This document shows, one piece after another, positions 1 to 64,000 of a stretch of DNA of 64,000 nt. A program made the translations under genes and the position numbers. Position 1 is the stretch's first letter, and every line of letters begins with the position of its first letter. The notes below the pieces were generated by a model. That model searched no databases, was not told the origin of the DNA, and was given only the letters and a program-made list of their open reading frames with translations. The stretch comes from Thermoplasmata archaeon (GTDB taxonomy: Archaea; Thermoplasmatota; Thermoplasmata; Lutacidiplasmatales; UBA184), in contig JAKIWV010000002.1 of assembly GCA_022749815.1 (NCBI GenBank), positions 194,478 through 258,477 of the forward strand, in the 5' to 3' direction.

Positions 1-1537
1 CCTGATCCTCCAGAAGGGAGAATCGATCGGCCGGCAGGCTCTCCTCGACCATCTCGTCCGCTTGAAGTATTCGCGGAACGACACCGAGTTTCAGCGGGGC
101 CGCTTCCGCGTGCGCGGCGGGAACATCGATATCCAGGGCTCCGGCGAGTCGCTGCATCGGGTCGTGCTCGAAGGGGACACGATCGCCGCGATCTACGAGC
201 TTGATCACCTGAGTCAGGAGGAGATCCGGGAGGTCCGGACGCTCACCGTCTTTCCGGCGACCCACTTCCTGACCGTGGATGACGAGTTGGAGCACGTGCT
301 GTCGCAGATCGATCAAGAAAAGGTGGCTCGCGTCAAGGAGCTGGAGGCCGGGGGGCACCTCGTCGAGGCTCAGCGGCTCAAGAGCCGCACGGAATACGAC
401 CTCGAGATGATCCGGGAGACCGGATTCTGCAGCGGGATCGAAAACTATTCGAGGTACTTTGCCGGCCGGCACGAGGGCGACCCGCCCTACACGCTGCTCG
501 ATTTCTTCCCCCCGGACTTTCTGACTTTCATCGACGAGTCCCACGTATCCCTCCCGCAGTTGCAAGGAATGTACAAAGGGGACCGAAGCCGGAAGGACAA
601 CCTGGTCGAGTTCGGCTGGCGCCTGCCCTCGTGCCGGGACAACCGTCCTCTGAAGTTCCCGGAGTTCCTGAGCCACGTCGGGCAGGTCGTGTTCGTCTCG
701 GCCACGCCCGGTCCGTTCGAGCTCAAGCACTCCACGGGCACCGTCGAGCAGATCATCCGCCCCACGGGCCTCGTCGACCCCGTGATCGACGTCCGGCCGC
801 TCAAGGGGCACATCGCCGACCTGATCGGGGAGCTCCGACGCCAGGTGGACCACGGCGAGCGGTCGCTCGTCACCACGCTGACCAAGGCGACGGCCGAGGA
901 GCTCTCTTCGTATCTCGCGAACCTGAACTTCAAGGTCCGCTACCTGCACTCCGATGTCGAGACGCTGAAGCGGATCGAGATCCTGCGGGACCTCCGGGTC
1001 GGACGGTTCGACATCCTGGTGGGCATCAATCTTCTGCGGGAGGGGCTCGACCTGCCCGAGGTGAGTCTCGTGGCGATCCTCGACGCCGACAAGGAAGGGT
1101 ACCTGCGCAGCGATACGTCGCTCATCCAGACGGCGGGGCGGGCGAGCCGAAATGTGTCGGGACGCGTCGTACTGTACGCCGACCGGATGACCGGATCGAT
1201 GGCGCGGGCGATCGCGGAGACGTCGCGGCGTCGAGAGCTCCAGGTCGCCTACAACCGGGAGCACGGTATCGTGCCAGAAACGATCGTCAAGGAGGTCCGC
1301 TCCCTGCTCGCGGCCTCGGAAGAGGCCGACTCGGGAGAACTCTCCACGTCGGGCCTCGGCAAGCGCTGGAAGGAGCGGCTGCCCGTCCTGATGGCGAACC
1401 TCGAAGAGGAGATGCGCCTCGCGGCGGAACGTCTCGATTTCGAGGAAGCGGCGCGGATCCGGGACCGCATCCATGACATCGAGCGGAAGGCGGGTCTCTC
1501 GCGCGCCATGCGGCCGTCGGCGCCGGCGTCCGCCTAG
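1..1537 (+). CDS. uvrB: Excinuclease ABC subunit B (UvrB), C-terminal ~510 aa; the 5' end lies outside the window
   Basis: The frame is open from the window start. The helicase C-terminal motifs match UvrB (TAEELSSYL, HSDVETLKRIEILRDLR, FDILVGINLLREGLD, ILDADKEG). The protein ends in a UVR domain (EEAARIRDRIHDIE). Confidence 0.9.
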   Translation, partial: LILQKGESIGRQALLDHLVRLKYSRNDTEFQRGRFRVRGGNIDIQGSGESLHRVVLEGDTIAAIYELDHLSQEEIREVRTLTVFPATHFLTVDDELEHVLSQIDQEKVARVKELEAGGHLVEAQRLKSRTEYDLEMIRETGFCSGIENYSRYFAGRHEGDPPYTLLDFFPPDFLTFIDESHVSLPQLQGMYKGDRSRKDNLVEFGWRLPSCRDNRPLKFPEFLSHVGQVVFVSATPGPFELKHSTGTVEQIIRPTGLVDPVIDVRPLKGHIADLIGELRRQVDHGERSLVTTLTKATAEELSSYLANLNFKVRYLHSDVETLKRIEILRDLRVGRFDILVGINLLREGLDLPEVSLVAILDADKEGYLRSDTSLIQTAGRASRNVSGRVVLYADRMTGSMARAIAETSRRRELQVAYNREHGIVPETIVKEVRSLLAASEEADSGELSTSGLGKRWKERLPVLMANLEEEMRLAAERLDFEEAARIRDRIHDIERKAGLSRAMRPSAPASA

Positions 1538-1548
1538 TCCCGAGTCGG

Positions 1549-2736
1549 TCAACTCGCGGGTGGCACCGGGGTCACGGCCGCCGGGAGCGACCCGGGGCGA
1601 CGTCGCCCCCGCGTGTAAAAGCCCTCGATCGCCACGAGCGAGACTGCCGTCGCTCCGATCGCGAACGCGAACAGTCCGACCGGACCCGCCAGGCTGAGCG
1701 CGACGCTGCCGCCGAGCGGGCCGAGGCTCCAGAGCGTGGAGTTGATCAGGGAGAAAACGCCGAGGTACTCGGCCCGCCGACCGGAGGGCGCCAGCCGGGC
1801 CACCCACGAGAGCATCGCCGGGCCCAGGAAGGCGAAGCCAAGGTTCCGGAACGCCTGGGCCGGTAGCAGCTCGACCCAATTGGAGGCCACAAGGAACCCC
1901 GCGATGGCGACGATCGAGACACCGGTGCCCCAGAGGAGGCCCTTGATCTCCCCGATGTCGTCGACGATCCGGCCGATCGGGACGGACATCAGCGCCATCG
2001 TCGCGAGTCCCGCGATCGCGACGAGAGCGACCTCGAAGAAATTCGCCCCCAGCGCGGCGGCGTACACCCCGTAGAAGGCCCCGACCGCCCCGGCCCCGAG
2101 AGAGCGGATCGATACCGTCGTGGAGAAGAACAGGAGCTCTTTCATTTCTCCCAAGGGTCGGCGAAGAGGGGTGCCCACGGCTCGATCATCGGGCACCCGG
2201 ATCAACAGGATCCCCAGCGTGCCGGCCTGGACCAACGCCACGAAGTAGAACATGTAGGTGAACCCCAGGTCGAGCACGAGCAGCCCGACGACCACGAATC
2301 CCACAATGCTGCCGGCGGAACTTGCGGCGTTGAGGAGGCCATAGGCGCCCCCCCGTTGCCGATCGCGCGTCACGTCGGCCACGAAGGCGCTCAGCGCGGG
2401 TCCGCCCATCGACAGGATCGTCGTCCCGGCGATGAAGGCGAGTCCGGCGGCCAAGTAGCCCGGAAGGAAAGGGATGGAAAGGTACAACGGGAGCGCCCCC
2501 AATTCAGCGCCGACGAGGAACGGGCGTCGGCGGCCGAGCCGGTCCGACCAACGACCGGCAAGGGGCGCTACGAGGCTTCCCGCGACATACGCGACCGAGG
2601 TGAATGCTAACGCGGTCGGGATCGGAGCGTGGTCCACCAGATGGAGGAAGACCGGAAAGAAGACCAAGTAGACGCCGGATCGGTTGCTCGCCAACAGGGA
2701 GTACAGCGAGAGACCCACGAGGGTCCGGTCGACCAT
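1549..2736 (-). CDS. MFS-family transporter (395 aa)
   Basis: About 12 predicted TM helices. An MFS signature follows TM2 (GRWSDRLGRRRPFLVG). The composition is hydrophobic and Gly/Ala-rich. Confidence 0.7.
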   Translation of the reverse strand: MVDRTLVGLSLYSLLASNRSGVYLVFFPVFLHLVDHAPIPTALAFTSVAYVAGSLVAPLAGRWSDRLGRRRPFLVGAELGALPLYLSIPFLPGYLAAGLAFIAGTTILSMGGPALSAFVADVTRDRQRGGAYGLLNAASSAGSIVGFVVVGLLVLDLGFTYMFYFVALVQAGTLGILLIRVPDDRAVGTPLRRPLGEMKELLFFSTTVSIRSLGAGAVGAFYGVYAAALGANFFEVALVAIAGLATMALMSVPIGRIVDDIGEIKGLLWGTGVSIVAIAGFLVASNWVELLPAQAFRNLGFAFLGPAMLSWVARLAPSGRRAEYLGVFSLINSTLWSLGPLGGSVALSLAGPVGLFAFAIGATAVSLVAIEGFYTRGRRRPGSLPAAVTPVPPAS

Positions 2737-2825
2737 GGCCGCGAGGTGCAGGACCCATATTTAGGCCGCGCGCCGACCTAGACGTATCGGCGAGGTTCTT
2801 TTGAGCCGGGGCCGGTCCCGCCGGC

Positions 2826-3641
2826 GTGACCCCATCGGCGGCGGCTCCCGATCGCTCGTCCGGTCTCTCGCTCCTGCGTCGCAGCGGGACCGTGACCGAG
2901 TTGCTCTTCCTGCACGAATGTGCCACGCGAGAGGTGGCTCAGCTCCGGCCCGTCGCCCAACGCCTCGGCCTCACCGTCCAAGCCGCCTCCCACATCTTCC
3001 GGCAGCTCCGGCGACGGGGATTGGCCGAGGTGCGGAACGACCTGTACCGGCCGACGGTATCTGGAATCGCCTGGCTCCACGCCGCGTTCGGTTCGGTGCG
3101 TGAGGACTTGGACGAACGTCTCCAGCGATTGCGGGTCATTCGCTCGACCCGAGCAGTGGCCCGGGGCCGGGTACCGGCCGACGCCGGTGTCGTTCTGGAG
3201 CTGCGGAGCGGCATGCTCGAAGCGCGCGTAGGCTCGAGAGGCCCCTCCCGGGGGCGGGCGCGCCGGGCGGCGAGGGACGGCGAACTCGTGGAAGTGACCG
3301 ACCTCGAGGGAATCGTCCCGCTCCGTCCGGCCGAGATCCGTATCGTCACGCTGCCCGACTCGGGGGCCCTCGAGAAGTCGATCGTAGCTCAGCTCCGTCG
3401 CCTGCTCCGGGGAGGTTCCGAGGGACTGTTGGCCGCGTCCGGAATCGAAGCCTTCCATTGGCTCCAGCGGGCGTCCTCGCGGCCGGTCCTACGCTATGCC
3501 GTCGCAGCGTCGGCCATCGAGGCCTCCAACGTCGGTGTGCCGACCACCCTCGTAGTGCTCGAGAGCGACCTGCCCTGGCTGCTCGCCCAGTTCGACCAGC
3601 CGCAACCCGTGCCCCTCACAGTACGTCGTCTACGAGGCTAG
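2826..3641 (+). CDS. Putative winged-HTH transcriptional regulator with an uncharacterised C-terminal domain
   Basis: N-terminal HTH-like segment (LRPVAQRLGLTVQAASHIFRQLRRRGLAEV). It lies next to, and divergent from, the ABC import operon. The start codon is uncertain. Confidence 0.4.
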   Translation: MTPSAAAPDRSSGLSLLRRSGTVTELLFLHECATREVAQLRPVAQRLGLTVQAASHIFRQLRRRGLAEVRNDLYRPTVSGIAWLHAAFGSVREDLDERLQRLRVIRSTRAVARGRVPADAGVVLELRSGMLEARVGSRGPSRGRARRAARDGELVEVTDLEGIVPLRPAEIRIVTLPDSGALEKSIVAQLRRLLRGGSEGLLAASGIEAFHWLQRASSRPVLRYAVAASAIEASNVGVPTTLVVLESDLPWLLAQFDQPQPVPLTVRRLRG

Positions 3642-4957
3642 GGCGGGTGCGGCCCCGTGGGGCTCGGCGCCGTCGGTTCCGGCCGACGTCGGGGAAGGTT
3701 CCAGCTCACGGAGAAGGTCGTCAGGGCTCTCCAGCGAGCGAGCGCCGGCCGCCACGAGCCGGTCCCGCACAGCCGCCGCCGTGCCGCCGGTGAAGTCGCG
3801 GTGGGGCCAGCTCGCCATCCCCAGGAGGAAGATGGGCGTGCGTCCAGCGAAGGGCACGAGGTCCTCCAGGTTAGCGAGGTTCCCAGGGCCTACCGGGAAT
3901 GGCGCAACCACGATCCGGTCGGCCTCCACGAGCAGCCGGCGATGCTGCGTCCGGCTTTCGTCGCTCAGGGGGGCAAAGGGAACCTCGGTGGCGACGGGGA
4001 TCCCGAATTCTTCCGCGGTCGTGTGGTCGGTATCGAAGAGGGCCACGACGCCGCTGGTCACGAAGAACCCCCGCTCCCATAGGCGGCGTAGAATGGGGGA
4101 CGCGGATCCCCCACCCCCCACCACGTGCACGCGAAGTGGGGGCGTCCGAAACGGCACTCTCGGTGCCTCCGGCGGCAGGCGGGGAATCAGGTAGGGGACC
4201 CCGCTGCGGGGATCCTCGCGGAGGTCGGCCACGATGCCCCATACCTCCTGCAGCAATACCGGAGAGAGCACGGCCGCCGCCGGTCCATCGGCCACCAGGC
4301 GGCCGTGGTGCAGGACCGCGACGCGGTCTGCAAAACGCGCCGCGAGGTTGAGGTCGTGCAGGGCGGTGACCGCGGCGCTCCCCTCTCGGTGGCAGAGCCG
4401 GCGCACCCGCTCGAGGACCTCGAGCTGGTGCGCCATGTCCAGATGCGCCGTGGGCTCGTCGAGGAGAAGGGCGGGCGTCGATTGGGCGAAGACTCGAGCG
4501 AGACGCAGGCGCTGGCGCTCGCCTCCGCTGATCTCCCAGGTCCGGTCGCCGGCCCGGTCTCCTAGGCCGACCTCGTCCAGGGCCTTCCGGGCCGCGAGGC
4601 GATCGCCCGCCGATTCCCCTCCGAACCGGGGAACGTGGGGGTGACGGCCGAACAGAACGTACTCGAAGAGCGTGACGTTGTCTCCCGGCAACTCCTCCTG
4701 GGGCATCCACGCGAGGTGCCGGGCCCGCGCCGACAGGGACAGCCGTCCTGCTGGAACGCCGGCGAGGAAGATCTGACCTTTGTCGGGCGATACGAGACCA
4801 AGAACCGTCCGGATCAACGTCGTCTTCCCCGAGCCGTTCGGCCCCGCGATCGCCAGGAGCTCTCCCGAGCGCACCGACAGTGAAACGTCCCGAAGGGCGA
4901 CGGTCGTCCCCAGGCGGACGGTCAGGTGCTCCACAGAGATCGCCGCGGGGATCAGGG
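3630..4957 (-). CDS. ABC transporter ATP-binding protein (FepC/BtuD-like, iron-siderophore/cobalamin type) with an unusual ~180-aa C-terminal extension
   Basis: Walker A (GPNGSGKTTL), ABC signature (ISGGERQRLRLA) and Walker B (LLLDEPTAHLD) are present, with a likely GTG start at 4957. The long listed ORF 3630..5837 is a frame artefact on its N-terminal side. Confidence 0.75.
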
Positions 4958-4963
4958 TCGTGG

Positions 4964-6085
4964 TCACGTGCGGGGTCCCTCCGAGGGGGTTCGGCGTCGA
5001 TACAGGAGATACAGAAAGAACGGCGCGCCGGCGAACGCCGTCGGGATCCCCACGGGCAGGACGATCGCCGGCACGACGACCTGGGCCAGGTCCCAGGCCG
5101 AGGCGAGGAACGCGCCGCCGAAGAGGGCGGATAGGGGAAGGACGGCCCGGTAATCGGGCCCCACCAAGCGTCGGACGATGTGCGGCGAGACCAGTCCCAC
5201 GAACCCGATCACCCCGGTAAACGCAACGGCGGTGGCGGTGAGGAGCGTCGTTGTTAGGATCAACTGTCGGGCCACTCGTCGTCCGTCGACCCCCAGACTG
5301 CTCGCCACATCGGGGCCGAGTTGGAGAACGTTGAGCTCGCGGCCTCGAAGCGCCGCGACGCCGCCGGCGATGAGCACGCCACCGAACACGATGCCCGCCC
5401 GGCCCCAGGTCGCACCGGCCATCCCCCCGAGGAGCCAGAAACTTACCTGGAACTCCCCGAGCGGATTCACGAGCAGGAATGCCGCCAACATCGCAGAGAA
5501 GAACGCGCTCAGGGCGACGCCCGTAAGGACCAACGTCTCGACCGCGCGGGCGCGGCCGGCCGCCCAGTACACGATGATCCCAGGGATCAATCCCCCCAGG
5601 AACGCGAAGAGGGGGAGCACAAGGTAAGCGGACGCGAGTCCGATCCGGAAGACGAAGATCAGCGACGCCCCCATCGCAGCCCCGGTGGACAGTCCGAGGA
5701 GGTAGGGGTCCGCGAGCGGGTTCCGGAACACGCCCTGCAACGAGCCGCCGGACAGCCCGAGGGCGGCCCCGGCGGCGAGAGCCAGGACGATCGCGGGCAT
5801 CCTCGCTTGCCAGACGATTTCGGTCCAGATCGCGCATTGGCGGGCCGAGACCGCAACGGAGCTACAAGCCGAACCCGCGAGGGCGCCACCCGTGAGACCG
5901 TGCACGCCGATCGACAGGACGACCCCGGGCGGGATCGGCACCGGTCCGATCAACGGGGAGAGGAGCAGCAACCCCAGGAGGACGCCCGCCAGGAGAAGCG
6001 ATGAAATCCAACGAAGTCGCCGGCGCGGCTGTGTGTTGGCCCCGGGGAGCTTCTCCGTCGTGCCGGGGGTGGGATTCCCCGGCAT
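4964..6085 (-). CDS. FecCD-family ABC permease (BtuC/FepD-like)
   Basis: Polytopic membrane protein with FecCD-type motifs (SGGSLQGVFRNPLADPYLLGLSTGAAMGA). It sits directly upstream of the ATPase. Confidence 0.8.
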   Translation of the reverse strand: MPGNPTPGTTEKLPGANTQPRRRLRWISSLLLAGVLLGLLLLSPLIGPVPIPPGVVLSIGVHGLTGGALAGSACSSVAVSARQCAIWTEIVWQARMPAIVLALAAGAALGLSGGSLQGVFRNPLADPYLLGLSTGAAMGASLIFVFRIGLASAYLVLPLFAFLGGLIPGIIVYWAAGRARAVETLVLTGVALSAFFSAMLAAFLLVNPLGEFQVSFWLLGGMAGATWGRAGIVFGGVLIAGGVAALRGRELNVLQLGPDVASSLGVDGRRVARQLILTTTLLTATAVAFTGVIGFVGLVSPHIVRRLVGPDYRAVLPLSALFGGAFLASAWDLAQVVVPAIVLPVGIPTAFAGAPFFLYLLYRRRTPSEGPRT

Positions 6086-6109
6086 TCGTCGGTCCCAAGA
6101 ACGGGGTGC

Positions 6110-7195
6110 CTACGGCGGGGGCACCAGGGTAGGGTGAACCAAGTGCAGCAGGATGGGAATGGCGAGGATCAGGGAGGGGTCGGCCTCCGTCATCAGGGTG
6201 ATGTCCACGGCGTCCTTGGCCCCGGTCAGCTGGCTCCAATAGGGGGCCCCCCCCGTCGTCGATTGCCATTGCGCCGGCGTCTGATTCGCCACGATCCAAG
6301 GGTCGTTCCAGCTCGTGCCGTAGAGCACGACGTCGGGACTCGCGTTGAGGACCGCCGTCGCGTTCATTTCGAAGTAGACTAGCGGGGACGAGGAGGCGAT
6401 GTTGACCGCCCCCAGCACGTCGATGAGCGACTGGCCGAACGAATCCGGTCCGAAGGTGTAGTACCCTCCGCCGTCGTAATAGTAGGTGACGAGGACGGTG
6501 GGCAGAATCCCCCCGTTGCTCGACAGGTTCGAATCAAATTTCTCCGCCGCGATCAACTGGAGGTTCAGTTGGGTCACGAGCGCATTCGTCGTGGCGCCCA
6601 CGGAGGGGAACAGCTGCCCGACCAATCGCACGTCGTTCACGATGCCTTCCAGGCTGTTCGGTGAGAGAAGGACCACGGGGATGTGGTACGTTACGGAGAG
6701 CTCTTCCACCGCCGCCGCCGAGGTGATGGTGGAGGCTAGAATCAGCTGGGGGCTCCGGTACAGGAGCTCCTCCACGGCGATCGAAGGAAAGTCGGCGATA
6801 CAGAGAGCGGCGGACACGTTCCACAACGCCGACTGATTGGGGGTGTACTCGTTCAGCAGGCCCCCTGAAATGAGTGGGTCGCATCCCACCCCGACGACCC
6901 GGTCGCGGAGGCCCAACCGGTAGACGATGTCGAGAACGCTCGGGGCGAGCACGACGATCCGAGAGGCGTTGGCCTTCGCCACGACCGAGCGGCCCAGATC
7001 GTCGACGACCGTGACGTTGGGTCCGGGGCCGGTCGGGGAGACGGCCTTGGACTCGATCGCCGGCTTGAGCTCGAAATAAACCGCGGTCGCGGCGACCGCA
7101 GTACCGGAGGCGATGAGAAGAGCGACGACCAAGAGCGTGACGGAGATGCGTCGCCCGGCGAGGGAAACCGGTCCAGGGGAGGGATTCAACGACAT
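6110..7195 (-). CDS. ABC substrate-binding protein (BtuF/FepB-like, class III) with an N-terminal membrane anchor; rich in N-x-S/T sequons
   Basis: N-terminal TM segment (ISVTLLVVALLIASGTAVAA). Binding-protein core (RIVVLAPSVLDIVYRLGL..VVGVGCD). It is the first gene of a three-gene import operon. Confidence 0.7.
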   Translation of the reverse strand: MSLNPSPGPVSLAGRRISVTLLVVALLIASGTAVAATAVYFELKPAIESKAVSPTGPGPNVTVVDDLGRSVVAKANASRIVVLAPSVLDIVYRLGLRDRVVGVGCDPLISGGLLNEYTPNQSALWNVSAALCIADFPSIAVEELLYRSPQLILASTITSAAAVEELSVTYHIPVVLLSPNSLEGIVNDVRLVGQLFPSVGATTNALVTQLNLQLIAAEKFDSNLSSNGGILPTVLVTYYYDGGGYYTFGPDSFGQSLIDVLGAVNIASSSPLVYFEMNATAVLNASPDVVLYGTSWNDPWIVANQTPAQWQSTTGGAPYWSQLTGAKDAVDITLMTEADPSLILAIPILLHLVHPTLVPPP

Positions 7196-7360
7196 TGGAA
7201 TCCAGACAAATACACTTTAAGATAAACATTGTGTCGCGATTCGGGCGGGCAACCCCCGAGGAATCCCCCGGCGCGCCCGGGTGGGGGGCGGAGTTTCGCT
7301 GGACACGGGTCGGGGGTTCACGACAAAGAATATCTGCGGGAAGGCTCCGGGACCACGGGA

Positions 7361-7522
7361 GGGAGCATAGGCTAATCTGGCAGACCAGCGGGCTCCAGTC
7401 AGGTCTCCTGCGAGGGGGATCTTTGCATTGGGTCAGCGGAGGGACGCTTCGGCGTACCGATGACGAGTGACTGGAGCGCGCGGAGAGACCCGCATATCGG
7501 GGTTCAAATCCCCGTGCTCCCA
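7361..7522 (+). tRNA. tRNA-Trp (anticodon CCA) with an 89-nt intron (7399..7487) between positions 37 and 38; CCA not encoded
   Basis: The acceptor stem is a perfect 7-bp helix, GGGAGCA/TGCTCCC, with discriminator A. The D-loop (AATCTGGCA) has A14, G18, G19 and A21. The anticodon stem is GCGGG/CCCGC, perfect once the intron is removed. The anticodon loop reads CT-CCA-G followed by A38 from exon 2. The T-arm is CGGGG-TTCAAAT-CCCCG. An AT-rich box, AAAGAATATCT, lies about 25-30 nt upstream. Confidence 0.8.
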
Positions 7523-7823
7523 TTGAAAATGGGCGGCCAGACCCATCTCCGGGGGTCCTTCGGGGCCCCGGAGTTTAGTTTCTCCATAGGCAAACTTCGT
7601 GCGAGAAAGGGGTGCTTTTCGAGCGCAGGAGTCAAGGGAGTGGTGGCCGACGATTCTCTAGTGTCCGGCCGCCAGCTTGTCCGGCTCGTTCTAGAAGAAG
7701 GTCGGGCCTCGGTCGGCTATTGTTGTTTAGCCCTTTGGCCACCATTGTGCCTGCGATTCAATTGCCCCCGCGGTCCGAAGCAGTACCGGACTTTCGACTC
7801 GAGACTATCGAGTTCAGCAGCGG

Positions 7824-8261
7824 TCAACTTGTTTCGCTGACGCATGCATAGACCTTCGCACGCATCCGCATCGTCTGTGGGTCGAAAGTGCCCTCGAGGA
7901 TGCAGACGCTGTTGTTGAGCCACTTGTACCGCTCGTCTTCGGTTTCAAACAGTACCGAGAGAAGCTGCCGGCCCCCCGCCTCGGTAAACACGGTACGGCC
8001 TTGCAGCGAGACCAGAACGAGCGCGTCGTCGTGCGTCTTGATCAAGCCGTGCGCGTCGGGCAGCATCGCGCCATCGCTCCGCCGGCGAGGATGATTTGTC
8101 AGGCGAAGGGAGCCACGAAGCTTGTCACCCGTAACCGTTCCGTCCAGCTCGCCGTACCCTGCCCCGCCTTCATTTCCATAGGGCCTCACTAGGACAAACT
8201 TCTCGCCAAAGGAGGAGTCGCGATACGCCGCGTCAAGCTCACAGATCGGCTCCAGACGCAT
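7824..8261 (-). CDS. DUF3237-family protein (~145 aa)
   Basis: The pattern M.LEP...L.A.Y....G...G..Y.L.G.V.G..LRG......DW....DG...LD is typical of DUF3237. The likely start is MRLEPICELD. Confidence 0.5.
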   Translation of the reverse strand: MRLEPICELDAAYRDSSFGEKFVLVRPYGNEGGAGYGELDGTVTGDKLRGSLRLTNHPRRRSDGAMLPDAHGLIKTHDDALVLVSLQGRTVFTEAGGRQLLSVLFETEDERYKWLNNSVCILEGTFDPQTMRMRAKVYACVSETS

Positions 8262-8493
8262 AGTAGCACCGCCTGCCGGCGGAAAACCAGGCGTGAGTAA
8301 AGAACCTTCCGCACTATCCAAGTTGTCGGCCGTCGTACCCGAGTTCGCCGTCCCGCATAGGCTACTATGTCGGAGATCTACAAGGAGTTCGAAACGGGCC
8401 CCTAAGCGTTTTAAGAGAGCGACTGGCTTTTGCTGAACTTTTCCAAAGGAGGGGATTCTCTAGGGCCCCCCTGGCGTGCTTCAGCTACACCGC

Positions 8494-8523
8494 GAGGGTG
8501 CAATCGCCATTGCACCCTCGAAC
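8494..8523. repeat. Palindromic repeat family, copy P1: GAGGGTGCAAT-CGCC-ATTGCACCCTC + GAAC
   Basis: Perfect 11-nt inverted arms around a 4-nt spacer. It is intergenic, lying between the STAND gene 3' end and the DUF3237 gene. Confidence 0.7.
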
Positions 8524-8962
8524 CCGGTTACCTCACTGGGGCCGGAGAGCGGATCCATTTGCAACGGCTCACCCACCACAGCGGTCAGACATCGCAGGTT
8601 CCGAGGGCAGCCGCTCTTGGGGCGATCGGAGGAGGGGGAGGCATGTCGAAGCGGGCCCTCTGACTCGAGCCACGGTCAGGGTTCCTCCTTTCACCCATCC
8701 TCCCCCGTGGCCATCTCCACCCTCTCGCAGGACGCCATCTGTCTCCCTTGGATAGTTGTCGAGGGAGGAGTTGCGCCGCCTCTAGGGCGCCGCAGCGACG
8801 TAGGGGCCGACTTCGGAGGCTGCCTCCGAGGCCCGCCTCCCCATGGCTCCCTCCGGATCCGGCCCAGCGGGCCTGGCTCGGCGAGGGGCATAGCCGAGAA
8901 GGGGGGCGCCGAGCCCTCTCGGACGAGTGGGAGCAAGGGGCCCTCGCCACCGGGCGTATGAG

Positions 8963-11767
8963 TCAGCCCGAGATTTTGGACAGGAGCGCTCGCGTTTGGT
9001 CCAGGTCCGGGACGGCCGACATTTCCTCGAAGAGCTCCAATGCGTGCGACAGGGCGGCCCGCCCGCCCGGGCCGTCCCCGCCCTCGGCGAGGGCCCGGCC
9101 GACCTCGACCCAGGTGCGCGCCGTCTCGTACGTCCAACCGAGCCGGGACCACGTTCCGATGCATCGGTGCAGGAGGGGCACCGCCACGCTCGCTCGTCCC
9201 TCACGGACGAGGCACTCCGCTTTAGCGCGGTCGGAAAACGCGCGTATGTAGTCGGAATCAAAACGGTCGGCGAATTCCTGGAGAGGGCCCAGCAATGCCT
9301 GGGCCTGTTCGAGGTGTCCCTGTCGCACGGCCACCGACACGAAGAGCGCGAGGGCTTCGGGGTACAGCTCGGCGTACCAGCCCTCCGGGCCAGTCGCTAG
9401 GCAACAATCCCGCGCCGCACCGAACGCCTGCTCGGCGGCGGCGAACTCGTCCCGGAGGAGGAAGTGTCGACCCAGGTAGAGGTGGATCAGCGCCTCGAGG
9501 TACCACCTCGGTTCGGTCCGCATGAGGGCGAGGGCGGTCTCCAGCGACGGGCGGGCGCTCTCAGTCTGACCCAGCAGAGCCCCGGCCGCTCCATGACCGA
9601 ACAGCGCCTGGACCGGTTCCGGGACGCCGTGCACCGCCGCGAACCGGCGCAGTTCGTCGGCGCGCAGCACGACCTCGGTAAAGTGGCCCTGGCGCAAGAG
9701 ACCCAGCGGCTCGGCATACCCCCGCCACCAAGCTTCTATGTCGGCGGTACCGGTTCGTCGCGCGAGCTCGATCAGCTCGCCGGAGGCGTCCAAGGCGCGA
9801 GGGAGGTCCCCCTCCACGTGGTAGATCGCCGCCGCCTGGTAGGTCAGGGCCTCGATAACTAGGTCGGTGAGCCCGTGGTCCTCGGCGATCGCCTTCGCCT
9901 CCCGGACGAGTCGGAACGAGTCCCGGATCCGGCCTACAGGGAGCGACCGAGCCGAGATGAGCCGGGTGAGGACCTGACCGTGACGGTCCCCTTGGGCTTC
10001 CGCCAGCCGCAACGCCCGCTCCGCGTCTTCGCGGGCTGGTCCGACCCGACCCAGGACGTAGAGGAAGTTCGACCGCGCCACGAGCACCTGACCGAGGAGC
10101 GAGTCCTCCGGGCTTTCCCCCAGAAGCGCGGTCGCGCGCCGGAAGAGCGGCTCGGCGCGGTCCGGCGTGATATCGGCGTTGGTGCCCATCGCCGCGATGC
10201 ATCCGACGGCCGCGGCGAGGTCCCCGAGGCGTTGGAAGCCGTCGGCGGCTTCTTCGAAGAGGTCGAGACCCTTGCCCGCGTCCCCGACCCGGATCATCTG
10301 TTCTGCGAGGCGCGACTGGATGCGCCAGCGTTGCGAGCCCGCCGGTTCCCGGGAAAGCAGGTCGAGTGCCGCCCGGTAATGCTCGATTGCGTCGCGCCGC
10401 GCATAGATCTGGGCCGCGCGGTCCCCCGCCTTCATGCAGTACTCGAGGGCCCGAGCCGTGTCCCCGGATCGCAGGAAATGGTAGGCGAGGATCCCCGAGC
10501 GGTCGGACGAATCGCCCGGCGGACTCGATTCGAGGGCGAGGCCGATCCGGTGGTGGATCTCGCGCCGTCGCGCCAGAGGAACTTCGGCGTACAATGCTTC
10601 CTGGATCAGCGGGTGGGCGAACGTTCCGACGTCGTCTCCGGCCGGGCCCCGCACCACCTGGACGAGTCGCGCGCCTGCCGCGGCTTCGATCGCATCGAGG
10701 ACATCTTTCTCGCCACGGCCGCTAATCTGCGGGAGCAGCCGGACGTGGAACTCCGGCCCCTCCGCTGCGGCCGCAGCCAGCACCGTCCTGTGGTCCGTGC
10801 CGAGGCGTCCCAGACGTTGTTCGAGCACACTCTGGACGCTCGAGGGGACGCGGAGGGTTGGGACCGATCGTCCTTCCCAGCCATCCGCCGTGGGAAAGAT
10901 TGCCCCCGACTCGATCAGCGATTGGACGATCTCCTCGACGAAGAACGGGTTTCCGCCGGACTTCTCGTTGACGAGGCGGACGAACTCGGGGAGAGGGACG
11001 GCCTGGCGGAGCAGCTGGCCCACCAGGGCCGCCACCTCCGACCGGTCTAGTCGCGCGAGGTCGACCCGTGTGATGAGCTTGCTCCGCCCCAGCGTGAGCA
11101 CGAGCTCCTTCAGGGGCGGGCTCTGGTCAAGGTGGGTGTCCCGTGCAGATACCGCGATGAAGAGGGGGTTCGTCCGGGTCGCCGGTGCGATCGCCTGTAG
11201 GAGCTCTACCGACGATGCATCGGCCAGCGCAAGGTCGTCGATCGTGATCAACGCGCTCCCGGACCCGGCGATGGCGATGAACAGGTCGCACAGCTCACGC
11301 ACGAAGGAGTGGCCGTCCAATGGGTGCGCGCGCCAGTCCGGACTCGGGGTAAGCCAGACTTTGTCCGTAAGCTCCGGCAATAGCGCGAACACCGCATCCG
11401 CACAGGGGACCACCGTGGAACGCACCCTCCCCCGGGGTTGCTCTCTGACGAACTGCCGGAGGAGGTCGATCCACGGGGCATACGGCACGCCCCGCTCGAT
11501 TCCCTCGCACTGGGCCGACAGTTGGAGCATCCCTACGGTCGTGGCGACCCGGTGGAACTCGTCGATCAATCGAGTCTTGCCGATGCCGGACTCCCCGGTG
11601 AGGAGGAGCAACCGGCCCGATTCTTTGGTCGGACCGTCGACGAACGACTGCAGGGCCCCGAGCTCCGCCTTCCGGCCCACGAATGCGACCGTGGCGGCCC
11701 CAAGGCCCCCGGGCAGGCGTGGGTACAGAAGGCCCGGGTCTCGAGGGGCGACATCCGGGTCGCTCAC
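8963..11767 (-). CDS. STAND-class P-loop NTPase with C-terminal TPR-like helical repeats (934 aa); no effector or HTH domain recognised
   Basis: Walker A at ~aa 55 (LLLTGESGIGKTRL), Walker B-like (LITIDDLALAD), and a long alpha-helical repeat region beyond it. This is the AfsR/MalT/Avs-like NTPase class. Confidence 0.7.
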   Translation of the reverse strand: MSDPDVAPRDPGLLYPRLPGGLGAATVAFVGRKAELGALQSFVDGPTKESGRLLLLTGESGIGKTRLIDEFHRVATTVGMLQLSAQCEGIERGVPYAPWIDLLRQFVREQPRGRVRSTVVPCADAVFALLPELTDKVWLTPSPDWRAHPLDGHSFVRELCDLFIAIAGSGSALITIDDLALADASSVELLQAIAPATRTNPLFIAVSARDTHLDQSPPLKELVLTLGRSKLITRVDLARLDRSEVAALVGQLLRQAVPLPEFVRLVNEKSGGNPFFVEEIVQSLIESGAIFPTADGWEGRSVPTLRVPSSVQSVLEQRLGRLGTDHRTVLAAAAAEGPEFHVRLLPQISGRGEKDVLDAIEAAAGARLVQVVRGPAGDDVGTFAHPLIQEALYAEVPLARRREIHHRIGLALESSPPGDSSDRSGILAYHFLRSGDTARALEYCMKAGDRAAQIYARRDAIEHYRAALDLLSREPAGSQRWRIQSRLAEQMIRVGDAGKGLDLFEEAADGFQRLGDLAAAVGCIAAMGTNADITPDRAEPLFRRATALLGESPEDSLLGQVLVARSNFLYVLGRVGPAREDAERALRLAEAQGDRHGQVLTRLISARSLPVGRIRDSFRLVREAKAIAEDHGLTDLVIEALTYQAAAIYHVEGDLPRALDASGELIELARRTGTADIEAWWRGYAEPLGLLRQGHFTEVVLRADELRRFAAVHGVPEPVQALFGHGAAGALLGQTESARPSLETALALMRTEPRWYLEALIHLYLGRHFLLRDEFAAAEQAFGAARDCCLATGPEGWYAELYPEALALFVSVAVRQGHLEQAQALLGPLQEFADRFDSDYIRAFSDRAKAECLVREGRASVAVPLLHRCIGTWSRLGWTYETARTWVEVGRALAEGGDGPGGRAALSHALELFEEMSAVPDLDQTRALLSKISG

Positions 11768-11843
11768 GTGAGCCGTCCGGGACGAGCACCGAGCGGGACG
11801 ACGGATGCCGCGCGCCCCAACCGGTCGCGCGGCGGAGCTACCC

Positions 11844-12470
11844 TCATTCGATCTCCTTCCGCGAGCCGTCGCTCGCTACGAACGCCCGCCAGCCGTCCGT
11901 GGAGTCGAGCTCGAGCTCGCCCTCGAACCGTCCGCTCCTCGTTCCGCGGTCGGTGGCGAACTCGACCAGGAGCTTGAACGGCCGCGTCGAGTGGTCGCTG
12001 GCCTCGAGGAGCCACTTCATCAGCTCTTCGTGGCGCGACCAATCGACCTCGACGAAGTGGCCCGGGAGCAGAGAGGGCTCGTAGGCCACCTCCTTCCCCG
12101 CCAAACGGGCCCGTAGCTCCTGGACCGGCTCGGGGGAGCAGTTCCTGAGGAATACGCGGTGGGAGGCCCGCAGTCGCGTCGGACGCGCCACATAGGCGGG
12201 CTCGAGTTCGTGGCGCTGCCGCTCCCCCACGGGCCAGACGTGCCGATAGAGCGAGGTCGGGCGGACCTTTGGGGGCGACCGGTACCCCTTCCGCCAGCGT
12301 TGGACTTGCCGCAGTCGGGCAGCAAAATTGGGAGTTTCGTTCTTCCAGTTGCCGTAGATAACCGGGGCGAGCGCCTCTAGCTCCCGCTCGACCTGGCGGG
12401 CCGACCACTCGGAATGCGCCCGCTCGACGTTTTGGGTGAGCTGCTCGAGCTCCTTCCGAGGTCGGGTCAT
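11844..12470 (-). CDS. Hypothetical protein (208 aa) immediately upstream of, and co-oriented with, the STAND NTPase
   Basis: The reading frame has balanced composition (MTRPRKELEQL...). The overlapping listed ORF 11764..12603 is Arg/Gly-rich and likely a frame artefact. No family was recognised. Confidence 0.4.
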   Translation of the reverse strand: MTRPRKELEQLTQNVERAHSEWSARQVERELEALAPVIYGNWKNETPNFAARLRQVQRWRKGYRSPPKVRPTSLYRHVWPVGERQRHELEPAYVARPTRLRASHRVFLRNCSPEPVQELRARLAGKEVAYEPSLLPGHFVEVDWSRHEELMKWLLEASDHSTRPFKLLVEFATDRGTRSGRFEGELELDSTDGWRAFVASDGSRKEIE

Positions 12471-12718
12471 GCCGCGGCCCGCGACATCTGTCGGACCCCC
12501 GTGAAGGGGCGAACGGCGCCTGGGTCGATAAAGATGCGCGAATCCCCGACAACCGGGGCGGCACTTCAGCGTACAGAATCCCCACGGGTGAGGATGGCGG
12601 CACCGCGATTCAGCCCCGGGGCATCGGGAACCGTCCGGAGGGGGCCGGCCAGGCCCGAGGGGCCTCTCTCCAAGGGGTGCCACAGTGCCACTTTCTCCCC
12701 TCCAGGACGAACCGGCTG

Positions 12719-12973
12719 ATGACCGCCTCCTTAGAAATTGCGTTCTCGGAAGCGGTCGAACGGTGGGAGACGCATCGCAAGGCATGCGCGCGGTGCGCGA
12801 CGAGCCAGCGGGGGGAGTGCGAGACGGGTGACCATTTGTTGGCCGCCGCGGCCGAAGCTCGAGGACGCTGGTTGCTCCGCCTCACACGGTCCGTGGGCGT
12901 AAGGATCGCGGTCCGTCCTCCTGCCCTTCCGACGAGCAAGCCCGAGTCCCGGCCAAGGAAGAGGACCAGGTAG
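12719..12973 (+). CDS. Small zf-HC2-like protein, paralog 1 (ERWETHRKACARC)
   Basis: Shares the motif E-W-[DE]-x-H-x3-C-x2-C-x7-C-x2-G with two downstream paralogs. The start and the C-terminal boundary are uncertain. Confidence 0.35.
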   Translation: MTASLEIAFSEAVERWETHRKACARCATSQRGECETGDHLLAAAAEARGRWLLRLTRSVGVRIAVRPPALPTSKPESRPRKRTR

Positions 12974-13261
12974 CAGTGGGCCGGGCGCGTTCTGCATGGG
13001 AGGAGGGGGAACGGGACCGTTCGCCCCGAACCGATCTCTGGGGGGATCGCTTCGTACGGTGAGTCGCGTTTCGCTCAGCCATCATTCCACCCGCTCTCGG
13101 CCGCCCCCGTGCACACGGAGTACGAGGTTCGTCGTTGTCAGATCCACAACTGCGCCGCGACAAGTGTCGAGGGTCCGTGGGGCGGCACCTCGCGAGGCCG
13201 GCCGAGGAAGCCGACGGGGGAGCGCGACACGCGAGCCGAAACCTCGGACATATGGAGAAGC

Positions 13262-13594
13262 ATGAAGTTCCCAAGCGGCACAGACGAGCATAGCTCCCAG
13301 CCCTGCCCAAACGACTTGCCGAAGTACCGTCGATGCGAGAACCGACTACACGGGACCCTGGCCGAATGGGACCGTCACATCGCATTGTGCGGTGAATGTC
13401 TGTCCTACGGCGTACACCTTTGCGCTATGGGCCAGAGCTTATCCCTTGAGGTCGGACGTGCACGAGCACGCTTGGACATGGTCGCAGCCAAGCTCACGCG
13501 GACTCGGCCCCGCCCGGAGTCGGTGGTCCCCGAACTCCCGATTCGAAGCCCACCCTCTCCTTCCCTGTCCGCGGTGGTTTCGGGGACTCCGTGA
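13262..13594 (+). CDS. Small zf-HC2-like protein, paralog 2 (AEWDRHIALCGECLSYGVHLCAMG)
   Basis: It has the H-x3-C-x2-C zinc-binding motif with an upstream Cys. It is paralogous to 15958..16365 and 12719..12973. Confidence 0.45.
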   Translation: MKFPSGTDEHSSQPCPNDLPKYRRCENRLHGTLAEWDRHIALCGECLSYGVHLCAMGQSLSLEVGRARARLDMVAAKLTRTRPRPESVVPELPIRSPPSPSLSAVVSGTP

Positions 13595-13818
13595 CGCCGA
13601 AATGGTTTCACGGGGGGTCGGAGGCGGCACCCTATCTTCGTGGTGGTGGTAACGTCGGTCCTCCTGCCGGCCTCCGCAGCCGCCGGCACACCTCCCACGT
13701 TGGGGAGGGAGTCCAGAGTCTTCACTCACGTTCGCCTTACGATGAAACCGAACCTGGCCCCGAGCGTGACCCTCGGAGGTGCAAACGACTTCTTCCCTTG
13801 AAAGAACAGTCCGTGCCC

Positions 13819-15588
13819 ATGGAAACGGGGCGAGCGGCCCGGCTCCCATGCTGGAATCCCCCCTCAATCCCGGGACGTTCGTCACGGCCTATTAACCTCC
13901 CGAGGTCGCCGTCCGGAAAACGACCCGGACGGTCGCGGACTTGGCCCCAACAGCGCAGCCAGATCGCTTCCATTGCGGTCGTGACTCTCGCTCTCATCGT
14001 AAGTTTCGGCATGTTGCCTTGGGCCCGGGCGCCCGCCCCACTCTCCTCCACTAGTGGAACACCTGGAATCCACACTCTAGATTTGAGCATCCCCATGGTC
14101 AACACGTCGTTTGCTGGCTATGTGCTGCTCAACCCCAACCATGGCTCGGTGCAGGCGATTTCCGATACGTTCACGCAACCGAGAGGGACTTGCAGCTCGG
14201 GCGAGTATGTTGTGAACTCAAACGCGTCCTATCCAAATGACCAGAATGTGTGGATCGGGCCGGGCCTTTACGACGGCACTCTCGACTTTTCAAATTTCGG
14301 GGCCTATCAAATGGGAACCGAAACGCTCTGCCAGTCGCTTACTCAGGACCCCGTCTACATTCCGTTCTACTACTCGATAGCGATCCGGCCGTCGGACCCG
14401 CCGAACCCCGACAACGTCATGCACGCCTTCACGGGGCTCGTGGTGAGTGCCGGCGACTCGATCAAGTCCACGATACTTTCGTCGTCCGGAACTCTGACAT
14501 TCACGTTTACGGACCTGACAAGCAATCGGACCGTAACGGCTGAGGTCAGTGCATCGGAGTTCAAGCCAAACGGAGCGTTCTGCATCCTGAACGTCTTTGG
14601 AAATCTGGCAAGATTCTCCAGGTTCACCCAGTCCTGCGAGCCCAACGTCGGTGGCGAGACGGCCGGTATTGGTGCCTTTACGACTCCGAACATCGCCCTT
14701 CGGGCAGTCATGGTCAACACCACTGGTGCGATCCAAGCCGCCGTGTCCCCACTATCTCCCGACGGAGCGACATTTTCGACCCGCTTTGTTTTCTCATCCC
14801 CCCTCGGCCCACTGTTCCCGCCCGGTCAAGATACGTTGTTTCGCGCTTCCCACGCCGCCGGTTATCTTCTCCTGAACAGCTACCACGGATCCGTGGTCTC
14901 GGCCTCCGACTCGTACGTTCAGCCTAAGGCCTCGTGCTTCGCAGGAGAGGCGTACGAAAACGCCACCGGGCACTATCCGGGCGACCAGGACGCTTTCGTG
15001 GGGGCAGGGCTGTACGCGGGCAGCACCGACTCCTCCAGCTACAGATTCTATCAGGTCGGCACTGAAGCGTTGTGTCAGCTCTTCTTCCAGAATCCGGTCT
15101 ACATCCCGTACTACCTCGTGACGGTCGTGACTCCGACCGACCCCACCGGGGACTTCTCCATCGTCGTCTTACCGAATTTGACTGTGAACCCCGGCGACGT
15201 CATTCATTCTGCGGTGAAAGTATCGGGAGCAACTTCAGGTGACGACCCGCAGAATAACAGGGTGACGTTCATCCTGGCCGACCTGACGACAGGCATGACC
15301 GCCCGAGTGACCATTTCCGCCGCTGGGTTCGCCCCGAACGGCGCGGCCTGTGTCATGGAACCTATCTTCCTCACCCCGAAGTTTACGCCAATCGCACAGT
15401 CCTGTAAGGCAACTGTCGACGGGGTGAACGATGGGTTTGGAGACTTCGCCCCTCCGAACCTTCTACTCCGGTTCGACCTCCGCAGCAACCTCAACTCGAC
15501 GGTGGTGCAGGCGCGCACTTCCGGTTTTATCGCCGACGGCGGGGACTTTTCCATCACCTGGATCACTTCGGAGCCGCTTGGGTTCTAG
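13819..15588 (+). CDS. Secreted or membrane-anchored protein with two tandem ~240-aa domains resembling the peptidase G1 (eqolisin/A4) concanavalin-like fold
   Basis: N-terminal TM/signal segment (IASIAVVTLALIVSFGML). There is an internal duplication: GYVLLNPNHGSV...YQMGTE...CILNV versus GYLLLNSYHGSV...YQVGTE...CVMEP. The QxGTE and I-V-E-like positions resemble the G1 catalytic Gln/Glu dyad. Many N-glycosylation sequons are present. Confidence 0.45.
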   Translation: METGRAARLPCWNPPSIPGRSSRPINLPRSPSGKRPGRSRTWPQQRSQIASIAVVTLALIVSFGMLPWARAPAPLSSTSGTPGIHTLDLSIPMVNTSFAGYVLLNPNHGSVQAISDTFTQPRGTCSSGEYVVNSNASYPNDQNVWIGPGLYDGTLDFSNFGAYQMGTETLCQSLTQDPVYIPFYYSIAIRPSDPPNPDNVMHAFTGLVVSAGDSIKSTILSSSGTLTFTFTDLTSNRTVTAEVSASEFKPNGAFCILNVFGNLARFSRFTQSCEPNVGGETAGIGAFTTPNIALRAVMVNTTGAIQAAVSPLSPDGATFSTRFVFSSPLGPLFPPGQDTLFRASHAAGYLLLNSYHGSVVSASDSYVQPKASCFAGEAYENATGHYPGDQDAFVGAGLYAGSTDSSSYRFYQVGTEALCQLFFQNPVYIPYYLVTVVTPTDPTGDFSIVVLPNLTVNPGDVIHSAVKVSGATSGDDPQNNRVTFILADLTTGMTARVTISAAGFAPNGAACVMEPIFLTPKFTPIAQSCKATVDGVNDGFGDFAPPNLLLRFDLRSNLNSTVVQARTSGFIADGGDFSITWITSEPLGF

Positions 15589-15674
15589 ATTCTATCCCTT
15601 TCACGCCCCTGGCCGCCTAAATTCTCAGGCACTGCCCGGGCCCCACGCGGGACCCAATCCCTCTGCATCAGGCA

Positions 15675-15715
15675 GGGGTGGCTGCAGCCACTATTGCACC
15701 CTCGAACGCCGCAAC
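15675..15715. repeat. Palindromic repeat family, copy P2 (GGGGTG-GCTGCAGCC-ACTATTGCACCCTCGAACGCCGCAAC)
   Basis: It shares the right half, ATTGCACCCTCGAAC, with P1, and carries an inserted GCTGCAGC palindrome. It is intergenic. Confidence 0.55.
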
Positions 15716-15957
15716 CAGCCTGGAACCGGGAAGAGCATCCAATCGCAACGAGATGGGTGGCCTGAGGGCAGAGTCGATTCCCTAGCGGACCGGCGGCTGG
15801 ACGGTCCACTCGAGGTCCGCAGAGGGGGTCCGAAGGCCCGGCGCGACATCTGTCGCGTCATTCACAGACGTGTACTTTCGCCTTCCTCGATGGAGCGCTC
15901 TCCAGGCGCGACAGTCCGACCGAAACATCGGCACATAGACTAACCGAGGGAACCGCG

Positions 15958-16365
15958 ATGACGACACAACTATCGACCGCCCTCTCGGCCATCCAAGAGC
16001 ACAACGCCCGCGACCAGTCTGGAAGCTTCAAACCGGGACGAGCCAACGTGGCGCAAGCCCGTTTTGAACGCGTCCTTTGCGAGTGGGACTCCCACATAGC
16101 CCGGTGCACAGAGTGTCTGTCTTACGGCGAACACCTGTGCATGTTGGGTGGTTTTCTTGTTGAAGATGTCGGGAGCGCGCGAGATCGTCTGGTCGGTCTG
16201 GCGGTAGAGCTCCCCCCCCCGAGCGCGGATGTATCGCAGCTTACCGGAGCACGAGCTCTTGGGGCGATCGGATACATGCTCTATGGGCCCCGAGTCTATG
16301 CCGAGAACCGAACTACCCGTGCGCCCTTATCGGATTGCGACGCTTCGAAGCCCAGTCCCAGTTGA
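15958..16365 (+). CDS. Small zf-HC2-like protein, paralog 3 (CEWDSHIARCTECLSYGEHLCMLGG)
   Basis: It has the H-x3-C-x2-C motif and is clearly paralogous to 13262..13594. Confidence 0.45.
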   Translation: MTTQLSTALSAIQEHNARDQSGSFKPGRANVAQARFERVLCEWDSHIARCTECLSYGEHLCMLGGFLVEDVGSARDRLVGLAVELPPPSADVSQLTGARALGAIGYMLYGPRVYAENRTTRAPLSDCDASKPSPS

Positions 16366-16567
16366 GCCGCTCAGGTCGACGAGCAGGAGACGGCAGGCGG
16401 GTGGCGCGGGCCAGGAAAAGGGCCCCTTGTTCCACGCTCGGAATAGCGTTAAATCGATCGTGGCTAACCTCGGGCTCGGACGAGCCGACGCGTTCACGTC
16501 CAATCATCGGAAGGTCCGCACGCGCTGCGGGGGTGCCCTTTAACCGACTCGCAGAAGTGAGCGAGAC

Positions 16568-17023
16568 ATGGCGGAGCGGAAACAGGCAAAGCCGGGCGCG
16601 CAGAAGTCAGTTAGCGGATTCACGGAAGAGGAGCGAGCCGCGATGAAGGAAACCCTCCAAGAGCGGAAGGCGCAGCGTGCCGGCAAGGCAGACGGGGAAC
16701 GCGACGTGCTCGCGAAGATCGCCGCGATGCTGGCGCCGGATCGCGTCATGGCCGAACGGCTCCATGCACTCATCAAAGCCAGCGCGCCCGCCCTCTCACC
16801 GAAGACCTGGTACGGGATGCCCGCCTATGCCAACAAGGATGGCCAGATCGTCTGCTTCTTTCAGGACGCCAAGAAGTTCAAGACGCGGTATGCCACGCTC
16901 GGCTTCAGTGACAAGGCGAACCTCGACGAGGGTCACATGTGGCCGACCGGTTTCGCGCTCAAGGAACTGACTGCCACCGAAGAAACCAAGATTCTCGCGC
17001 TCGTAAAGAAGGCTGTGAGCTGA
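16568..17023 (+). CDS. DUF1801 (YdhG-like) domain protein
   Basis: The [15 protein letters not shown]...KTRYATLGF pattern is typical of DUF1801. Confidence 0.55.
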
Positions 17024-17185
17024 GCGCCGTGCATCGCTCAGACCCGTAAGCTACGTCTTGATTCCTAAGCAGGAACGCGCTGTCCGAAACCCCCTCCGGC
17101 GGACCGTTCCGGGCCGGCTCGCATCGTGTGGTTTACCCCCGTGGGGGTACTCTCAAAGTGCTGACCTCCGACCTGCCACTCAACG

Positions 17186-17860
17186 ATGAAGAAGCTCCGA
17201 AGCTTGCCTTCCGAGGCGATGTCTACTGACTGGGGATCGGTACTTACAGAGGTGGTGGACCGGATTGACCATCCCCTCAGACGGGCCAAGGTCGATTGGT
17301 CGCTTGCCGGCTCCGCCGCCACCGCAATCCAAGGCTGCGAGATTGTTCCGCGGGATCTCGATATTCTCTTGAAGAAGGCCGACGGAGTGGACGCGTTGGC
17401 GAACCTCATGCACGAGTACGCGCCTCATACATGCGACGCTATGATGGGATCCGAATCATGGGTTTCCTCTCAGGATACTCCGTTCGCTGACGAACGGGAT
17501 CCTGAGGGCTTCCTCTGGCACTGGGGGCGTTGGTTGGTTGGAGGGTTCAAGGTCGAAGGAGCATACATCGTCGCGCGCGATGGTGCGCAGGGTGGCGAGC
17601 CGGGAATCTGGGAGAACGGGCCGGAGATCTGGACGCTCCATCGAGTGGTCGAGTTCGGCGGGCATCGAATCCGGGTGCCCCCGCTCGAAGTTCAACTTGC
17701 AACCTGCGCTCGCCGAGGTCTATCAGATCGCGTTGAGGCGATCATCGAGGCCCTTCAACGCGACGGCGTGAATCGTAAGCTCCTCGAGCGGAGCCTCTCG
17801 GATCCGCAGGTCCACGCCTTGCTCAATCGTTCCTTGAACCGCCGGGCAGGTCAGACGTAA
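17186..17860 (+). CDS. Putative nucleotidyltransferase-fold protein
   Basis: A GS-x9-DLDIL motif (LAGSAATAIQGCEIVPRDLDILL) resembles the Pol-beta superfamily NTase signature. A 16-nt perfect palindrome, TACCCCCGTGGGGGTA, lies 33 nt upstream. Confidence 0.35.
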   Translation: MKKLRSLPSEAMSTDWGSVLTEVVDRIDHPLRRAKVDWSLAGSAATAIQGCEIVPRDLDILLKKADGVDALANLMHEYAPHTCDAMMGSESWVSSQDTPFADERDPEGFLWHWGRWLVGGFKVEGAYIVARDGAQGGEPGIWENGPEIWTLHRVVEFGGHRIRVPPLEVQLATCARRGLSDRVEAIIEALQRDGVNRKLLERSLSDPQVHALLNRSLNRRAGQT

Positions 17861-18194
17861 ACTGAAAGTGGCACTGCGACGAATCCAAGCGGTTCAGTCA
17901 CGACGTGAGGGTCGGGTCAAACGACACTTCATACCCCCACGAGGGGGCTTGAGTCCCCCCGCAAGGGGCTCCTTGTGTCGCATTGGGACCCAATCGATGC
18001 GGTCAGGGACGACGACCCTTTCGCGCACATGGGGTTGCGCTCGATGGGGTACCGTCGTCTCTCCGGGAGGACCCCGACGATCCTTGGAATGTCGGCGAGC
18101 GGCCTTCGCCGCGCATGAGCATTCGAGCCGCTCGAGCGGCTAAGCACGACCGATTTTGGTGAACGCCTCCTCTCTCGAAGAAATGGGATTGGTT

Positions 18195-18234
18195 GCCCAC
18201 AACACGGGGTGGGAACCCGTGCTCCCATTGCCCT
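18195..18234 (+). repeat. tRNA-Trp 3'-end-like direct repeat, copy 2 (GCCCACAACACGGGGTGGGAACCCGTGCTCCCATTGCCCT)
   Basis: It contains CGGGGT...CCCGTGCTCCCATTG, identical to the tRNA-Trp T-stem plus acceptor 3' strand plus 3 nt at 7498..7525, but with a different loop. It is about 85% identical to copy 3 at 20600..20640. Confidence 0.6.
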
Positions 18235-18364
18235 CCCCCACGTCGTCGCGCAAGCTCTCGACGATGTGGGCACCTAAGTGGGCAGCCTTGCGTCGCTGAA
18301 CGTGGGAACCCGATTCACCGATGGTGCACAACGGCTTTCTTGAACCCTAGCGTCGACCCGGCCG

Positions 18365-20224
18365 ATGAAAGAGCCGACGCCGCCCGCGGTCGATGACGAG
18401 CTCGAGGGGAAGATTGAGGCGATCGCTCGCATCGGAGCCTGCTACCATCCGACGATCGCCCCCGACGGCAGTGCGATTGCCTTTGTCTCGGACCTGAGCG
18501 GTTCCCCTCAAGTGTGGAAAGTCTCGGCGAAGGGCGGTTGGCCCGAGCAGCTCACCGCATTCGACGACCCGGTCCTTGGGGTGACTTGGTCTCCGAGCGG
18601 CGAGTGGATAGCGTTCTCGCTCGCTCCTGGGGGAGGAATGAACGGGCAAATCTGCCTCGTTCGGCCAGATGGGATGGGGCTAAGGCGACTGACCAAGGGG
18701 GGCCCGACGAACAACTGGCTCAATTGTTGGTCTCGAGACGGGCGACTTCTAGGATACTCCACGAACGAAAGCGACCCCTCACGGCTGGAGTGTGTCGCTA
18801 TGGAAATCCAGACGGGGGAATTGAAGGAGCTCGGTCACACTCCAGGAACCGGAGACGTTGTCGATTTCGCGCCGGATGGGAAGACCGCCCTCACCCTGGT
18901 CGACCCCCAGCGAGGTGATTCGAATGTCTACCTCGTCGACCTTTCCACCGGCAAGGCGAATCTGCTGACGCCACATGACGGAACCGCGAACATCAAACGC
19001 GCTCGCTTCGCTGCGGATAGTTCAACGATTTATCTATCCTGCAACCTCGGCTCGGATTTTATCCACTTCGCGCGATTGAAGCTCGGCCCCCGCCATACGC
19101 CGGGAGCCTTGGAAGTGCTCGCAGCGCGAGCCGACGCCGACTTGGAGTGGTTCGACGTGGGGGAAGACGGGCAAAGAGCGGCGCTGTTTTGGAATGTGGC
19201 GGGCCGTTGCGAAATGGACTTTGTCGACCTGAAATCCGGGAAGCTCACCAAGGGACCCGCTCTGCCAGGGGAAACTATTGACGGTCCGGTCTTCACCCGC
19301 GACGGCCAGACCCTGGTGTCGTCCTTCAGCGGTGCCACGTTACCGTGGAACGTGTGGGCGCTATACCCTGGCAGCCGCTCGTTCGAACAACTGACGCGGG
19401 CTCCCCATGCCGGCGTCCGCCTGGAGGAGCTGGTCCGCCCTGTGCTGCTCCAATTCAAGGGCGAAGACGGGCTGCCGTTATCGGGATGGCTCTACCGGCC
19501 GCGTGGATTCTCCTCCGCCATACCGGTCGTGATCAGCTTCCACGGCGGACCGGAGAGTCAGGAACGGCCGTACATCGACGCCACCTACCAGGCTCTGCTG
19601 ATTCAAGGAATCGGGGTTTTCGCGCCGAACGTCCGAGGGTCCTCCGGTTTCGGCAAGTCTTTCCTCAACCTCGATAACGGCCCACTCCGCGTGAATGCGG
19701 TTCTAGACATCGGGGCGTGCGTTCGGGCCGTCGTCGACGCTGGGGTGGCGGATCCCGCCCGAATTGGGGCGATGGGAGGGTCTTACGGCGGTTACATGAC
19801 CATGGCGGCGTTGACCGAGTTCCCCGACCTGTTCGCCGCCGGCGCGGACTTGTTTGGAATCGTCAATTTCGAAACGTTTTTCGCTCACAGCGAACCCTGG
19901 ATGGGCGCGGTCTCTAAAGCGGAGTACGGAGACCCCGAAACCCAGCGGGACCTGCTACGTGCACTATCTCCCATTCACAAAATTGACCGGGTGAGGGCTC
20001 CCACCCTGGTTCTCCACGGGGCAAATGATACGAACGTCCCGATAGTAGAAGCTCAGCAGGTGGTGGCCGAGCTCCGGAAACACAAGGTCCCGGTCGAGCT
20101 CATCCTCTTTCCTGACGAGGGACACGGCTTCGTGAAGACTCCGAATCGAATTCGCGCTACCCGGGAGATAGTTCGTTGGTTTGTCCTTCACCTCAAGGGG
20201 ACCCGAGCAGGCGATCTCCAGTAG
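18365..20224 (+). CDS. S9-family serine peptidase (prolyl oligopeptidase/dipeptidyl-peptidase type) with an N-terminal beta-propeller
   Basis: TolB-like propeller repeats, a nucleophile elbow GGSYGGYMT, and Asp/His in LVLHGANDTNV and DEGHGF. Confidence 0.8.
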   Translation: MKEPTPPAVDDELEGKIEAIARIGACYHPTIAPDGSAIAFVSDLSGSPQVWKVSAKGGWPEQLTAFDDPVLGVTWSPSGEWIAFSLAPGGGMNGQICLVRPDGMGLRRLTKGGPTNNWLNCWSRDGRLLGYSTNESDPSRLECVAMEIQTGELKELGHTPGTGDVVDFAPDGKTALTLVDPQRGDSNVYLVDLSTGKANLLTPHDGTANIKRARFAADSSTIYLSCNLGSDFIHFARLKLGPRHTPGALEVLAARADADLEWFDVGEDGQRAALFWNVAGRCEMDFVDLKSGKLTKGPALPGETIDGPVFTRDGQTLVSSFSGATLPWNVWALYPGSRSFEQLTRAPHAGVRLEELVRPVLLQFKGEDGLPLSGWLYRPRGFSSAIPVVISFHGGPESQERPYIDATYQALLIQGIGVFAPNVRGSSGFGKSFLNLDNGPLRVNAVLDIGACVRAVVDAGVADPARIGAMGGSYGGYMTMAALTEFPDLFAAGADLFGIVNFETFFAHSEPWMGAVSKAEYGDPETQRDLLRALSPIHKIDRVRAPTLVLHGANDTNVPIVEAQQVVAELRKHKVPVELILFPDEGHGFVKTPNRIRATREIVRWFVLHLKGTRAGDLQ

Positions 20225-20599
20225 CAACTTCCAGATACGGTGCCTTTGGGGGAGAATTTCTCACTCCTTCGAGATGGATTGCCGCGGTGGCCAAGGTCGA
20301 ATGTTAACGCTAGGGAGGGCGCAGCTAGCTCAGCGGAAGAGGACCTGCAGAAACTCGGATGCCTCCTCCCGTCTTTCTTTACGGGGCCCGGGGCGGTCCC
20401 TCAAACGCTGGTGAAATCTGCAGGGCCAACCACTGGCGCGGTTCGGTTAGGCGATTCGGCCTCCCACCCTTTTCAGTGGTGCCCGGACTCGGCCGCGCAC
20501 TCCGATGCCGCTCCCCGAGAGACTTCGGAACGGACCGGGCTGACTCCGTTCGATTCGATTTTTCCGCGGCCGTTAATCGCCGGTAGTATGGTATCTGGA

Positions 20600-20640
20600 A
20601 CCCACAACCGAGGGTGGGAACCCGTGCTCCCAATTTCCCT
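20600..20640 (+). repeat. tRNA-Trp 3'-end-like direct repeat, copy 3 (ACCCACAACCGAGGGTGGGAACCCGTGCTCCCAATTTCCCT)
   Basis: It shares a 12-nt core, CCCGTGCTCCCA, with the tRNA-Trp 3' end and about 33 nt with copy 2. It is a direct repeat flanking the S9 peptidase gene. Confidence 0.6.
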
Positions 20641-20706
20641 TCTCGCGGGTACACCCCCTGAGGACCCCCTCGGAGTCGATCCCGCGGCGCTGGCTCAACC
20701 ATTAAG

Positions 20707-21501
20707 ATGAGCGGCCCTTCCAGCGCCCGCGGAGCGGGGTCCATGGGATCGAAAGGGAAGGTGCTTCTGATTGCTGGAGTAGGGGCCGGCCTCGGGAGTG
20801 CGGTGGTAAGTGTTCTCGCCGCCACCGGCGCGACGGTGGTCGGTCTAGCCCGGAGTCGGTCGTCGCTCGACCCCCTTCAGAAACTGGCGGAGAGCCGGGA
20901 CTGGTCCTTCCGCGCGGCCACCGCCGACCTGCGGGTTCAGGCCGAAGTGAATGCCGTCGTGGACGGAGTGACGGCCGAGTTTGGACGACTCGACGGCGTG
21001 TCCGTCAATGTGGGACACTGGATGACCGGTGATACGCTCCTGCACCGTACGACCGAGGAGGAGTGGTCGACCGGGTTGCACGACAATCTCGACGCCATCC
21101 ATCGCGTGGGTCGGGCGGTGCTGCCCCCGATGATTAAGCAGGGACACGGCTCGATGGTGCTGGTCTCCGCGGCCGAGAGAGTCCGCCGGCTGGGGAACCC
21201 CTCCTACTGTGCCGCCAAGGGGGGGATTCTCGACCTCACCCAAAAGCTCGCGGCCGACTACCGGCCGTACGGCATTCGCTTCAATGCGGTTCTCCCCGGG
21301 AATATGGAGCATCAGCTCGGGGCGCTCGACCCGCCGGGGGGTGGTGACCCGATCCCACTGCGGAACAACTCGGGCGTCGATGCTTGGCAGGTGGCTCGGG
21401 CCATCCGATACCTGCTCCTCGAGGACGGCGAGTGGATTACCGGAGCTCTCCTGACGGTGGATGGGGGACAATCAACGGGCGGCACCGAAGCCCCGGCGTA
21501 G
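20707..21501 (+). CDS. SDR-family NAD(P)-dependent oxidoreductase
   Basis: Rossmann motif AGVGAGLGSAV and the catalytic YCAAKGG (YxxxK). Confidence 0.75.
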   Translation: MSGPSSARGAGSMGSKGKVLLIAGVGAGLGSAVVSVLAATGATVVGLARSRSSLDPLQKLAESRDWSFRAATADLRVQAEVNAVVDGVTAEFGRLDGVSVNVGHWMTGDTLLHRTTEEEWSTGLHDNLDAIHRVGRAVLPPMIKQGHGSMVLVSAAERVRRLGNPSYCAAKGGILDLTQKLAADYRPYGIRFNAVLPGNMEHQLGALDPPGGGDPIPLRNNSGVDAWQVARAIRYLLLEDGEWITGALLTVDGGQSTGGTEAPA

Positions 21502-21669
21502 CCCAGGCTATGGACCCGGAATCATTCCGGGCATTCTGGCCCTCGGACGAAACCTGAGGTCCGGCTGATGCCCGCCCACCGGACGCCGAGTGGTGAGAGC
21601 CGTCGCCCTCTTCCGCGTAGAGCGCGAGCCAGATTCCACAGCGCCCGAGCGCGCGATCACGCTCGGGCT

Positions 21670-22224
21670 TCAGGTCGACTGTTTCTCGGCCTCTTCGAGC
21701 GCGGAGACCAGAGGACCGAACTCGGGATAGCCATCGTACCTCGAGCCATTGATGAAGAAGGTGGGCGTTCCATTGACACCGCTGCGTATGCCGCTCATGT
21801 AATCTTCTTCAATCCGGGTCAAATGGACATGCTGCGCGACTTCGTCTTTGAGCTTGGCCAAGTCCAGCTTGAGCGCCCGTTCGTACCGGGCAAAGAAGCC
21901 CTCGTCCCCCAACGATGACTGGTGCTCGTAGAGAAAATCGTGCAGCTCCCAAAACTTCCCTTGAGCCCCTGCCGCCTCGGCGGTCTCAGCCGCCCACTGG
22001 GCTTGTGGGTGCAAATTTGTGATCGGGAAATTCCTGAAGACGAATCGCAGCCTTTTTCCTAGGTTCTTCTGGATCTTTTTCACGATTGGATAGGCTGCCC
22101 CGCAGTAGGGGCACTGGTAGTCTCCGTACTCGACGAGCACCACTGGCGCATCGGAAGGCCCTTCGAAGTGGTCTCGCTCTCCCGCGGGCAATGTCAGTCG
22201 GGGCGATTTGTACTTCTGGGTCAC
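21670..22224 (-). CDS. DsbA-like thioredoxin-fold oxidoreductase
   Basis: CPYC active site in VVLVEYGDYQCPYCG. Confidence 0.7.
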   Translation of the reverse strand: MTQKYKSPRLTLPAGERDHFEGPSDAPVVLVEYGDYQCPYCGAAYPIVKKIQKNLGKRLRFVFRNFPITNLHPQAQWAAETAEAAGAQGKFWELHDFLYEHQSSLGDEGFFARYERALKLDLAKLKDEVAQHVHLTRIEEDYMSGIRSGVNGTPTFFINGSRYDGYPEFGPLVSALEEAEKQST

Positions 22225-22245
22225 TGCGGTACACTCAATGGATCG

Positions 22246-22740
22246 CTAGGCGCGCCTGAGTTTCTCCAACGCGGAGAGTATCCCGTCCGCGCCGGGGTTG
22301 ATCCCGTCCGGGGAGAGCAAGCTCCATCGGATGATCCCTCGTTCATCGATTACGAAGAGCGCCCTCGCCGATTCGCCGACCCGGGCTTGATAGGCCCCGT
22401 ACGCCCGGGAGACGGCCCCCTTCGGCTCGAAGTCCGATAAGAGTGGAAAGTTCAGTTTGCGGTCCTTCGCAAAGGCAAGATGAGTCCAGATCCCGTCGAC
22501 GGAGATTCCGAGGACCTCCGCATTGAACTTCTTGAACTGGGGCATGACCTGAGCGTACAGTCCCATCTGGTCAGTGCAGACCGGGCTCCAATCGGCGGGG
22601 AAGAAGGCAATCACTACCGGTCTGCCCAGGAAGTCTCGAAGAGATACGGTCTGGTCCGGGGTACTTTTCAGGGTGAAATCTGGCGCCTCGGAGCCGGGCT
22701 TCAAAATGGAGGGCGGTTTGTTCCGGACGGTGCTGGACAT
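22246..22740 (-). CDS. Peroxiredoxin (AhpC/TSA-BCP type)
   Basis: FFPADWSPVCTDQM peroxidatic-Cys motif. Confidence 0.75.
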   Translation of the reverse strand: MSSTVRNKPPSILKPGSEAPDFTLKSTPDQTVSLRDFLGRPVVIAFFPADWSPVCTDQMGLYAQVMPQFKKFNAEVLGISVDGIWTHLAFAKDRKLNFPLLSDFEPKGAVSRAYGAYQARVGESARALFVIDERGIIRWSLLSPDGINPGADGILSALEKLRRA

Positions 22741-22760
22741 TGGATGGTGCGGGGCGTGTC

Positions 22761-22775
22761 CAATATAAAAACGGG
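22761..22775 (-). promoter_or_regulatory. Archaeal-type BRE/TATA-like element (minus strand CCCGTTTTTATATTG) ~25-30 nt upstream of the peroxiredoxin start
   Basis: It is the only AT-rich octamer in a GC-rich intergenic region. Its position fits a leaderless or short-leader archaeal promoter. Confidence 0.4.
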
Positions 22776-23149
22776 CCCTATCCTACATCTCATTTGCCCA
22801 ACACAGTGGTCGGGCCCGCGTGCCCGCGATGGGCCCCCCACTCGAGTCCCCCTCTGTTCCCCCATGGGCTGGTAGCGAGTCCATCTTGGGATGCGACCGG
22901 TTTTCTCGGAAGGTCCTCTGGCGATTCGGCCCTTACGCGGTCGCGGGAGCATTGCAGGCCCGTCCTGATATGGCGGCACGAGGTTGAGCAGTCACCCGCT
23001 CGCGCCAACCGTCACAAGGAACCTAAGGACGACAAACAGCACCGATGTTCCGAAGCCGATCGCCGGATCGAGAATCCCGATGGTCGCCGGGGGGTCGCGC
23101 CTTCTCTTCGCCGCGCCGTCTACCGGCATCCCATTGAATCCGGTCCCTT

Positions 23150-23575
23150 TCACGCGCGCTTCCCGAACCACCAGTCCTTCGAGTCGTCGGGCCAATTGAT
23201 GTCGATCACATCAAAGAGATTACCGTCCGGGTCGGCCAGCGTGACAAAGTCGTGCCCCGGCTCGGCTGCCCTCTCGAGCGTCGCTCCGAGGCGAAGAAGA
23301 CGCTCCACCTCTGCGCCCGGGTCCGAGGCATACAGATCGAGGTGGAGACGATATTCAACCAATGGGCCCTCAGAGGTCAGGCTCAGGTTCAGGTTGGGGC
23401 CGCGACCTATCGGGTCTCTCAGCATGACGCCGTCCGGTTGCGGGGGCTCCCGAGGAACGTAATGGAGGGCCTCTCCCCAGAACTCTATCATTCGAGGCAG
23501 ATCGGTGCAGTTCACAACGATTGAGCCGATCCAAATCTTGCTCCGCGCTGCCGGACCTTCCTCCTCCGAATCCAT
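23150..23575 (-). CDS. VOC (glyoxalase/bleomycin-resistance) family protein
   Basis: Paired beta-alpha-beta-beta-beta pattern (IWIGSIVVNCTDL...FVTLADPDGNLFD). Confidence 0.55.
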   Translation of the reverse strand: MDSEEEGPAARSKIWIGSIVVNCTDLPRMIEFWGEALHYVPREPPQPDGVMLRDPIGRGPNLNLSLTSEGPLVEYRLHLDLYASDPGAEVERLLRLGATLERAAEPGHDFVTLADPDGNLFDVIDINWPDDSKDWWFGKRA

Positions 23576-23874
23576 GGAGTCCTCCGTGCCCGTTGACCCC
23601 CGACCCTTGTTCGAGTCATAACCCTCCCGTCTTGGAGCCGGTGCGACTCACTTCGCCGCGGTACTAGAAGAAACGGAGTGCTGCAAAGTACCGGTAGCTC
23701 GACTGTTCCCGGGAGGCCCGCGCGGTCCTCGCCGTCGCTCAGGGCGGAGGGGGCCGAGACCTCGCGGAGTGCAGGTGACCTGCGAGGGTCGACCCTTCGA
23801 GGGGTTCTGAGGGGGTTGGCCTCGGGACAGAGGGACGCCGATGTCGCCTTAGCGAGGGCGCACATGAGCTCCGC

Positions 23875-24279
23875 TTGACCAAGCAGGCCGTGGCTTCCGG
23901 TCGGCCCGCCGCCGCATCGAATCCCCTTCGTGGTGCGCTGCTCGACCACGTCCTGATTTTCGTTCACGACTTCGATCGAATGCTCCGATTCCATCGCGAT
24001 ACTCTTGGATTCAAGATGCGATACGGCAACGATCATTTCGCCGAGCTCTCGTCGGCCGAGGCGCGGGAATCGGGCTCCACGCCGGAACCGACAAGGGGGT
24101 AACCCGCGAGCCGAAGATGCTGATCGAATTCCGGGTCGCCGATATCGGCCGTGCGGTCCGGACCCTTCGGGCCCGCGGGGTGAGCCCGTCCCCGATCCGA
24201 AACGAGCCCTTCGGTCGGATATCCGAGCTTCTCGACCCGGAAGGGCACCGGATAGGCCTCGAACAATCGAAGCGATAGG
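23875..24279 (+). pseudogene. VOC/glyoxalase family gene interrupted by a frameshift near 24095-24105 (G5 homopolymer)
   Basis: The N-terminal half (LDHVLIFVHDFDRMLRFHRDTLGF) ends at a stop at 24100. The C-terminal half of the fold (KMLIEFRVADIGRAVRTLRARGV...LDPEGHRIGL) continues in another frame. Confidence 0.4.
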
Positions 24280-24511
24280 ACCCCCTAGTCTCCGCCGGGC
24301 GCTTCCCCGGGCCCTCGTCCCCGGCTCCCGCAAGTTGCCTCGCGAGTTGGCGGGAACGTCCCGTGGCGGCTGGCCCCACTCCGGGTCGACGGTCGACCCA
24401 CTCAGGCCACGGACAGAGGTTTATTTCCCGGGTCGCCATCGGTGACCCGGCCACAGGCGGGCTAATACGGGGGTTCTACCTCGGTTTCCCTTCTGCGGCG
24501 AGGATCCGAAG

Positions 24512-25102
24512 TTGAGCCAGCGGGGAACGTACGTAGTCATCGAAGGCATCGACGGGACGGGGAAGACTGAGCTCGCCTCCCGGTTGGTTCCACCCCTTCT
24601 GCGCCGGGGCCACTCCATTTCTAGCTTCCGAGAACCGACCGACAAGTTCCTCCGGGAGCAGTTCGCTCGGCTGAGAAAGCTGGATTCTCTCGCCGCGGCG
24701 CTCTGCTTCACCGTTGACAGGGAAATGCTCCGCCCCGAAGTGGAACGGGCGCTAGAGCACGGGGACGTGGTGATCCAGGACCGTTCTTTCTATTCGACGC
24801 TCGCCTACCAGTTCCCCGCGTTGAGCCCCGAGAGCTTCCGCGAGCTGGAACGGATCGAGGAGCAGCTCGCGATCGAGCCCGACATTGTGTTGTATCTGGA
24901 TGCCCCCGTCGACGTCGCGGTCAAGCGGGTGGAGGCTACGGGCCAGCTCGATCCCTTCGAGAGCCCCCCGTATCTCGAACGGGTGCACAAGAAGTTCGAG
25001 CAGATGTTCCAGGCCCCCCGATGGGTCCGCGTCGATGCCCGGGGCGACCCCGATCGAACTCTCCAGCACGCAATGAATGTCCTGATGGCGGCCGGGCTCT
25101 AG
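24512..25102 (+). CDS. tmk: Thymidylate kinase
   Basis: P-loop VVIEGIDGTGKT. DRxxYS-like motif (VIQDRSFYSTLAYQ). Confidence 0.85.
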   Translation: MSQRGTYVVIEGIDGTGKTELASRLVPPLLRRGHSISSFREPTDKFLREQFARLRKLDSLAAALCFTVDREMLRPEVERALEHGDVVIQDRSFYSTLAYQFPALSPESFRELERIEEQLAIEPDIVLYLDAPVDVAVKRVEATGQLDPFESPPYLERVHKKFEQMFQAPRWVRVDARGDPDRTLQHAMNVLMAAGL

Positions 25103-25325
25103 CCCGCGCGCTGTCGGTTCAATCGAACTCTACGAGGTACTCTCCGCGCCTCGGCGGACAGGGGATGGCCCGATAGGGTTCCGTCGCGCACGTCTCTCAA
25201 CTCCGAGCCCCGGGGAGCCCACCCCCGAGGGAGCTCGAGCATTGATCGGACCCCTTCAACAGCCCGAGCGCACCTCGGGGACCGAAGCAATAAGGGGCAC
25301 AGACCCTGTCACCCAGGAAGTCCCC

Positions 25326-25694
25326 ATGCACGCAAAGATCCCGGCTCCCGGTGCTACCGCCGTGAAGGCTTTCGAAGAACTGACGCCGGTGGGCCCCAAG
25401 ATCGGGGTCCGGAAGGTCTTCGGTCAGCCCGCGGCGTTCGTGAACGGGAATATGTTCATGGGCGTCTTCGGCGAGAAGGTTTTCGTGCGCCTCTCCGAAG
25501 AGGAGGGCAGAACGGCAAGGGAGCGCGAGGGCCTCGCGCCGTTCGAGCCGATGCCCGGGCGCCCGATGCGTGGGTACGTCGTCCTTCCCCCCAAAACGCT
25601 GTCCGATCGCGTCACGGCCCGGCAATGGGTCTCCAAGTCCCTGACCTTCGCGGCAGGGCTCCCCCCGAAGGTTCCGAAGCGACCCCGCGGCTAG
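25326..25694 (+). CDS. TfoX N-terminal domain-like protein
   Basis: KVFGQPAAFVNGNMFMGVFGEKVFVRL and MPGRPMRGYVVL are typical of TfoX_N. Confidence 0.4.
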   Translation: MHAKIPAPGATAVKAFEELTPVGPKIGVRKVFGQPAAFVNGNMFMGVFGEKVFVRLSEEEGRTAREREGLAPFEPMPGRPMRGYVVLPPKTLSDRVTARQWVSKSLTFAAGLPPKVPKRPRG

Positions 25695-25742
25695 GGGGCG
25701 TCTGGCCGGACCGGCCCGTCGTGCGGTTATCTGCTCCCCGGC

Positions 25743-26459
25743 ATGTCTCACATTCGAGGGACAGCCGTGACGGAGCGCAGGGCCGGGCAGGGGGGGTTCA
25801 CGCCAGATTTCTTCCGTTTCCTTCGAGAGCTCGCCAAGAACAACCATCGGGAGTGGTTCAACGCGAATAAGGCCCGCTACGAGGCTTCGGTGAGGGACCC
25901 CTCGTTCGCCTTCGTCCGGGCCGTGGGACCCAAGTTGGCCTCCGTCAGCCGACACCTCGTTGCGGACCCGCGTCCAGTCGGGGGGTCGGTGATGCGAATC
26001 TATCGGGACATTCGGTTTTCAAAGGACAAGAGCCCGTACCGTACTTCCGTCGGCATTCATTTCATGCACGACGGCGGAACCGAGAACGACGAGCACCTCC
26101 CCGGGTTCTTCCTGCATCTTGCCCCGGCCGACTCATGGGTCTATGCCGGAGTGTGGCAACCGGAGCCGCCTCGACTCGACAAGATCCGGAAAGCCATCGT
26201 CGCCCGCGCGACGGATTGGAAAAAGGTCCGGGCCAGTATCCCCCCCATCGAGGGCGAGTCGTTGAAGCGTCCGCCGCCGGGGTACGACGCTACCCACCCG
26301 CTGATCGACGACCTCAAGCGCAAAGGGTTCAGCGCGGGGCTCCCGGTCAAGGACCCGGAGGTATCTGGTCCAAATTTCCCGGACCGGTTCGTAGTATTGT
26401 GCCAGAAGCTCGACCCGCTGAATCGCTTCCTCGCTCGGGCGATCGACGTCGCCTACTGA
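25743..26459 (+). CDS. DUF2461 (TIGR02453) family protein
   Basis: FFRFLRELAKNNHREWFNANKARYE...IYRDIRFSKDKSPYRT matches the DUF2461 N-terminal consensus. Confidence 0.6.
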   Translation: MSHIRGTAVTERRAGQGGFTPDFFRFLRELAKNNHREWFNANKARYEASVRDPSFAFVRAVGPKLASVSRHLVADPRPVGGSVMRIYRDIRFSKDKSPYRTSVGIHFMHDGGTENDEHLPGFFLHLAPADSWVYAGVWQPEPPRLDKIRKAIVARATDWKKVRASIPPIEGESLKRPPPGYDATHPLIDDLKRKGFSAGLPVKDPEVSGPNFPDRFVVLCQKLDPLNRFLARAIDVAY

Positions 26460-26488
26460 GGCTGGGCCGCCCCCCCCCGCGCGTCTTG

Positions 26489-26887
26489 TCAGGCCGGGGT
26501 CTCCGGAGCGGATTGCATGTCGCGCCAGGCGCAGTAAAGGATCAGGGCACTGACAACGAGGACCACTGCGGAAAGTGCCAGGGGCCCCGGCGGATCCGGC
26601 GGCCCCGCAACGGCCGAAAGGTCGAACAGGACGATTGCGACCGCCGCGGCCGCCACGATCAGCGCCAGGCGAGCGGTCCAGTCGGACATGCGACGCGCCG
26701 TTGCGACGGCGGCCAAGACCCCGGCAAAAATCAGGATGGTGAGTCCCAGAAAGACCGGCCCCGCCCACATGGCGTAGTCGGTGAACTTCCGAGTCTCGAT
26801 TCCGAACCCCGGTAGGGAAACGACGAACAGAACCGCCTCGACCAGTAACAGAGCGACGAGGGGCCTCCCTAGCTTCTTCGTGGCCAT
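26489..26887 (-). CDS. Hypothetical membrane protein (4 TM)
   Basis: Hydrophobic helices. No family recognised. Confidence 0.4.
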   Translation of the reverse strand: MATKKLGRPLVALLLVEAVLFVVSLPGFGIETRKFTDYAMWAGPVFLGLTILIFAGVLAAVATARRMSDWTARLALIVAAAAVAIVLFDLSAVAGPPDPPGPLALSAVVLVVSALILYCAWRDMQSAPETPA

Positions 26888-27016
26888 GGCCCGCGATAGA
26901 GCCGCCCCTACTTTTCGATTCCCAAACAGGCATCACCGCCCGCAGCGGCCCAGGGGGCCGACTCCCCGGCCCTACCCGCGAGGGCCTCTTCGCGGGGCAC
27001 CAAGCCCGGCCACGGT

Positions 27017-27517
27017 TCAGTAGTGATCCGGAATCGGCCCGTCCCACGGTTCTTCCGGGTGATCGTAGAGACAAATCAGATTGCCATCGGGATCCGGGAT
27101 GTAGGCGATCCGGTGGCCGGACGCCGGTGTCCAGACATCCTGCTCCATCGCCTGGGCCACGCGCGGGTCGGCTGTGGCCCGTTCAACCCCCGCCGGGTTC
27201 ACCCAGAGTTTCCGGTTCACGGGCAAGACCCCCCGGGCCTGCAGGCGCTCGAGCATCTCCGGTACACTCCTCACGCGCACCTCGATGTGATCGAGTCCCT
27301 CCCCAGCCACATAGGGGGCCCAGAACGGACTGGCCTCAGAATACCAGTTCAGCTCGAGCCGTTGGCCCGAGCGTCGGTCTTTGAGGAGCACGTACGCGCT
27401 GTCGTCGTCCGCTTCGCGCTTGAGTTCCACCAAGTCGAGGAGGCTCGAGTAGAACTCTATCGATCGTTCCAGGTTGGTGACCCGGATGCCGATGTCGCTC
27501 AGCCATGCATCGGCCAT
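27017..27517 (-). CDS. VOC (glyoxalase) family protein
   Basis: LSDIGIRVTNLERSIEFYSSLL and IPDPDGNLICLYDHP. Confidence 0.55.
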   Translation of the reverse strand: MADAWLSDIGIRVTNLERSIEFYSSLLDLVELKREADDDSAYVLLKDRRSGQRLELNWYSEASPFWAPYVAGEGLDHIEVRVRSVPEMLERLQARGVLPVNRKLWVNPAGVERATADPRVAQAMEQDVWTPASGHRIAYIPDPDGNLICLYDHPEEPWDGPIPDHY

Positions 27518-27719
27518 GGAATCGAAAACCCCCCCGGCGGATTAGGGCTTGCGCTTGACTCACCCGGGTGCAAGCGGACGAGGATCCGGTGGCTCGTGCT
27601 CCCTCCAACGGAAACGGAATCTCCTCGGAGCTGGCCGACCGACCGGGAGCGACGCCACCGGGTGGAGGGGGCGGCCCTTAGCCCCCCGGACGGGACGAGC
27701 GAGCGCGCTCGACCCCGGC

Positions 27720-28574
27720 CTATCGGATGGTGATCGAGTTGAGGACCGCTCCCGAGCCAGGCCCAGCCATCGTAACGAGGCCAGACTCGCTCGCTCCGGT
27801 GAGTGACGCGTCATAGGTGTAATCGTACGCGTCGACGTACGAATACCAACTGACCTGAAGGATGTACACATGCGACGCGACGAGCCCTTTCGCGTGAATC
27901 GACCAAACGACCTTCTGGTTCACGCTGACATGCGAGTTCCCGGTCACGTTCGAAGTGCAGTTGCCGAGGTAGCAGGAGTCGTAGAGCGAGCTGGTCGCGG
28001 CGGCCCCCGTCCAAGGGGTGGTGCCGAACCAGTAAGTGAAGTTGGTCGTATCGATCAGGTAGGCGTACGCGTACAGTTGTGCGCTCGCGGCCGCGTAGCA
28101 GTACGAGAACGTGGTGTTGAGGAGAGCGCAAGTCCCGCCCGCCAGCTGCGACGCGATCGAAGCTTTGAGTGTCCATGTGGCATGGATGGAGTTCGTGCCC
28201 GAATGGGCGGGAATCGGTACCGAGACGGTCTCGGAGGCGGTGGTGTAGCCCGAGTCTCCGTAGAGCCCAGGACACGTGTTCGCGTGGGCTCTCTCGGAAA
28301 ACCCGAGTCTCCCGTTGGTCAGGTTGAAGAAGGGTGCCCGAACGATCTTCCCCACCCCGCAGCCGGCGCTCGACAGGGAGCTGGATGGATAGCTAGTCGC
28401 CCCGGTGAAGGGGGCTTTGATCGTTACTAGGGCCGTTCCTGATGCCGTCGCCTCGGCCAGCGGCGCGAGCAGCAAGAGCAGGGCGACCCCGAGAAGCCCG
28501 CTAGCCAAGAGCGTCGATCGCCATCGGCTAGTTCTCGCTTGCCAGCTCCCTTCACAAGTTCCGGATTCCTTCAT
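27720..28574 (-). CDS. Secreted protein, sequon-rich, unknown function
   Basis: Signal/TM segment (LLASGLLGVALLLLLAPLAEA). Rich in Ser/Thr/Tyr with many N-x-S/T. Confidence 0.5.
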   Translation of the reverse strand: MKESGTCEGSWQARTSRWRSTLLASGLLGVALLLLLAPLAEATASGTALVTIKAPFTGATSYPSSSLSSAGCGVGKIVRAPFFNLTNGRLGFSERAHANTCPGLYGDSGYTTASETVSVPIPAHSGTNSIHATWTLKASIASQLAGGTCALLNTTFSYCYAAASAQLYAYAYLIDTTNFTYWFGTTPWTGAAATSSLYDSCYLGNCTSNVTGNSHVSVNQKVVWSIHAKGLVASHVYILQVSWYSYVDAYDYTYDASLTGASESGLVTMAGPGSGAVLNSITIR

Positions 28575-28824
28575 TCACAATTTTCCCCCTTTTGCGTTGG
28601 TCCCACAGCGCCGCCCCGATGTTCTGCGAGACCTTCCCCGTATCGAGCTCGGTGATATAATAGAAGGAGAGGTCGGATCACGGAGCCCCGCGACAGATTC
28701 CGCCCCCCGGGGAGCAAGTCGTCACAGTCATCGAGCGATCCGGCGCTGCCGACTCCGAGGGGCAGGTTCGAGGAAACCTTCGCGGGCGCGCACCTTTTTT
28801 GCCGAACCGGGGCTCCCCCCTCGC

Positions 28825-29706
28825 ATGGCCCGAGTCTGGTTCGAAGGTCTACCGGATTACTCCACCCTCGGCGGGACCATCGAGGGGATGCTCGGACTCG
28901 AGGCGGACGGGGTCGTTCGGGCGACGGACCTCCTCCTCCATCTGCATGGATTGGAGACGTCACAGGTCACCGTGGGTTCCGGCAAGTCCCGGAGGGTCAT
29001 CGTCGAGCACGCGTCCTTCCTAGAACTCGTCTCGTCATTCCACGACTCGCTGCACTTCCAGGACGCCAACCATGTGGGGCCCGGCACATACCGATTCCCG
29101 TTCCGTTTCGACATCCCTGCGACCGCGGAGCCGTCGCTGGCGACCGAGGAGCTCCCCCGAAGCCGTGGACGGCTCAGCCAGCGTCCGGACGGGATGTACG
29201 TCGAGTACGAGCTGGAGGCCCGACTGACCGTCCCGTGGTGGGTGGACCCGCTCGACCGCGAGGTCGTGCCGGTGTATTCTCCCCGCCGGGTGCTCGGCGC
29301 CGTGCCGGCTTTCTCGACCGAGGCGGGCCCGGACCGGCCGACCGTCCAAGTTCGCATCGACCCGGTGATGATCCTCCCCGGGACGACCGTCACCGGAAGC
29401 TTTGCGATCCAGAACCCTCACTTGAAGGAACTGCCTCAGCTGACCGTGACGTTGTTCCGCCACGTGGAATACCACGCCTCCAGGACCTCCGCTCTTCGGG
29501 AGGCTCCTCAATTCCCCGCCGCGATCCAACTCGGGGCCCGTGCTCCGAGCTACCAGGGGACGTTCGGGATCGCGGTCCCCAATATCTCTGAAACGACAGG
29601 GCCGTTTACCGGCGAGCTGTATCGAACCTACTGGGTCGCCCGGGCCGAGCTCGAGGTAAGTCTAGGGTTCAACGTTCGAATGGACGCCATCTTCACCCCC
29701 GCTTGA
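28825..29706 (+). CDS. Arrestin/Spo0M-like beta-sandwich protein
   Basis: The PGTYRFPFRFDIPATAEPS motif resembles the arrestin-N (G.Y.FPF.F.LP...P.S) signature. The upstream part of the listed ORF overlaps the previous gene and is probably non-coding. Confidence 0.35.
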   Translation: MARVWFEGLPDYSTLGGTIEGMLGLEADGVVRATDLLLHLHGLETSQVTVGSGKSRRVIVEHASFLELVSSFHDSLHFQDANHVGPGTYRFPFRFDIPATAEPSLATEELPRSRGRLSQRPDGMYVEYELEARLTVPWWVDPLDREVVPVYSPRRVLGAVPAFSTEAGPDRPTVQVRIDPVMILPGTTVTGSFAIQNPHLKELPQLTVTLFRHVEYHASRTSALREAPQFPAAIQLGARAPSYQGTFGIAVPNISETTGPFTGELYRTYWVARAELEVSLGFNVRMDAIFTPA

Positions 29707-29805
29707 CGGAGCACGCCGTCGCCTCACCGCCACGTCCGTTCGGAGCGGGTCGTCCGACCGATTCGGTTATCAATCGGGGTCCGCTCAATCCTGAGGAGCC
29801 AATCC

Positions 29806-30195
29806 GTGGCACTCGCGAAAGGCGTGGCTCGGGTAGTGGCGCTGATCCTCGTCGGACTCGCGTTCGTAGTGGTCGGAGGGACGATCTGGGGCGTGTGCGC
29901 CAGCGCTCCGCAGGTCAACGGGGTCGCCCCCAACTGCGGCCCGGGGCCCGCGGCCGTCATCGCGCTTGGGATCCTTCTCATCCTCGTGGGCATCGGGGTC
30001 GGGGTGGCCTCGGCGTACAGCGGCCCACGAACGATCTATCCGACGATGGACCCGGCCATCCCGCCCCCCTTGGTGCGGCCCGTGGTCGTGCAGGAGACGA
30101 TCGTGCAACAGACAGTGGAGGTCCGGTGCCGGTACTGTGGAGGCCTGAACCCCGTGACAGCCACCAAGTGCTCGTCCTGCGGCGCCGCCCTCTGA
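29806..30195 (+). CDS. Membrane protein with a C-terminal zinc ribbon (CRYCGG...CSSCG)
   Basis: Two TM helices followed by CxxC-x14-CxxC. Confidence 0.45.
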   Translation: MALAKGVARVVALILVGLAFVVVGGTIWGVCASAPQVNGVAPNCGPGPAAVIALGILLILVGIGVGVASAYSGPRTIYPTMDPAIPPPLVRPVVVQETIVQQTVEVRCRYCGGLNPVTATKCSSCGAAL

Positions 30196-30242
30196 TCCCG
30201 CCCGTCCCCTTCCGCGAGCGAGCGGGGGCCCGAATCCCAACG

Positions 30243-30683
30243 CTAGGCAGCCGGCGGTCCCGAAGAGCCGCCGGCCCGGGGTCCATCGGTAGCGGGCTTC
30301 CGAATCTGGACGTAGAGCCAAATGGCAACGAGGAACAAAGCGGTCTCGAGCGTCACCAGGACGTACTCGAGATTGGAGATGGCAGTGGGAGGGCTCTGGG
30401 TGGCAAATTGACCGGTCTGATCGAGGATGAAGCCCGGGATCACCAGAAAGATCCCGAGGCCCGCGAGAACGGCGGAAACACTCGGCCGACCGCGCAAAAA
30501 GGCCAAGGCAACGGCGTTCAGAATGGCGGTCACGAAAACGAGGACGAGGGTGAAGACTCCGATGGGATGAATGAGCTTGAGATTTCGGGTTTCGAAACCC
30601 GAGAGCGGGGTCAGAAGGAACACTGTGACGAACATCGCAACGGCAAGCGCTACGAGTACCATTCCGGGTCGCGACAGGCTCAT
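30243..30683 (-). CDS. Hypothetical membrane protein (4 TM)
   Basis: Hydrophobic helices. The start is taken at MSLSRPGMVLV. Confidence 0.4.
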   Translation of the reverse strand: MSLSRPGMVLVALAVAMFVTVFLLTPLSGFETRNLKLIHPIGVFTLVLVFVTAILNAVALAFLRGRPSVSAVLAGLGIFLVIPGFILDQTGQFATQSPPTAISNLEYVLVTLETALFLVAIWLYVQIRKPATDGPRAGGSSGPPAA

Positions 30684-30989
30684 TCCGATCCCCCCCGTGC
30701 GCGAATCATCCGCTCGGTGCCCCTCGAAAGGCGAGGTCACCTTGGTCCCACAGATAACTTAGCCCGGTCAAGACCACCCCGATCGCTGCCACGGTAGCGA
30801 GGGCGACAAAGAGGGGGTCGCTCGAATCCAGATAGAGAGCCATCAGGGCCCCGACGATGAAGAGAGCGCGACCAGGGCCAGCCCGGTCAACAGTAGGCAT
30901 GGCTTCATGTTTCAGCGGTAGTCGCGACAGGTCACGGGTAAAAGAAGGCCCTTCCGCCCGCCGGGGAGTCACCCAGGGGCTTCGCCCTT

Positions 30990-31023
30990 GGGAGCAATCA
31001 ACATTGCACCTCTCCGGAAACCG
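30990..31023. repeat. Palindromic repeat family, copy P10 (GGGAGCAAT-CAAC-ATTGCACCTCTCCGGA)
   Basis: Inverted arms GCAAT/ATTGC with an extended ACC. It is intergenic. Confidence 0.5.
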
Positions 31024-31089
31024 TTCCCAACCTTCGAATCGAGAGTGATTATTGACCCCTGAGGCGGCGCCGAAGCCACCCCAACGATT

Positions 31090-32040
31090 CGACACCCTGT
31101 GCATGCTGGAATGGCCGCAGCGTAGACAGGCCCGGAGGTGGCGGCTTCCGGGAATTTCCAAGGAAGAATCCGGTCAACCCGGAGAGGATTGAATCTACGT
31201 CCTCTGGGCGCGCGTCATGACTTAGTGGGCTCTCGTCGAACGTGAACCATGGCTTCGGACCACCTTGCATTGCAACGCTGGGCAGGAACATGAGCAAGTC
31301 GATCCACCCGGCCCCAATGCACGCGGAGGGCCAGTCGGCAAGAAGATTCGTCGTTTGGTTACAAGGAGATTGTCTGCCCGAACATCGGAATGAAGCAACG
31401 TAGAGCCTGATGCGGCTTCGGGGAGATTTGCTTCCAGCTGCGTGAGTTGGTCCAAGTGCTCCACAACCCATGGATCTACGTCCGTGAGGGCATCGGTTCC
31501 GTGGCAACGAGCCTCCCCCATTTCCCGCCACAGGCTGAACATTCGACGGTGCCTCTCCTCAAAGGTTGGTGCTGAGAAAGGCGCCGGTGTGAAGAGTGAA
31601 CTAAGCGACTCGACGGCCCTGAGGACCCGCTTGAGTTCGGCTGCTCTCCAGGGGAGATGTGGGGTATGCCCATCCACCTCCTCGAGAAAGAGACCCACCC
31701 AACGCCCGTCGTCGTAGGTTGAAAGTAGATGTGGGACCGGGGACTCCGGAGGCATCTGGGCCAGAACCCGTGCCTCCGTCCGGTGAAACTCAACCGAGTC
31801 GGGGTTCGGGTCGCGACCCACAACCTTCGCGAAAACTCTCCGTCCGTCGGACAAGCGCAACCGCGAAGCGACACCCGGCGAGAATCCGCCGGGCTCAGAT
31901 TGTGTATCATCCACGTGCGCACCGAGGTGCTGCTCGAGCGCACTTCGGACCGAGCCCGGGAGATCTGACCAGACGCTTCGTTCGCCTTCCGCGGGCGGAC
32001 CTGTCCTTTGTTCCTCGGTAGACCGGCGAGTCACGGGTCT
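31090..32040 (-). pseudogene. Aminoglycoside-phosphotransferase (APH)-family kinase gene with an apparent frameshift
   Basis: The catalytic loop LLHSDVRADNLLV is in one frame (ORF 31222..32268). The downstream DW...WIDL motif segment (LLADWPSACIGAGWIDL) is in another frame (ORF 31049..31531). Confidence 0.4.
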
Positions 32041-32090
32041 TAGTTGAACTCGATGAACGATAAGGTGGTTGCAGAGCTGCTCTAAATGAC

Positions 32091-32125
32091 GAGGGTGCAA
32101 TCTGCATTGCAACCCGGGCGAGGGG
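32091..32125. repeat. Palindromic repeat family, copy P3 (GAGGGTGCAAT-CTGC-ATTGCAACCCGGGCG)
   Basis: It lies in the divergent intergenic region between the APH pseudogene and the S9 peptidase gene. Confidence 0.65.
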
Positions 32126-32202
32126 AACGCGAGCCTCACCCGGCGATTGCGGACCCCTAAAGAGACCGACCCGGTTGCTCCCGCATCGGGAGGTGGGTTG
32201 GG

Positions 32203-34137
32203 ATGAAGAGTAGGACGCCTCCACGACAAAGGCCAAAAAGAAAAAAGGCGTCGAACCGCGCAGCCCACCGTAACCGTCCCTCCGCCGCTGAAGCAGGCCT
32301 CGACCTGGAGGCGTTGTGCCGGCTTCCGTCGCTCCTATTCCCCAAGTTGTCCTGGCGCCGCGACCGCTTCGCGTACTATTGGGATGGAACGGGTCGTATC
32401 GAGCTCTACGTACGGTCAATCGACCGCGACGACCCCCGCCAGTTGAGCCACGGTGAAGTTCCTCGCTCCCTCCGGTGGCGGCCGATCTGGGATCGCAGCG
32501 ATCGGTCACTGGTGTTCATTAGGGACATCGGGGGGGACGAGCGCTACGACCTATTCCGAATCGATCGCGGCTCGGGGGCGGTCCACCAGCTGACGGACCG
32601 CCCGGCCGACAGCTACCCGACTGAATTCAGCCCGGACAACCGATGGATCTTGTTGCAGTCGAACATGGTCGGCAAGGGTGGACGGGCTCAGTCCAACCTG
32701 TGGCGGGTACCAGCGGACGGCGGAACGCCCGAGCAGATCACCGACTACGAGTCCCCGGTATCGATCTTCGGTTTCGGTACGGCCACGTGGAGCCCCGATG
32801 GGCGACAGATTGCCTACTCTGCGAACGAGACCGCCGACCCTCGCAACCAGGATGTCTATCTCTGCAACGCCGACGGGACGAACGCGCGGCGTGTCTTTCG
32901 GGGGGGAGCCGGCTCCCACGACAGCGTCGCGGGATGGCACCCGGACGGACGCCGGCTCGCTCTGTCCTCCGACGTCAGCGGTCGTTACCAGTCCGGAGTC
33001 CTCGACCTCGGGAGAGAGGCGGTACAGTGGTTTGGGGACGGGCGGCGCGACGAATCGCCCGTAGAGTTTTCGCCGGACGGCCGTTCGTTGCTTACGGTGG
33101 TTTTGGATGGAGTGCGCGTCGCTCCTCGAATGTACTCCGTGGCCAGCCGTCGCGGACAGAACGTCGAGACAGAGGGCGGCGTAGTGCTGGACCAAGAATT
33201 TGCTCCCGACGGTCGCACCGTCCTGGCGTGGTACCAGAGCCCCGTGCGACGAGGCGAGTTCGCACGGCTCCGCGCCGGCCACCCGCCCGAGACTCTCCTG
33301 CCCGCCGAATACGGCTCCGTGGACCGAAGCGCCTTCGTGAACCCCCGCACGGTGCGCTACAAGTCCTTCGACGGCCGCCGGGTCGAAGCGCTGCTCTACT
33401 CCCCGAGGTCTCCCCGACCACGATCGCTTCCTGCCTTGGTCGAAGTCCACGGAGGCCCTACCGGCCAGTTCGCCCGCTTCTTCGACGAGACAACCCAGTA
33501 CATCGTTAGTCGCGGATTCGTGGTCCTTCAACCGAACATTCGCGGGAGCACCGGATACGGGATCGAGTTCCAGGACCTCAACCGGCACGACTGGGGCGGG
33601 GGAGACTTGCAGGACGTGGTCGCCGGGGCCCGGTTCCTCGCGAGCCTTCCGTTCGTGAATCCGAAGCGCCTCGGGATCTGGGGTGGGAGTTTCGGCGGGT
33701 TCATGACATACCTCGCGACCGTGAAAGTGCCCGACCTGTGGCACGCGGCGTGCGCGTGGGTAGGAGTCACCGACCTCGAGCTCCTCTACCAGGAGTCCCG
33801 GGAGCACTACCAATACTTCCTCCGTGAACAGATGGGAGACCCCGAAAAGAACCGCCGCCTCTGGCAGGACCGAAGCGCGATCAATTTCGCGGAGAGGCTT
33901 AGGGCCAAGCTGCTGATGGTTCACGGGATCAACGACCCACGGTGTCCCATCGACCAAGCCCGCCGGTACCGGGACCGGCTGCTCGCGTTGGGTCGACGGG
34001 AAGGCTCAGATTTCGAGTATGTCGAATTGGGGGAGGAGGGCCATGGCTCGGCCGACATCGAGCAGAAGCTCCGCTCGGCTCGGGTCGTGACCGGCTTCTT
34101 CGAGAAGGCGCTGGGCGCTCCCCGGGCCCCCACCTAG
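32203..34137 (+). CDS. S9-family serine peptidase, paralog 2 (beta-propeller + alpha/beta hydrolase)
   Basis: GGSFGGFMT nucleophile elbow, HGINDPRCP, EEGHG. It has the same architecture as 18365..20224. Confidence 0.8.
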   Translation: MKSRTPPRQRPKRKKASNRAAHRNRPSAAEAGLDLEALCRLPSLLFPKLSWRRDRFAYYWDGTGRIELYVRSIDRDDPRQLSHGEVPRSLRWRPIWDRSDRSLVFIRDIGGDERYDLFRIDRGSGAVHQLTDRPADSYPTEFSPDNRWILLQSNMVGKGGRAQSNLWRVPADGGTPEQITDYESPVSIFGFGTATWSPDGRQIAYSANETADPRNQDVYLCNADGTNARRVFRGGAGSHDSVAGWHPDGRRLALSSDVSGRYQSGVLDLGREAVQWFGDGRRDESPVEFSPDGRSLLTVVLDGVRVAPRMYSVASRRGQNVETEGGVVLDQEFAPDGRTVLAWYQSPVRRGEFARLRAGHPPETLLPAEYGSVDRSAFVNPRTVRYKSFDGRRVEALLYSPRSPRPRSLPALVEVHGGPTGQFARFFDETTQYIVSRGFVVLQPNIRGSTGYGIEFQDLNRHDWGGGDLQDVVAGARFLASLPFVNPKRLGIWGGSFGGFMTYLATVKVPDLWHAACAWVGVTDLELLYQESREHYQYFLREQMGDPEKNRRLWQDRSAINFAERLRAKLLMVHGINDPRCPIDQARRYRDRLLALGRREGSDFEYVELGEEGHGSADIEQKLRSARVVTGFFEKALGAPRAPT

Positions 34138-34231
34138 ATCCGCTCAGGCAGACCAGCCCAGTGCGAGACAGCACAGACCGGGCCGGATCCGGTCGATCTA
34201 GTGGGGGCCCGTTCAGACAAACCTAATCCCC

Positions 34232-34510
34232 GTGACGGAGATGCGGGAGAGCGTGACGGCTGCCCCACCGATGGCCCCCCGGCCGAGAGCGTCGTACATG
34301 CCTTCCCGAGCGCGCGTTGTGGCGTCCATCCTGGGGCCGGTGGCCTGGCTCAGTTTCACGCTGTTGTACGTGGGGTTCTGGGCGCAGGGGTTCAGCTTCT
34401 TTCAGAGCGTGATCGTGATTCTCGTCTCGATCATCGTCCTCGCCGGACTCATGGCAGCCCTGTGGGCCTCGTGGGGGATGGGCCACCGCCGATGGGGCTG
34501 GGACGAGTAG
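34232..34510 (+). CDS. Small membrane protein (3 TM)
   Basis: Hydrophobic helices. It overlaps an antisense ORF that encodes an alpha/beta-hydrolase-like N-terminal fragment. Confidence 0.35.
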   Translation: MTEMRESVTAAPPMAPRPRASYMPSRARVVASILGPVAWLSFTLLYVGFWAQGFSFFQSVIVILVSIIVLAGLMAALWASWGMGHRRWGWDE

Positions 34511-34797
34511 GTTCGGCTGGAGTCCTCGCAGGTCGTACCGGACCCCCGTCCCGTTCTTGGAGTAGACTTCGGATTCGCGGTTCCTCATCCGGTGGTCGGC
34601 GATGCCGACACGAATCCACATGACCGGCGGTCCGTGGCCCGACCGCTCGTAGTACAGTCGACCGCCCGAGACGTCCAGCAGTCCCGAGCTATTCCGACGG
34701 GACATCGTCCAAGAGGTTCCGAGGCTGGGAGCGTTCCACTCCTTATAGCGGTGGTTCGGAATCGCCCTGGCAGCGACCGAGGAGGGAGAAAGGGCGA

Positions 34798-35361
34798 ATG
34801 GGGGCCAGAGTGCTGTCGCCGTTCACTGCCATCGATCGCCTGCGGGGGAGACTCGTGGCGCTTCGGTCTCTTCGGGTCACGGATGCCTCAGCGTTGGATA
34901 CCCTGTTGCGCGACGGCCGCGTCACCCGGCTGCTCCCGCCGAGGGTTCGGCGGGAGACCGGGCGGCAATTCGTCACCCGGGTCCTTCGGGAGCAGCGGAG
35001 AGGCGAGGGAGTATCGTTCGCGGTCCTCCCACTTGGGAGCGACGAGGTCATCGGGCAGATCCGGCTGATCAACTGGTCTCGATCCGAACGAACGGCGGAG
35101 GTGGGATATTGGTTCCGCCGGAAGTATTGGGGTCGAGGCTTCGCCACGGATGCGCTCCGGCTGACGTGCCGGTTCGGCTTCCGGCACCTGTCCCTCCATC
35201 GGATCGAGGCGATCGTCGTAGTCGGCAACGTTGGGTCGAGACGCGTGTTGGAGCACGTCGGTTTCCGGCTGGAAGGCCGGAGCCGGCGCGCTGCTCGCCT
35301 CGCCGTTCGTTGGGCCGATGAGTGGCGTTTCGGGCTCCTGCGCGGGGAACTGCGGTGTTGA
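34798..35361 (+). CDS. GNAT-family N-acetyltransferase (RimL-like)
   Basis: Q/RxxGxG/A-like motif region (RRKYWGRGFATDALRL) and RIEAIVVVGNVGSRRVLEHVGF. Confidence 0.65.
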   Translation: MGARVLSPFTAIDRLRGRLVALRSLRVTDASALDTLLRDGRVTRLLPPRVRRETGRQFVTRVLREQRRGEGVSFAVLPLGSDEVIGQIRLINWSRSERTAEVGYWFRRKYWGRGFATDALRLTCRFGFRHLSLHRIEAIVVVGNVGSRRVLEHVGFRLEGRSRRAARLAVRWADEWRFGLLRGELRC

Positions 35362-35438
35362 ATGCCCGGAGACATTTCAGATCCTAGTCGTTCTTGAGGA
35401 ACGCGCTGCGGGACGGGCCGTCTGCCCCCCAAGTCACT

Positions 35439-35978
35439 TCACCGGACGGTGACGTCCTTCCGCATTCGGATCTCACGGACCCCGGCTCCGATCGATCGGG
35501 TCCAGGCGTTCTCCTCCTCACCGGTAATCTGGAAACCGTGGCCCTGCCACCATCGGAGGGACTTCCACGGCACCCCCGCGGCGCTCCGGCTCGTCCCGAG
35601 GGTCACCGCGTGCTGGCCGTGCTGCCGGGCGTGTTCTTCGACGAACCGCACCAGCTGGCGGCCGATCCCCCGGCGTTGATGGTCCCGGGAAACGTCGATA
35701 TTGTTCAATTCCAAAATTTCGCCGCGGTTCTCAAGGGTCACGTAGCCGACCACGCGCCGGCCGACCTCCGCGACGAAAATCTCCTCTCCGCCTGCGCGGT
35801 TCGGCTCGTGCCATGCCGCCGCGAGTCTGCCCTCGTCTGTGAAGGTCTGCTGAGACCACGGCCGGCCGAACCCGACCCCCTCACTCTCCGTCGTCGAGGA
35901 GGTGGCACACCGGACCAGGGCCGGGATGTCCTCTCGCGTGGCCGGACGAACTCGAATTTCTAGGTGGCCAGATGACAC
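35439..35978 (-). CDS. GNAT-family N-acetyltransferase
   Basis: HQRRGIGRQLVRFVEEHAR (motif A). Confidence 0.7.
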   Translation of the reverse strand: MSSGHLEIRVRPATREDIPALVRCATSSTTESEGVGFGRPWSQQTFTDEGRLAAAWHEPNRAGGEEIFVAEVGRRVVGYVTLENRGEILELNNIDVSRDHQRRGIGRQLVRFVEEHARQHGQHAVTLGTSRSAAGVPWKSLRWWQGHGFQITGEEENAWTRSIGAGVREIRMRKDVTVR

Positions 35979-36468
35979 GCGACGCCAAGAAGGACGCGAT
36001 ACATCTCATTTCCAGTCAGGGCCGCTCACTCGCCCGTGATGGAGCGACCCCTCCGATACCGCACGGGGATTTGGGGCGGGGCTTCTTGGTCCTGCGCCGG
36101 AAGCGGGGCCCTAAGCCAAGCGCGGAAGGGGCGGCGCGTCACTCCGATTCGACTTTGGAAAGTAATCGAAGAAACGTTCGGTGGTCCCCTCGCTCGTCCT
36201 CTCCGCCCTCAACCGGGTCCGCTACTCAACCCTGTGGTGGGCGGAGAGTTGGACTCGATTCAGCTCCCCTGGGCGCGTTCCACCCATCTCGGAGGTGACC
36301 GTCGGGCCTCGGCATGTTGTAGGGAAGGTTCAATGATTCGACCCAAAGCAAATGACCGAAACCTCGCCTCCGCTTGCGGCGATCGCATTAGGTCGCTTCC
36401 TACCGGTGGAACCGAACCCCGGGGTGGGCACAATATAAGCCCCATGTCGCTGGAGTGGCCGTCAATCG

Positions 36469-36903
36469 ATGGTAGTCCCCAGCGGGCCGCCCGGGAGAGT
36501 GGCCCTGCTCGGGGCCGTTCCGTTGCTTTCGAAGTTGACACCGAGCCAGCTCGAGAAGATCGCTGCGACCGGGGCGGATCGAACGTTCCATCGCGGAGAG
36601 ACCATCGTCCGACAGGGAGAGAAGGGCGTCGGCCTCTACCTCCTCTTGAGCGGTTCGGCCGACGTCCGACGATCCGGCCAGAAGGTCGCGTCGTTGTCCG
36701 CGGGCCAGTTCTTTGGAGAGGCAGCCCTCTTGGTGGATACACCGCGGACCGCGGAGGTTTTCGCGATTACGGAGGTCCGGTGCTTCGTCCTGAACCGCTG
36801 GGATTTCTGGGGGGCCGTCGGCGTCGATCCCCAAGCGAATCGAGCCCTGTTTGAAGAGACGGTCCAACGGCTCAAGTCGTTCCACACGGAGTTGGTCGAA
36901 TAG
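36469..36903 (+). CDS. Cyclic-nucleotide-binding (CAP_ED) domain protein
   Basis: GEKGVGLYLLLSGSADV...GQFFGEAALL...PRTAEVFA is the cNMP-binding signature. Confidence 0.6.
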   Translation: MVVPSGPPGRVALLGAVPLLSKLTPSQLEKIAATGADRTFHRGETIVRQGEKGVGLYLLLSGSADVRRSGQKVASLSAGQFFGEAALLVDTPRTAEVFAITEVRCFVLNRWDFWGAVGVDPQANRALFEETVQRLKSFHTELVE

Positions 36904-36924
36904 CACCCGCCGCGGCTCGAAAAG

Positions 36925-37902
36925 CTAGGAGGCGGGGGAGCGGCTCGATCCGTCAGGGCGGACTTCTCGGAGCCGAGGCCTCGAGGTTGGCGAAGGGAGC
37001 CGGCTTCGTCGGGGCTTCGCCACGGGACTGAAGCTCCAGACCGTCCGCGGTGGTCTCAGCGAGGGCGTGCTTTCAAAGATTCGATGGATTCGCCCAAGCG
37101 CTTCGTTGCCTCGTTGTGTGAGGTCTGCGATCCGGTCGTACCGGGCAAGTGCCGCCGGGATTGGATCGGCCGTCGGGTCCATCGGGCGCCACGCGTCCCA
37201 TAGAAGGAGCTCCTGACGGTTGAGCGAACAGAAATCGAGAATGAGTCGACTTCGAACGAACCAGAGTCCTCGTAAGGAACCCCTCGATTCGACCCCAAAG
37301 GAGCGGGGGTCGGCCTGTGATTCTCGGCACAATTGCCAGGCCCGACCGCCGACCAAGAATCGGTCCCGCGGAACGTCGATCGGTACGAAGGGGAGGCGGT
37401 TGTACTCAACGAGCCGCTCGCTCTGCTCGGGGTCCACGAGATGCCATCGACCGGCTCCTCGGTCCCAAACTTCGGCGATCGTATGGTCAACGTGGAAACC
37501 GGCCGGTTCATCTCGGAAGTAGGTGGCGAACCCCACTCGCACGCGACAGGGGATCCCTTGATGCCGGGCCATGGCGCAGAAGAGTACCGCAAAGTCGCGA
37601 CAGCATCCCACGATCCTGCGTTCGACGGGTCGGGGCTCCGATAGCGGACGTTCATCCATTGCCGCCAGACGAGCGAGCATCCGCGAGACGAGTCGAGTAT
37701 CGACTTCTCGCAGTCTCTCCCGGGGGAGGCGCGCTTTCACGACTTCCTGACTTCGGTAGTGCACCACGAGGCCCTGGACAATCTGACAGAGACCGGAAAT
37801 TCCATTCGGCAGGTCCGCAAAGAGTCGTTGGTGCTTTCCTGGGTCGGTGAATAGGCTCTGGCGAGTGTAGTACGTGACGGCTGCGGAGAGACGATCCGGC
37901 AT
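36925..37902 (-). CDS. Transglutaminase-like cysteine-protease-fold protein
   Basis: GCCRDFAVLFCAMARHQGIPCRVRVGF...FHVDHTIAEVWD, with the Cys-His-Asp spacing typical of transglutaminase-like domains. Confidence 0.65.
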   Translation of the reverse strand: MPDRLSAAVTYYTRQSLFTDPGKHQRLFADLPNGISGLCQIVQGLVVHYRSQEVVKARLPRERLREVDTRLVSRMLARLAAMDERPLSEPRPVERRIVGCCRDFAVLFCAMARHQGIPCRVRVGFATYFRDEPAGFHVDHTIAEVWDRGAGRWHLVDPEQSERLVEYNRLPFVPIDVPRDRFLVGGRAWQLCRESQADPRSFGVESRGSLRGLWFVRSRLILDFCSLNRQELLLWDAWRPMDPTADPIPAALARYDRIADLTQRGNEALGRIHRIFESTPSLRPPRTVWSFSPVAKPRRSRLPSPTSRPRLREVRPDGSSRSPAS

Positions 37903-38006
37903 AGTTCGGACCCCAAGCCGCGCGCACTGTCCTCCGCCCCATGAACCCTCCCCTCCGAGCGACGAGGGGCTGTCGCCGGCCTAGGGTATTCTCTTCCGGA
38001 GCGCAA

Positions 38007-38144
38007 TCAGTCGTAGGCGCTGTCCTCGCTCATTCGCATGATCATTCCCCCGCATCGGGGGCATTGGACCAGGCGCCATTCGGGCTCGACTGTGATCACT
38101 GCGCGACACGTCGGGCAGACCACTTGTTGACTCGTTCCGGTCAT
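38007..38144 (-). CDS. Small zinc-ribbon protein (45 aa; MTGTSQQVVCPTCRAVITVEPEWRLVQCPRCGGMIMRMSEDSAYD), not in the supplied ORF track
   Basis: CPTC-x15-CPRC arrangement. It sits in an otherwise unassigned gap between the transglutaminase-like and MOSC genes. Confidence 0.35.
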   Translation of the reverse strand: MTGTSQQVVCPTCRAVITVEPEWRLVQCPRCGGMIMRMSEDSAYD

Positions 38145-38352
38145 CCGTCCATCGCGATCCAGCGGCCTGCGTCGCCGGCGTAACCTCCTTCGGTGTCAAA
38201 AGGAAACCGTACTGGGCATGTCCGCCGGTGGTCCTTCTCTTCCAGAATGTCCTAGCGGCCCCATCAAGGCGGAGAACCTCCCGACCTGTCTGGACTCGGA
38301 GGATCTGAGGAGCGGGTCCAAGAGACTCGGGCCTCTCATCGGCACGGCCGAT

Positions 38353-38904
38353 TCAATCGCTCGATTCCTCTGACGTGACGAACTCGGACACCGACGGAGC
38401 GCCGGGTCGGCGGGAGAGAAGCTCGATGGGGTCGCCCGTTCCCATTTCTCCCTCGTCGATGACCGCAAGGTAGAAGCCGGAACGCCGCGAACGATAGAAC
38501 CGCTCGATCATGTCGGACCGGCCGAACGCCGCGTTCATTTTGTAGCACGGGCTCCGCGGTTGCGTAACCTCTAGCGTGGCGGATCCAATGCGTACGTTGT
38601 CCCCGATGCACGCGGTCGATTCGAGCCACCCGCTGGTGGTAAGGTTCTCCCCGAAAGATCCCCAACCCAGGGAAGGGGAAACGAGCGTCTCTCGCCAGAA
38701 GCCGTAGTGCTCCGACGGGTAAACGTAGACGGCCTTTCGTCGCCCGCCGTGCACGCTCCGATCGGCCTGATCGTCACCTAGGAAGTTCACACCGCGGAGC
38801 GGGATTCGGCCTTGGACCGGGTGCTTCCTGAACCCCGTCCGGATCTGACGGCCCTCCCAACGGATGACCTCAACCTCCCCGACGTTGAGGGAAACCACGT
38901 TCAT
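38353..38904 (-). CDS. MOSC-domain protein (YiiM-like)
   Basis: GDNVRIGSATLEVTQPRSPCYKM and GFYLAVIDEGEM are MOSC-domain motifs with the conserved Cys. Confidence 0.65.
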   Translation of the reverse strand: MNVVSLNVGEVEVIRWEGRQIRTGFRKHPVQGRIPLRGVNFLGDDQADRSVHGGRRKAVYVYPSEHYGFWRETLVSPSLGWGSFGENLTTSGWLESTACIGDNVRIGSATLEVTQPRSPCYKMNAAFGRSDMIERFYRSRRSGFYLAVIDEGEMGTGDPIELLSRRPGAPSVSEFVTSEESSD

Positions 38905-39483
38905 CAGGCCCTCGCGAGCCGATTCGCGCTGTTACGGTTTCGCTGTTTCGTTGGCGGCGTGTAGCTACCGTAGAAGACTCCACGGACGGGGGGTTCTCGT
39001 TCAGGGGCGGAGCGGGCCGAATCTGGAGTTTGCCTCGGGCTGGGGGCCATTGGGGTTCCAGAAGCGACCGTTATGTTGTCCCTTGCCTTGCGTCGATGGA
39101 TGCCCGGACTCCCGAATATCCCAACGCCGTGCTGCCCGAATTGTCTGCCCGCACACCGAGGCGATTGGGAAGTTCGAACCAACCCCTACATGCTCTACGA
39201 GTCGGGCGGTCCCCCGTGTGCGTACTGCGGGATGGACGACCCCGAGTGGATCCTCACCGTCGCGTGCCCGATCAACCTCTCTGGGCCTCAGGCAGCCGAA
39301 GTTCGCCCCGGTCGGTTCGACAAACCCAACTAGCGGCTCGTCTGGCCGCGTTTTTCATCCCGGGAGCGCCACCCTTCCCATGGCCACGCTGAACCCCTCT
39401 GAACCTGAGCTGAACGCAGCAGTGATTGCGACTTGGATGGTGCCGGCTGCCAGAGGGGCAGGGCGAATTCACGGCTCGGGAAT

Positions 39484-39514
39484 GGGTGCAACGACTATTG
39501 CACCTCCGGACGGT
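39484..39514. repeat. Palindromic repeat family, copy P4 (GGGTGCAA-CGACT-ATTGCACCTCCGGACGG)
   Basis: It lies about 50 nt upstream of the ATG at 39564. Confidence 0.65.
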
Positions 39515-39563
39515 GAAGCGGCACCAGCGAGACTTTTTCAATCCTCAAGTGACCAGTGGTTCC

Positions 39564-39905
39564 ATGACCGGCTACCGGGCTCCCAATGTTCCTCCGACCA
39601 AAGTCACTCCCCAGCTCGTGAGAGACGAACTACTAACGTGCTTTCAGAGCGCGAACCGGGAGTTTGCGAACCTGCTGAACCAGCCCGTCACGGACGAGCA
39701 ACTGAAGCAGCAGGTCAACCAATTCGTGCGCACCGTGTTCGATCAATGTGGCGTCAATTTCGAAGCGCCCACGAAGGAAGGGATCACTCGGGCGATGGCC
39801 GAGTGCAGGAGTAACGCCGAGAAGATGATGGGCCCGAAGGGCTCCTCGATCATTCAACACCACTACGACGAAATGATGAAGCTCGTGCGGGTCCTAACAG
39901 ACTGA
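39564..39905 (+). CDS. Hypothetical protein (113 aa)
   Basis: A clean frame starting MTGYRAPNVP. No family recognised. Confidence 0.35.
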   Translation: MTGYRAPNVPPTKVTPQLVRDELLTCFQSANREFANLLNQPVTDEQLKQQVNQFVRTVFDQCGVNFEAPTKEGITRAMAECRSNAEKMMGPKGSSIIQHHYDEMMKLVRVLTD

Positions 39906-40020
39906 CCGCGGATGCACCCTCGAGCCGCGGAGCCGGTTCCCGGCTTTTCTCCCGACGGACGCGGTCCGGTGGTAGCGCAGTCGGGGGGAGGGGATTGAGG
40001 TCTGGAATACCTCCGGACTC

Positions 40021-40665
40021 CTAGTATCGGGAAGAATCGGCGCGATGAAGTCGGACGTCGACCTCTCTCTCCACGTAATTCCACTCCTCCGTCTCTCGTA
40101 GGCGTCCCACCAGTCGCTCGAACGCCGGCGAATCGCTGGGTTTGAACTCGAACCAGGTGAGAAAATCGAACGGCTCCCCCAGGCGCCGGCTGTGATAGAG
40201 CTGCCGCGCGACTGCCGGCAGATACTCGAGGCCCGTGGCGAGGTGGTGGGACCGATCCTCGAAAATCGCTCGTCTCTCGTTCAACGGCAAGTCCCACCAG
40301 TCCGAGGACTTACGGATGGGTATGAGCGCCGCTCGGGTGCAGCCGGATCGACCGAGTGCAGGCTGAACCAATCGAAGCCGCGCTTGCTCCGTCGGAGTCG
40401 TGTAGTGCTCCTGCTCGATGATTCCTCGAAGTGCCCAAACCGACGCCACGGGCACCCTTGATTCCACCCCGGGGATCATGTCCACGGCAGACACCCTGGG
40501 CAAGGGCGCGCCTCGAATTCCAGCGATCTGTTCCACTTGCCACGGGCCGCGTTTCCCGCCCACAAAAGTGGCGCCGGCGTTTCGCGGAACTTCTCCCCCA
40601 CCCCCGCTCATGATGATACCCGGGCCGCGTTCCGGAGGTCCATTTCCCCGCGACGTACCCCGCAA
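40021..40665 (-). CDS. Hypothetical protein; weak resemblance to the chlorite-dismutase/HemQ (CDE superfamily) C-terminal region
   Basis: C-terminal FDFLTWFEFKPSDSPAFERLV. The start is uncertain and the N-terminal part of the ORF is Gly/Arg-rich. Confidence 0.25.
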   Translation of the reverse strand: MRGTSRGNGPPERGPGIIMSGGGGEVPRNAGATFVGGKRGPWQVEQIAGIRGAPLPRVSAVDMIPGVESRVPVASVWALRGIIEQEHYTTPTEQARLRLVQPALGRSGCTRAALIPIRKSSDWWDLPLNERRAIFEDRSHHLATGLEYLPAVARQLYHSRRLGEPFDFLTWFEFKPSDSPAFERLVGRLRETEEWNYVEREVDVRLHRADSSRY

Positions 40666-41027
40666 TCCTTCTTGATGTGGACGTCACAGCGATGGGGTCG
40701 AACCCCTGCGGACGACCGGGCCCGTAAGAGAACTCCTCCCAAGTCAAGAGTGCCACCCGCGGTGAGACGAGCCACGACGCCCTGCCCAGAGGAGAATGAC
40801 CGTTGCAATCCGAGCGCCCGATCACAAGAGATCAGGACCGGCTGGGATGAGGATCCATGCTCACCACTAGCAGTCGTTCGATCGACGTTCTCGAGGTCAC
40901 CGCCCTTCGTCGCAGGGACCTCCGCGGCCGGGCCTGTGCCAAGTCTCATTCAGGGTCGTCAAGTTCCCAGTCGGACCCGAGACCGGGTCGGCGACAGATG
41001 CCTGAGGAGCAGAGTGGCTCGTCTCCG

Positions 41028-41264
41028 CTAGCGCTTTGCCGCCGCGATGTTGTGTGTGATGTGGGCGTCTCGCTCTTTTTCGGTGAGGTCACGCATGTGA
41101 GCGGTCATCGTCACCACTCCATTCAGCTCTAGTCCAAGTCGTGTGCCTGCGAGATTGAGCCTTACACTCCGCAGCTGAAGGTCCAGCTGGGTGTGCTTGT
41201 CACTCAACGCGGCGATCAGATCTTCCACCATCCCCGATGAACTGGGTCCTCTCTTTTCCGGCAT
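41028..41264 (-). CDS. Hypothetical small protein (78 aa)
   Basis: Starts MPEKRGPSSSGMVEDLIAAL. No family recognised. Confidence 0.3.
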   Translation of the reverse strand: MPEKRGPSSSGMVEDLIAALSDKHTQLDLQLRSVRLNLAGTRLGLELNGVVTMTAHMRDLTEKERDAHITHNIAAAKR

Positions 41265-41538
41265 GTCCCCTCGATAGAGCCCGGAGCGGCTTCGTCCGAT
41301 ATACGATTTTGGGCGCGCCTCGACGCCGAGGGTCCTTCCGGCTCGGCGGGCGGGACGGAGACCCACCCTGCGCTCCTAAACGCTGCGTGCCCGACGGTTA
41401 ATGATTCGTCAGTCCTCGATGGCTGGCCGAGGGAAGCGAACCGACGTTCACGGGACGTGGGCCGGTTTCCCGTACCGACGAAGCGGATAAGGGCGGGCGG
41501 CTGTCTCCCCGAGGGGCGAGCCAGGGGATCGAGAACAG

Positions 41539-42096
41539 TTGATCCAGTCCTACCGAGGAGTCCGGATTCAGCGCCGCGCGCCGATTCGACTGTATCCGTT
41601 TGAACGGTTCTTCCGCGGATTCGCCACCGCCCCCCCAATCCTGGAGCTGTTCGGGAAGAACGCCGGGAAGATCCTCGGCGGGCTCAAGGTCGAGTTCTTC
41701 TCCCCGCCGTTTGGGTACATGGGGACGAGTGACATCGACGGGCATCTCATCGTGAGCAGCCATCACCTCAAAACGAGCGATCTCCGAACCCTCTACCTCG
41801 ATGTCGTCCACGAACTCTGTCACGTCAAGCAATTTCGTGCCGGACGGGCCCTCTTTGACCGGAAGAGGAAGTACGTTGACACTCCGACCGAGGTCGAGGC
41901 GTATGCCTTCACGGTAAAGGAAGGGAGGCGGATCGGGATGACGAACCCGCAGCTGTTCGAATACCTAAAGGTCGAGTGGGTCGACGCGAAGGACCTCCGT
42001 CGGTTGGGGCGGAGGCTCGGTGTGCTCGGAACGGGGCGACCCGCCCGGGGTCACCGGCGCCGGTCACCCCCGACACGAGCCCGAAGACGCCGATAA
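41539..42096 (+). CDS. Putative zinc metallopeptidase-like protein (HExxH motif VVHELCHVKQ)
   Basis: A single HELCH motif with a downstream Glu (PTEVEAYAF). The family is not identified. Confidence 0.3.
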   Translation: MIQSYRGVRIQRRAPIRLYPFERFFRGFATAPPILELFGKNAGKILGGLKVEFFSPPFGYMGTSDIDGHLIVSSHHLKTSDLRTLYLDVVHELCHVKQFRAGRALFDRKRKYVDTPTEVEAYAFTVKEGRRIGMTNPQLFEYLKVEWVDAKDLRRLGRRLGVLGTGRPARGHRRRSPPTRARRRR

Positions 42097-42103
42097 GGGT
42101 CGA

Positions 42104-42523
42104 ATGGGAGGGGTCATGATTTCCGGAGCGCACGCCATCCTCTACAGCAAAGATGCCGATGCGGACAGAGAATTCTTCCGCGACGTGCTCAGGTTTCGTT
42201 CTGTCGACGCCGGCGACGGATGGCACATCTTCGCTCTCCCGCCGGCAGAGGTAGCCGTGCACCCGGCGGACAAGAATGGCCGGCACGAGCTCTTTCTGAT
42301 GTGCGATGACCTCGACGCGACCATCAAGTCACTCCGGCGGAAGAAGGTCCGGTGTTCGGCGCCCGTTGAGCGGGATTGGGGTACCCTGACCATGGTCACG
42401 CTGCCCGGCGGCGGCAAGCTCGGAGTGTATCAGCCGAAGCATCCCTTGGCCCACGGCCGAGGATTGCGATCAACGTCCTCACCCTCCCACAGACCGTTCG
42501 ATGGCAGCAACTCACCCCCCTGA
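42104..42523 (+). CDS. VOC (glyoxalase) family protein
   Basis: ISGAHAILYSKDADADREFFRDVLRF...VTLPGGGKLGVYQPKH. Confidence 0.5.
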   Translation: MGGVMISGAHAILYSKDADADREFFRDVLRFRSVDAGDGWHIFALPPAEVAVHPADKNGRHELFLMCDDLDATIKSLRRKKVRCSAPVERDWGTLTMVTLPGGGKLGVYQPKHPLAHGRGLRSTSSPSHRPFDGSNSPP

Positions 42524-42603
42524 ATCCAGGATCGATCCCAGGGGAAGATGCTCCTTCGCGGGCGCACCAGGGAGAAGGACCGCGAAGAGCGGGTCGAGCT
42601 CAG

Positions 42604-43560
42604 CTAGGCCCCTTTCGTGGTGGCCTGCTCAGACCCGAGTCCTGCCAGGAACGTCGCCGAGGGCACAAAGAATAGGCTTCCGGTGACCGCGCGGCTGAAG
42701 TCCAACAGGCGGTCATAGGTGCCGGGCGGGTTGCCGATGAACATGTTCTGGAGCATCTGCTCGATGGTGCGGGGCGACCGGCTGTACCCGATGAAATAGG
42801 TGCCGAACTCCCGCAGCGCCGCATTGCCAAAGGGCATGTTGTCCCGGAGAATCTTGACCTCCTTCCCATCCTCCACGATCTTGGTCAACGCATTGTGGGC
42901 GTAGGGAGGCTTGACCGAGTCGTCCAGTTCTATGTCGGTCAACTTCTTGCGGCCGACGATCCGTTCCTGCTCTTCGGTGGGAAGCGCTTCCCAGGCCTCC
43001 AAATTGTGGAGGTATTTCTGAACGATGACGTAGCTGCCTCCGGAGAACGGCGGGTCCTCGTGGTTGACGAGGACGGCCTCTCTGGCGTCCGCTCCTTTCG
43101 GGTTCTCCGTTCCGTCGACGAACCCGATGAGGTCGCGGCTGTCGAAATACCGGAATCCGTGCACCTCGTCGACGGGGGAGACCGCCGCCCCCAGGCGGGC
43201 GAGTATCCGCGTCGCCAGTTCGAAGCAAAGGTCGGGCCGGTTCGCCCGGATATGGAACAAAATATCGCCAGGCGTGGCGACGGCGTGCCGCTCGCCGGCG
43301 CGTAGTTCGCGGAACGGTCTTAGCTCGGCGGGCCGGGGCGGGCCAAAGAGCCCATCCCAGGCTTGGGACCCGAAGCCCGTCACGCAGGATAGGCTCCCAT
43401 CCAGCTCACGGAAGCCTACCGAGCGAACGAACGCGGGCAGATCCCCGCAGAGGGACCGGATAATGCCTCGACTTTCCGAGCCCGGGGTCACCGTCACCAC
43501 AAGGAAGATCGCTGCCCGGGTCAGGCCAGCCGCTACTTCTTGTGGCACCGGCCCCGATTC
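42604..43560 (-). CDS. DyP-type peroxidase
   Basis: The C-terminal region matches DyP-type peroxidases (FGTYFIGYSRSPRTIEQMLQNMFIG...GSLFFVPS and GFVDGTENPKG). The listed ORF extends further 5', but that part is low-complexity and probably non-coding. Confidence 0.7.
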   Translation of the reverse strand, partial: ESGPVPQEVAAGLTRAAIFLVVTVTPGSESRGIIRSLCGDLPAFVRSVGFRELDGSLSCVTGFGSQAWDGLFGPPRPAELRPFRELRAGERHAVATPGDILFHIRANRPDLCFELATRILARLGAAVSPVDEVHGFRYFDSRDLIGFVDGTENPKGADAREAVLVNHEDPPFSGGSYVIVQKYLHNLEAWEALPTEEQERIVGRKKLTDIELDDSVKPPYAHNALTKIVEDGKEVKILRDNMPFGNAALREFGTYFIGYSRSPRTIEQMLQNMFIGNPPGTYDRLLDFSRAVTGSLFFVPSATFLAGLGSEQATTKGA

Positions 43561-43723
43561 GTGGGAAGCGCTCGTGGGAATCACCGATGAGGGGTGCCCT
43601 GTGGGAAGAGACTGAGGGGATAAACCTCCTCTCAACCGACCGAGTGACCTGGGAGGGTACAACGGCGGTGGCACCGGGTTCGCGCCCAGCGTTGCCCGGT
43701 CGGGATCACCGACTGTCGTTATC

Positions 43724-44299
43724 ATGAACAGCCGTGTGGAGGGACGGATGACCACAGATCGACGATTCTGCCGATTCGCCCGCTCGAAGGAAACCGACCC
43801 CTTCGGAATGCCCGAGGTTCCCGAGGACGGGCTCTGTCTGTCGGCCTTCGTGATCCTCAGCCCGGAAGACGATCCGTCATCCGTTCTCATGGGTCACATG
43901 AACCCGGCGGCACCGTGGGATCACCTTGGGGCGATGGATCCAGGGCGGGTCGAGGCTCATCGGCACGGTTGGATGCTCCCCTCCTCCCATCTGATCCTCC
44001 AGGAATCCCCTGAGGAGGCCGCTCGGCGCGTGCTCGCCGAGCAGCTCGAGCTTCCCCCCCTTCCTCTCGAGGGACCGAAAGTCGTCTCGGAAGTCGGCCC
44101 CTCTCGCCGGTATCCGACGCGCCGCGGGCACTGGGACCTGGAGTTCCTGTTCCGTGGCCGAGTCCGCGAACGGGATCTCCCTTCTCCGGAGGCTTGGACC
44201 GAGCTGCGTTTCGTGGATTTACGCACGATTCGGAAGATGGAGATCGCTCGATCCCACGACGAGGTCCTCGCTTCCGCCGGCTTTCGGTTGAACGATTGA
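43724..44299 (+). CDS. NUDIX-hydrolase-like protein
   Basis: A degenerate Nudix box, ESPEEAARRVLAEQLEL, after a GLCLSAFVIL beta-strand. Confidence 0.35.
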   Translation: MNSRVEGRMTTDRRFCRFARSKETDPFGMPEVPEDGLCLSAFVILSPEDDPSSVLMGHMNPAAPWDHLGAMDPGRVEAHRHGWMLPSSHLILQESPEEAARRVLAEQLELPPLPLEGPKVVSEVGPSRRYPTRRGHWDLEFLFRGRVRERDLPSPEAWTELRFVDLRTIRKMEIARSHDEVLASAGFRLND

Positions 44300-44506
44300 G
44301 ACCCCACGTGGGGCAGCTCCGTAAGGACCAACTAGGGCGCCGGAGACGGTCGTTGCCTTCAGGCCCGCCGGGATTCCAGGTGGCCGCGCGGCGGGCTGTT
44401 CGGGTTAGAAATCGATTCCATTGAGAGGGTCGTACGCTGGAATCGCCGCCTTGGAGGGAGGGTCTTTCCCCCCACTCGAAGTAGTTCCGATTGGGCCGCG
44501 CTGATT

Positions 44507-45559
44507 CTACTCGACGAAGGAGCGTCGGACTGGCCTTCTCGGGACGCGGGGGGCTAGAGAGGACAGAGCCACGCGGAGAAAGAGGCGGGACTCCAGCGCT
44601 TTACTGATATTCTGATCGCGGATATTCTCCGTCATTCGGGCGATCTCGGAACTGATCGCCTCGGTGAGGGCTGCGGGAGCTTGGGTCTCGTTGAGAAGGG
44701 ACCGACCTTTCGAGATCTGGTAGTTCATTCGCGGGACAAGAAGCCCCCACAGGAGTCCGTTGGCCCGTTTCAATCGTCGCTCGATCTGTCCGGCCTCGCC
44801 CCTGCGCGGGATACGGATCGCCTCGGCCACTGGCCGCAATACGCCGGGCGCGACGCCGCCCATCTCCCGGAGCGCCCGGATCATCTGACCCGCTTCGGTG
44901 AACTGGGTCTTGATCCGGCTCCAGCTCGCCTCGATCGACTCTACGGTCCGCTGGGCGTTCTGTCGTTGTTCCTCGGCTCGAGCGAGTTCGCCTCCGCTCA
45001 GCGCCTTTCGGTAGGCGGCCAGGTCAGCGTCCAGGGCTTGGGTCCGCACCCGCCGTGCGATCGCGTCGCGACGGTCGCACAGCGTGCGATACCGGTCGAC
45101 CAGTCCGTCGAGGACCGACCGGACCAGGGAGTGGCGAAGCCGAGAGAGTTGGACCGGATCTCCGTCCGAGCGGGCCTGCCGCATGGCTCCCATTAGACGC
45201 GACAGGTCCAGTCCAAGGGCGCGTCCTATGCGAAGGGCCTCCTCCCAAGGACCGGGCAGATCCTCAACCCGACCGCCGGTTTCGGGATGCAGTTCCTCCC
45301 CACCCGGTACGGATGGTTCCTCAAGGGTCCGGTCGTCCACTGCAGGCGCCGGGGATTCGAGCAGTAAGGGCGGTGACGGCCCGGGGTGGACCGGTGGTCT
45401 GGCCCCGGTGAGTTCTTCGAGAGCGTGAGTGAACTTGGCTTCCTCCGCCGGATCAGCAATGTCGCGGACTGGCTCGAACATCTCACTCGGCAGACCGCAC
45501 GCGGCGCAACCGGTCTGACCTGGCGGACCCACTGCCCCACAGACTGGACACTCGACCAT
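44507..45559 (-). CDS. Zinc-ribbon plus coiled-coil protein (351 aa)
   Basis: N-terminal MVECPVCGAV...GCAACG ribbon followed by a long charged helical region. Confidence 0.4.
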   Translation of the reverse strand: MVECPVCGAVGPPGQTGCAACGLPSEMFEPVRDIADPAEEAKFTHALEELTGARPPVHPGPSPPLLLESPAPAVDDRTLEEPSVPGGEELHPETGGRVEDLPGPWEEALRIGRALGLDLSRLMGAMRQARSDGDPVQLSRLRHSLVRSVLDGLVDRYRTLCDRRDAIARRVRTQALDADLAAYRKALSGGELARAEEQRQNAQRTVESIEASWSRIKTQFTEAGQMIRALREMGGVAPGVLRPVAEAIRIPRRGEAGQIERRLKRANGLLWGLLVPRMNYQISKGRSLLNETQAPAALTEAISSEIARMTENIRDQNISKALESRLFLRVALSSLAPRVPRRPVRRSFVE

Positions 45560-45719
45560 GCTGCCTCCTCGAGGCCTCCCCCGGCATGCGGCGACCGAGC
45601 CCGCGGTCGCGCGAACGGCCGTGAGGGGGCTTTGTTCGAGGAACGAACCGAACCGAACAGATATACGTCGGAAGACGTAAGAACTTCTCGGTGCCGGCGC
45701 CGAGTCGGGGCGCTTTCCC

Positions 45720-46400
45720 GTGGGCTCCAAAAGCGGGCTCAGTTGCTCGATGGCCGTGCAGGGAGCAACCTGCGTCGCACGATCGGGACGGGGTCCGTTG
45801 CGTACGCGTGAACGGGAAATTCTCAGCGATCCCCTATCATTCTGCGAACGATACCGATTCATACAACCGCGTTTCTGCAGCGGCGTGTCTCTCACGGATA
45901 TCGCTACGTGGGTGAGCATTGCGGCGTCCTCAGCGCTCGTGGTATCGGTAATTCTCTTAGCATACAATGTGAGAGCGAGCAGGCTGGACGCGAGGAGGAA
46001 CTTGGCCTTCTCGATGATGGAGCAACTGACCTCGGCCGACTTTGCCGGGCGTCGATGGAAGATGCACCATTCTGTCGAAACTGCTTCTGCTTCCGGTTGG
46101 AGGGGGTTCGACGACAGCCTCGAGGATTTCGAGAGCAGATCCTTTGCCTACCAGTACGAGTTGATCGGCCAGATGGTGTTGTCCGGAACGCTGGACTACC
46201 GGCTGGTCAGGGACTTTGTTCGGTTCACTGTTGTCTCAGACTGGAATGCGTTCGAACCCTTGGACGCTCACCTGACGGAGCGGTTCCCTGGACGCCCCAG
46301 CCCTTGGGCTCGCTTTCGGCAGTTGGCCCAGCGGATTACCACCGAATTGAAGGGCCCCGAACTTCTTAGACGAGCTCCTTCGCAGTCTGACGAGAAATAG
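45720..46400 (+). CDS. Hypothetical membrane-anchored protein
   Basis: A single TM (IATWVSIAASSALVVSVILLAY) followed by a soluble domain. The start is uncertain. Confidence 0.3.
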   Translation: MGSKSGLSCSMAVQGATCVARSGRGPLRTREREILSDPLSFCERYRFIQPRFCSGVSLTDIATWVSIAASSALVVSVILLAYNVRASRLDARRNLAFSMMEQLTSADFAGRRWKMHHSVETASASGWRGFDDSLEDFESRSFAYQYELIGQMVLSGTLDYRLVRDFVRFTVVSDWNAFEPLDAHLTERFPGRPSPWARFRQLAQRITTELKGPELLRRAPSQSDEK

Positions 46401-46473
46401 CGCCGGTCCCTACGCGAGGGCGTCACTTCCTAGGCGGCATAGGCACCGGCGAGCAGCCCAGGTGCCAACGGGT

Positions 46474-46515
46474 GGGGTTTGCAAAGCCCCCCTCGCATTG
46501 CAACCTGCCGTAGGT
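46474..46515. repeat. Palindromic repeat family, degenerate copy P11 (GGGGTTTGCAAAGCCCC..CGCATTGCAACC)
   Basis: It contains TTGCAA and ATTGCAACC half-sites. It is intergenic. Confidence 0.35.
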
Positions 46516-46749
46516 TCCAGAGATTCATTGTGCCTTGCACGGATCGCGAGGTGCGACGCCTCCGAAACGTAACGACGGCCCCCCAATCAAAGGGGCGCCC
46601 TCTCAACGCGGAGGACTTCCATCCGCCAGGCCCTTGTGGGCCTAACCCCCCCTCGGGCGAATCTTCGGCCGTGCCCAACTGGCCCCAAGTTCGGGCCCGC
46701 CCACGGATCCATCAATCGTCTGCGCCAGTCGGCCCCAAGCGGGCGGGAC

Positions 46750-47301
46750 CTATGTTCCGCCGTACAGAGTCGCTCCACAGTTCTGGCAGATTCGGGCATC
46801 CCCGGAGTTCCGAGCATCACATTTCGGACAGTACCGTACGATCATCGAGCCGGCACTCCGGGGGAGTAAGGCTTCGGAATGGGGGGTGGTCTGTGAAACC
46901 ACGGGGGTGGTAGGCTGAGAATACAGTCCCTCCGGAGTCTTGGGAGGAAGGGGAGACTGCGCGAAGACGATACCGATCACACCCGCGATGATTGCGAGGA
47001 CGAACCCGACGACGAATCCCCCTCCAAGCCAGAGGGAGAACGCGCCAAGAATAACGATCAGTGCTGACAAGGAGCCTCGCCGCAGGGAATCGTCAGAAAG
47101 CAGGTAGAATAGGAGGACAAAACCGAGCAGAATCGCCAGCCCGATATCGACGACACCGAGGAAGACGACCGGGCCCGAAACCTGTAGAGGGGTTGGGAAA
47201 GACGCCACCGCGGCAAGGTATACGATTCCGTTGATCAGGATGAGCAGGACCGCAGGTATGCCGAGTAGGATTACCTCGATCCTGGCCTCCCCATCGTACA
47301 T
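46750..47301 (-). CDS. Membrane protein (4 TM) with a C-terminal zinc ribbon (CPKC...CQNC)
   Basis: It has the same architecture as 29806..30195. Confidence 0.45.
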   Translation of the reverse strand: MYDGEARIEVILLGIPAVLLILINGIVYLAAVASFPTPLQVSGPVVFLGVVDIGLAILLGFVLLFYLLSDDSLRRGSLSALIVILGAFSLWLGGGFVVGFVLAIIAGVIGIVFAQSPLPPKTPEGLYSQPTTPVVSQTTPHSEALLPRSAGSMIVRYCPKCDARNSGDARICQNCGATLYGGT

Positions 47302-47628
47302 TGGCTCGCTCTCATCTCACCAGATATCCAACCTATAAACTGAGGGTGAGCGCGCCGGCAGGATGCTTGCGGGCTCAACGTGGCTTCGATCCCCCCATCC
47401 ACACGTCGGAGCCGCGCCTGCCCGAGCCGATCTCTCCCAATCGGGAGGACTAGGCGCGGCCGCCTAAGCCGCCCGCCTGAAACCGAACTTCGCGGAAGTG
47501 TCACCTCCGTTGTCTGTTTTAAGAACGGTGAATTGTGGACACCTGAATTCCTCTTCCCAACCCATTTACGCCCCTTCTTTCTGAGCGACACGGGCCTCCG
47601 CCGCGGTGAACAATTGAAGAATTCTCAG

Positions 47629-48201
47629 GTGGGCAGACTACGTCGTTGTCCGTGGGCGGGGGGTGATCCACTGCTCCGTGAATACCATGACGAGGAGTGG
47701 GGCATCCCCGTTCGCGACAGCCGCACACTTTGGGAGAAGTTGATGCTCGACGGTTTCCAGGCTGGTTTGTCGTGGTCGATCATCTTGCGCAAGCGCGATG
47801 CATTTCGCAGAGCCTTCAAACAGTTCGACCCGGAAGTGGTCGCGCGATTTCGAGAACGGGATATCACCCGTCTGCTGGCTGACCCCGGTATCGTTCGGTC
47901 GCGGGTCAAGATCGAGGCGACCATCGCGGGCGCACGCGCCTATCTCACGATGCAAGCCTCGGGCACTGATTTCTCGACGTACGCATGGAGAGCCGTGGGC
48001 GGGACCTCAATCCAAAATTCAGGTCCCGTCCCAGCTAAGACTCCCCTCTCGGAGGAGATTTCAAAGAGTCTCAAAGAGCGTGGATTCAAATTCGTGGGTC
48101 CGACCATCGTCTACGCGTGGATGCAGGCATCCGGCCTCGTGAATGATCACTCGGCGGATTGCTTTCGACGCATCCCGATTTCCAGAATGGGGCGACTCTG
48201 A
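47629..48201 (+). CDS. tag: DNA-3-methyladenine glycosylase I
   Basis: RCPWAGGDPLLREYHDEEWGIPVRD...FQAGLSWSIILRKR...GPTIVYAWMQASGLVNDH. The likely start is a GTG at 47629. Confidence 0.75.
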   Translation: MGRLRRCPWAGGDPLLREYHDEEWGIPVRDSRTLWEKLMLDGFQAGLSWSIILRKRDAFRRAFKQFDPEVVARFRERDITRLLADPGIVRSRVKIEATIAGARAYLTMQASGTDFSTYAWRAVGGTSIQNSGPVPAKTPLSEEISKSLKERGFKFVGPTIVYAWMQASGLVNDHSADCFRRIPISRMGRL

Positions 48202-48325
48202 GGCGGTCTTCTACCGCGTGCCCGGATGGCGGCAGGGGCCTCCCCCAGACCAAACCGACCTCCACTGGTTGAGGGCAGTGCGCACGGTGGCGGGCCTCGG
48301 CGTCCTTCGGGAAAGACTGGAGGCG

Positions 48326-48356
48326 TAACCCCCGTTGCACCTTTCGAGGAACGCGC
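48326..48356. repeat. Palindromic repeat family, half-copy P12 (GTAACCCCCGTTGCACCTTTCGAGGAACGCGCC)
   Basis: It carries only the right half-site, GTTGCACC, plus the flank TCGAGGAACG (compare P1/P2 TCGAAC). It is nearly identical to 53344..53362, GTAACCTCCCCGTGCACC. Confidence 0.4.
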
Positions 48357-48664
48357 CGCTTTCGATGGGCGACGAAAGTAGCGCTGCCACTGCCGCGGAG
48401 GGCTCCGAACGTTGGGGGTGGCGGGCGGATTATCGTGCACCTCCTTCGCCGACGTCGGGGTAGGTTACACGGTCGAGTTGGCGGCGAAGTCGTGACTGTT
48501 CATCTTGGACGAAGGTCCAGATGTCCTCCAGATCGACTTCCACGTAATCGTGAACGAGCCCACCTTTGCGCGTGTGAGGGTCATTTCCTGGAATTTCGCC
48601 GAGTCCGGACCCAGGCCAGTATTCCGATAGAACGGCCGGACGCACGGTTGCGCGAGACGCGTTT

Positions 48665-49540
48665 ATGGCCTACGGAAGGTACCCGACCGACGTGAAGGCA
48701 GCGGCCCCGGCCTGGTCGGATTTCAGTTACGTCGTCTCCAGTCGATATCGGGAGCAAGTGTTCGCCGCGCTGGGCGCCCGACCGAAACTTCCTAGGGAAC
48801 TTGCTGAGACAACGCGCCTGCGCCTCGGCCACGTAAGTCGTGCGCTGAGGGAGCTCTCCGACAGACGCCTGGTCGCGTGCCTCACCCCAGAACTTCGCGC
48901 CAGGGGACGATTGTACGGCTTGACGCCCCAGGGCGCCGCGGTGCTGAATCAACTCGTCCGACCGGTCGGCGGGGCGATCGTCGCCTCGACCGAGGACATC
49001 GCCCCGCGCTTTGTCCCGAAGATTCGGGCGTCCACGGTCCTAAGAATGATTCAGTACCTTCGGCAAACTCGGGGCTCAGCCCCTGTCGCTCAAACGATGA
49101 AGGAATGGGGGGTGGATGTAGACGAACTCGCCGAAGATTCCTGGCTCCCCGTCGAGACATGCGCGCGACTTCTCGAGCTGATTGAGCGCAATTTCGGCGA
49201 CGGGAGCTACGGCTTCGTTCGCGAGGCATTCCGAGAGGCGGTGGTCACATTCCCAACAGTACGGGAGCAATTGTCGAAAGCCCTCCCACTCGCCGCGCTC
49301 TCGCGACATGCTCCAACGGTCTACGCGCAGGAATGGAACTACGGACGCCTTGAGGTTGCGGTGACCAGACGGCGGGCGGTTCTCCGGCACTACGATTGGA
49401 CGCCTACACCGGCGATGTGTGCCTTGTTCCATGGCGTCTACGAGGGTATCCTTCAGGCTCGAGGAGTCAAGGGACGAGTAGTGAAAAGTCGCTGCATCCG
49501 GGTGGGCGATCCCTACTGCGAATACGTGGTCGAATGGTAG
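48665..49540 (+). CDS. Transcriptional regulator: N-terminal wHTH plus C-terminal V4R-like domain
   Basis: HTH (PRELAETTRLRLGHVSRALRELSDRRLV). C-terminal CALFHGVYEGILQARGVKGRVVKSRCIRVGDPYCEYVV (C-x3-G...C...C-E pattern of V4R). Confidence 0.45.
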   Translation: MAYGRYPTDVKAAAPAWSDFSYVVSSRYREQVFAALGARPKLPRELAETTRLRLGHVSRALRELSDRRLVACLTPELRARGRLYGLTPQGAAVLNQLVRPVGGAIVASTEDIAPRFVPKIRASTVLRMIQYLRQTRGSAPVAQTMKEWGVDVDELAEDSWLPVETCARLLELIERNFGDGSYGFVREAFREAVVTFPTVREQLSKALPLAALSRHAPTVYAQEWNYGRLEVAVTRRRAVLRHYDWTPTPAMCALFHGVYEGILQARGVKGRVVKSRCIRVGDPYCEYVVEW

Positions 49541-50804
49541 GGAGGGGGGTTGGTTCGAACGTCCCGGCTCCAGTCGAGGGGCTGCTGGCAGACCGCAGGG
49601 CCGCTCCAAGGACCCTGAGATAGGCGTGCAACGAGTCGCGTTGTTCGGATCCGCCTTGGAGAAACATCACCACGGGAATCAGCACGGTCAGCCCTCGGAC
49701 GTCGACCTCGGCGTGCTCGGAGCCAGGGGCCTGCAACGAGACGGCCCGACGTGAGTACTCTGCCCACCGTGCAAACAATCGCTCGTAGTCTTGCATCCTG
49801 GGGCACGGAGCGCTCGCGTCCGCGCGACCCGCTTCGGCCTCCCTATCGTGCGCCAGGGCGAGCGTGACCGAATTGACGATGCCACGTCTGAGGTCGGCTT
49901 CTCGCGTAACAAAATGGTCGATGGCCCCCACGACGATGTCGAGATAGTACCACGCTTCCAGATGGCGAGGCAGGTCAAAATCGCGTGGAAGCAGGCTCGC
50001 GCAAGCGAGGTCGACGAGCGTCAAGGCCCCGATCCAGGTGAGCTCCCCTACGTACCGGTCCACCCAGGGCACGTCGGCCGCAGGGGACGGGAGCCCCCAC
50101 GCGAGGTCGCGCACTTGGGAGACGTCCACCTTGGGTCGCCGGAGGCAACGGGAGACCGCTTGGCCGGCCGCAAACCCCTCGTTCTCCGAACGGAAAGACT
50201 GGGCCACGACTGAAAATTGAGGGGCTGAGAGGAGGGAAGCCCGAATTCGAGAAACTAGCTCGACCACCTCCGCAGCCCACTCGACGGTCAGCCCCTGCCA
50301 CCGGGTTCTCAGCCTCTCGTGGAGCACTTCGAAATCGGACTTGGGTGCGGTGAGGCTGTGAAGCGTCTCGGCGATCGCCTGGCCAACTTCGTTCTCGTCA
50401 AGGTGGGCTTCGTCCACGATATCGTCCAACAGGTCGAACAATCGCACGCACAGCAGTTTCGTGGCCCAAGCGCGGCACACATCGGAATCCGTCATCCACC
50501 CACGGAAGAGGTACGTCAGGAGAAGCGCCCCCGAGCACCGATACATGCTGTTGGGCCGACCGAGGAGTCCTTCGACGGCGGGGTCGAGCATCAGATCCGA
50601 CCCCTTCGGAGCTTGCACCCGAAGCGCGGCCGGGAGCAATCCGGCATCGCGAGCGAATGAATCGAATAATGGGCGAAAGTCCATCGACGGGCCGCCGAAA
50701 TCGTGATCGCGAATTTCCGTGGCGGCCCGCTTCCCGAGCGCGCTGAGTGTGCGGGCGATCCACTCCTCTACCTCTGGGCCTCGAAGGTGGGACGGGGTCT
50801 GCAT
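49467..50804 (-). CDS. Hypothetical protein with a DDxxD/E motif (LFDLLDDIVDE); possible terpene-synthase-like fold
   Basis: An Asp-rich metal-binding-like motif in a helical protein of about 440 aa. Support is weak. Confidence 0.25.
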   Translation of the reverse strand: MQTPSHLRGPEVEEWIARTLSALGKRAATEIRDHDFGGPSMDFRPLFDSFARDAGLLPAALRVQAPKGSDLMLDPAVEGLLGRPNSMYRCSGALLLTYLFRGWMTDSDVCRAWATKLLCVRLFDLLDDIVDEAHLDENEVGQAIAETLHSLTAPKSDFEVLHERLRTRWQGLTVEWAAEVVELVSRIRASLLSAPQFSVVAQSFRSENEGFAAGQAVSRCLRRPKVDVSQVRDLAWGLPSPAADVPWVDRYVGELTWIGALTLVDLACASLLPRDFDLPRHLEAWYYLDIVVGAIDHFVTREADLRRGIVNSVTLALAHDREAEAGRADASAPCPRMQDYERLFARWAEYSRRAVSLQAPGSEHAEVDVRGLTVLIPVVMFLQGGSEQRDSLHAYLRVLGAALRSASSPSTGAGTFEPTPLPTIRPRIRSRDRPPGCSDFSLLVP

Positions 50805-51144
50805 CGTTTCCCTCGGCGCGAGAATGGAGTGTTGGGTTAAGTCGAAAGTTACGAGAATCATACCATTCCGATACCAGACGCTCATCGGATCGAGGCCATT
50901 CCGCCCGATCCGGCGCCTCCTGGTTTTCCTTACCACGAACCTGAGGCCGGACTTGTCAGTGGGGGCTATACTTCCGGGGAAGGGATTCGAAGCTTGCTGG
51001 GATCGATGGCAGTTCTTGGAAGGTCTGCCCCTCGACGGTCTTCCGACCCGTAAGAATCCACCTGTCTGTGAACTGTTCCCAGCTTACCTGACACCTATCG
51101 CACTCCTTTGTGGGCCTCTGCCCAGGGCGCCAAGAGGCCCGATC

Positions 51145-51795
51145 ATGGCTATCCCTGCCACCAAGAGCTCCACTCTAGTCCCCAACCCGACGTACGCGAA
51201 GCCGGCAACGCACGAACAGCTCCTCCGGGCCGCGGCCCGATTGAAGGAACATGGAATCCACGCCGTAATTGTCGCCGATCGAGCGGAGGCACTTAGAACG
51301 GTGCTCTCGCTCATCCCGGAACGCTCCGAGGTGTACACTGCGCCCTCAGAAACTCTCGCCCGCATTGGGCTGGAGGCTGCATTGGAGGAATCCGACAAGT
51401 ACGAGTCCGTCCGAAAGCGCTTGATGGGGTTGAACCGGACCACCCAGGAACGGGAGATCCGTAAGCTTAGCCAGGCCCCCTCGTTCGTGGTCGGCAGCGT
51501 TCATGCGGTCACCGAAGAGGGTGACGTCCTCGTTGCGTCGGCGACCGGGAGCCAACTCGGTCCGTATGCCTACGGCGCAGGGATGGTCATCTGGGTCGTC
51601 GGGGCCCAGAAGGTGGTGCCGACCCTACAGGACGGCCTGAATCGTCTGCGGGAATACGCCTACCCGATGGAGGACGCCCGGGCCCTGAAGGCATATGGCA
51701 TCAACAGTGGACTCAACAAGATCCTGATCATATCCAAGGAGATCAGTCCCGGCCGGGCCACCGTCATCTTGGTCCCGGAAGCTCTCGGGTTCTAA
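51145..51795 (+). CDS. LUD (LutC/YkgG-like) domain protein
   Basis: VIVADRAEALRTVLSLIPE...FVVGSVHAVTEEGDVLVASATG...GMVIWVVGAQKVV. Confidence 0.5.
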   Translation: MAIPATKSSTLVPNPTYAKPATHEQLLRAAARLKEHGIHAVIVADRAEALRTVLSLIPERSEVYTAPSETLARIGLEAALEESDKYESVRKRLMGLNRTTQEREIRKLSQAPSFVVGSVHAVTEEGDVLVASATGSQLGPYAYGAGMVIWVVGAQKVVPTLQDGLNRLREYAYPMEDARALKAYGINSGLNKILIISKEISPGRATVILVPEALGF

Positions 51796-51867
51796 ATCCG
51801 GCGACCCGCGCCCCTTCATCTTCAGTCGGCGAGCCCGTGAGAAGATTGAACTATCGAATCCTCCATC

Positions 51868-52938
51868 GTGCCGGGGAGCGGGGGGCCGATGCGCCGTCAG
51901 CGACTAGCTTTAGTCGCCGTTCCGGCCGTCACCTTTTGCCCTTTGCTTACCGTGTTCCTCGCCATCGGGCTAGGGGCGGCGCCGGCCTCGACGGGCCATG
52001 CGTCCGGCCTACCCGCCTTAGTTGCAGGCTCGACCGTTCCATCGTCGGGACAGCCTTTCGGGGGTATTCAATACCCTGTGACGTTTTCCGAGACCGGCCT
52101 CCCGGCCAACATCACTTGGTCCGTCACGCTGAACGGGTCGACTCGCTCCTCGTCGGGGCCAGCGATCCAGTTTGCCGAGGTCGACGGTAGATATTCCTTC
52201 TCTATAGGGACCGTCGCGGGATACATTGCGAATCTCCAATCTGGTAGCGTCACCGTGAATGGAGGGCCGGTCTCCCAGGCGATCACCTTCTCCTCGGCGA
52301 CATCCCTTCCCTCTGGCTGGAACACCATCACCTTCTTCGGGTTACCCGTCTGGGAGACCGCAGCCATCACCGGCATCGCCGTGGTCGTGGTGGCACTCCT
52401 CCTTCTGGGCCTCCTCGATTGCCCCGACGAATGTAAGCCGAAAGGGGCCAAGGTAGACTGCAGTTCCAGCATTACCCTCGAAATCTATCCGTGCGGCCAA
52501 GCGCCCGGTTCGACGAAGGACCTCGAGACCGGTGCAGAGATCATGGCCCTCGGCGCGAAGCTGGCGGGGAAGCTGGAGGTCTTCGGCGAGACCTACGGTA
52601 AGATGCTCGAGGCGATGCCCGGATGGATTAAGGCCGGCGGGAACGTGATCGGGCAAAAGGTCGGAGTGGAAGTCTACGCCACAGTGAACTGCCGGTGGAT
52701 GGTCTGCACCGACGTACCGTGCCATTATTTCTGGAAGAAGGTCGATTGGACCAGGGACTGGAGATTCTGGGGGCCGTCCAAGCTCACACCCCCTTCGGGT
52801 TACGCCAAAAGCGGCGGGGCGGACTGCTTCGGACCCGGCTTGGACGCTGGGGACCTCTCCGCGGCAATCGGCGGGGCCCTGGACGCCAATGAGAAAGTGG
52901 CGGAGGCCCGAAGGAACTGCAAGAAGGTGTGCGCATGA
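51868..52938 (+). CDS. Single-pass membrane protein with an extracellular ETGLP-module domain and a cytoplasmic Cys-rich domain
   Basis: A signal/TM segment, then YPVTFSETGLPANITWSVTLNGS...FAEVDGRYSFSIG, then a TM (ITGIAVVVVALLLLGLL), then about 150 aa containing about 12 Cys. Confidence 0.5.
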   Translation: MPGSGGPMRRQRLALVAVPAVTFCPLLTVFLAIGLGAAPASTGHASGLPALVAGSTVPSSGQPFGGIQYPVTFSETGLPANITWSVTLNGSTRSSSGPAIQFAEVDGRYSFSIGTVAGYIANLQSGSVTVNGGPVSQAITFSSATSLPSGWNTITFFGLPVWETAAITGIAVVVVALLLLGLLDCPDECKPKGAKVDCSSSITLEIYPCGQAPGSTKDLETGAEIMALGAKLAGKLEVFGETYGKMLEAMPGWIKAGGNVIGQKVGVEVYATVNCRWMVCTDVPCHYFWKKVDWTRDWRFWGPSKLTPPSGYAKSGGADCFGPGLDAGDLSAAIGGALDANEKVAEARRNCKKVCA

Positions 52939-53156
52939 TATCGCGGGGACGGTTCGGTACGTGCCGGCGTTGCGTAATCCTGAATCTAGCGGCGGTTGCC
53001 ATCTCCGCTGGCGGGCTCATCTGGTCGATGGAGAGTTCGGTGTTCCAGCTCGAACCGCTCTGGATCGGCCTTCTTGCCGTGAGCGGCAGCCTACTGGCCC
53101 TGCACCTTCTCTATCGACAAGTCCGTTCAGCGGGCCGAAGCCGGTCGGAGACCTGA
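52929..53156 (+). CDS. Small membrane protein (2 TM)
   Basis: Its start overlaps the upstream stop (TGATATCG...ATG). It is hydrophobic. Confidence 0.3.
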   Translation: MRMISRGRFGTCRRCVILNLAAVAISAGGLIWSMESSVFQLEPLWIGLLAVSGSLLALHLLYRQVRSAGRSRSET

Positions 53157-53405
53157 ACTAGCCCAATCGCGCACGGGTACTGGGCGAGCCCGCAGCAATA
53201 CTGGGAGCGAGTGGGTCGGCCCAGAAGATCCATAGGAGGCAGCTTGGCCCTCGCGCCGAACCTTCGATTCCTCGATAGTTCTCTGTGCAACGGGTCGGCC
53301 AAAGCCTCCATCGGCACGCACATAGCTGGACCGACTGTGGGCGTAACCTCCCCGTGCACCACGCTGCGCTTTTAGGGGCCGGGAGTAGTCGGAACTGGGG
53401 GAACA

Positions 53406-53885
53406 GTGCCCGAGTCCAGCCGGCGGATATTCGCGACGCAGAACATTCGATTTGTAAAGATCGCCAAGGTCCCTCTCTCGTATGCCTACGCGTGGTGTAC
53501 GGACTTCCGGTCGGACGATGGAAAGTTCTCCGGTTCCACGGCGCGGTATCGTGTTCTGAAGGCCGCCCCGGACCGCGCGGTCCGCATCCGGACAGCAAAG
53601 TCTGCCGGTAAAACCCCGGTCATCGCGATCGAGCTGGTCCGGTTGATGCCTCCCGATCGTTGGCACGTCGACCAGGTCGATGAGACCGACCTCGCGGCGG
53701 TCGACTACGAGCTGACGAAGCTCGGGCCCAACAAGACCCGAATCGAGCTCCGGATCACCGAACGATGGATGACCCCCCGATTTCCGAGCCGCTCGGATTA
53801 CCTTCGTACGACCAGCGACTACTGGGACAAACTCGTGGGAGCGCTCGAGACTCGCCACGCTCAAGGGCGCCCGCCGCGCGGCTAG
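53406..53885 (+). CDS. SRPBCC (Bet v1-like / polyketide-cyclase-like) domain protein
   Basis: About 160 aa with alternating beta-strand patterning typical of START/SRPBCC proteins. The call is weak. Confidence 0.35.
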   Translation: MPESSRRIFATQNIRFVKIAKVPLSYAYAWCTDFRSDDGKFSGSTARYRVLKAAPDRAVRIRTAKSAGKTPVIAIELVRLMPPDRWHVDQVDETDLAAVDYELTKLGPNKTRIELRITERWMTPRFPSRSDYLRTTSDYWDKLVGALETRHAQGRPPRG

Positions 53886-53970
53886 TCGGGGAAACGGATC
53901 TCGTGACGGAGAATCCCACCTGAAGAAATGGATTCTCGCGGGACTCTAACCCCACCCGCTCCGGAACTCA

Positions 53971-54010
53971 GGGAGGTGCAACTTCCATTGCACCTCCTTC
54001 GCAGGACGCG
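53971..54010. repeat. Palindromic repeat family, copy P5 (GGGAGGTGCAA-CTTCC-ATTGCACCTCC + TTCGCAGGACGCG)
   Basis: 10-nt inverted arms. It shares the 3' flank CTTCGCAGGACGC with P6. It lies about 135 nt upstream of the YVTN gene start. Confidence 0.7.
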
Positions 54011-54144
54011 GCTCTCTGGACGCCTGACTAATATTGCACGACTAGAAATGGATGGGCTTCTGACGCAGAGTGTGGCTCGGGAACCGAGAACTTAGCTGGG
54101 GGGGAGGCAGCACGTACATAGAGTGGGCCGGCGTCGTGTTTCCC

Positions 54145-56085
54145 ATGGGACCGCGTCCGAGTCCATTGGACCCCCTCGGTCTGGCGATCGTATTTGGAGC
54201 CCTGATCCTCTCCTCGAGCGGCGGGGGTTTGCCCTTCGGGACGGTTGCGGGCGCCTCGGTCAATCCGTTGGACAGTCGGCCCGACGTGCGATCGGTGGGG
54301 GCAGCACCTCTGTACCCCCAAACGTTCACTGAGACTGGCCTTCCTTCCGGATCGCCCTGGAACATTACGCTGAACGGACAGACGCAGAGTGTTGTCGCTC
54401 CGTTGCCGATCGTGTTTTCGGAACCTAATGGAACCTACGCGTACACGGTCGGCGGCCCGTCCGGTTGGGAACTTGTGCCACCTTCGGCGACAGGGATAGC
54501 GCGTGTGGCGGGCGCCCCGAACACGGTGGCACTGCCGAACATCGGGGTGGGGACCAACCCCTATGACACAGCGTACGACACGACGAATGGGTACGTGTAT
54601 GTGGCGAACTTGGGATCGAACAACGTAACGGCGATCGACGGTGCTACGGACAACGTAGTGGTGCCGGGAATTGGGGTGGGGACCAATCCGCTTGGGATCA
54701 CGTATGATCCCTCGAACGGGTACCTGTACGTAACGAACTATGGATCGAACAACGTGACGGTGATCGATGGTGCGACGGAGAAGGTGGTGGTGCCGAGCAT
54801 CGGTGTGGGGAGTGGCCCAAATGTGATCGCGTTTGACCCTTCGAACGGATTTCTGTATGTGGTGAACGGCGGATCGAACAACGTGACGGTGATCGACGGT
54901 GCGACGGACAAGGTGGTGGTCCCGAGCATCGGCGTGGGGGCCACTCCCACTGGAATTGTGCAGGATCGTTCGAACGGGTACCTGTATGTGGCGAATTATG
55001 GATCGAACAACCTATCGGTGATCGACGGTGCGACGAACAAGGTCGTTGTGCCTAGCATCGGGGTGGGGATGAACCCCTATGGGATTGCGTCAGACCCCGC
55101 GAACGGATATCTGTATGTTGTGAATTTTGGATCGAACAACGTGACAGTGGTCAACGGTGCGACGGAGATGGTGGCAGCGCCGAACATCGGAGTGGGGGCG
55201 AACCCCGACTGGATCACGTATGACCCGTCTAACGGCTATCTGTACGTGGCGAACTTTGGATCGAATACCGTGACGGTGATCGACGGCGCCACGGGCAATG
55301 TTGTGGTCCCGAGCATCGGAGTGGGGAGCGGCCCGAGCGGGATTGCGTTTGACTCTTCGAACCGTTTTCTGTATGTGACGAACTATGGATCGACCACCGT
55401 GACAGTGATCAACGGGAATGGTTTGCTGTTGACGGACTGGAAAGTGGCGCCGAGATATCCGGTGACGTTCCCGGAGACCGGCCTTCCGTCGGGAACGATC
55501 TGGTTGGTGACGCTGAACGGTGCCGCGGGTGGTTCCGCCGGGCCGACGATCACGTTCCAAGAGCCCAACGGGACGTACACCTATACCATCGCCCCAATCG
55601 CCGGCTGGACCGTCGCGATGTATCGCGGGAGCCTGACGGTGCCGGGCGCGCCAACCGGTGTCGCCGTGGCCTGGACCCAGACGACCTATCCGGTAGCCTT
55701 CGCAGAGACCGGCCTCCCGTCGGGACGGAGCTGGTCAGTGACGGTGAACGGGGCGCCGCAGAATTCGACGACCTCGACCATCACGTTCGCAGAGCCGAAC
55801 GGGACGTATGCGTACATGATCAGTTCGGTAGGTGGCTATTCCGTCGCTCCCTCCTTCGGGGTTTTGACCGTGAAGGGACCGAACCTTGGGCCGTCGATCG
55901 TGTTCTCTCCCCTCCCTCCGCCTTCGAGACCCGGGTTCCTCGGGCTTTCCGGGAACGAGGGCTACCTGGTCGTGGGGGGCATTGCGGCCGTCGTGGCGAT
56001 AGGAGCGGGGTTCGGGCTACTGCTCCATCGGAGGCAGGCGCGTCAAGTGAAGGTATCCGAACCGGATCCGAAGCGGGCAGCGTGA
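54145..56085 (+). CDS. Cell-surface protein with YVTN-type beta-propeller repeats, three ETGLP modules and a C-terminal TM anchor
   Basis: A signal segment. At least 8 repeats of about 42 aa (NGYLYVANxGSNNVTVIDGATxKVVVPSIGVGxxP). The module YP.TF.ETGLPSG..W.VTLNG...F.EPNGTY.Y appears three times. C-terminal GYLVVGGIAAVVAIGAGFGLLL + HRRQARQ. Confidence 0.75.
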   Translation: MGPRPSPLDPLGLAIVFGALILSSSGGGLPFGTVAGASVNPLDSRPDVRSVGAAPLYPQTFTETGLPSGSPWNITLNGQTQSVVAPLPIVFSEPNGTYAYTVGGPSGWELVPPSATGIARVAGAPNTVALPNIGVGTNPYDTAYDTTNGYVYVANLGSNNVTAIDGATDNVVVPGIGVGTNPLGITYDPSNGYLYVTNYGSNNVTVIDGATEKVVVPSIGVGSGPNVIAFDPSNGFLYVVNGGSNNVTVIDGATDKVVVPSIGVGATPTGIVQDRSNGYLYVANYGSNNLSVIDGATNKVVVPSIGVGMNPYGIASDPANGYLYVVNFGSNNVTVVNGATEMVAAPNIGVGANPDWITYDPSNGYLYVANFGSNTVTVIDGATGNVVVPSIGVGSGPSGIAFDSSNRFLYVTNYGSTTVTVINGNGLLLTDWKVAPRYPVTFPETGLPSGTIWLVTLNGAAGGSAGPTITFQEPNGTYTYTIAPIAGWTVAMYRGSLTVPGAPTGVAVAWTQTTYPVAFAETGLPSGRSWSVTVNGAPQNSTTSTITFAEPNGTYAYMISSVGGYSVAPSFGVLTVKGPNLGPSIVFSPLPPPSRPGFLGLSGNEGYLVVGGIAAVVAIGAGFGLLLHRRQARQVKVSEPDPKRAA

Positions 56086-56180
56086 CTAACCTCTGATGAG
56101 CGGGTCGGTTACTCAGCCCCTTACCGAGGTCGGTCGGTTTCTAAGGCCCCCTTCTCCCCGAGTTTCGCAAGGCGGTGGAC

Positions 56181-56217
56181 AAGTGCAACCTCCATTGCAC
56201 ACCCTTCGCAGGACGCC
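56181..56217. repeat. Palindromic repeat family, copy P6 (AAGTGCAA-CCTCC-ATTGCACACCCTTCGCAGGACGCC)
   Basis: It lies between convergent genes (YVTN stop at 56085, C39 stop at 56228). Confidence 0.65.
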
Positions 56218-56227
56218 AGACTTGGCA

Positions 56228-56857
56228 CTAACTGGCGGTCAGAATCAGCTGCCGGTCGATGCCCTGGGAACTGTCGTCCATTGCACGATCGAAATCTTCC
56301 AGTGAGAGACGCTGTTCGGGGCCTAGGTCGGGGTCGTGGAAACTGATCCCACCGTCCTCCATGTTTGTCACCACCACCCAGTGCAGGACTCCGCCCGGAA
56401 AGTCGGGATCCGGTGCGTAGGAGCCCTGATCCACCATCACGATGGCCGGACAACGAAGGGCATCCGACATTCGAAGGCGATCCACCCTGACGGGTTCAAT
56501 TGAAACACGCACACCTCGGCGTCGGGCTTCCCACTCTCGGTAGCGGGCCACGGGGCTCGCGAAGTGACCGAAGGCGGTTCCGACCGCGTCGAAGCTCGTC
56601 CCGGTCTTAGGCCGTAGATGAAACCCCGGACTCTCCTTTGGAACGGTTACGTTGGCCCCGGAGTTGCGGAGGAGGACGGCGAGTCCGGACGATTCCGTCA
56701 TCCCGAACGGGAACAGCCAGCTGCGAGCCCAGGGAACCATGTCCGACCCTGGTCGAACAACCGGGGATCTGGCGAGCCAACCCCGGACCATCTCTACGCA
56801 GGCGGGTCCGCAGCTCCCAATCATCGTCTGTTTGAGATACGGGACCGGAAGGGCCAC
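56228..56857 (-). CDS. Peptidase C39-like (papain-fold) domain protein
   Basis: QTMIGSCGPACVEMV (Gln-x5-Cys-Gly) and a downstream HWVVV His motif. Confidence 0.5.
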   Translation of the reverse strand: MALPVPYLKQTMIGSCGPACVEMVRGWLARSPVVRPGSDMVPWARSWLFPFGMTESSGLAVLLRNSGANVTVPKESPGFHLRPKTGTSFDAVGTAFGHFASPVARYREWEARRRGVRVSIEPVRVDRLRMSDALRCPAIVMVDQGSYAPDPDFPGGVLHWVVVTNMEDGGISFHDPDLGPEQRLSLEDFDRAMDDSSQGIDRQLILTAS

Positions 56858-57101
56858 AACCTCGGAAACTGCCCGAGCCCATAACTCGGACGAACCGAGG
56901 AACGGCGAGAGGTTTAGCTCGGTACCACGCGCGGTCCGAGCTAGTCGTGGTCGGCAGCAAGTGGTCGATCCGCAGAGGAGGGATTCGGCAAGTGCTCAAT
57001 CAGTTTGCGTTTTCCCGTGCGGCGCCAGGGCGAAGGCGAAAGCCCAGAGGCGCGGCAACCTTCAGAGGAGCCCTTAACACCCGGGTCTTAGATTCGGGTA
57101 C

Positions 57102-60100
57102 GTGCCCGAGGAGTCGCGTCGGCTCGCCGCGATCGTGCTCACCGACCTCGTTGGTTTCACCGCGCGGACGCGACTTGACGAGACCAGGGCACTTGAGGTC
57201 CTCGAAGAGCACCGGGGGATTGTGCGGTCCGCTCTGCGGGAACACGACGGACGCGAGATCAAGACCATCGGCGACGGATTCCTCGTGGAATTTGGTAGCG
57301 CCTTCGAGGCTGTTCGTGCCGCCATTCGGATCCAAGAACTCATGCACGACTACAACGCCCAGCCTCGAAGGGCGCAGATCCGTGCGCGGATCGGGGTCCA
57401 CGTGGGAGATGTTGTTCACCGTGAAGGAGACATCTACGGCGACTGCGTGAACCAAGTGTCACGAATTGAGCCCTTGGCCGACCCAGGAGGGGTTTGCGTT
57501 TCGAGCCCAGTCTACGAACAGGTGAAACATCAGTTCCGAGAAGGGTTCGTGAAGCTCGACTCCCCCGCTTCGAAGGAGGGTCCACTTCCGGTCGACGTTT
57601 ACAAGATACTACTGCCCTGGGAACAGGGAATTCAGCTTCGGCTGGGGACCGCGAGCCTCGTGGGTCGGGGCTCCGACTGGGACACGCTGAGATCCCTCCT
57701 AGACCGCGCCGCCGGGGGCGAGGGTGGGGTCGTATTTGTGTGCGGGGAGGCAGGGATTGGAAAGAGCAAGTTCGCCGAGCAGGGTCTTGCCTATGCCCAG
57801 AGGCGGAAGATGACCTGCCTTCGCGCCCGGTGCGCCCAGAAGACCTCCGCGATACCCTACGGACCGTGGAGCGAAATGTTTCGGGAACTCGCTCGGGAGG
57901 CGACGGCGTTGTACTTGTCAAAGATCGCCGAGGGTTCCGTCGAGGCTCTGATCACGCTCGTCCCAGAGCTTCGTGACAAGCTCGGTCCGAGCCGTACGTC
58001 GGCGGCCCTCGAAGCGTCGGCGGACGACCGTCGGCGCTTCATCGACCATCTATGCCAAGTCTTCCTCAACATCTCGCGAGATACCCCTCTGCTACTCTTC
58101 ATCGAAGATCTCCAATTCGCCGACGAAGGGTCTGCCGACCTGCTCGAGACAATTGCGCGAAAGGCCCGAGATGCGGCCTTGTTGATTGTCGGGAACGCGC
58201 GAGATGCAGAAGTCGAGGAATCGACTCCGTTCGGACGGCTGAACTTCGTCCTCCATGCGGACCGGCTGAACACGGTGATCTCCCTCAAACGACTCGACCG
58301 GAATCAAGTGGCCGAGCTGATCGGGGAAATCCTGGGGGACTCTGGGGTGAGCGACGAGTTCCGGGACATGATCTTCGGCAAGACCGGGGGGAACCCGTAC
58401 TTCGTCGAAGAGCTGCTTCAGGCGCTCATCGACGAAGGGACGATGTTCCGGACAGGAGTAGGATGGGAACGAAAGCCGATGGCCCAGATTCGATTGCCAC
58501 GTACAGTCCGTGAACTGTTACATCAGCGCCTCGCGCGGCAGGACGAGGATACGCTCAATCTCCTCCGGGTCGCGTCGGTCGTTGGAGTGGAGTTTCCGTT
58601 CGGGCCCGTCCGCGAAGTGACCGCGTTGGATGAGGAGCGCGGCGTCAACGCACTCGAGCACGCGCTCCGTGCGCGGTTGGTCAATGAACGCGAGCTGGGT
58701 TCTGGGCGAGTCGTCTACGAATTCGGAGACCGCCAGATTCGCGACGTTCTATACGAGGAGATTAGTCTCGTTCGGGCGCAGCGGTACCACCGTCAGATCG
58801 CCCAGGCGCTCGAGAGGGATCTCGAAACGAAGGCGGATGAACTGGCGGGCGAGGTCGCGTATCACTACCTGCTAGGCAACGAGCGGATCAAGGCGCTCGA
58901 ATTCTCGATTCGGGCCGGAGATCGCGCCTCCCGGTTGTACGCGCACTCCGAGGCCGTGCGGCAATACACGACGGCGCTCGATATCTTGGAGGAGCATCCC
59001 GACGACCCGGTGCGAGCTCAGCTGTTCGAAAAATTGGGGGACGAGGAGGACCTCTTGGCGAACGCCAAGGGGGCCGTCCAAAGCTGGGAGCAAGCCGCCC
59101 GCGGTTACGAACGATCCGGCCGCCGAATCGCGGCCGGTGCAACGCTGGTCAAAGTGGCCGGTCACCTTGCAAGCATGCTCGTGGATCGGCCGCGATCGAT
59201 TCAAGTTTTTGGCGAGGCGCGGCAAATGCTGGAGTCCGAAACTGAATCGCCAGAGTTGGCGTGGCTGTACGCTCAATTGGCCGCGGTACATTCGTATTCG
59301 TCCGGCACGAGCGAACTCGTCCAGGACCTGTGCCGCCGGGCCATCGCTCTCGGGGAACGGCTCAAGTCACGCAGCGCAGAGATCTCAGCGTACAGCACGC
59401 TCTCGACCGTGCTTCCGGCCCACGAACGCCGGAAGGCCCTCGATCTTCAGAAGAAAGCCCTAGATATTGCCGTCTTGAACCGGTCCGAGGTCCTGACTAT
59501 GGATGCCTACTCCGCTCTCGGATTTTCCACAATCCAACTGGACGGAGATTGCGCTGGGGCCCTTCGATGCCAGCAGCACGCGCTCGAGATGGCGACCCGA
59601 GCCGCGGCAATTGGATTGGAAATGCGGCTTCGGGGGGTACAGATATCCCTCGTGTTCATTCGGATGGGCCGCCTCCGCGAAGCCCGACAGTCGTCGGAGG
59701 AACTCTACCGATTCGCCGCGGAACATTTGCCGCGGAGGCGATGGACCGACTTGTGCATTCTAGGGGAGGTGCTAGTGCTCCAAGGCCAGTTGACTCGGGC
59801 CCAGGAGGTCCTAGCCGAGTGGGACTCCCTTCCGAAGGATTCGGTGCCATGGTACTGTCAAGCACGAACGAGCTCGGTGCTCGCCGAACTCGATCTGGCT
59901 CTGGGAAGACAGGATTCCGCTGAGAAGCGCCTCGAGACCGCGTGCGACTTGGCCCGGCGCCAGGGCTTCGCTGCGGTGCACGCCTACGATGCTGCGAAGG
60001 CGCTGGCGCTCCTGGTCGAGTGCCGCCTCCGGCGGTCACAACAAAGGGAAGCCGAAGATGCGCTTCAAGAATTGAAACGGCTGGGGGACGCTTTTGATGG

Positions 60101-60392
60101 AGATGTGGTCTCCGGATACCGGCTTCGTGCCGAGGGCCTGTGGGATGCGGCCCGCGGGGATCGAGCTGCTGCTGTTCGCCATTTGCAGCAGAGTATCGTC
60201 GTCTGGGAGCGAGTGGCTTGGCCCTACGAAGTTGCTCAATCGCAATTCTATCTCGGAAGAGTTTACGCCCAGTCGGGTGACACTACTTCTGCGGCCGTCG
60301 CCAAGAAGCAAGCGCTGGAAGGGTTCACCCGAATCGACGCGCAGCTCGGCGTAAAACGCGTCTCGGCTGAGAAGGAGCCACTCCAAGCTTAG
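57102..60392 (+). CDS. Class III adenylyl/guanylyl cyclase domain + STAND P-loop NTPase + TPR-like repeats (1096 aa)
   Basis: N-terminal cyclase-homology domain (IVLTDLVGFTART...IKTIGDGFLVEF...IGVHVGDVV). Walker A VFVCGEAGIGKSKF. Walker B LLLFIEDLQFADEGS. C-terminal helical repeats. Confidence 0.75.
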   Translation: MPEESRRLAAIVLTDLVGFTARTRLDETRALEVLEEHRGIVRSALREHDGREIKTIGDGFLVEFGSAFEAVRAAIRIQELMHDYNAQPRRAQIRARIGVHVGDVVHREGDIYGDCVNQVSRIEPLADPGGVCVSSPVYEQVKHQFREGFVKLDSPASKEGPLPVDVYKILLPWEQGIQLRLGTASLVGRGSDWDTLRSLLDRAAGGEGGVVFVCGEAGIGKSKFAEQGLAYAQRRKMTCLRARCAQKTSAIPYGPWSEMFRELAREATALYLSKIAEGSVEALITLVPELRDKLGPSRTSAALEASADDRRRFIDHLCQVFLNISRDTPLLLFIEDLQFADEGSADLLETIARKARDAALLIVGNARDAEVEESTPFGRLNFVLHADRLNTVISLKRLDRNQVAELIGEILGDSGVSDEFRDMIFGKTGGNPYFVEELLQALIDEGTMFRTGVGWERKPMAQIRLPRTVRELLHQRLARQDEDTLNLLRVASVVGVEFPFGPVREVTALDEERGVNALEHALRARLVNERELGSGRVVYEFGDRQIRDVLYEEISLVRAQRYHRQIAQALERDLETKADELAGEVAYHYLLGNERIKALEFSIRAGDRASRLYAHSEAVRQYTTALDILEEHPDDPVRAQLFEKLGDEEDLLANAKGAVQSWEQAARGYERSGRRIAAGATLVKVAGHLASMLVDRPRSIQVFGEARQMLESETESPELAWLYAQLAAVHSYSSGTSELVQDLCRRAIALGERLKSRSAEISAYSTLSTVLPAHERRKALDLQKKALDIAVLNRSEVLTMDAYSALGFSTIQLDGDCAGALRCQQHALEMATRAAAIGLEMRLRGVQISLVFIRMGRLREARQSSEELYRFAAEHLPRRRWTDLCILGEVLVLQGQLTRAQEVLAEWDSLPKDSVPWYCQARTSSVLAELDLALGRQDSAEKRLETACDLARRQGFAAVHAYDAAKALALLVECRLRRSQQREAEDALQELKRLGDAFDGDVVSGYRLRAEGLWDAARGDRAAAVRHLQQSIVVWERVAWPYEVAQSQFYLGRVYAQSGDTTSAAVAKKQALEGFTRIDAQLGVKRVSAEKEPLQA

Positions 60393-60601
60393 TAGTCGTT
60401 CATCGCGGACAAACGAGGAGTCTGTAGGCCTCAGGGTGAGAGCGGGGGCGGCCGGCCGGGGTGGCTTCGCGACCTCGCGTGCTCGCCCCCATCCTAGGTC
60501 AGCCTGGGTCTCCGAGTGCCATTGGACTCAGGCGTTCCTCGAAATGCTGTTGTTCACCCCCCGGTTCCCTGTCCTGGCTGGGCTCTGACGCCTTACTTGT
60601 G

Positions 60602-60632
60602 GGCGCACGTCGAGCTGCAACTACCATTGCAC
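60602..60632. repeat. Palindromic repeat family, copy P7 (GAGCTGCAA-CTACC-ATTGCACCCCTGTCGAG)
   Basis: It lies about 115 nt upstream of the M29 aminopeptidase start. Confidence 0.6.
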
Positions 60633-60747
60633 CCCTGTCGAGTAGAGGTCGCGGACTGAGACTCCATAGTCTATCCCGCTCCGACGTCGTAGGAGGCCGG
60701 TCGCGCTTCATTCGACACCGTTCCATCACCCCCCCTCTAAGGTACAT

Positions 60748-61878
60748 ATGCTAGCCGAAAGTTGGAAGGCCCGTATGCCGACCGATTCCGTCTCGTCCCA
60801 AACCCGTGCCAAGCTCGCGCGATCCGTCCTCAAGAACAATCTTCAACTGAAACCTGGAGAACGCGTAATCGTCGAGGCCTGGACCCACACACTACCGTGG
60901 GCCGTTGCCTTCGCGCGCGAGGCCCGGCATATGGGTGCGCAAGTGCTCATCCCCTACGAGGACGAGGAGGCGTACTGGGACGCTGTCGCACACGGAGAGG
61001 ACCGACTACTCGGGAAGGTGGCTCCCCACGAATGGGCCGCGCTGGCGAAGAGCAACGTGTACATCCACATGTGGGGTCCGGGGGACCGTGTGCGGCTCAA
61101 CGGGCTTCCTGAGGCCCAACAGAACCGGCTATTCGGGTTCAACAACCAATGGTACTCCACGGCCCTGAAGAATGGCGTCAGAGGTGCCCGACTCGAGCTC
61201 GGTCGACCTTATCCCGCGCTGACCAAGGCGTACAAGGCTGACGAAGCCGCGTGGATGGACCAGGTGATACGGGGGACGATGGTGAGTCCCGACTCGCTGG
61301 CCCGAATCGGGTCACCCGTCGGACGTGTGCTCGGCCGTGGAAAGCGCATCCGGATCCAGGATGACCGAGGCACTGATCTAACGCTCGGTCTCGCTAGGCG
61401 ACCCGTACGCATGGACTATGGACGAACGACTCCCGCCGAAAGGAAGCGACCGTTCAATCAGCTCACCACCCTACCGTCGGGTGCAGCCACTCTGGCGCTG
61501 GATGAGAGTGTGGCCGACGGGACGATCGTCGGCAACCGGACGTGCTTCTACGACGACGCGATCGCGACGGGGGGCGTTTTCAGTTTCCGGAAAGGAAAGC
61601 TCGCTCACGCCGAGTTCGAGACGGGCGGGGACCGGTTCGACCGGGACTTCAAGAAAGGCGGAAAGGGGCGTGACCGTCCGGGTCAGCTGCGCATCGGACT
61701 GAACCCCCAGTTGAACAACACGCCCCAGCTCGAAGACCGCGAGCTCGGTGCGGTGATGGTATCTCTCGGAAACAATCAGTTCTACGGCGGCAAGAACCGG
61801 TCTCGGTTGTTCGGTTGGGTCATCAACTCTGGCGCCACGGTCGAGGTGGACGGCAAGCCCCTGGCTCTCGGAAGCTGA
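60748..61878 (+). CDS. M29-family aminopeptidase (AmpS/PepS-like)
   Basis: Length and motifs (VIVEAWTHTLPWAVAF..., LTTLPSGAATL, NQFYGGKN) resemble thermophilic aminopeptidase T/S. Confidence 0.5.
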   Translation: MLAESWKARMPTDSVSSQTRAKLARSVLKNNLQLKPGERVIVEAWTHTLPWAVAFAREARHMGAQVLIPYEDEEAYWDAVAHGEDRLLGKVAPHEWAALAKSNVYIHMWGPGDRVRLNGLPEAQQNRLFGFNNQWYSTALKNGVRGARLELGRPYPALTKAYKADEAAWMDQVIRGTMVSPDSLARIGSPVGRVLGRGKRIRIQDDRGTDLTLGLARRPVRMDYGRTTPAERKRPFNQLTTLPSGAATLALDESVADGTIVGNRTCFYDDAIATGGVFSFRKGKLAHAEFETGGDRFDRDFKKGGKGRDRPGQLRIGLNPQLNNTPQLEDRELGAVMVSLGNNQFYGGKNRSRLFGWVINSGATVEVDGKPLALGS

Positions 61879-61997
61879 ATCTCCGTCGGCCCACCGCACC
61901 GGTTGGGCCGGGGTCCCCGGTTCGGTGCATCGTGTCAAGAAATACGAGCCGCCCGCCCGAAGAACGCCTCCTCTCGCGCTGACAGCTGCCGATTTTC

Positions 61998-62028
61998 GAG
62001 AGGTGCACTTACCATTGCGCCCTATCAC
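61998..62028. repeat. Palindromic repeat family, copy P8 (GAGAGGTGCAC-TTACC-ATTGCGCCCTATCAC)
   Basis: It lies about 110 nt upstream of the methyltransferase start. Confidence 0.55.
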
Positions 62029-62135
62029 TCCGTTCAGATTCGACGGCTGGAGCGGCTTTGCATACGGCTCGGCTACCGGACCCAGGTTCCCTCACTCCCA
62101 CAAAAGGAAAGTAGAATGCCCAAGTTCGGGGAGAC

Positions 62136-62939
62136 GTGCCCGAGAAGACGGACCTCTACGGCTTGACTTACTCGAAGTTCTCCGAGGATTCTCTTGCGCA
62201 GGTACGGCTGGAGGCCTATGGACCGGACATTGGCCAGAACAGCTGGACGCTGAAGTCTGAGTACGAAGGGTTTCTGCAGGATCTTGGCCTCGGAGCTGGC
62301 CGCAGACTGCTCGACGTCGCCTGTGGAGCGGGCGGTCCCGCGCTCTTTAGCGCGCGCACAACCGGCTGCGCAGTGGTAGGCGTGGACATCAGCGGCAACG
62401 GAATTCAGACTGCGACCCGTCTGGCCTCCGAAGCTGGATTGTCAGACCGTGTGACCTTCCAAGTCCTGGATGCCAACTCGACACTGCCCTTCCACGATGG
62501 AACCTTCGACGCAATCATCTGCGTGGATGCGTTCATCCACCTTCAGGATCGGCTGGTCGTCCTGAACGACTGGCGCCGCCTCTTGAAACCCAAAGGGAGG
62601 GTCGTTTTCACCGACTCGGCCGTGGTCACGGGACTCATCACTAACGAGGAAATCGCCATACGGAGTCCAAACGCGAAATGTGTCTTTTCCCCACCAGGGA
62701 ACGACGAACGCCTCCTGCGGGATTCGGGGTTTCAGCTTCTTCGAATGACGGATTCGACCACCGCGATGGCCGGAATTGCTGGGGCCCGGCATTCAGCCCG
62801 TGCTCGACATGAGGAAGGTTTGGTTGCCCTCGAAGGAAAGCAACTGTTCTCTGGCTTTCAACGCTTCCTCGATTGCGTTCAGCGCCTGGCAGCTGAACGA
62901 AGATTGTCCCGGTTCGTATTCCTCGCCGAACGACTCTAG
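62136..62939 (+). CDS. Class I SAM-dependent methyltransferase
   Basis: Motif I LLDVACGAGGPA. Acidic post-II VVGVDIS. FDAIICVDAF. Confidence 0.7.
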   Translation: MPEKTDLYGLTYSKFSEDSLAQVRLEAYGPDIGQNSWTLKSEYEGFLQDLGLGAGRRLLDVACGAGGPALFSARTTGCAVVGVDISGNGIQTATRLASEAGLSDRVTFQVLDANSTLPFHDGTFDAIICVDAFIHLQDRLVVLNDWRRLLKPKGRVVFTDSAVVTGLITNEEIAIRSPNAKCVFSPPGNDERLLRDSGFQLLRMTDSTTAMAGIAGARHSARARHEEGLVALEGKQLFSGFQRFLDCVQRLAAERRLSRFVFLAERL

Positions 62940-62945
62940 CCGCGT

Positions 62946-63497
62946 CTATGGGGGCGGGTTGGTAGACCCGTCCGAGCCGAACTGACCGGGGAACTCCGTC
63001 GCCTCGGGTGGGATGCCTTCCCCATTGACCTTTCGACAGACCGGGCAAATGAGATCAGGTGGGCTGAAGTGTGCGAAGTACGAGGCCCGATACGCATCGT
63101 ATAAGCAACTCACGTTCGGCAACTCCTGCCCATCGGGGCCCTTAGGAGTGCCGATCCCTGCTGAAGCAGCTAGACTGTAGAATGGTTCAGTCCTGAGACT
63201 CTCTATTGATTCGGGGCGCTCGATGTATCCAGTTCGCCCGGGAACTGGAACTTCCGCGTACCTCTTCGCGCGCGGAGGGGTCAGTTGCTCGAGAACCCAC
63301 ACGGGCTTGGAGGGACCAACTGCAATCCCCATTTCAAATGAAACCCATGCCGCCCTTTGGATTCTTTCGATGTACGGGGAAAGCAGGAGGAAGAGTGAGG
63401 CGGACTCCTCGATCCTCTGCCTCAGAACATGATCATGGGGAGGTCGGGGGCCCTCCCAGCTGTAGAAGAAGGCCCCATGGTCGACCGATCCGAACAA
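62946..63497 (-). CDS. Hypothetical protein (183 aa)
   Basis: An open frame with balanced composition. No family recognised. Confidence 0.3.
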   Translation of the reverse strand: MFGSVDHGAFFYSWEGPRPPHDHVLRQRIEESASLFLLLSPYIERIQRAAWVSFEMGIAVGPSKPVWVLEQLTPPRAKRYAEVPVPGRTGYIERPESIESLRTEPFYSLAASAGIGTPKGPDGQELPNVSCLYDAYRASYFAHFSPPDLICPVCRKVNGEGIPPEATEFPGQFGSDGSTNPPP

Positions 63498-63700
63498 CGT
63501 TTGTAAAAACTCCTTCCCGTTTACGTCACGGGCACTGTGGGAAACAAAAAACCTTTGACTTCTGCAAGCCGGGAGGTTCTATGCCGACAGAACCTTTCAC
63601 CCGCGGTGCCCACAAGCGCGAACCACTTTTCTCTGACATGAAACCGGCTTCCCAACGCCCCGGCGGGGGTTTTTCCTCGGGGAGAAGCGTGCTACTCTAA

Positions 63701-63729
63701 AAACGCAAGTACCATTGCACGTTCCGCGC
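63701..63729. repeat. Palindromic repeat family, copy P9 (AAACGCAA-GTACC-ATTGCACGTTCCGCGC)
   Basis: A degenerate left arm and an intact right half-site. It is intergenic. Confidence 0.45.
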
Positions 63730-63803
63730 TACCCGACGCTCTGGCTTGGCAACGACTGCAGGACCGTTCGAAATGTGTAGGTTTCCCAGGTCCAGGAGGG
63801 GAG

Positions 63804-64000
63804 TTAGGTCGGTGTCAGTCCCGGTTTGCGACCGGTGGCCAGGATTACTGTCTCCGGGACGCTTACGTGGCCATTGGACTCGAAACTTCTCATGGACTCC
63901 GTGATTTCTTTGGCAGCCCGAGTCCGGGCCTTTGCGTCTAGGGCGTCTATGACCCGTTTGAACGGGGGAGCCCCAGAGAAGAACACGTCGCACACTTCTT
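63804..64000 (-). CDS. Hypothetical protein, C-terminal fragment (gene continues beyond the window end)
   Basis: An open frame running off the 3' edge. Confidence 0.25.
   Translation of the reverse strand, partial: EVCDVFFSGAPPFKRVIDALDAKARTRAAKEITESMRSFESNGHVSVPETVILATGRKPGLTPT

Follow-up and report, generated by a model that had tools for sequence, protein, structure and literature searches.

In SdrD, Cna and SpaA-type proteins, A domains bind ligands whereas B-type domains form the stalk. Prealbumin-like stalk domains, namely CarboxypepD_reg (PF13620), PEGA (PF08308), SdrD_B (PF17210) and the SpaA/CnaB type, are all-beta sandwiches of ~75-90 aa that are repeated head to tail, in tandem, in cell-surface proteins. 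Among archaeal surface proteins, the Methanosarcina mazei surface-layer protein (PDB 1L0Q) combines a 7-bladed YVTN propeller with small beta-sandwich domains, including a PKD domain after the propeller, while SlaB of Sulfolobus acidocaldarius (PDB 8QOX) stacks beta-sandwiches on a C-terminal membrane anchor and has a coiled coil and a lattice partnership with SlaA. Thermoplasmatales have no S-layer; an unordered ~20 nm ‘exterior protein layer’ takes its place, and the identity of the protein that forms it is unknown (PMC12448462).

The window that we analysed, a 64,000-nucleotide stretch of a Thermoplasmata archaeon contig, encodes two proteins on its forward strand, here proteins A and B, that share a beta-sandwich module resembling these stalk domains. 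As originally predicted, there are four copies: one in protein A (52072..52296, aa 69-143), where it is the sole folded ectodomain, and three in protein B, of which B1 (54313..54540, aa 82-157) is N-terminal to a propeller, B2 lies at 55456..55686 (aa 463-539) and B3 (55687..55911, aa 540-614) abuts B2 with no linker. Pairs of copies are 39-51% identical, and an alignment of all four has 21 invariant columns. An external profile, built from the module copies of other organisms without window sequences, recovered B1 at E 8e-21 and B2 and B3 each at E 2e-30; the protein A copy scored E 8e-33 against this profile, which includes the modules of protein A’s own orthologues. Searched against the six-frame translation of the window, the external profile found no further module below E=1, and a six-frame scan with a four-copy profile returned the same four copies only. 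Some details of the original prediction needed correction: the module is ~77 aa long rather than 50-75 aa, and the genes for proteins A and B are not adjacent but separated by ~1.1 kb that holds an unassigned 159-aa ORF (53406..53885).

Far from being particular to these two proteins, the module is found in thousands of further copies; a profile search of sequences clustered at 50% identity matched 7,651 clusters at E<=1e-3, with 3,569 representatives at E<=1e-30. Individual proteins carry from 1 to 44 copies, joined head to tail without linkers, and the period across 1,621 consecutive pairs has a mode of 77 aa and a median of 79 aa. We confirmed the module in 533 genomic stretches; the best 80 of these are nearly all from Thermoplasmata/Thermoplasmatota MAGs, with some from Micrarchaeota and Marsarchaeota. 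The family is centred on Thermoplasmatota archaea, a distribution that sets it apart from the prealbumin-like stalk domains.

The family consensus, Y.VtF.E.GLP.Gt.WsVtlnG...ss....i.F.epNGtY.y.vg.v.Gy...p.sGsvtV.G........F., has near-invariant F, E, G, L, W, G, G, Y, G, V and G columns. Positions conserved in >=80% of copies are mostly the alternating hydrophobic residues of predicted strands, Gly/Asn turns, an E-x-G-L-P loop and a glycosylation sequon; this N-X-S/T sequon, at the EPNGTY turn, is present in 83% of copies. Ser and Thr together make up 30% of the module, in contrast to 0.1% Cys, 2.3% Lys+Arg, 1.1% Asp and 1.2% Lys. The conserved N-G-T could instead be a structural Asn-Gly beta-turn and not a glycosylation site. 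The E-[TS]-G-L-P-x-G loop is strictly conserved with no obvious need for it in the core, and could form a binding or interdomain surface.

The proposal that the module is a small autonomous beta-sandwich is supported by an AF2 model of copy B2 with its flanks (55435..55698), which is all-beta with 8 strands and a pLDDT of 95.3. On the basis of this model, the fold appears to be prealbumin/transthyretin-like, which would place the module structurally with CarboxypepD_reg, PEGA, SdrD-B, CnaB and SpaA. The top Foldseek matches in the PDB were a rhamnogalacturonan lyase domain, SdrD B domains, UafA, pilins, NOMO1 and SlaB (TMq 0.5-0.7), and in BFVD 7 matches reached E<=1e-3, among them cell-wall-anchor proteins and a ‘Carboxypeptidase regulatory-like domain protein’ (TMq 0.65-0.72). 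These nearest structures match at the level of fold only. The best hit of a module profile against PDB sequences was a SpaA-like prealbumin-fold protein at a borderline E of 0.0019.

We considered whether the module could be no more than a divergent representative of a described Pfam family such as PEGA or CarboxypepD_reg and therefore need no new name, and find this highly improbable. The fold class is indeed probably common to both, the module’s ‘pNGtY.y.v....GY......v.V.G’ resembles the PEGA/CarboxypepD_reg core, the module shares the motif ‘G.Y...v...GY....v.V’ with the prealbumin-like stalk domains at large, and hhalign paired EPNGTYTYTI..GW with EFPGVYHVTVQSKGY of a PEGA domain; the probability of that hhalign comparison, however, was 0.8%. 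Among 93 module copies, none matched PEGA and none reached the gathering score of any family; the matches to CarboxypepD_reg (5 copies, best E 0.0048), SpaA (3 copies, best E 0.0022) and SdrD_B (3 copies, best E 0.026) all fell far below the cut-off. PKD (PF00801), PEGA and CARDB (PF07705), the families that the original prediction had named as potential matches, lay outside the 25 families most often matched by these copies, and neither protein A nor protein B gave a match to any of them, even at E<=1. PEGA and PKD domains do occur in some module proteins, on segments separate from the modules; in P0058, a bona fide PEGA domain lies beside modules that the PEGA model misses. For most module-only proteins, the precomputed matches of a newer Pfam release list nothing. 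Likeness to the prealbumin-like stalk domains stays at the level of fold (TMq 0.6-0.74), while the module has features of its own in the strict N-terminal Y.V.F.E.GLP.G..W motif and the EPNGTY sequon, and has neither the conserved Lys or Asp of the CnaB isopeptide bond nor those of the SdrD-B calcium sites; for the CnaB Lys + Asn/Asp pair in particular, the module has no conserved Lys column. As originally stated, then, the module has no named domain: current Pfam and NCBIfam models leave it uncovered.

Modules occupy ~70% of each protein that carries them. The partner domains found are of extracellular types (YVTN/NHL, Kelch, Ice_binding, PKD, PEGA, Big_3_5 and Flg_new_2); a special tie to YVTN propellers did not hold up, with co-occurrence in only 13 of 59, 26 of 150 and 29 of 116 module proteins (~17-25%). 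About half of the module proteins end in a transmembrane helix and basic tail (33 of 59 and 79 of 150), and 28 of 209 have FLGLPG.EGY followed by a transmembrane anchor. These anchors and partner domains suggest that the module lies on the extracellular side of its carrier proteins.

What does the module do? We think it probable that this large, uncurated family of extracellular beta-sandwich repeats, ~77-80 aa each, serves as a rigid, probably N-glycosylated spacer of surface proteins. The arrays, whose common ending is the juxtamembrane FLGLPG.EGY, a single transmembrane helix and a basic tail in the cytoplasm, would hold variable ‘head’ domains off the membrane. The original prediction proposed an adhesion or recognition unit instead, and a module that specifically bound a ligand such as carbohydrate could gain avidity from arrays. 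Some of its fold neighbours do come from adhesins and from enzymes that act on carbohydrates (rhamnogalacturonan lyase, UafA, SdrD and pilus adhesins), the near-invariant loop E-[TS]-G-L-P-x-G-[TS]-x-W appears solvent-exposed, and many module proteins are built from modules alone and lack any other functional head. We nonetheless consider specific recognition unlikely, and found no direct support for it: in SdrD, Cna and SpaA-type proteins the module matches the stalk (B-type) and not the ligand-binding A domains; one loop aside, its conservation is that of core and turn positions, with the remaining positions variable and the copies as a whole rich in Ser and Thr; and its copy number varies widely, and it pairs with many unrelated heads.

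Protein B (54070..56085; 671 aa from GTG 54070) would illustrate the spacer arrangement, with a signal-like segment, a module, a 7-bladed YVTN propeller, two modules and a membrane anchor. GTG 54070 is probably too far upstream, and ATG 54145 is the likelier start. The propeller (54541..55419) has seven repeats with a 43-aa period that match TIGR02276, a model of ~42 aa, in 7 stretches (E 6.3e-55), the seven tandem repeats making one propeller; this would be the head that the modules hold up. Its closest PDB entry is 1l0q_A, the surface layer protein (E 7e-35). Unlike 1L0Q, protein B has unnamed modules where the M. mazei protein has a PKD domain, with no PKD match, and adds one sandwich copy before the propeller and a transmembrane anchor with an FLGL motif. 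This C-terminal anchor (55930..56082) consists of the motif PGFLGLSGNEGY (55930..55965), a transmembrane helix (55966..56025, aa 633-652) and the basic tail HRRQARQ.... Although ‘PGF’ precedes the helix, no CTERM model of an archaeosortase/exosortase sorting signal, PGF-CTERM included, matched the whole protein, and the isolated tail matched GPS-CTERM at E 0.22 only. One unrelated tail scored 23.6 bits against GG_III-CTERM, for which the cut-off is 22.

Protein A (51868..52938; 356 aa from GTG 51868) would be a minimal version, in which a signal-like segment and one module precede an FFGLP-TM anchor; a lone module is poorly explained by a pure spacer role. Here too the GTG is probably too far upstream, and an ATG, at 51889, is the likelier start. 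The orthologues P0010, P0012 and P0015 align over the full length of the ORF, whereas the NCBI gene call (P0011, 286 aa) begins within the module. A hydrophobic segment that follows MRRQR (51904..51981, aa 13-38) is conserved in the orthologues and, judging from its sequence, may act as either a signal peptide or a signal anchor. After the module, FFGLPVWE (52333..52356), a relative of FLGLPG.EGY, leads directly into a transmembrane helix (52357..52416, aa 164-183) and a 173-aa C-terminal domain (52417..52935). This domain holds 10 Cys, and the whole ORF 11, rather than the 12 first counted. Homologues of the domain were found in four orthologues only, at 62-90% identity and with every Cys invariant, and its 173 aa had no Pfam, NCBIfam or PDB match. 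Because the extracellular module regions are nearly Cys-free, the domain is plausibly cytoplasmic; a lineage-restricted Cys-rich domain would then have been joined to the inner side of the anchor.

Such an arrangement had been taken as that of a one-pass transmembrane sensor, whose module would sense a stimulus from outside and pass it on to a Cys-rich, metal-cluster domain in the cytoplasm; we regard this as quite doubtful. The order of parts fits, from basic N-terminus and hydrophobic segment through module and helix to the 173-aa domain, and the C-terminal domain is better conserved than the ectodomain. The case is one of topology, however: searches of Pfam, NCBIfam and the PDB gave no recognisable transmitter or output domain; the Cys spacing, CX3C..C..C...CX4CX4C...C...CX3C, does not, in our reading, match a canonical Fe-S or zinc-finger signature; the known orthologues number only four; the single orthologue with usable context does not share the gene neighbourhood; and a single-sequence AF2 model was uninformative (pLDDT 42.5). 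Moreover, the stalk unit that forms the ectodomain is generic, being present in thousands of non-sensor proteins. The orphan Cys-rich domain is a minor curiosity, confined to a narrow lineage.

Returning to the spacer reading, module proteins may collectively contribute to the outer protein coat of the cell. Tentatively, we suggest that helix-anchored module arrays, N-glycosylated at EPNGT, are the main protein of the ~20 nm Thermoplasmatales exterior layer, with FLGLPG.EGY as a possible undescribed processing or sorting signal; 3-6 sandwich domains at ~4 nm each would roughly span the layer. SlaB is comparable in architecture, but it resembles the module only through a weak match of fold (8qox_B, TMq 0.56, E 0.07) with no sequence similarity seen, and its lattice partnership contrasts with the unordered Thermoplasmatales coat (PMC12448462).

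The module is a genuine domain, as yet uncurated, and its type is ordinary, beta-sandwich stalk repeats being conventional. For lack of a model of their dominant domain, thousands of Thermoplasmatota surface proteins currently go by ‘hypothetical’ or nothing more specific than ‘YVTN family’; a curated model would annotate a large share of the predicted surface proteome of Thermoplasmatota and correct gene starts such as the NCBI call for protein A. The module also offers a concrete candidate for the glycoprotein coat of the S-layer-less Thermoplasmatales (PMC12448462).

The motif YP.[TA]F.ETGLP occurs once in protein A (356 aa, 51868..52938, + strand; aa 69) and three times in protein B (671 aa, 54070..56085, + strand; aa 82, 463 and 540), bearing out the original observation of four module copies shared by two surface proteins. 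The unit is ~77 aa, longer than the 50-75 aa first proposed; an alignment of the four 77-aa segments has 21 invariant columns, and pairwise identity is 39-51%. Scored against a profile lacking any window sequence, the B copies gave E-values of 8e-21, 2e-30 and 2e-30, and the A copy gave 8e-33, although this same profile contains A's orthologues. From these invariant columns, identities and external-profile scores, the four-fold repeat is real and far beyond chance. Scanning the six-frame translation of the window with a four-copy profile revealed no match beyond these four, and a tRNA and Rfam scan of the window (G+C 58-70%) found no feature bearing on the module.

The order of elements in B is a signal-like segment, a module, seven YVTN blades, two abutting modules, the juxtamembrane stretch PGFLGLSGNEGY (55930-55965, +), a transmembrane helix and a basic tail. 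Its propeller matched TIGR02276 (E 6e-55), and its best PDB relative is 1l0q, a Methanosarcina surface-layer protein (E 7e-35). A comprises a signal-like segment, a ~30 aa linker, one module, the juxtamembrane motif FFGLPVWE (52333-52356, +), a transmembrane helix and a 173-aa C-terminal domain. A is identical to NCBI L3K14_04285 ('MAG: Thermoplasmata archaeon'), encoded on a 655-kb contig, which makes the window archaeal. The 286-aa NCBI call begins at GTG 52078, within the module, and loses the signal-like N-terminus; because A's orthologues (347-356 aa) retain this segment, ATG 51889 is the likely start. The first 25 residues of the longest ORF of B are unlike a signal peptide, and B probably starts at ATG 54145 (M26), beginning MGPRPSPLDPLGLAIVFGALIL.

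The two genes, described earlier as neighbours, do lie near each other but are separated by ~1.1 kb with a 159-aa ORF (53406-53885, +), overlapped by a 245-aa ORF on the opposite strand (53127-53864, -); neither gap ORF matched Pfam. Upstream of A are an HVO_A0261-like winged-helix gene (48665-49540, +) and a LUD-domain gene (50719-51795, +), whose longest ORF probably begins too early, since its Pfam match starts at aa 170. Immediately downstream of B, and convergent with it, is a gene for a 209-aa peptidase C39-like (DUF3335) protein (56228-56857, -); past this, ~1 kb downstream of B, lies a gene (57102-60392, +) whose 1096-aa product combines an adenylate/guanylate cyclase catalytic domain with an AAA_16 ATPase and, at its C-terminus, TPR repeats; by these domains it is a large archaeal ATPase of signal transduction.

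The module is not limited to A and B. The search for further copies that had been proposed, which we ran exhaustively with HMMER using a 10-sequence module profile against 1.84 billion cluster representatives, matched 7,651 proteins at E<=1e-3, of which 3,569 reached E<=1e-30, bringing in thousands of further copies. Proteins contained up to 44 matched stretches, with a median of 10 in the best 150 of the matches; the period from one copy to the next (1,621 consecutive pairs) has its mode at 77 aa and its median at 79 aa, about the module length, so copies follow one another without linkers. Source records call these proteins 'hypothetical protein', 'YVTN family beta-propeller protein' or, by an old label, 'thermopsin precursor'.

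With one genome scanned per GTDB species, at least 533 module stretches were confirmed; the best 80 of these come almost entirely from soil, peat and mine-drainage MAGs of Thermoplasmata or Thermoplasmatota, the others being from one MAG each of Micrarchaeota and Marsarchaeota and from a few MAGs that carry no label beyond 'bacterium'. One of the latter, JAKBKR01 ('MAG: bacterium isolate DX1.bin10'), supplies six of the 80 best loci (L001, L005, L008, L011, L013 and L054), and is probably either an uninformatively labelled Thermoplasmatota genome or a mixed bin. The genomic loci hold 116 module ORFs, each with 1-25 copies, and at 24 of 82 loci there are two or more module genes, making the pairing of A with B a common arrangement. 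IMG/VR viral contigs contained no module copy with the patterns used.

We found no significant match over the module in A or B in Pfam-A or NCBIfam, nor for 93 single copies taken from many proteins, in agreement with the view that it has no named domain. AlphaFold2, given B aa 456-543 and an alignment of the 93 copies, produced a model of eight beta strands (pLDDT 95.3, pTM 0.81), substantiating the small beta-sandwich foreseen for it; in kind, the module is a conventional beta-sandwich stalk repeat. Foldseek of this model against the PDB returned nothing at E<=1e-3; the best structures (fold-match score TMq 0.5-0.7) were the rhamnogalacturonan lyase beta domain, Bacillus anthracis TIE protein, SdrD B domains, UafA, Gram-positive pilins, NOMO1 and SlaB. 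Against BFVD there were seven matches at E<=1e-3 (TMq 0.65-0.72), including a 'Carboxypeptidase regulatory-like domain protein' and cell-wall-anchor and baseplate proteins, and the 93-copy profile matched a 'SpaA-like prealbumin fold' chain among PDB sequences at E 0.0019. An unlikely alternative is that the module is merely a divergent PEGA/CarboxypepD_reg domain: hhalign pairs EPNGTYTYTI..GW with EFPGVYHVTVQSKGY of one PEGA sequence, a motif that is suggestive only, in an alignment of 0.8% probability and no statistical support. PF27154, listed for two module-only proteins, was rejected as a name for the module, being 'ORF11_beta' and only a 'faint' match. DUF1214, Pectate_lyase_5, NOMO1-like and Cep192_D3 on multi-copy proteins were also rejected: no single stretch passes alone, so these scores are summed weak partial repeat matches.

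Module copies are rich in Ser and Thr (30%) and poor in Cys (0.1%), Lys and Arg (2.3%) and Asp and Glu (4.1%), with 2.6 N-X-S/T sequons per copy on average. Of the 93 aligned copies, 83% share a sequon at the EPNGTY turn (in B2, the second copy of B, this alignment column corresponds to 55567-55575), which would mark a conserved site of N-glycosylation or else an Asn-Gly turn. Membrane proteins of Thermoplasma are known to be N-glycosylated (PMC11407970), and the EPNGTY site may itself be glycosylated. Conservation of 80% or more falls on hydrophobic residues that alternate along the predicted strands, on Gly/Asn at turns and on the loop E-x-G-L-P-x-G, a pattern consistent with a structural unit. 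This loop and the sequon are the sole candidates for a functional surface. That the module is a specific adhesion or recognition unit, as was originally suggested, is a less likely alternative.

Nor is the module always found beside YVTN propellers, an association that was to be checked: a profile of B's seven blades detected YVTN repeats in 13 of 59 and 26 of 150 module proteins, and in 29 of 116 module ORFs at genomic loci. Modules also occur together with Ice_binding, Kelch propellers, NHL, Flg_new_2, PKD, PEGA, Big_3_5 and a phosphoesterase, and they make up ~70% of a typical module protein. A C-terminal hydrophobic helix with a basic tail occurs in 33 of 59 and 79 of 150 proteins; directly before it, 28 of 209 carry the juxtamembrane motif [GT]FLGLPG.[ED]GY, which stands at the C-termini of database module proteins P0013, P0023, P0081, P0114 and others. 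As none of the NCBIfam CTERM sorting models fits it, this motif might serve as a signal for processing or sorting that has not been described before; a PGF-CTERM/archaeosortase signal for the 'PGFLGL...' tail of B was rejected, having no model support.

A further, unlikely alternative would cast the module as the sensor ectodomain of A, coupled to a C-terminal domain with a putative metal cluster. That domain (52417-52935) has 10 Cys (11 in the whole ORF), not the 12 first counted, in the pattern CX3C, C, C, CX4CX4C, C, CX3C, and a Trp-rich DWT.DWRFWGP motif; from topology, and from how little Cys the extracellular modules contain, it is predicted to be cytoplasmic. Only four orthologues of A, full-length or partial, were found in the databases searched; the C-terminal domain is 62-90% identical across them with all 10 Cys invariant, and is therefore more conserved than the ectodomain. 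It had no match in Pfam, NCBIfam or PDB sequences, and none in JGI metagenome contigs; in the protein database it retrieved just itself and a fragment of an orthologue, and among 82 fetched loci just the orthologue locus already known. In the one orthologue whose context is usable, the neighbours differ and no YVTN gene is adjacent, and a single-sequence AlphaFold2 model of whole A was uninformative (pLDDT 42.5).

On the best-supported interpretation, Thermoplasmatota surface proteins use the module as a generic spacer, probably glycosylated, which would hold head domains such as the propeller of B away from the membrane. It is a real, very abundant domain without a curated model, and deserves curation as a family. 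The protein identity of the Thermoplasmatales exterior layer is, according to the authors of its description, still to be determined (PMC12448462); arrays of a few modules, anchored in the membrane, offer a concrete candidate for it.
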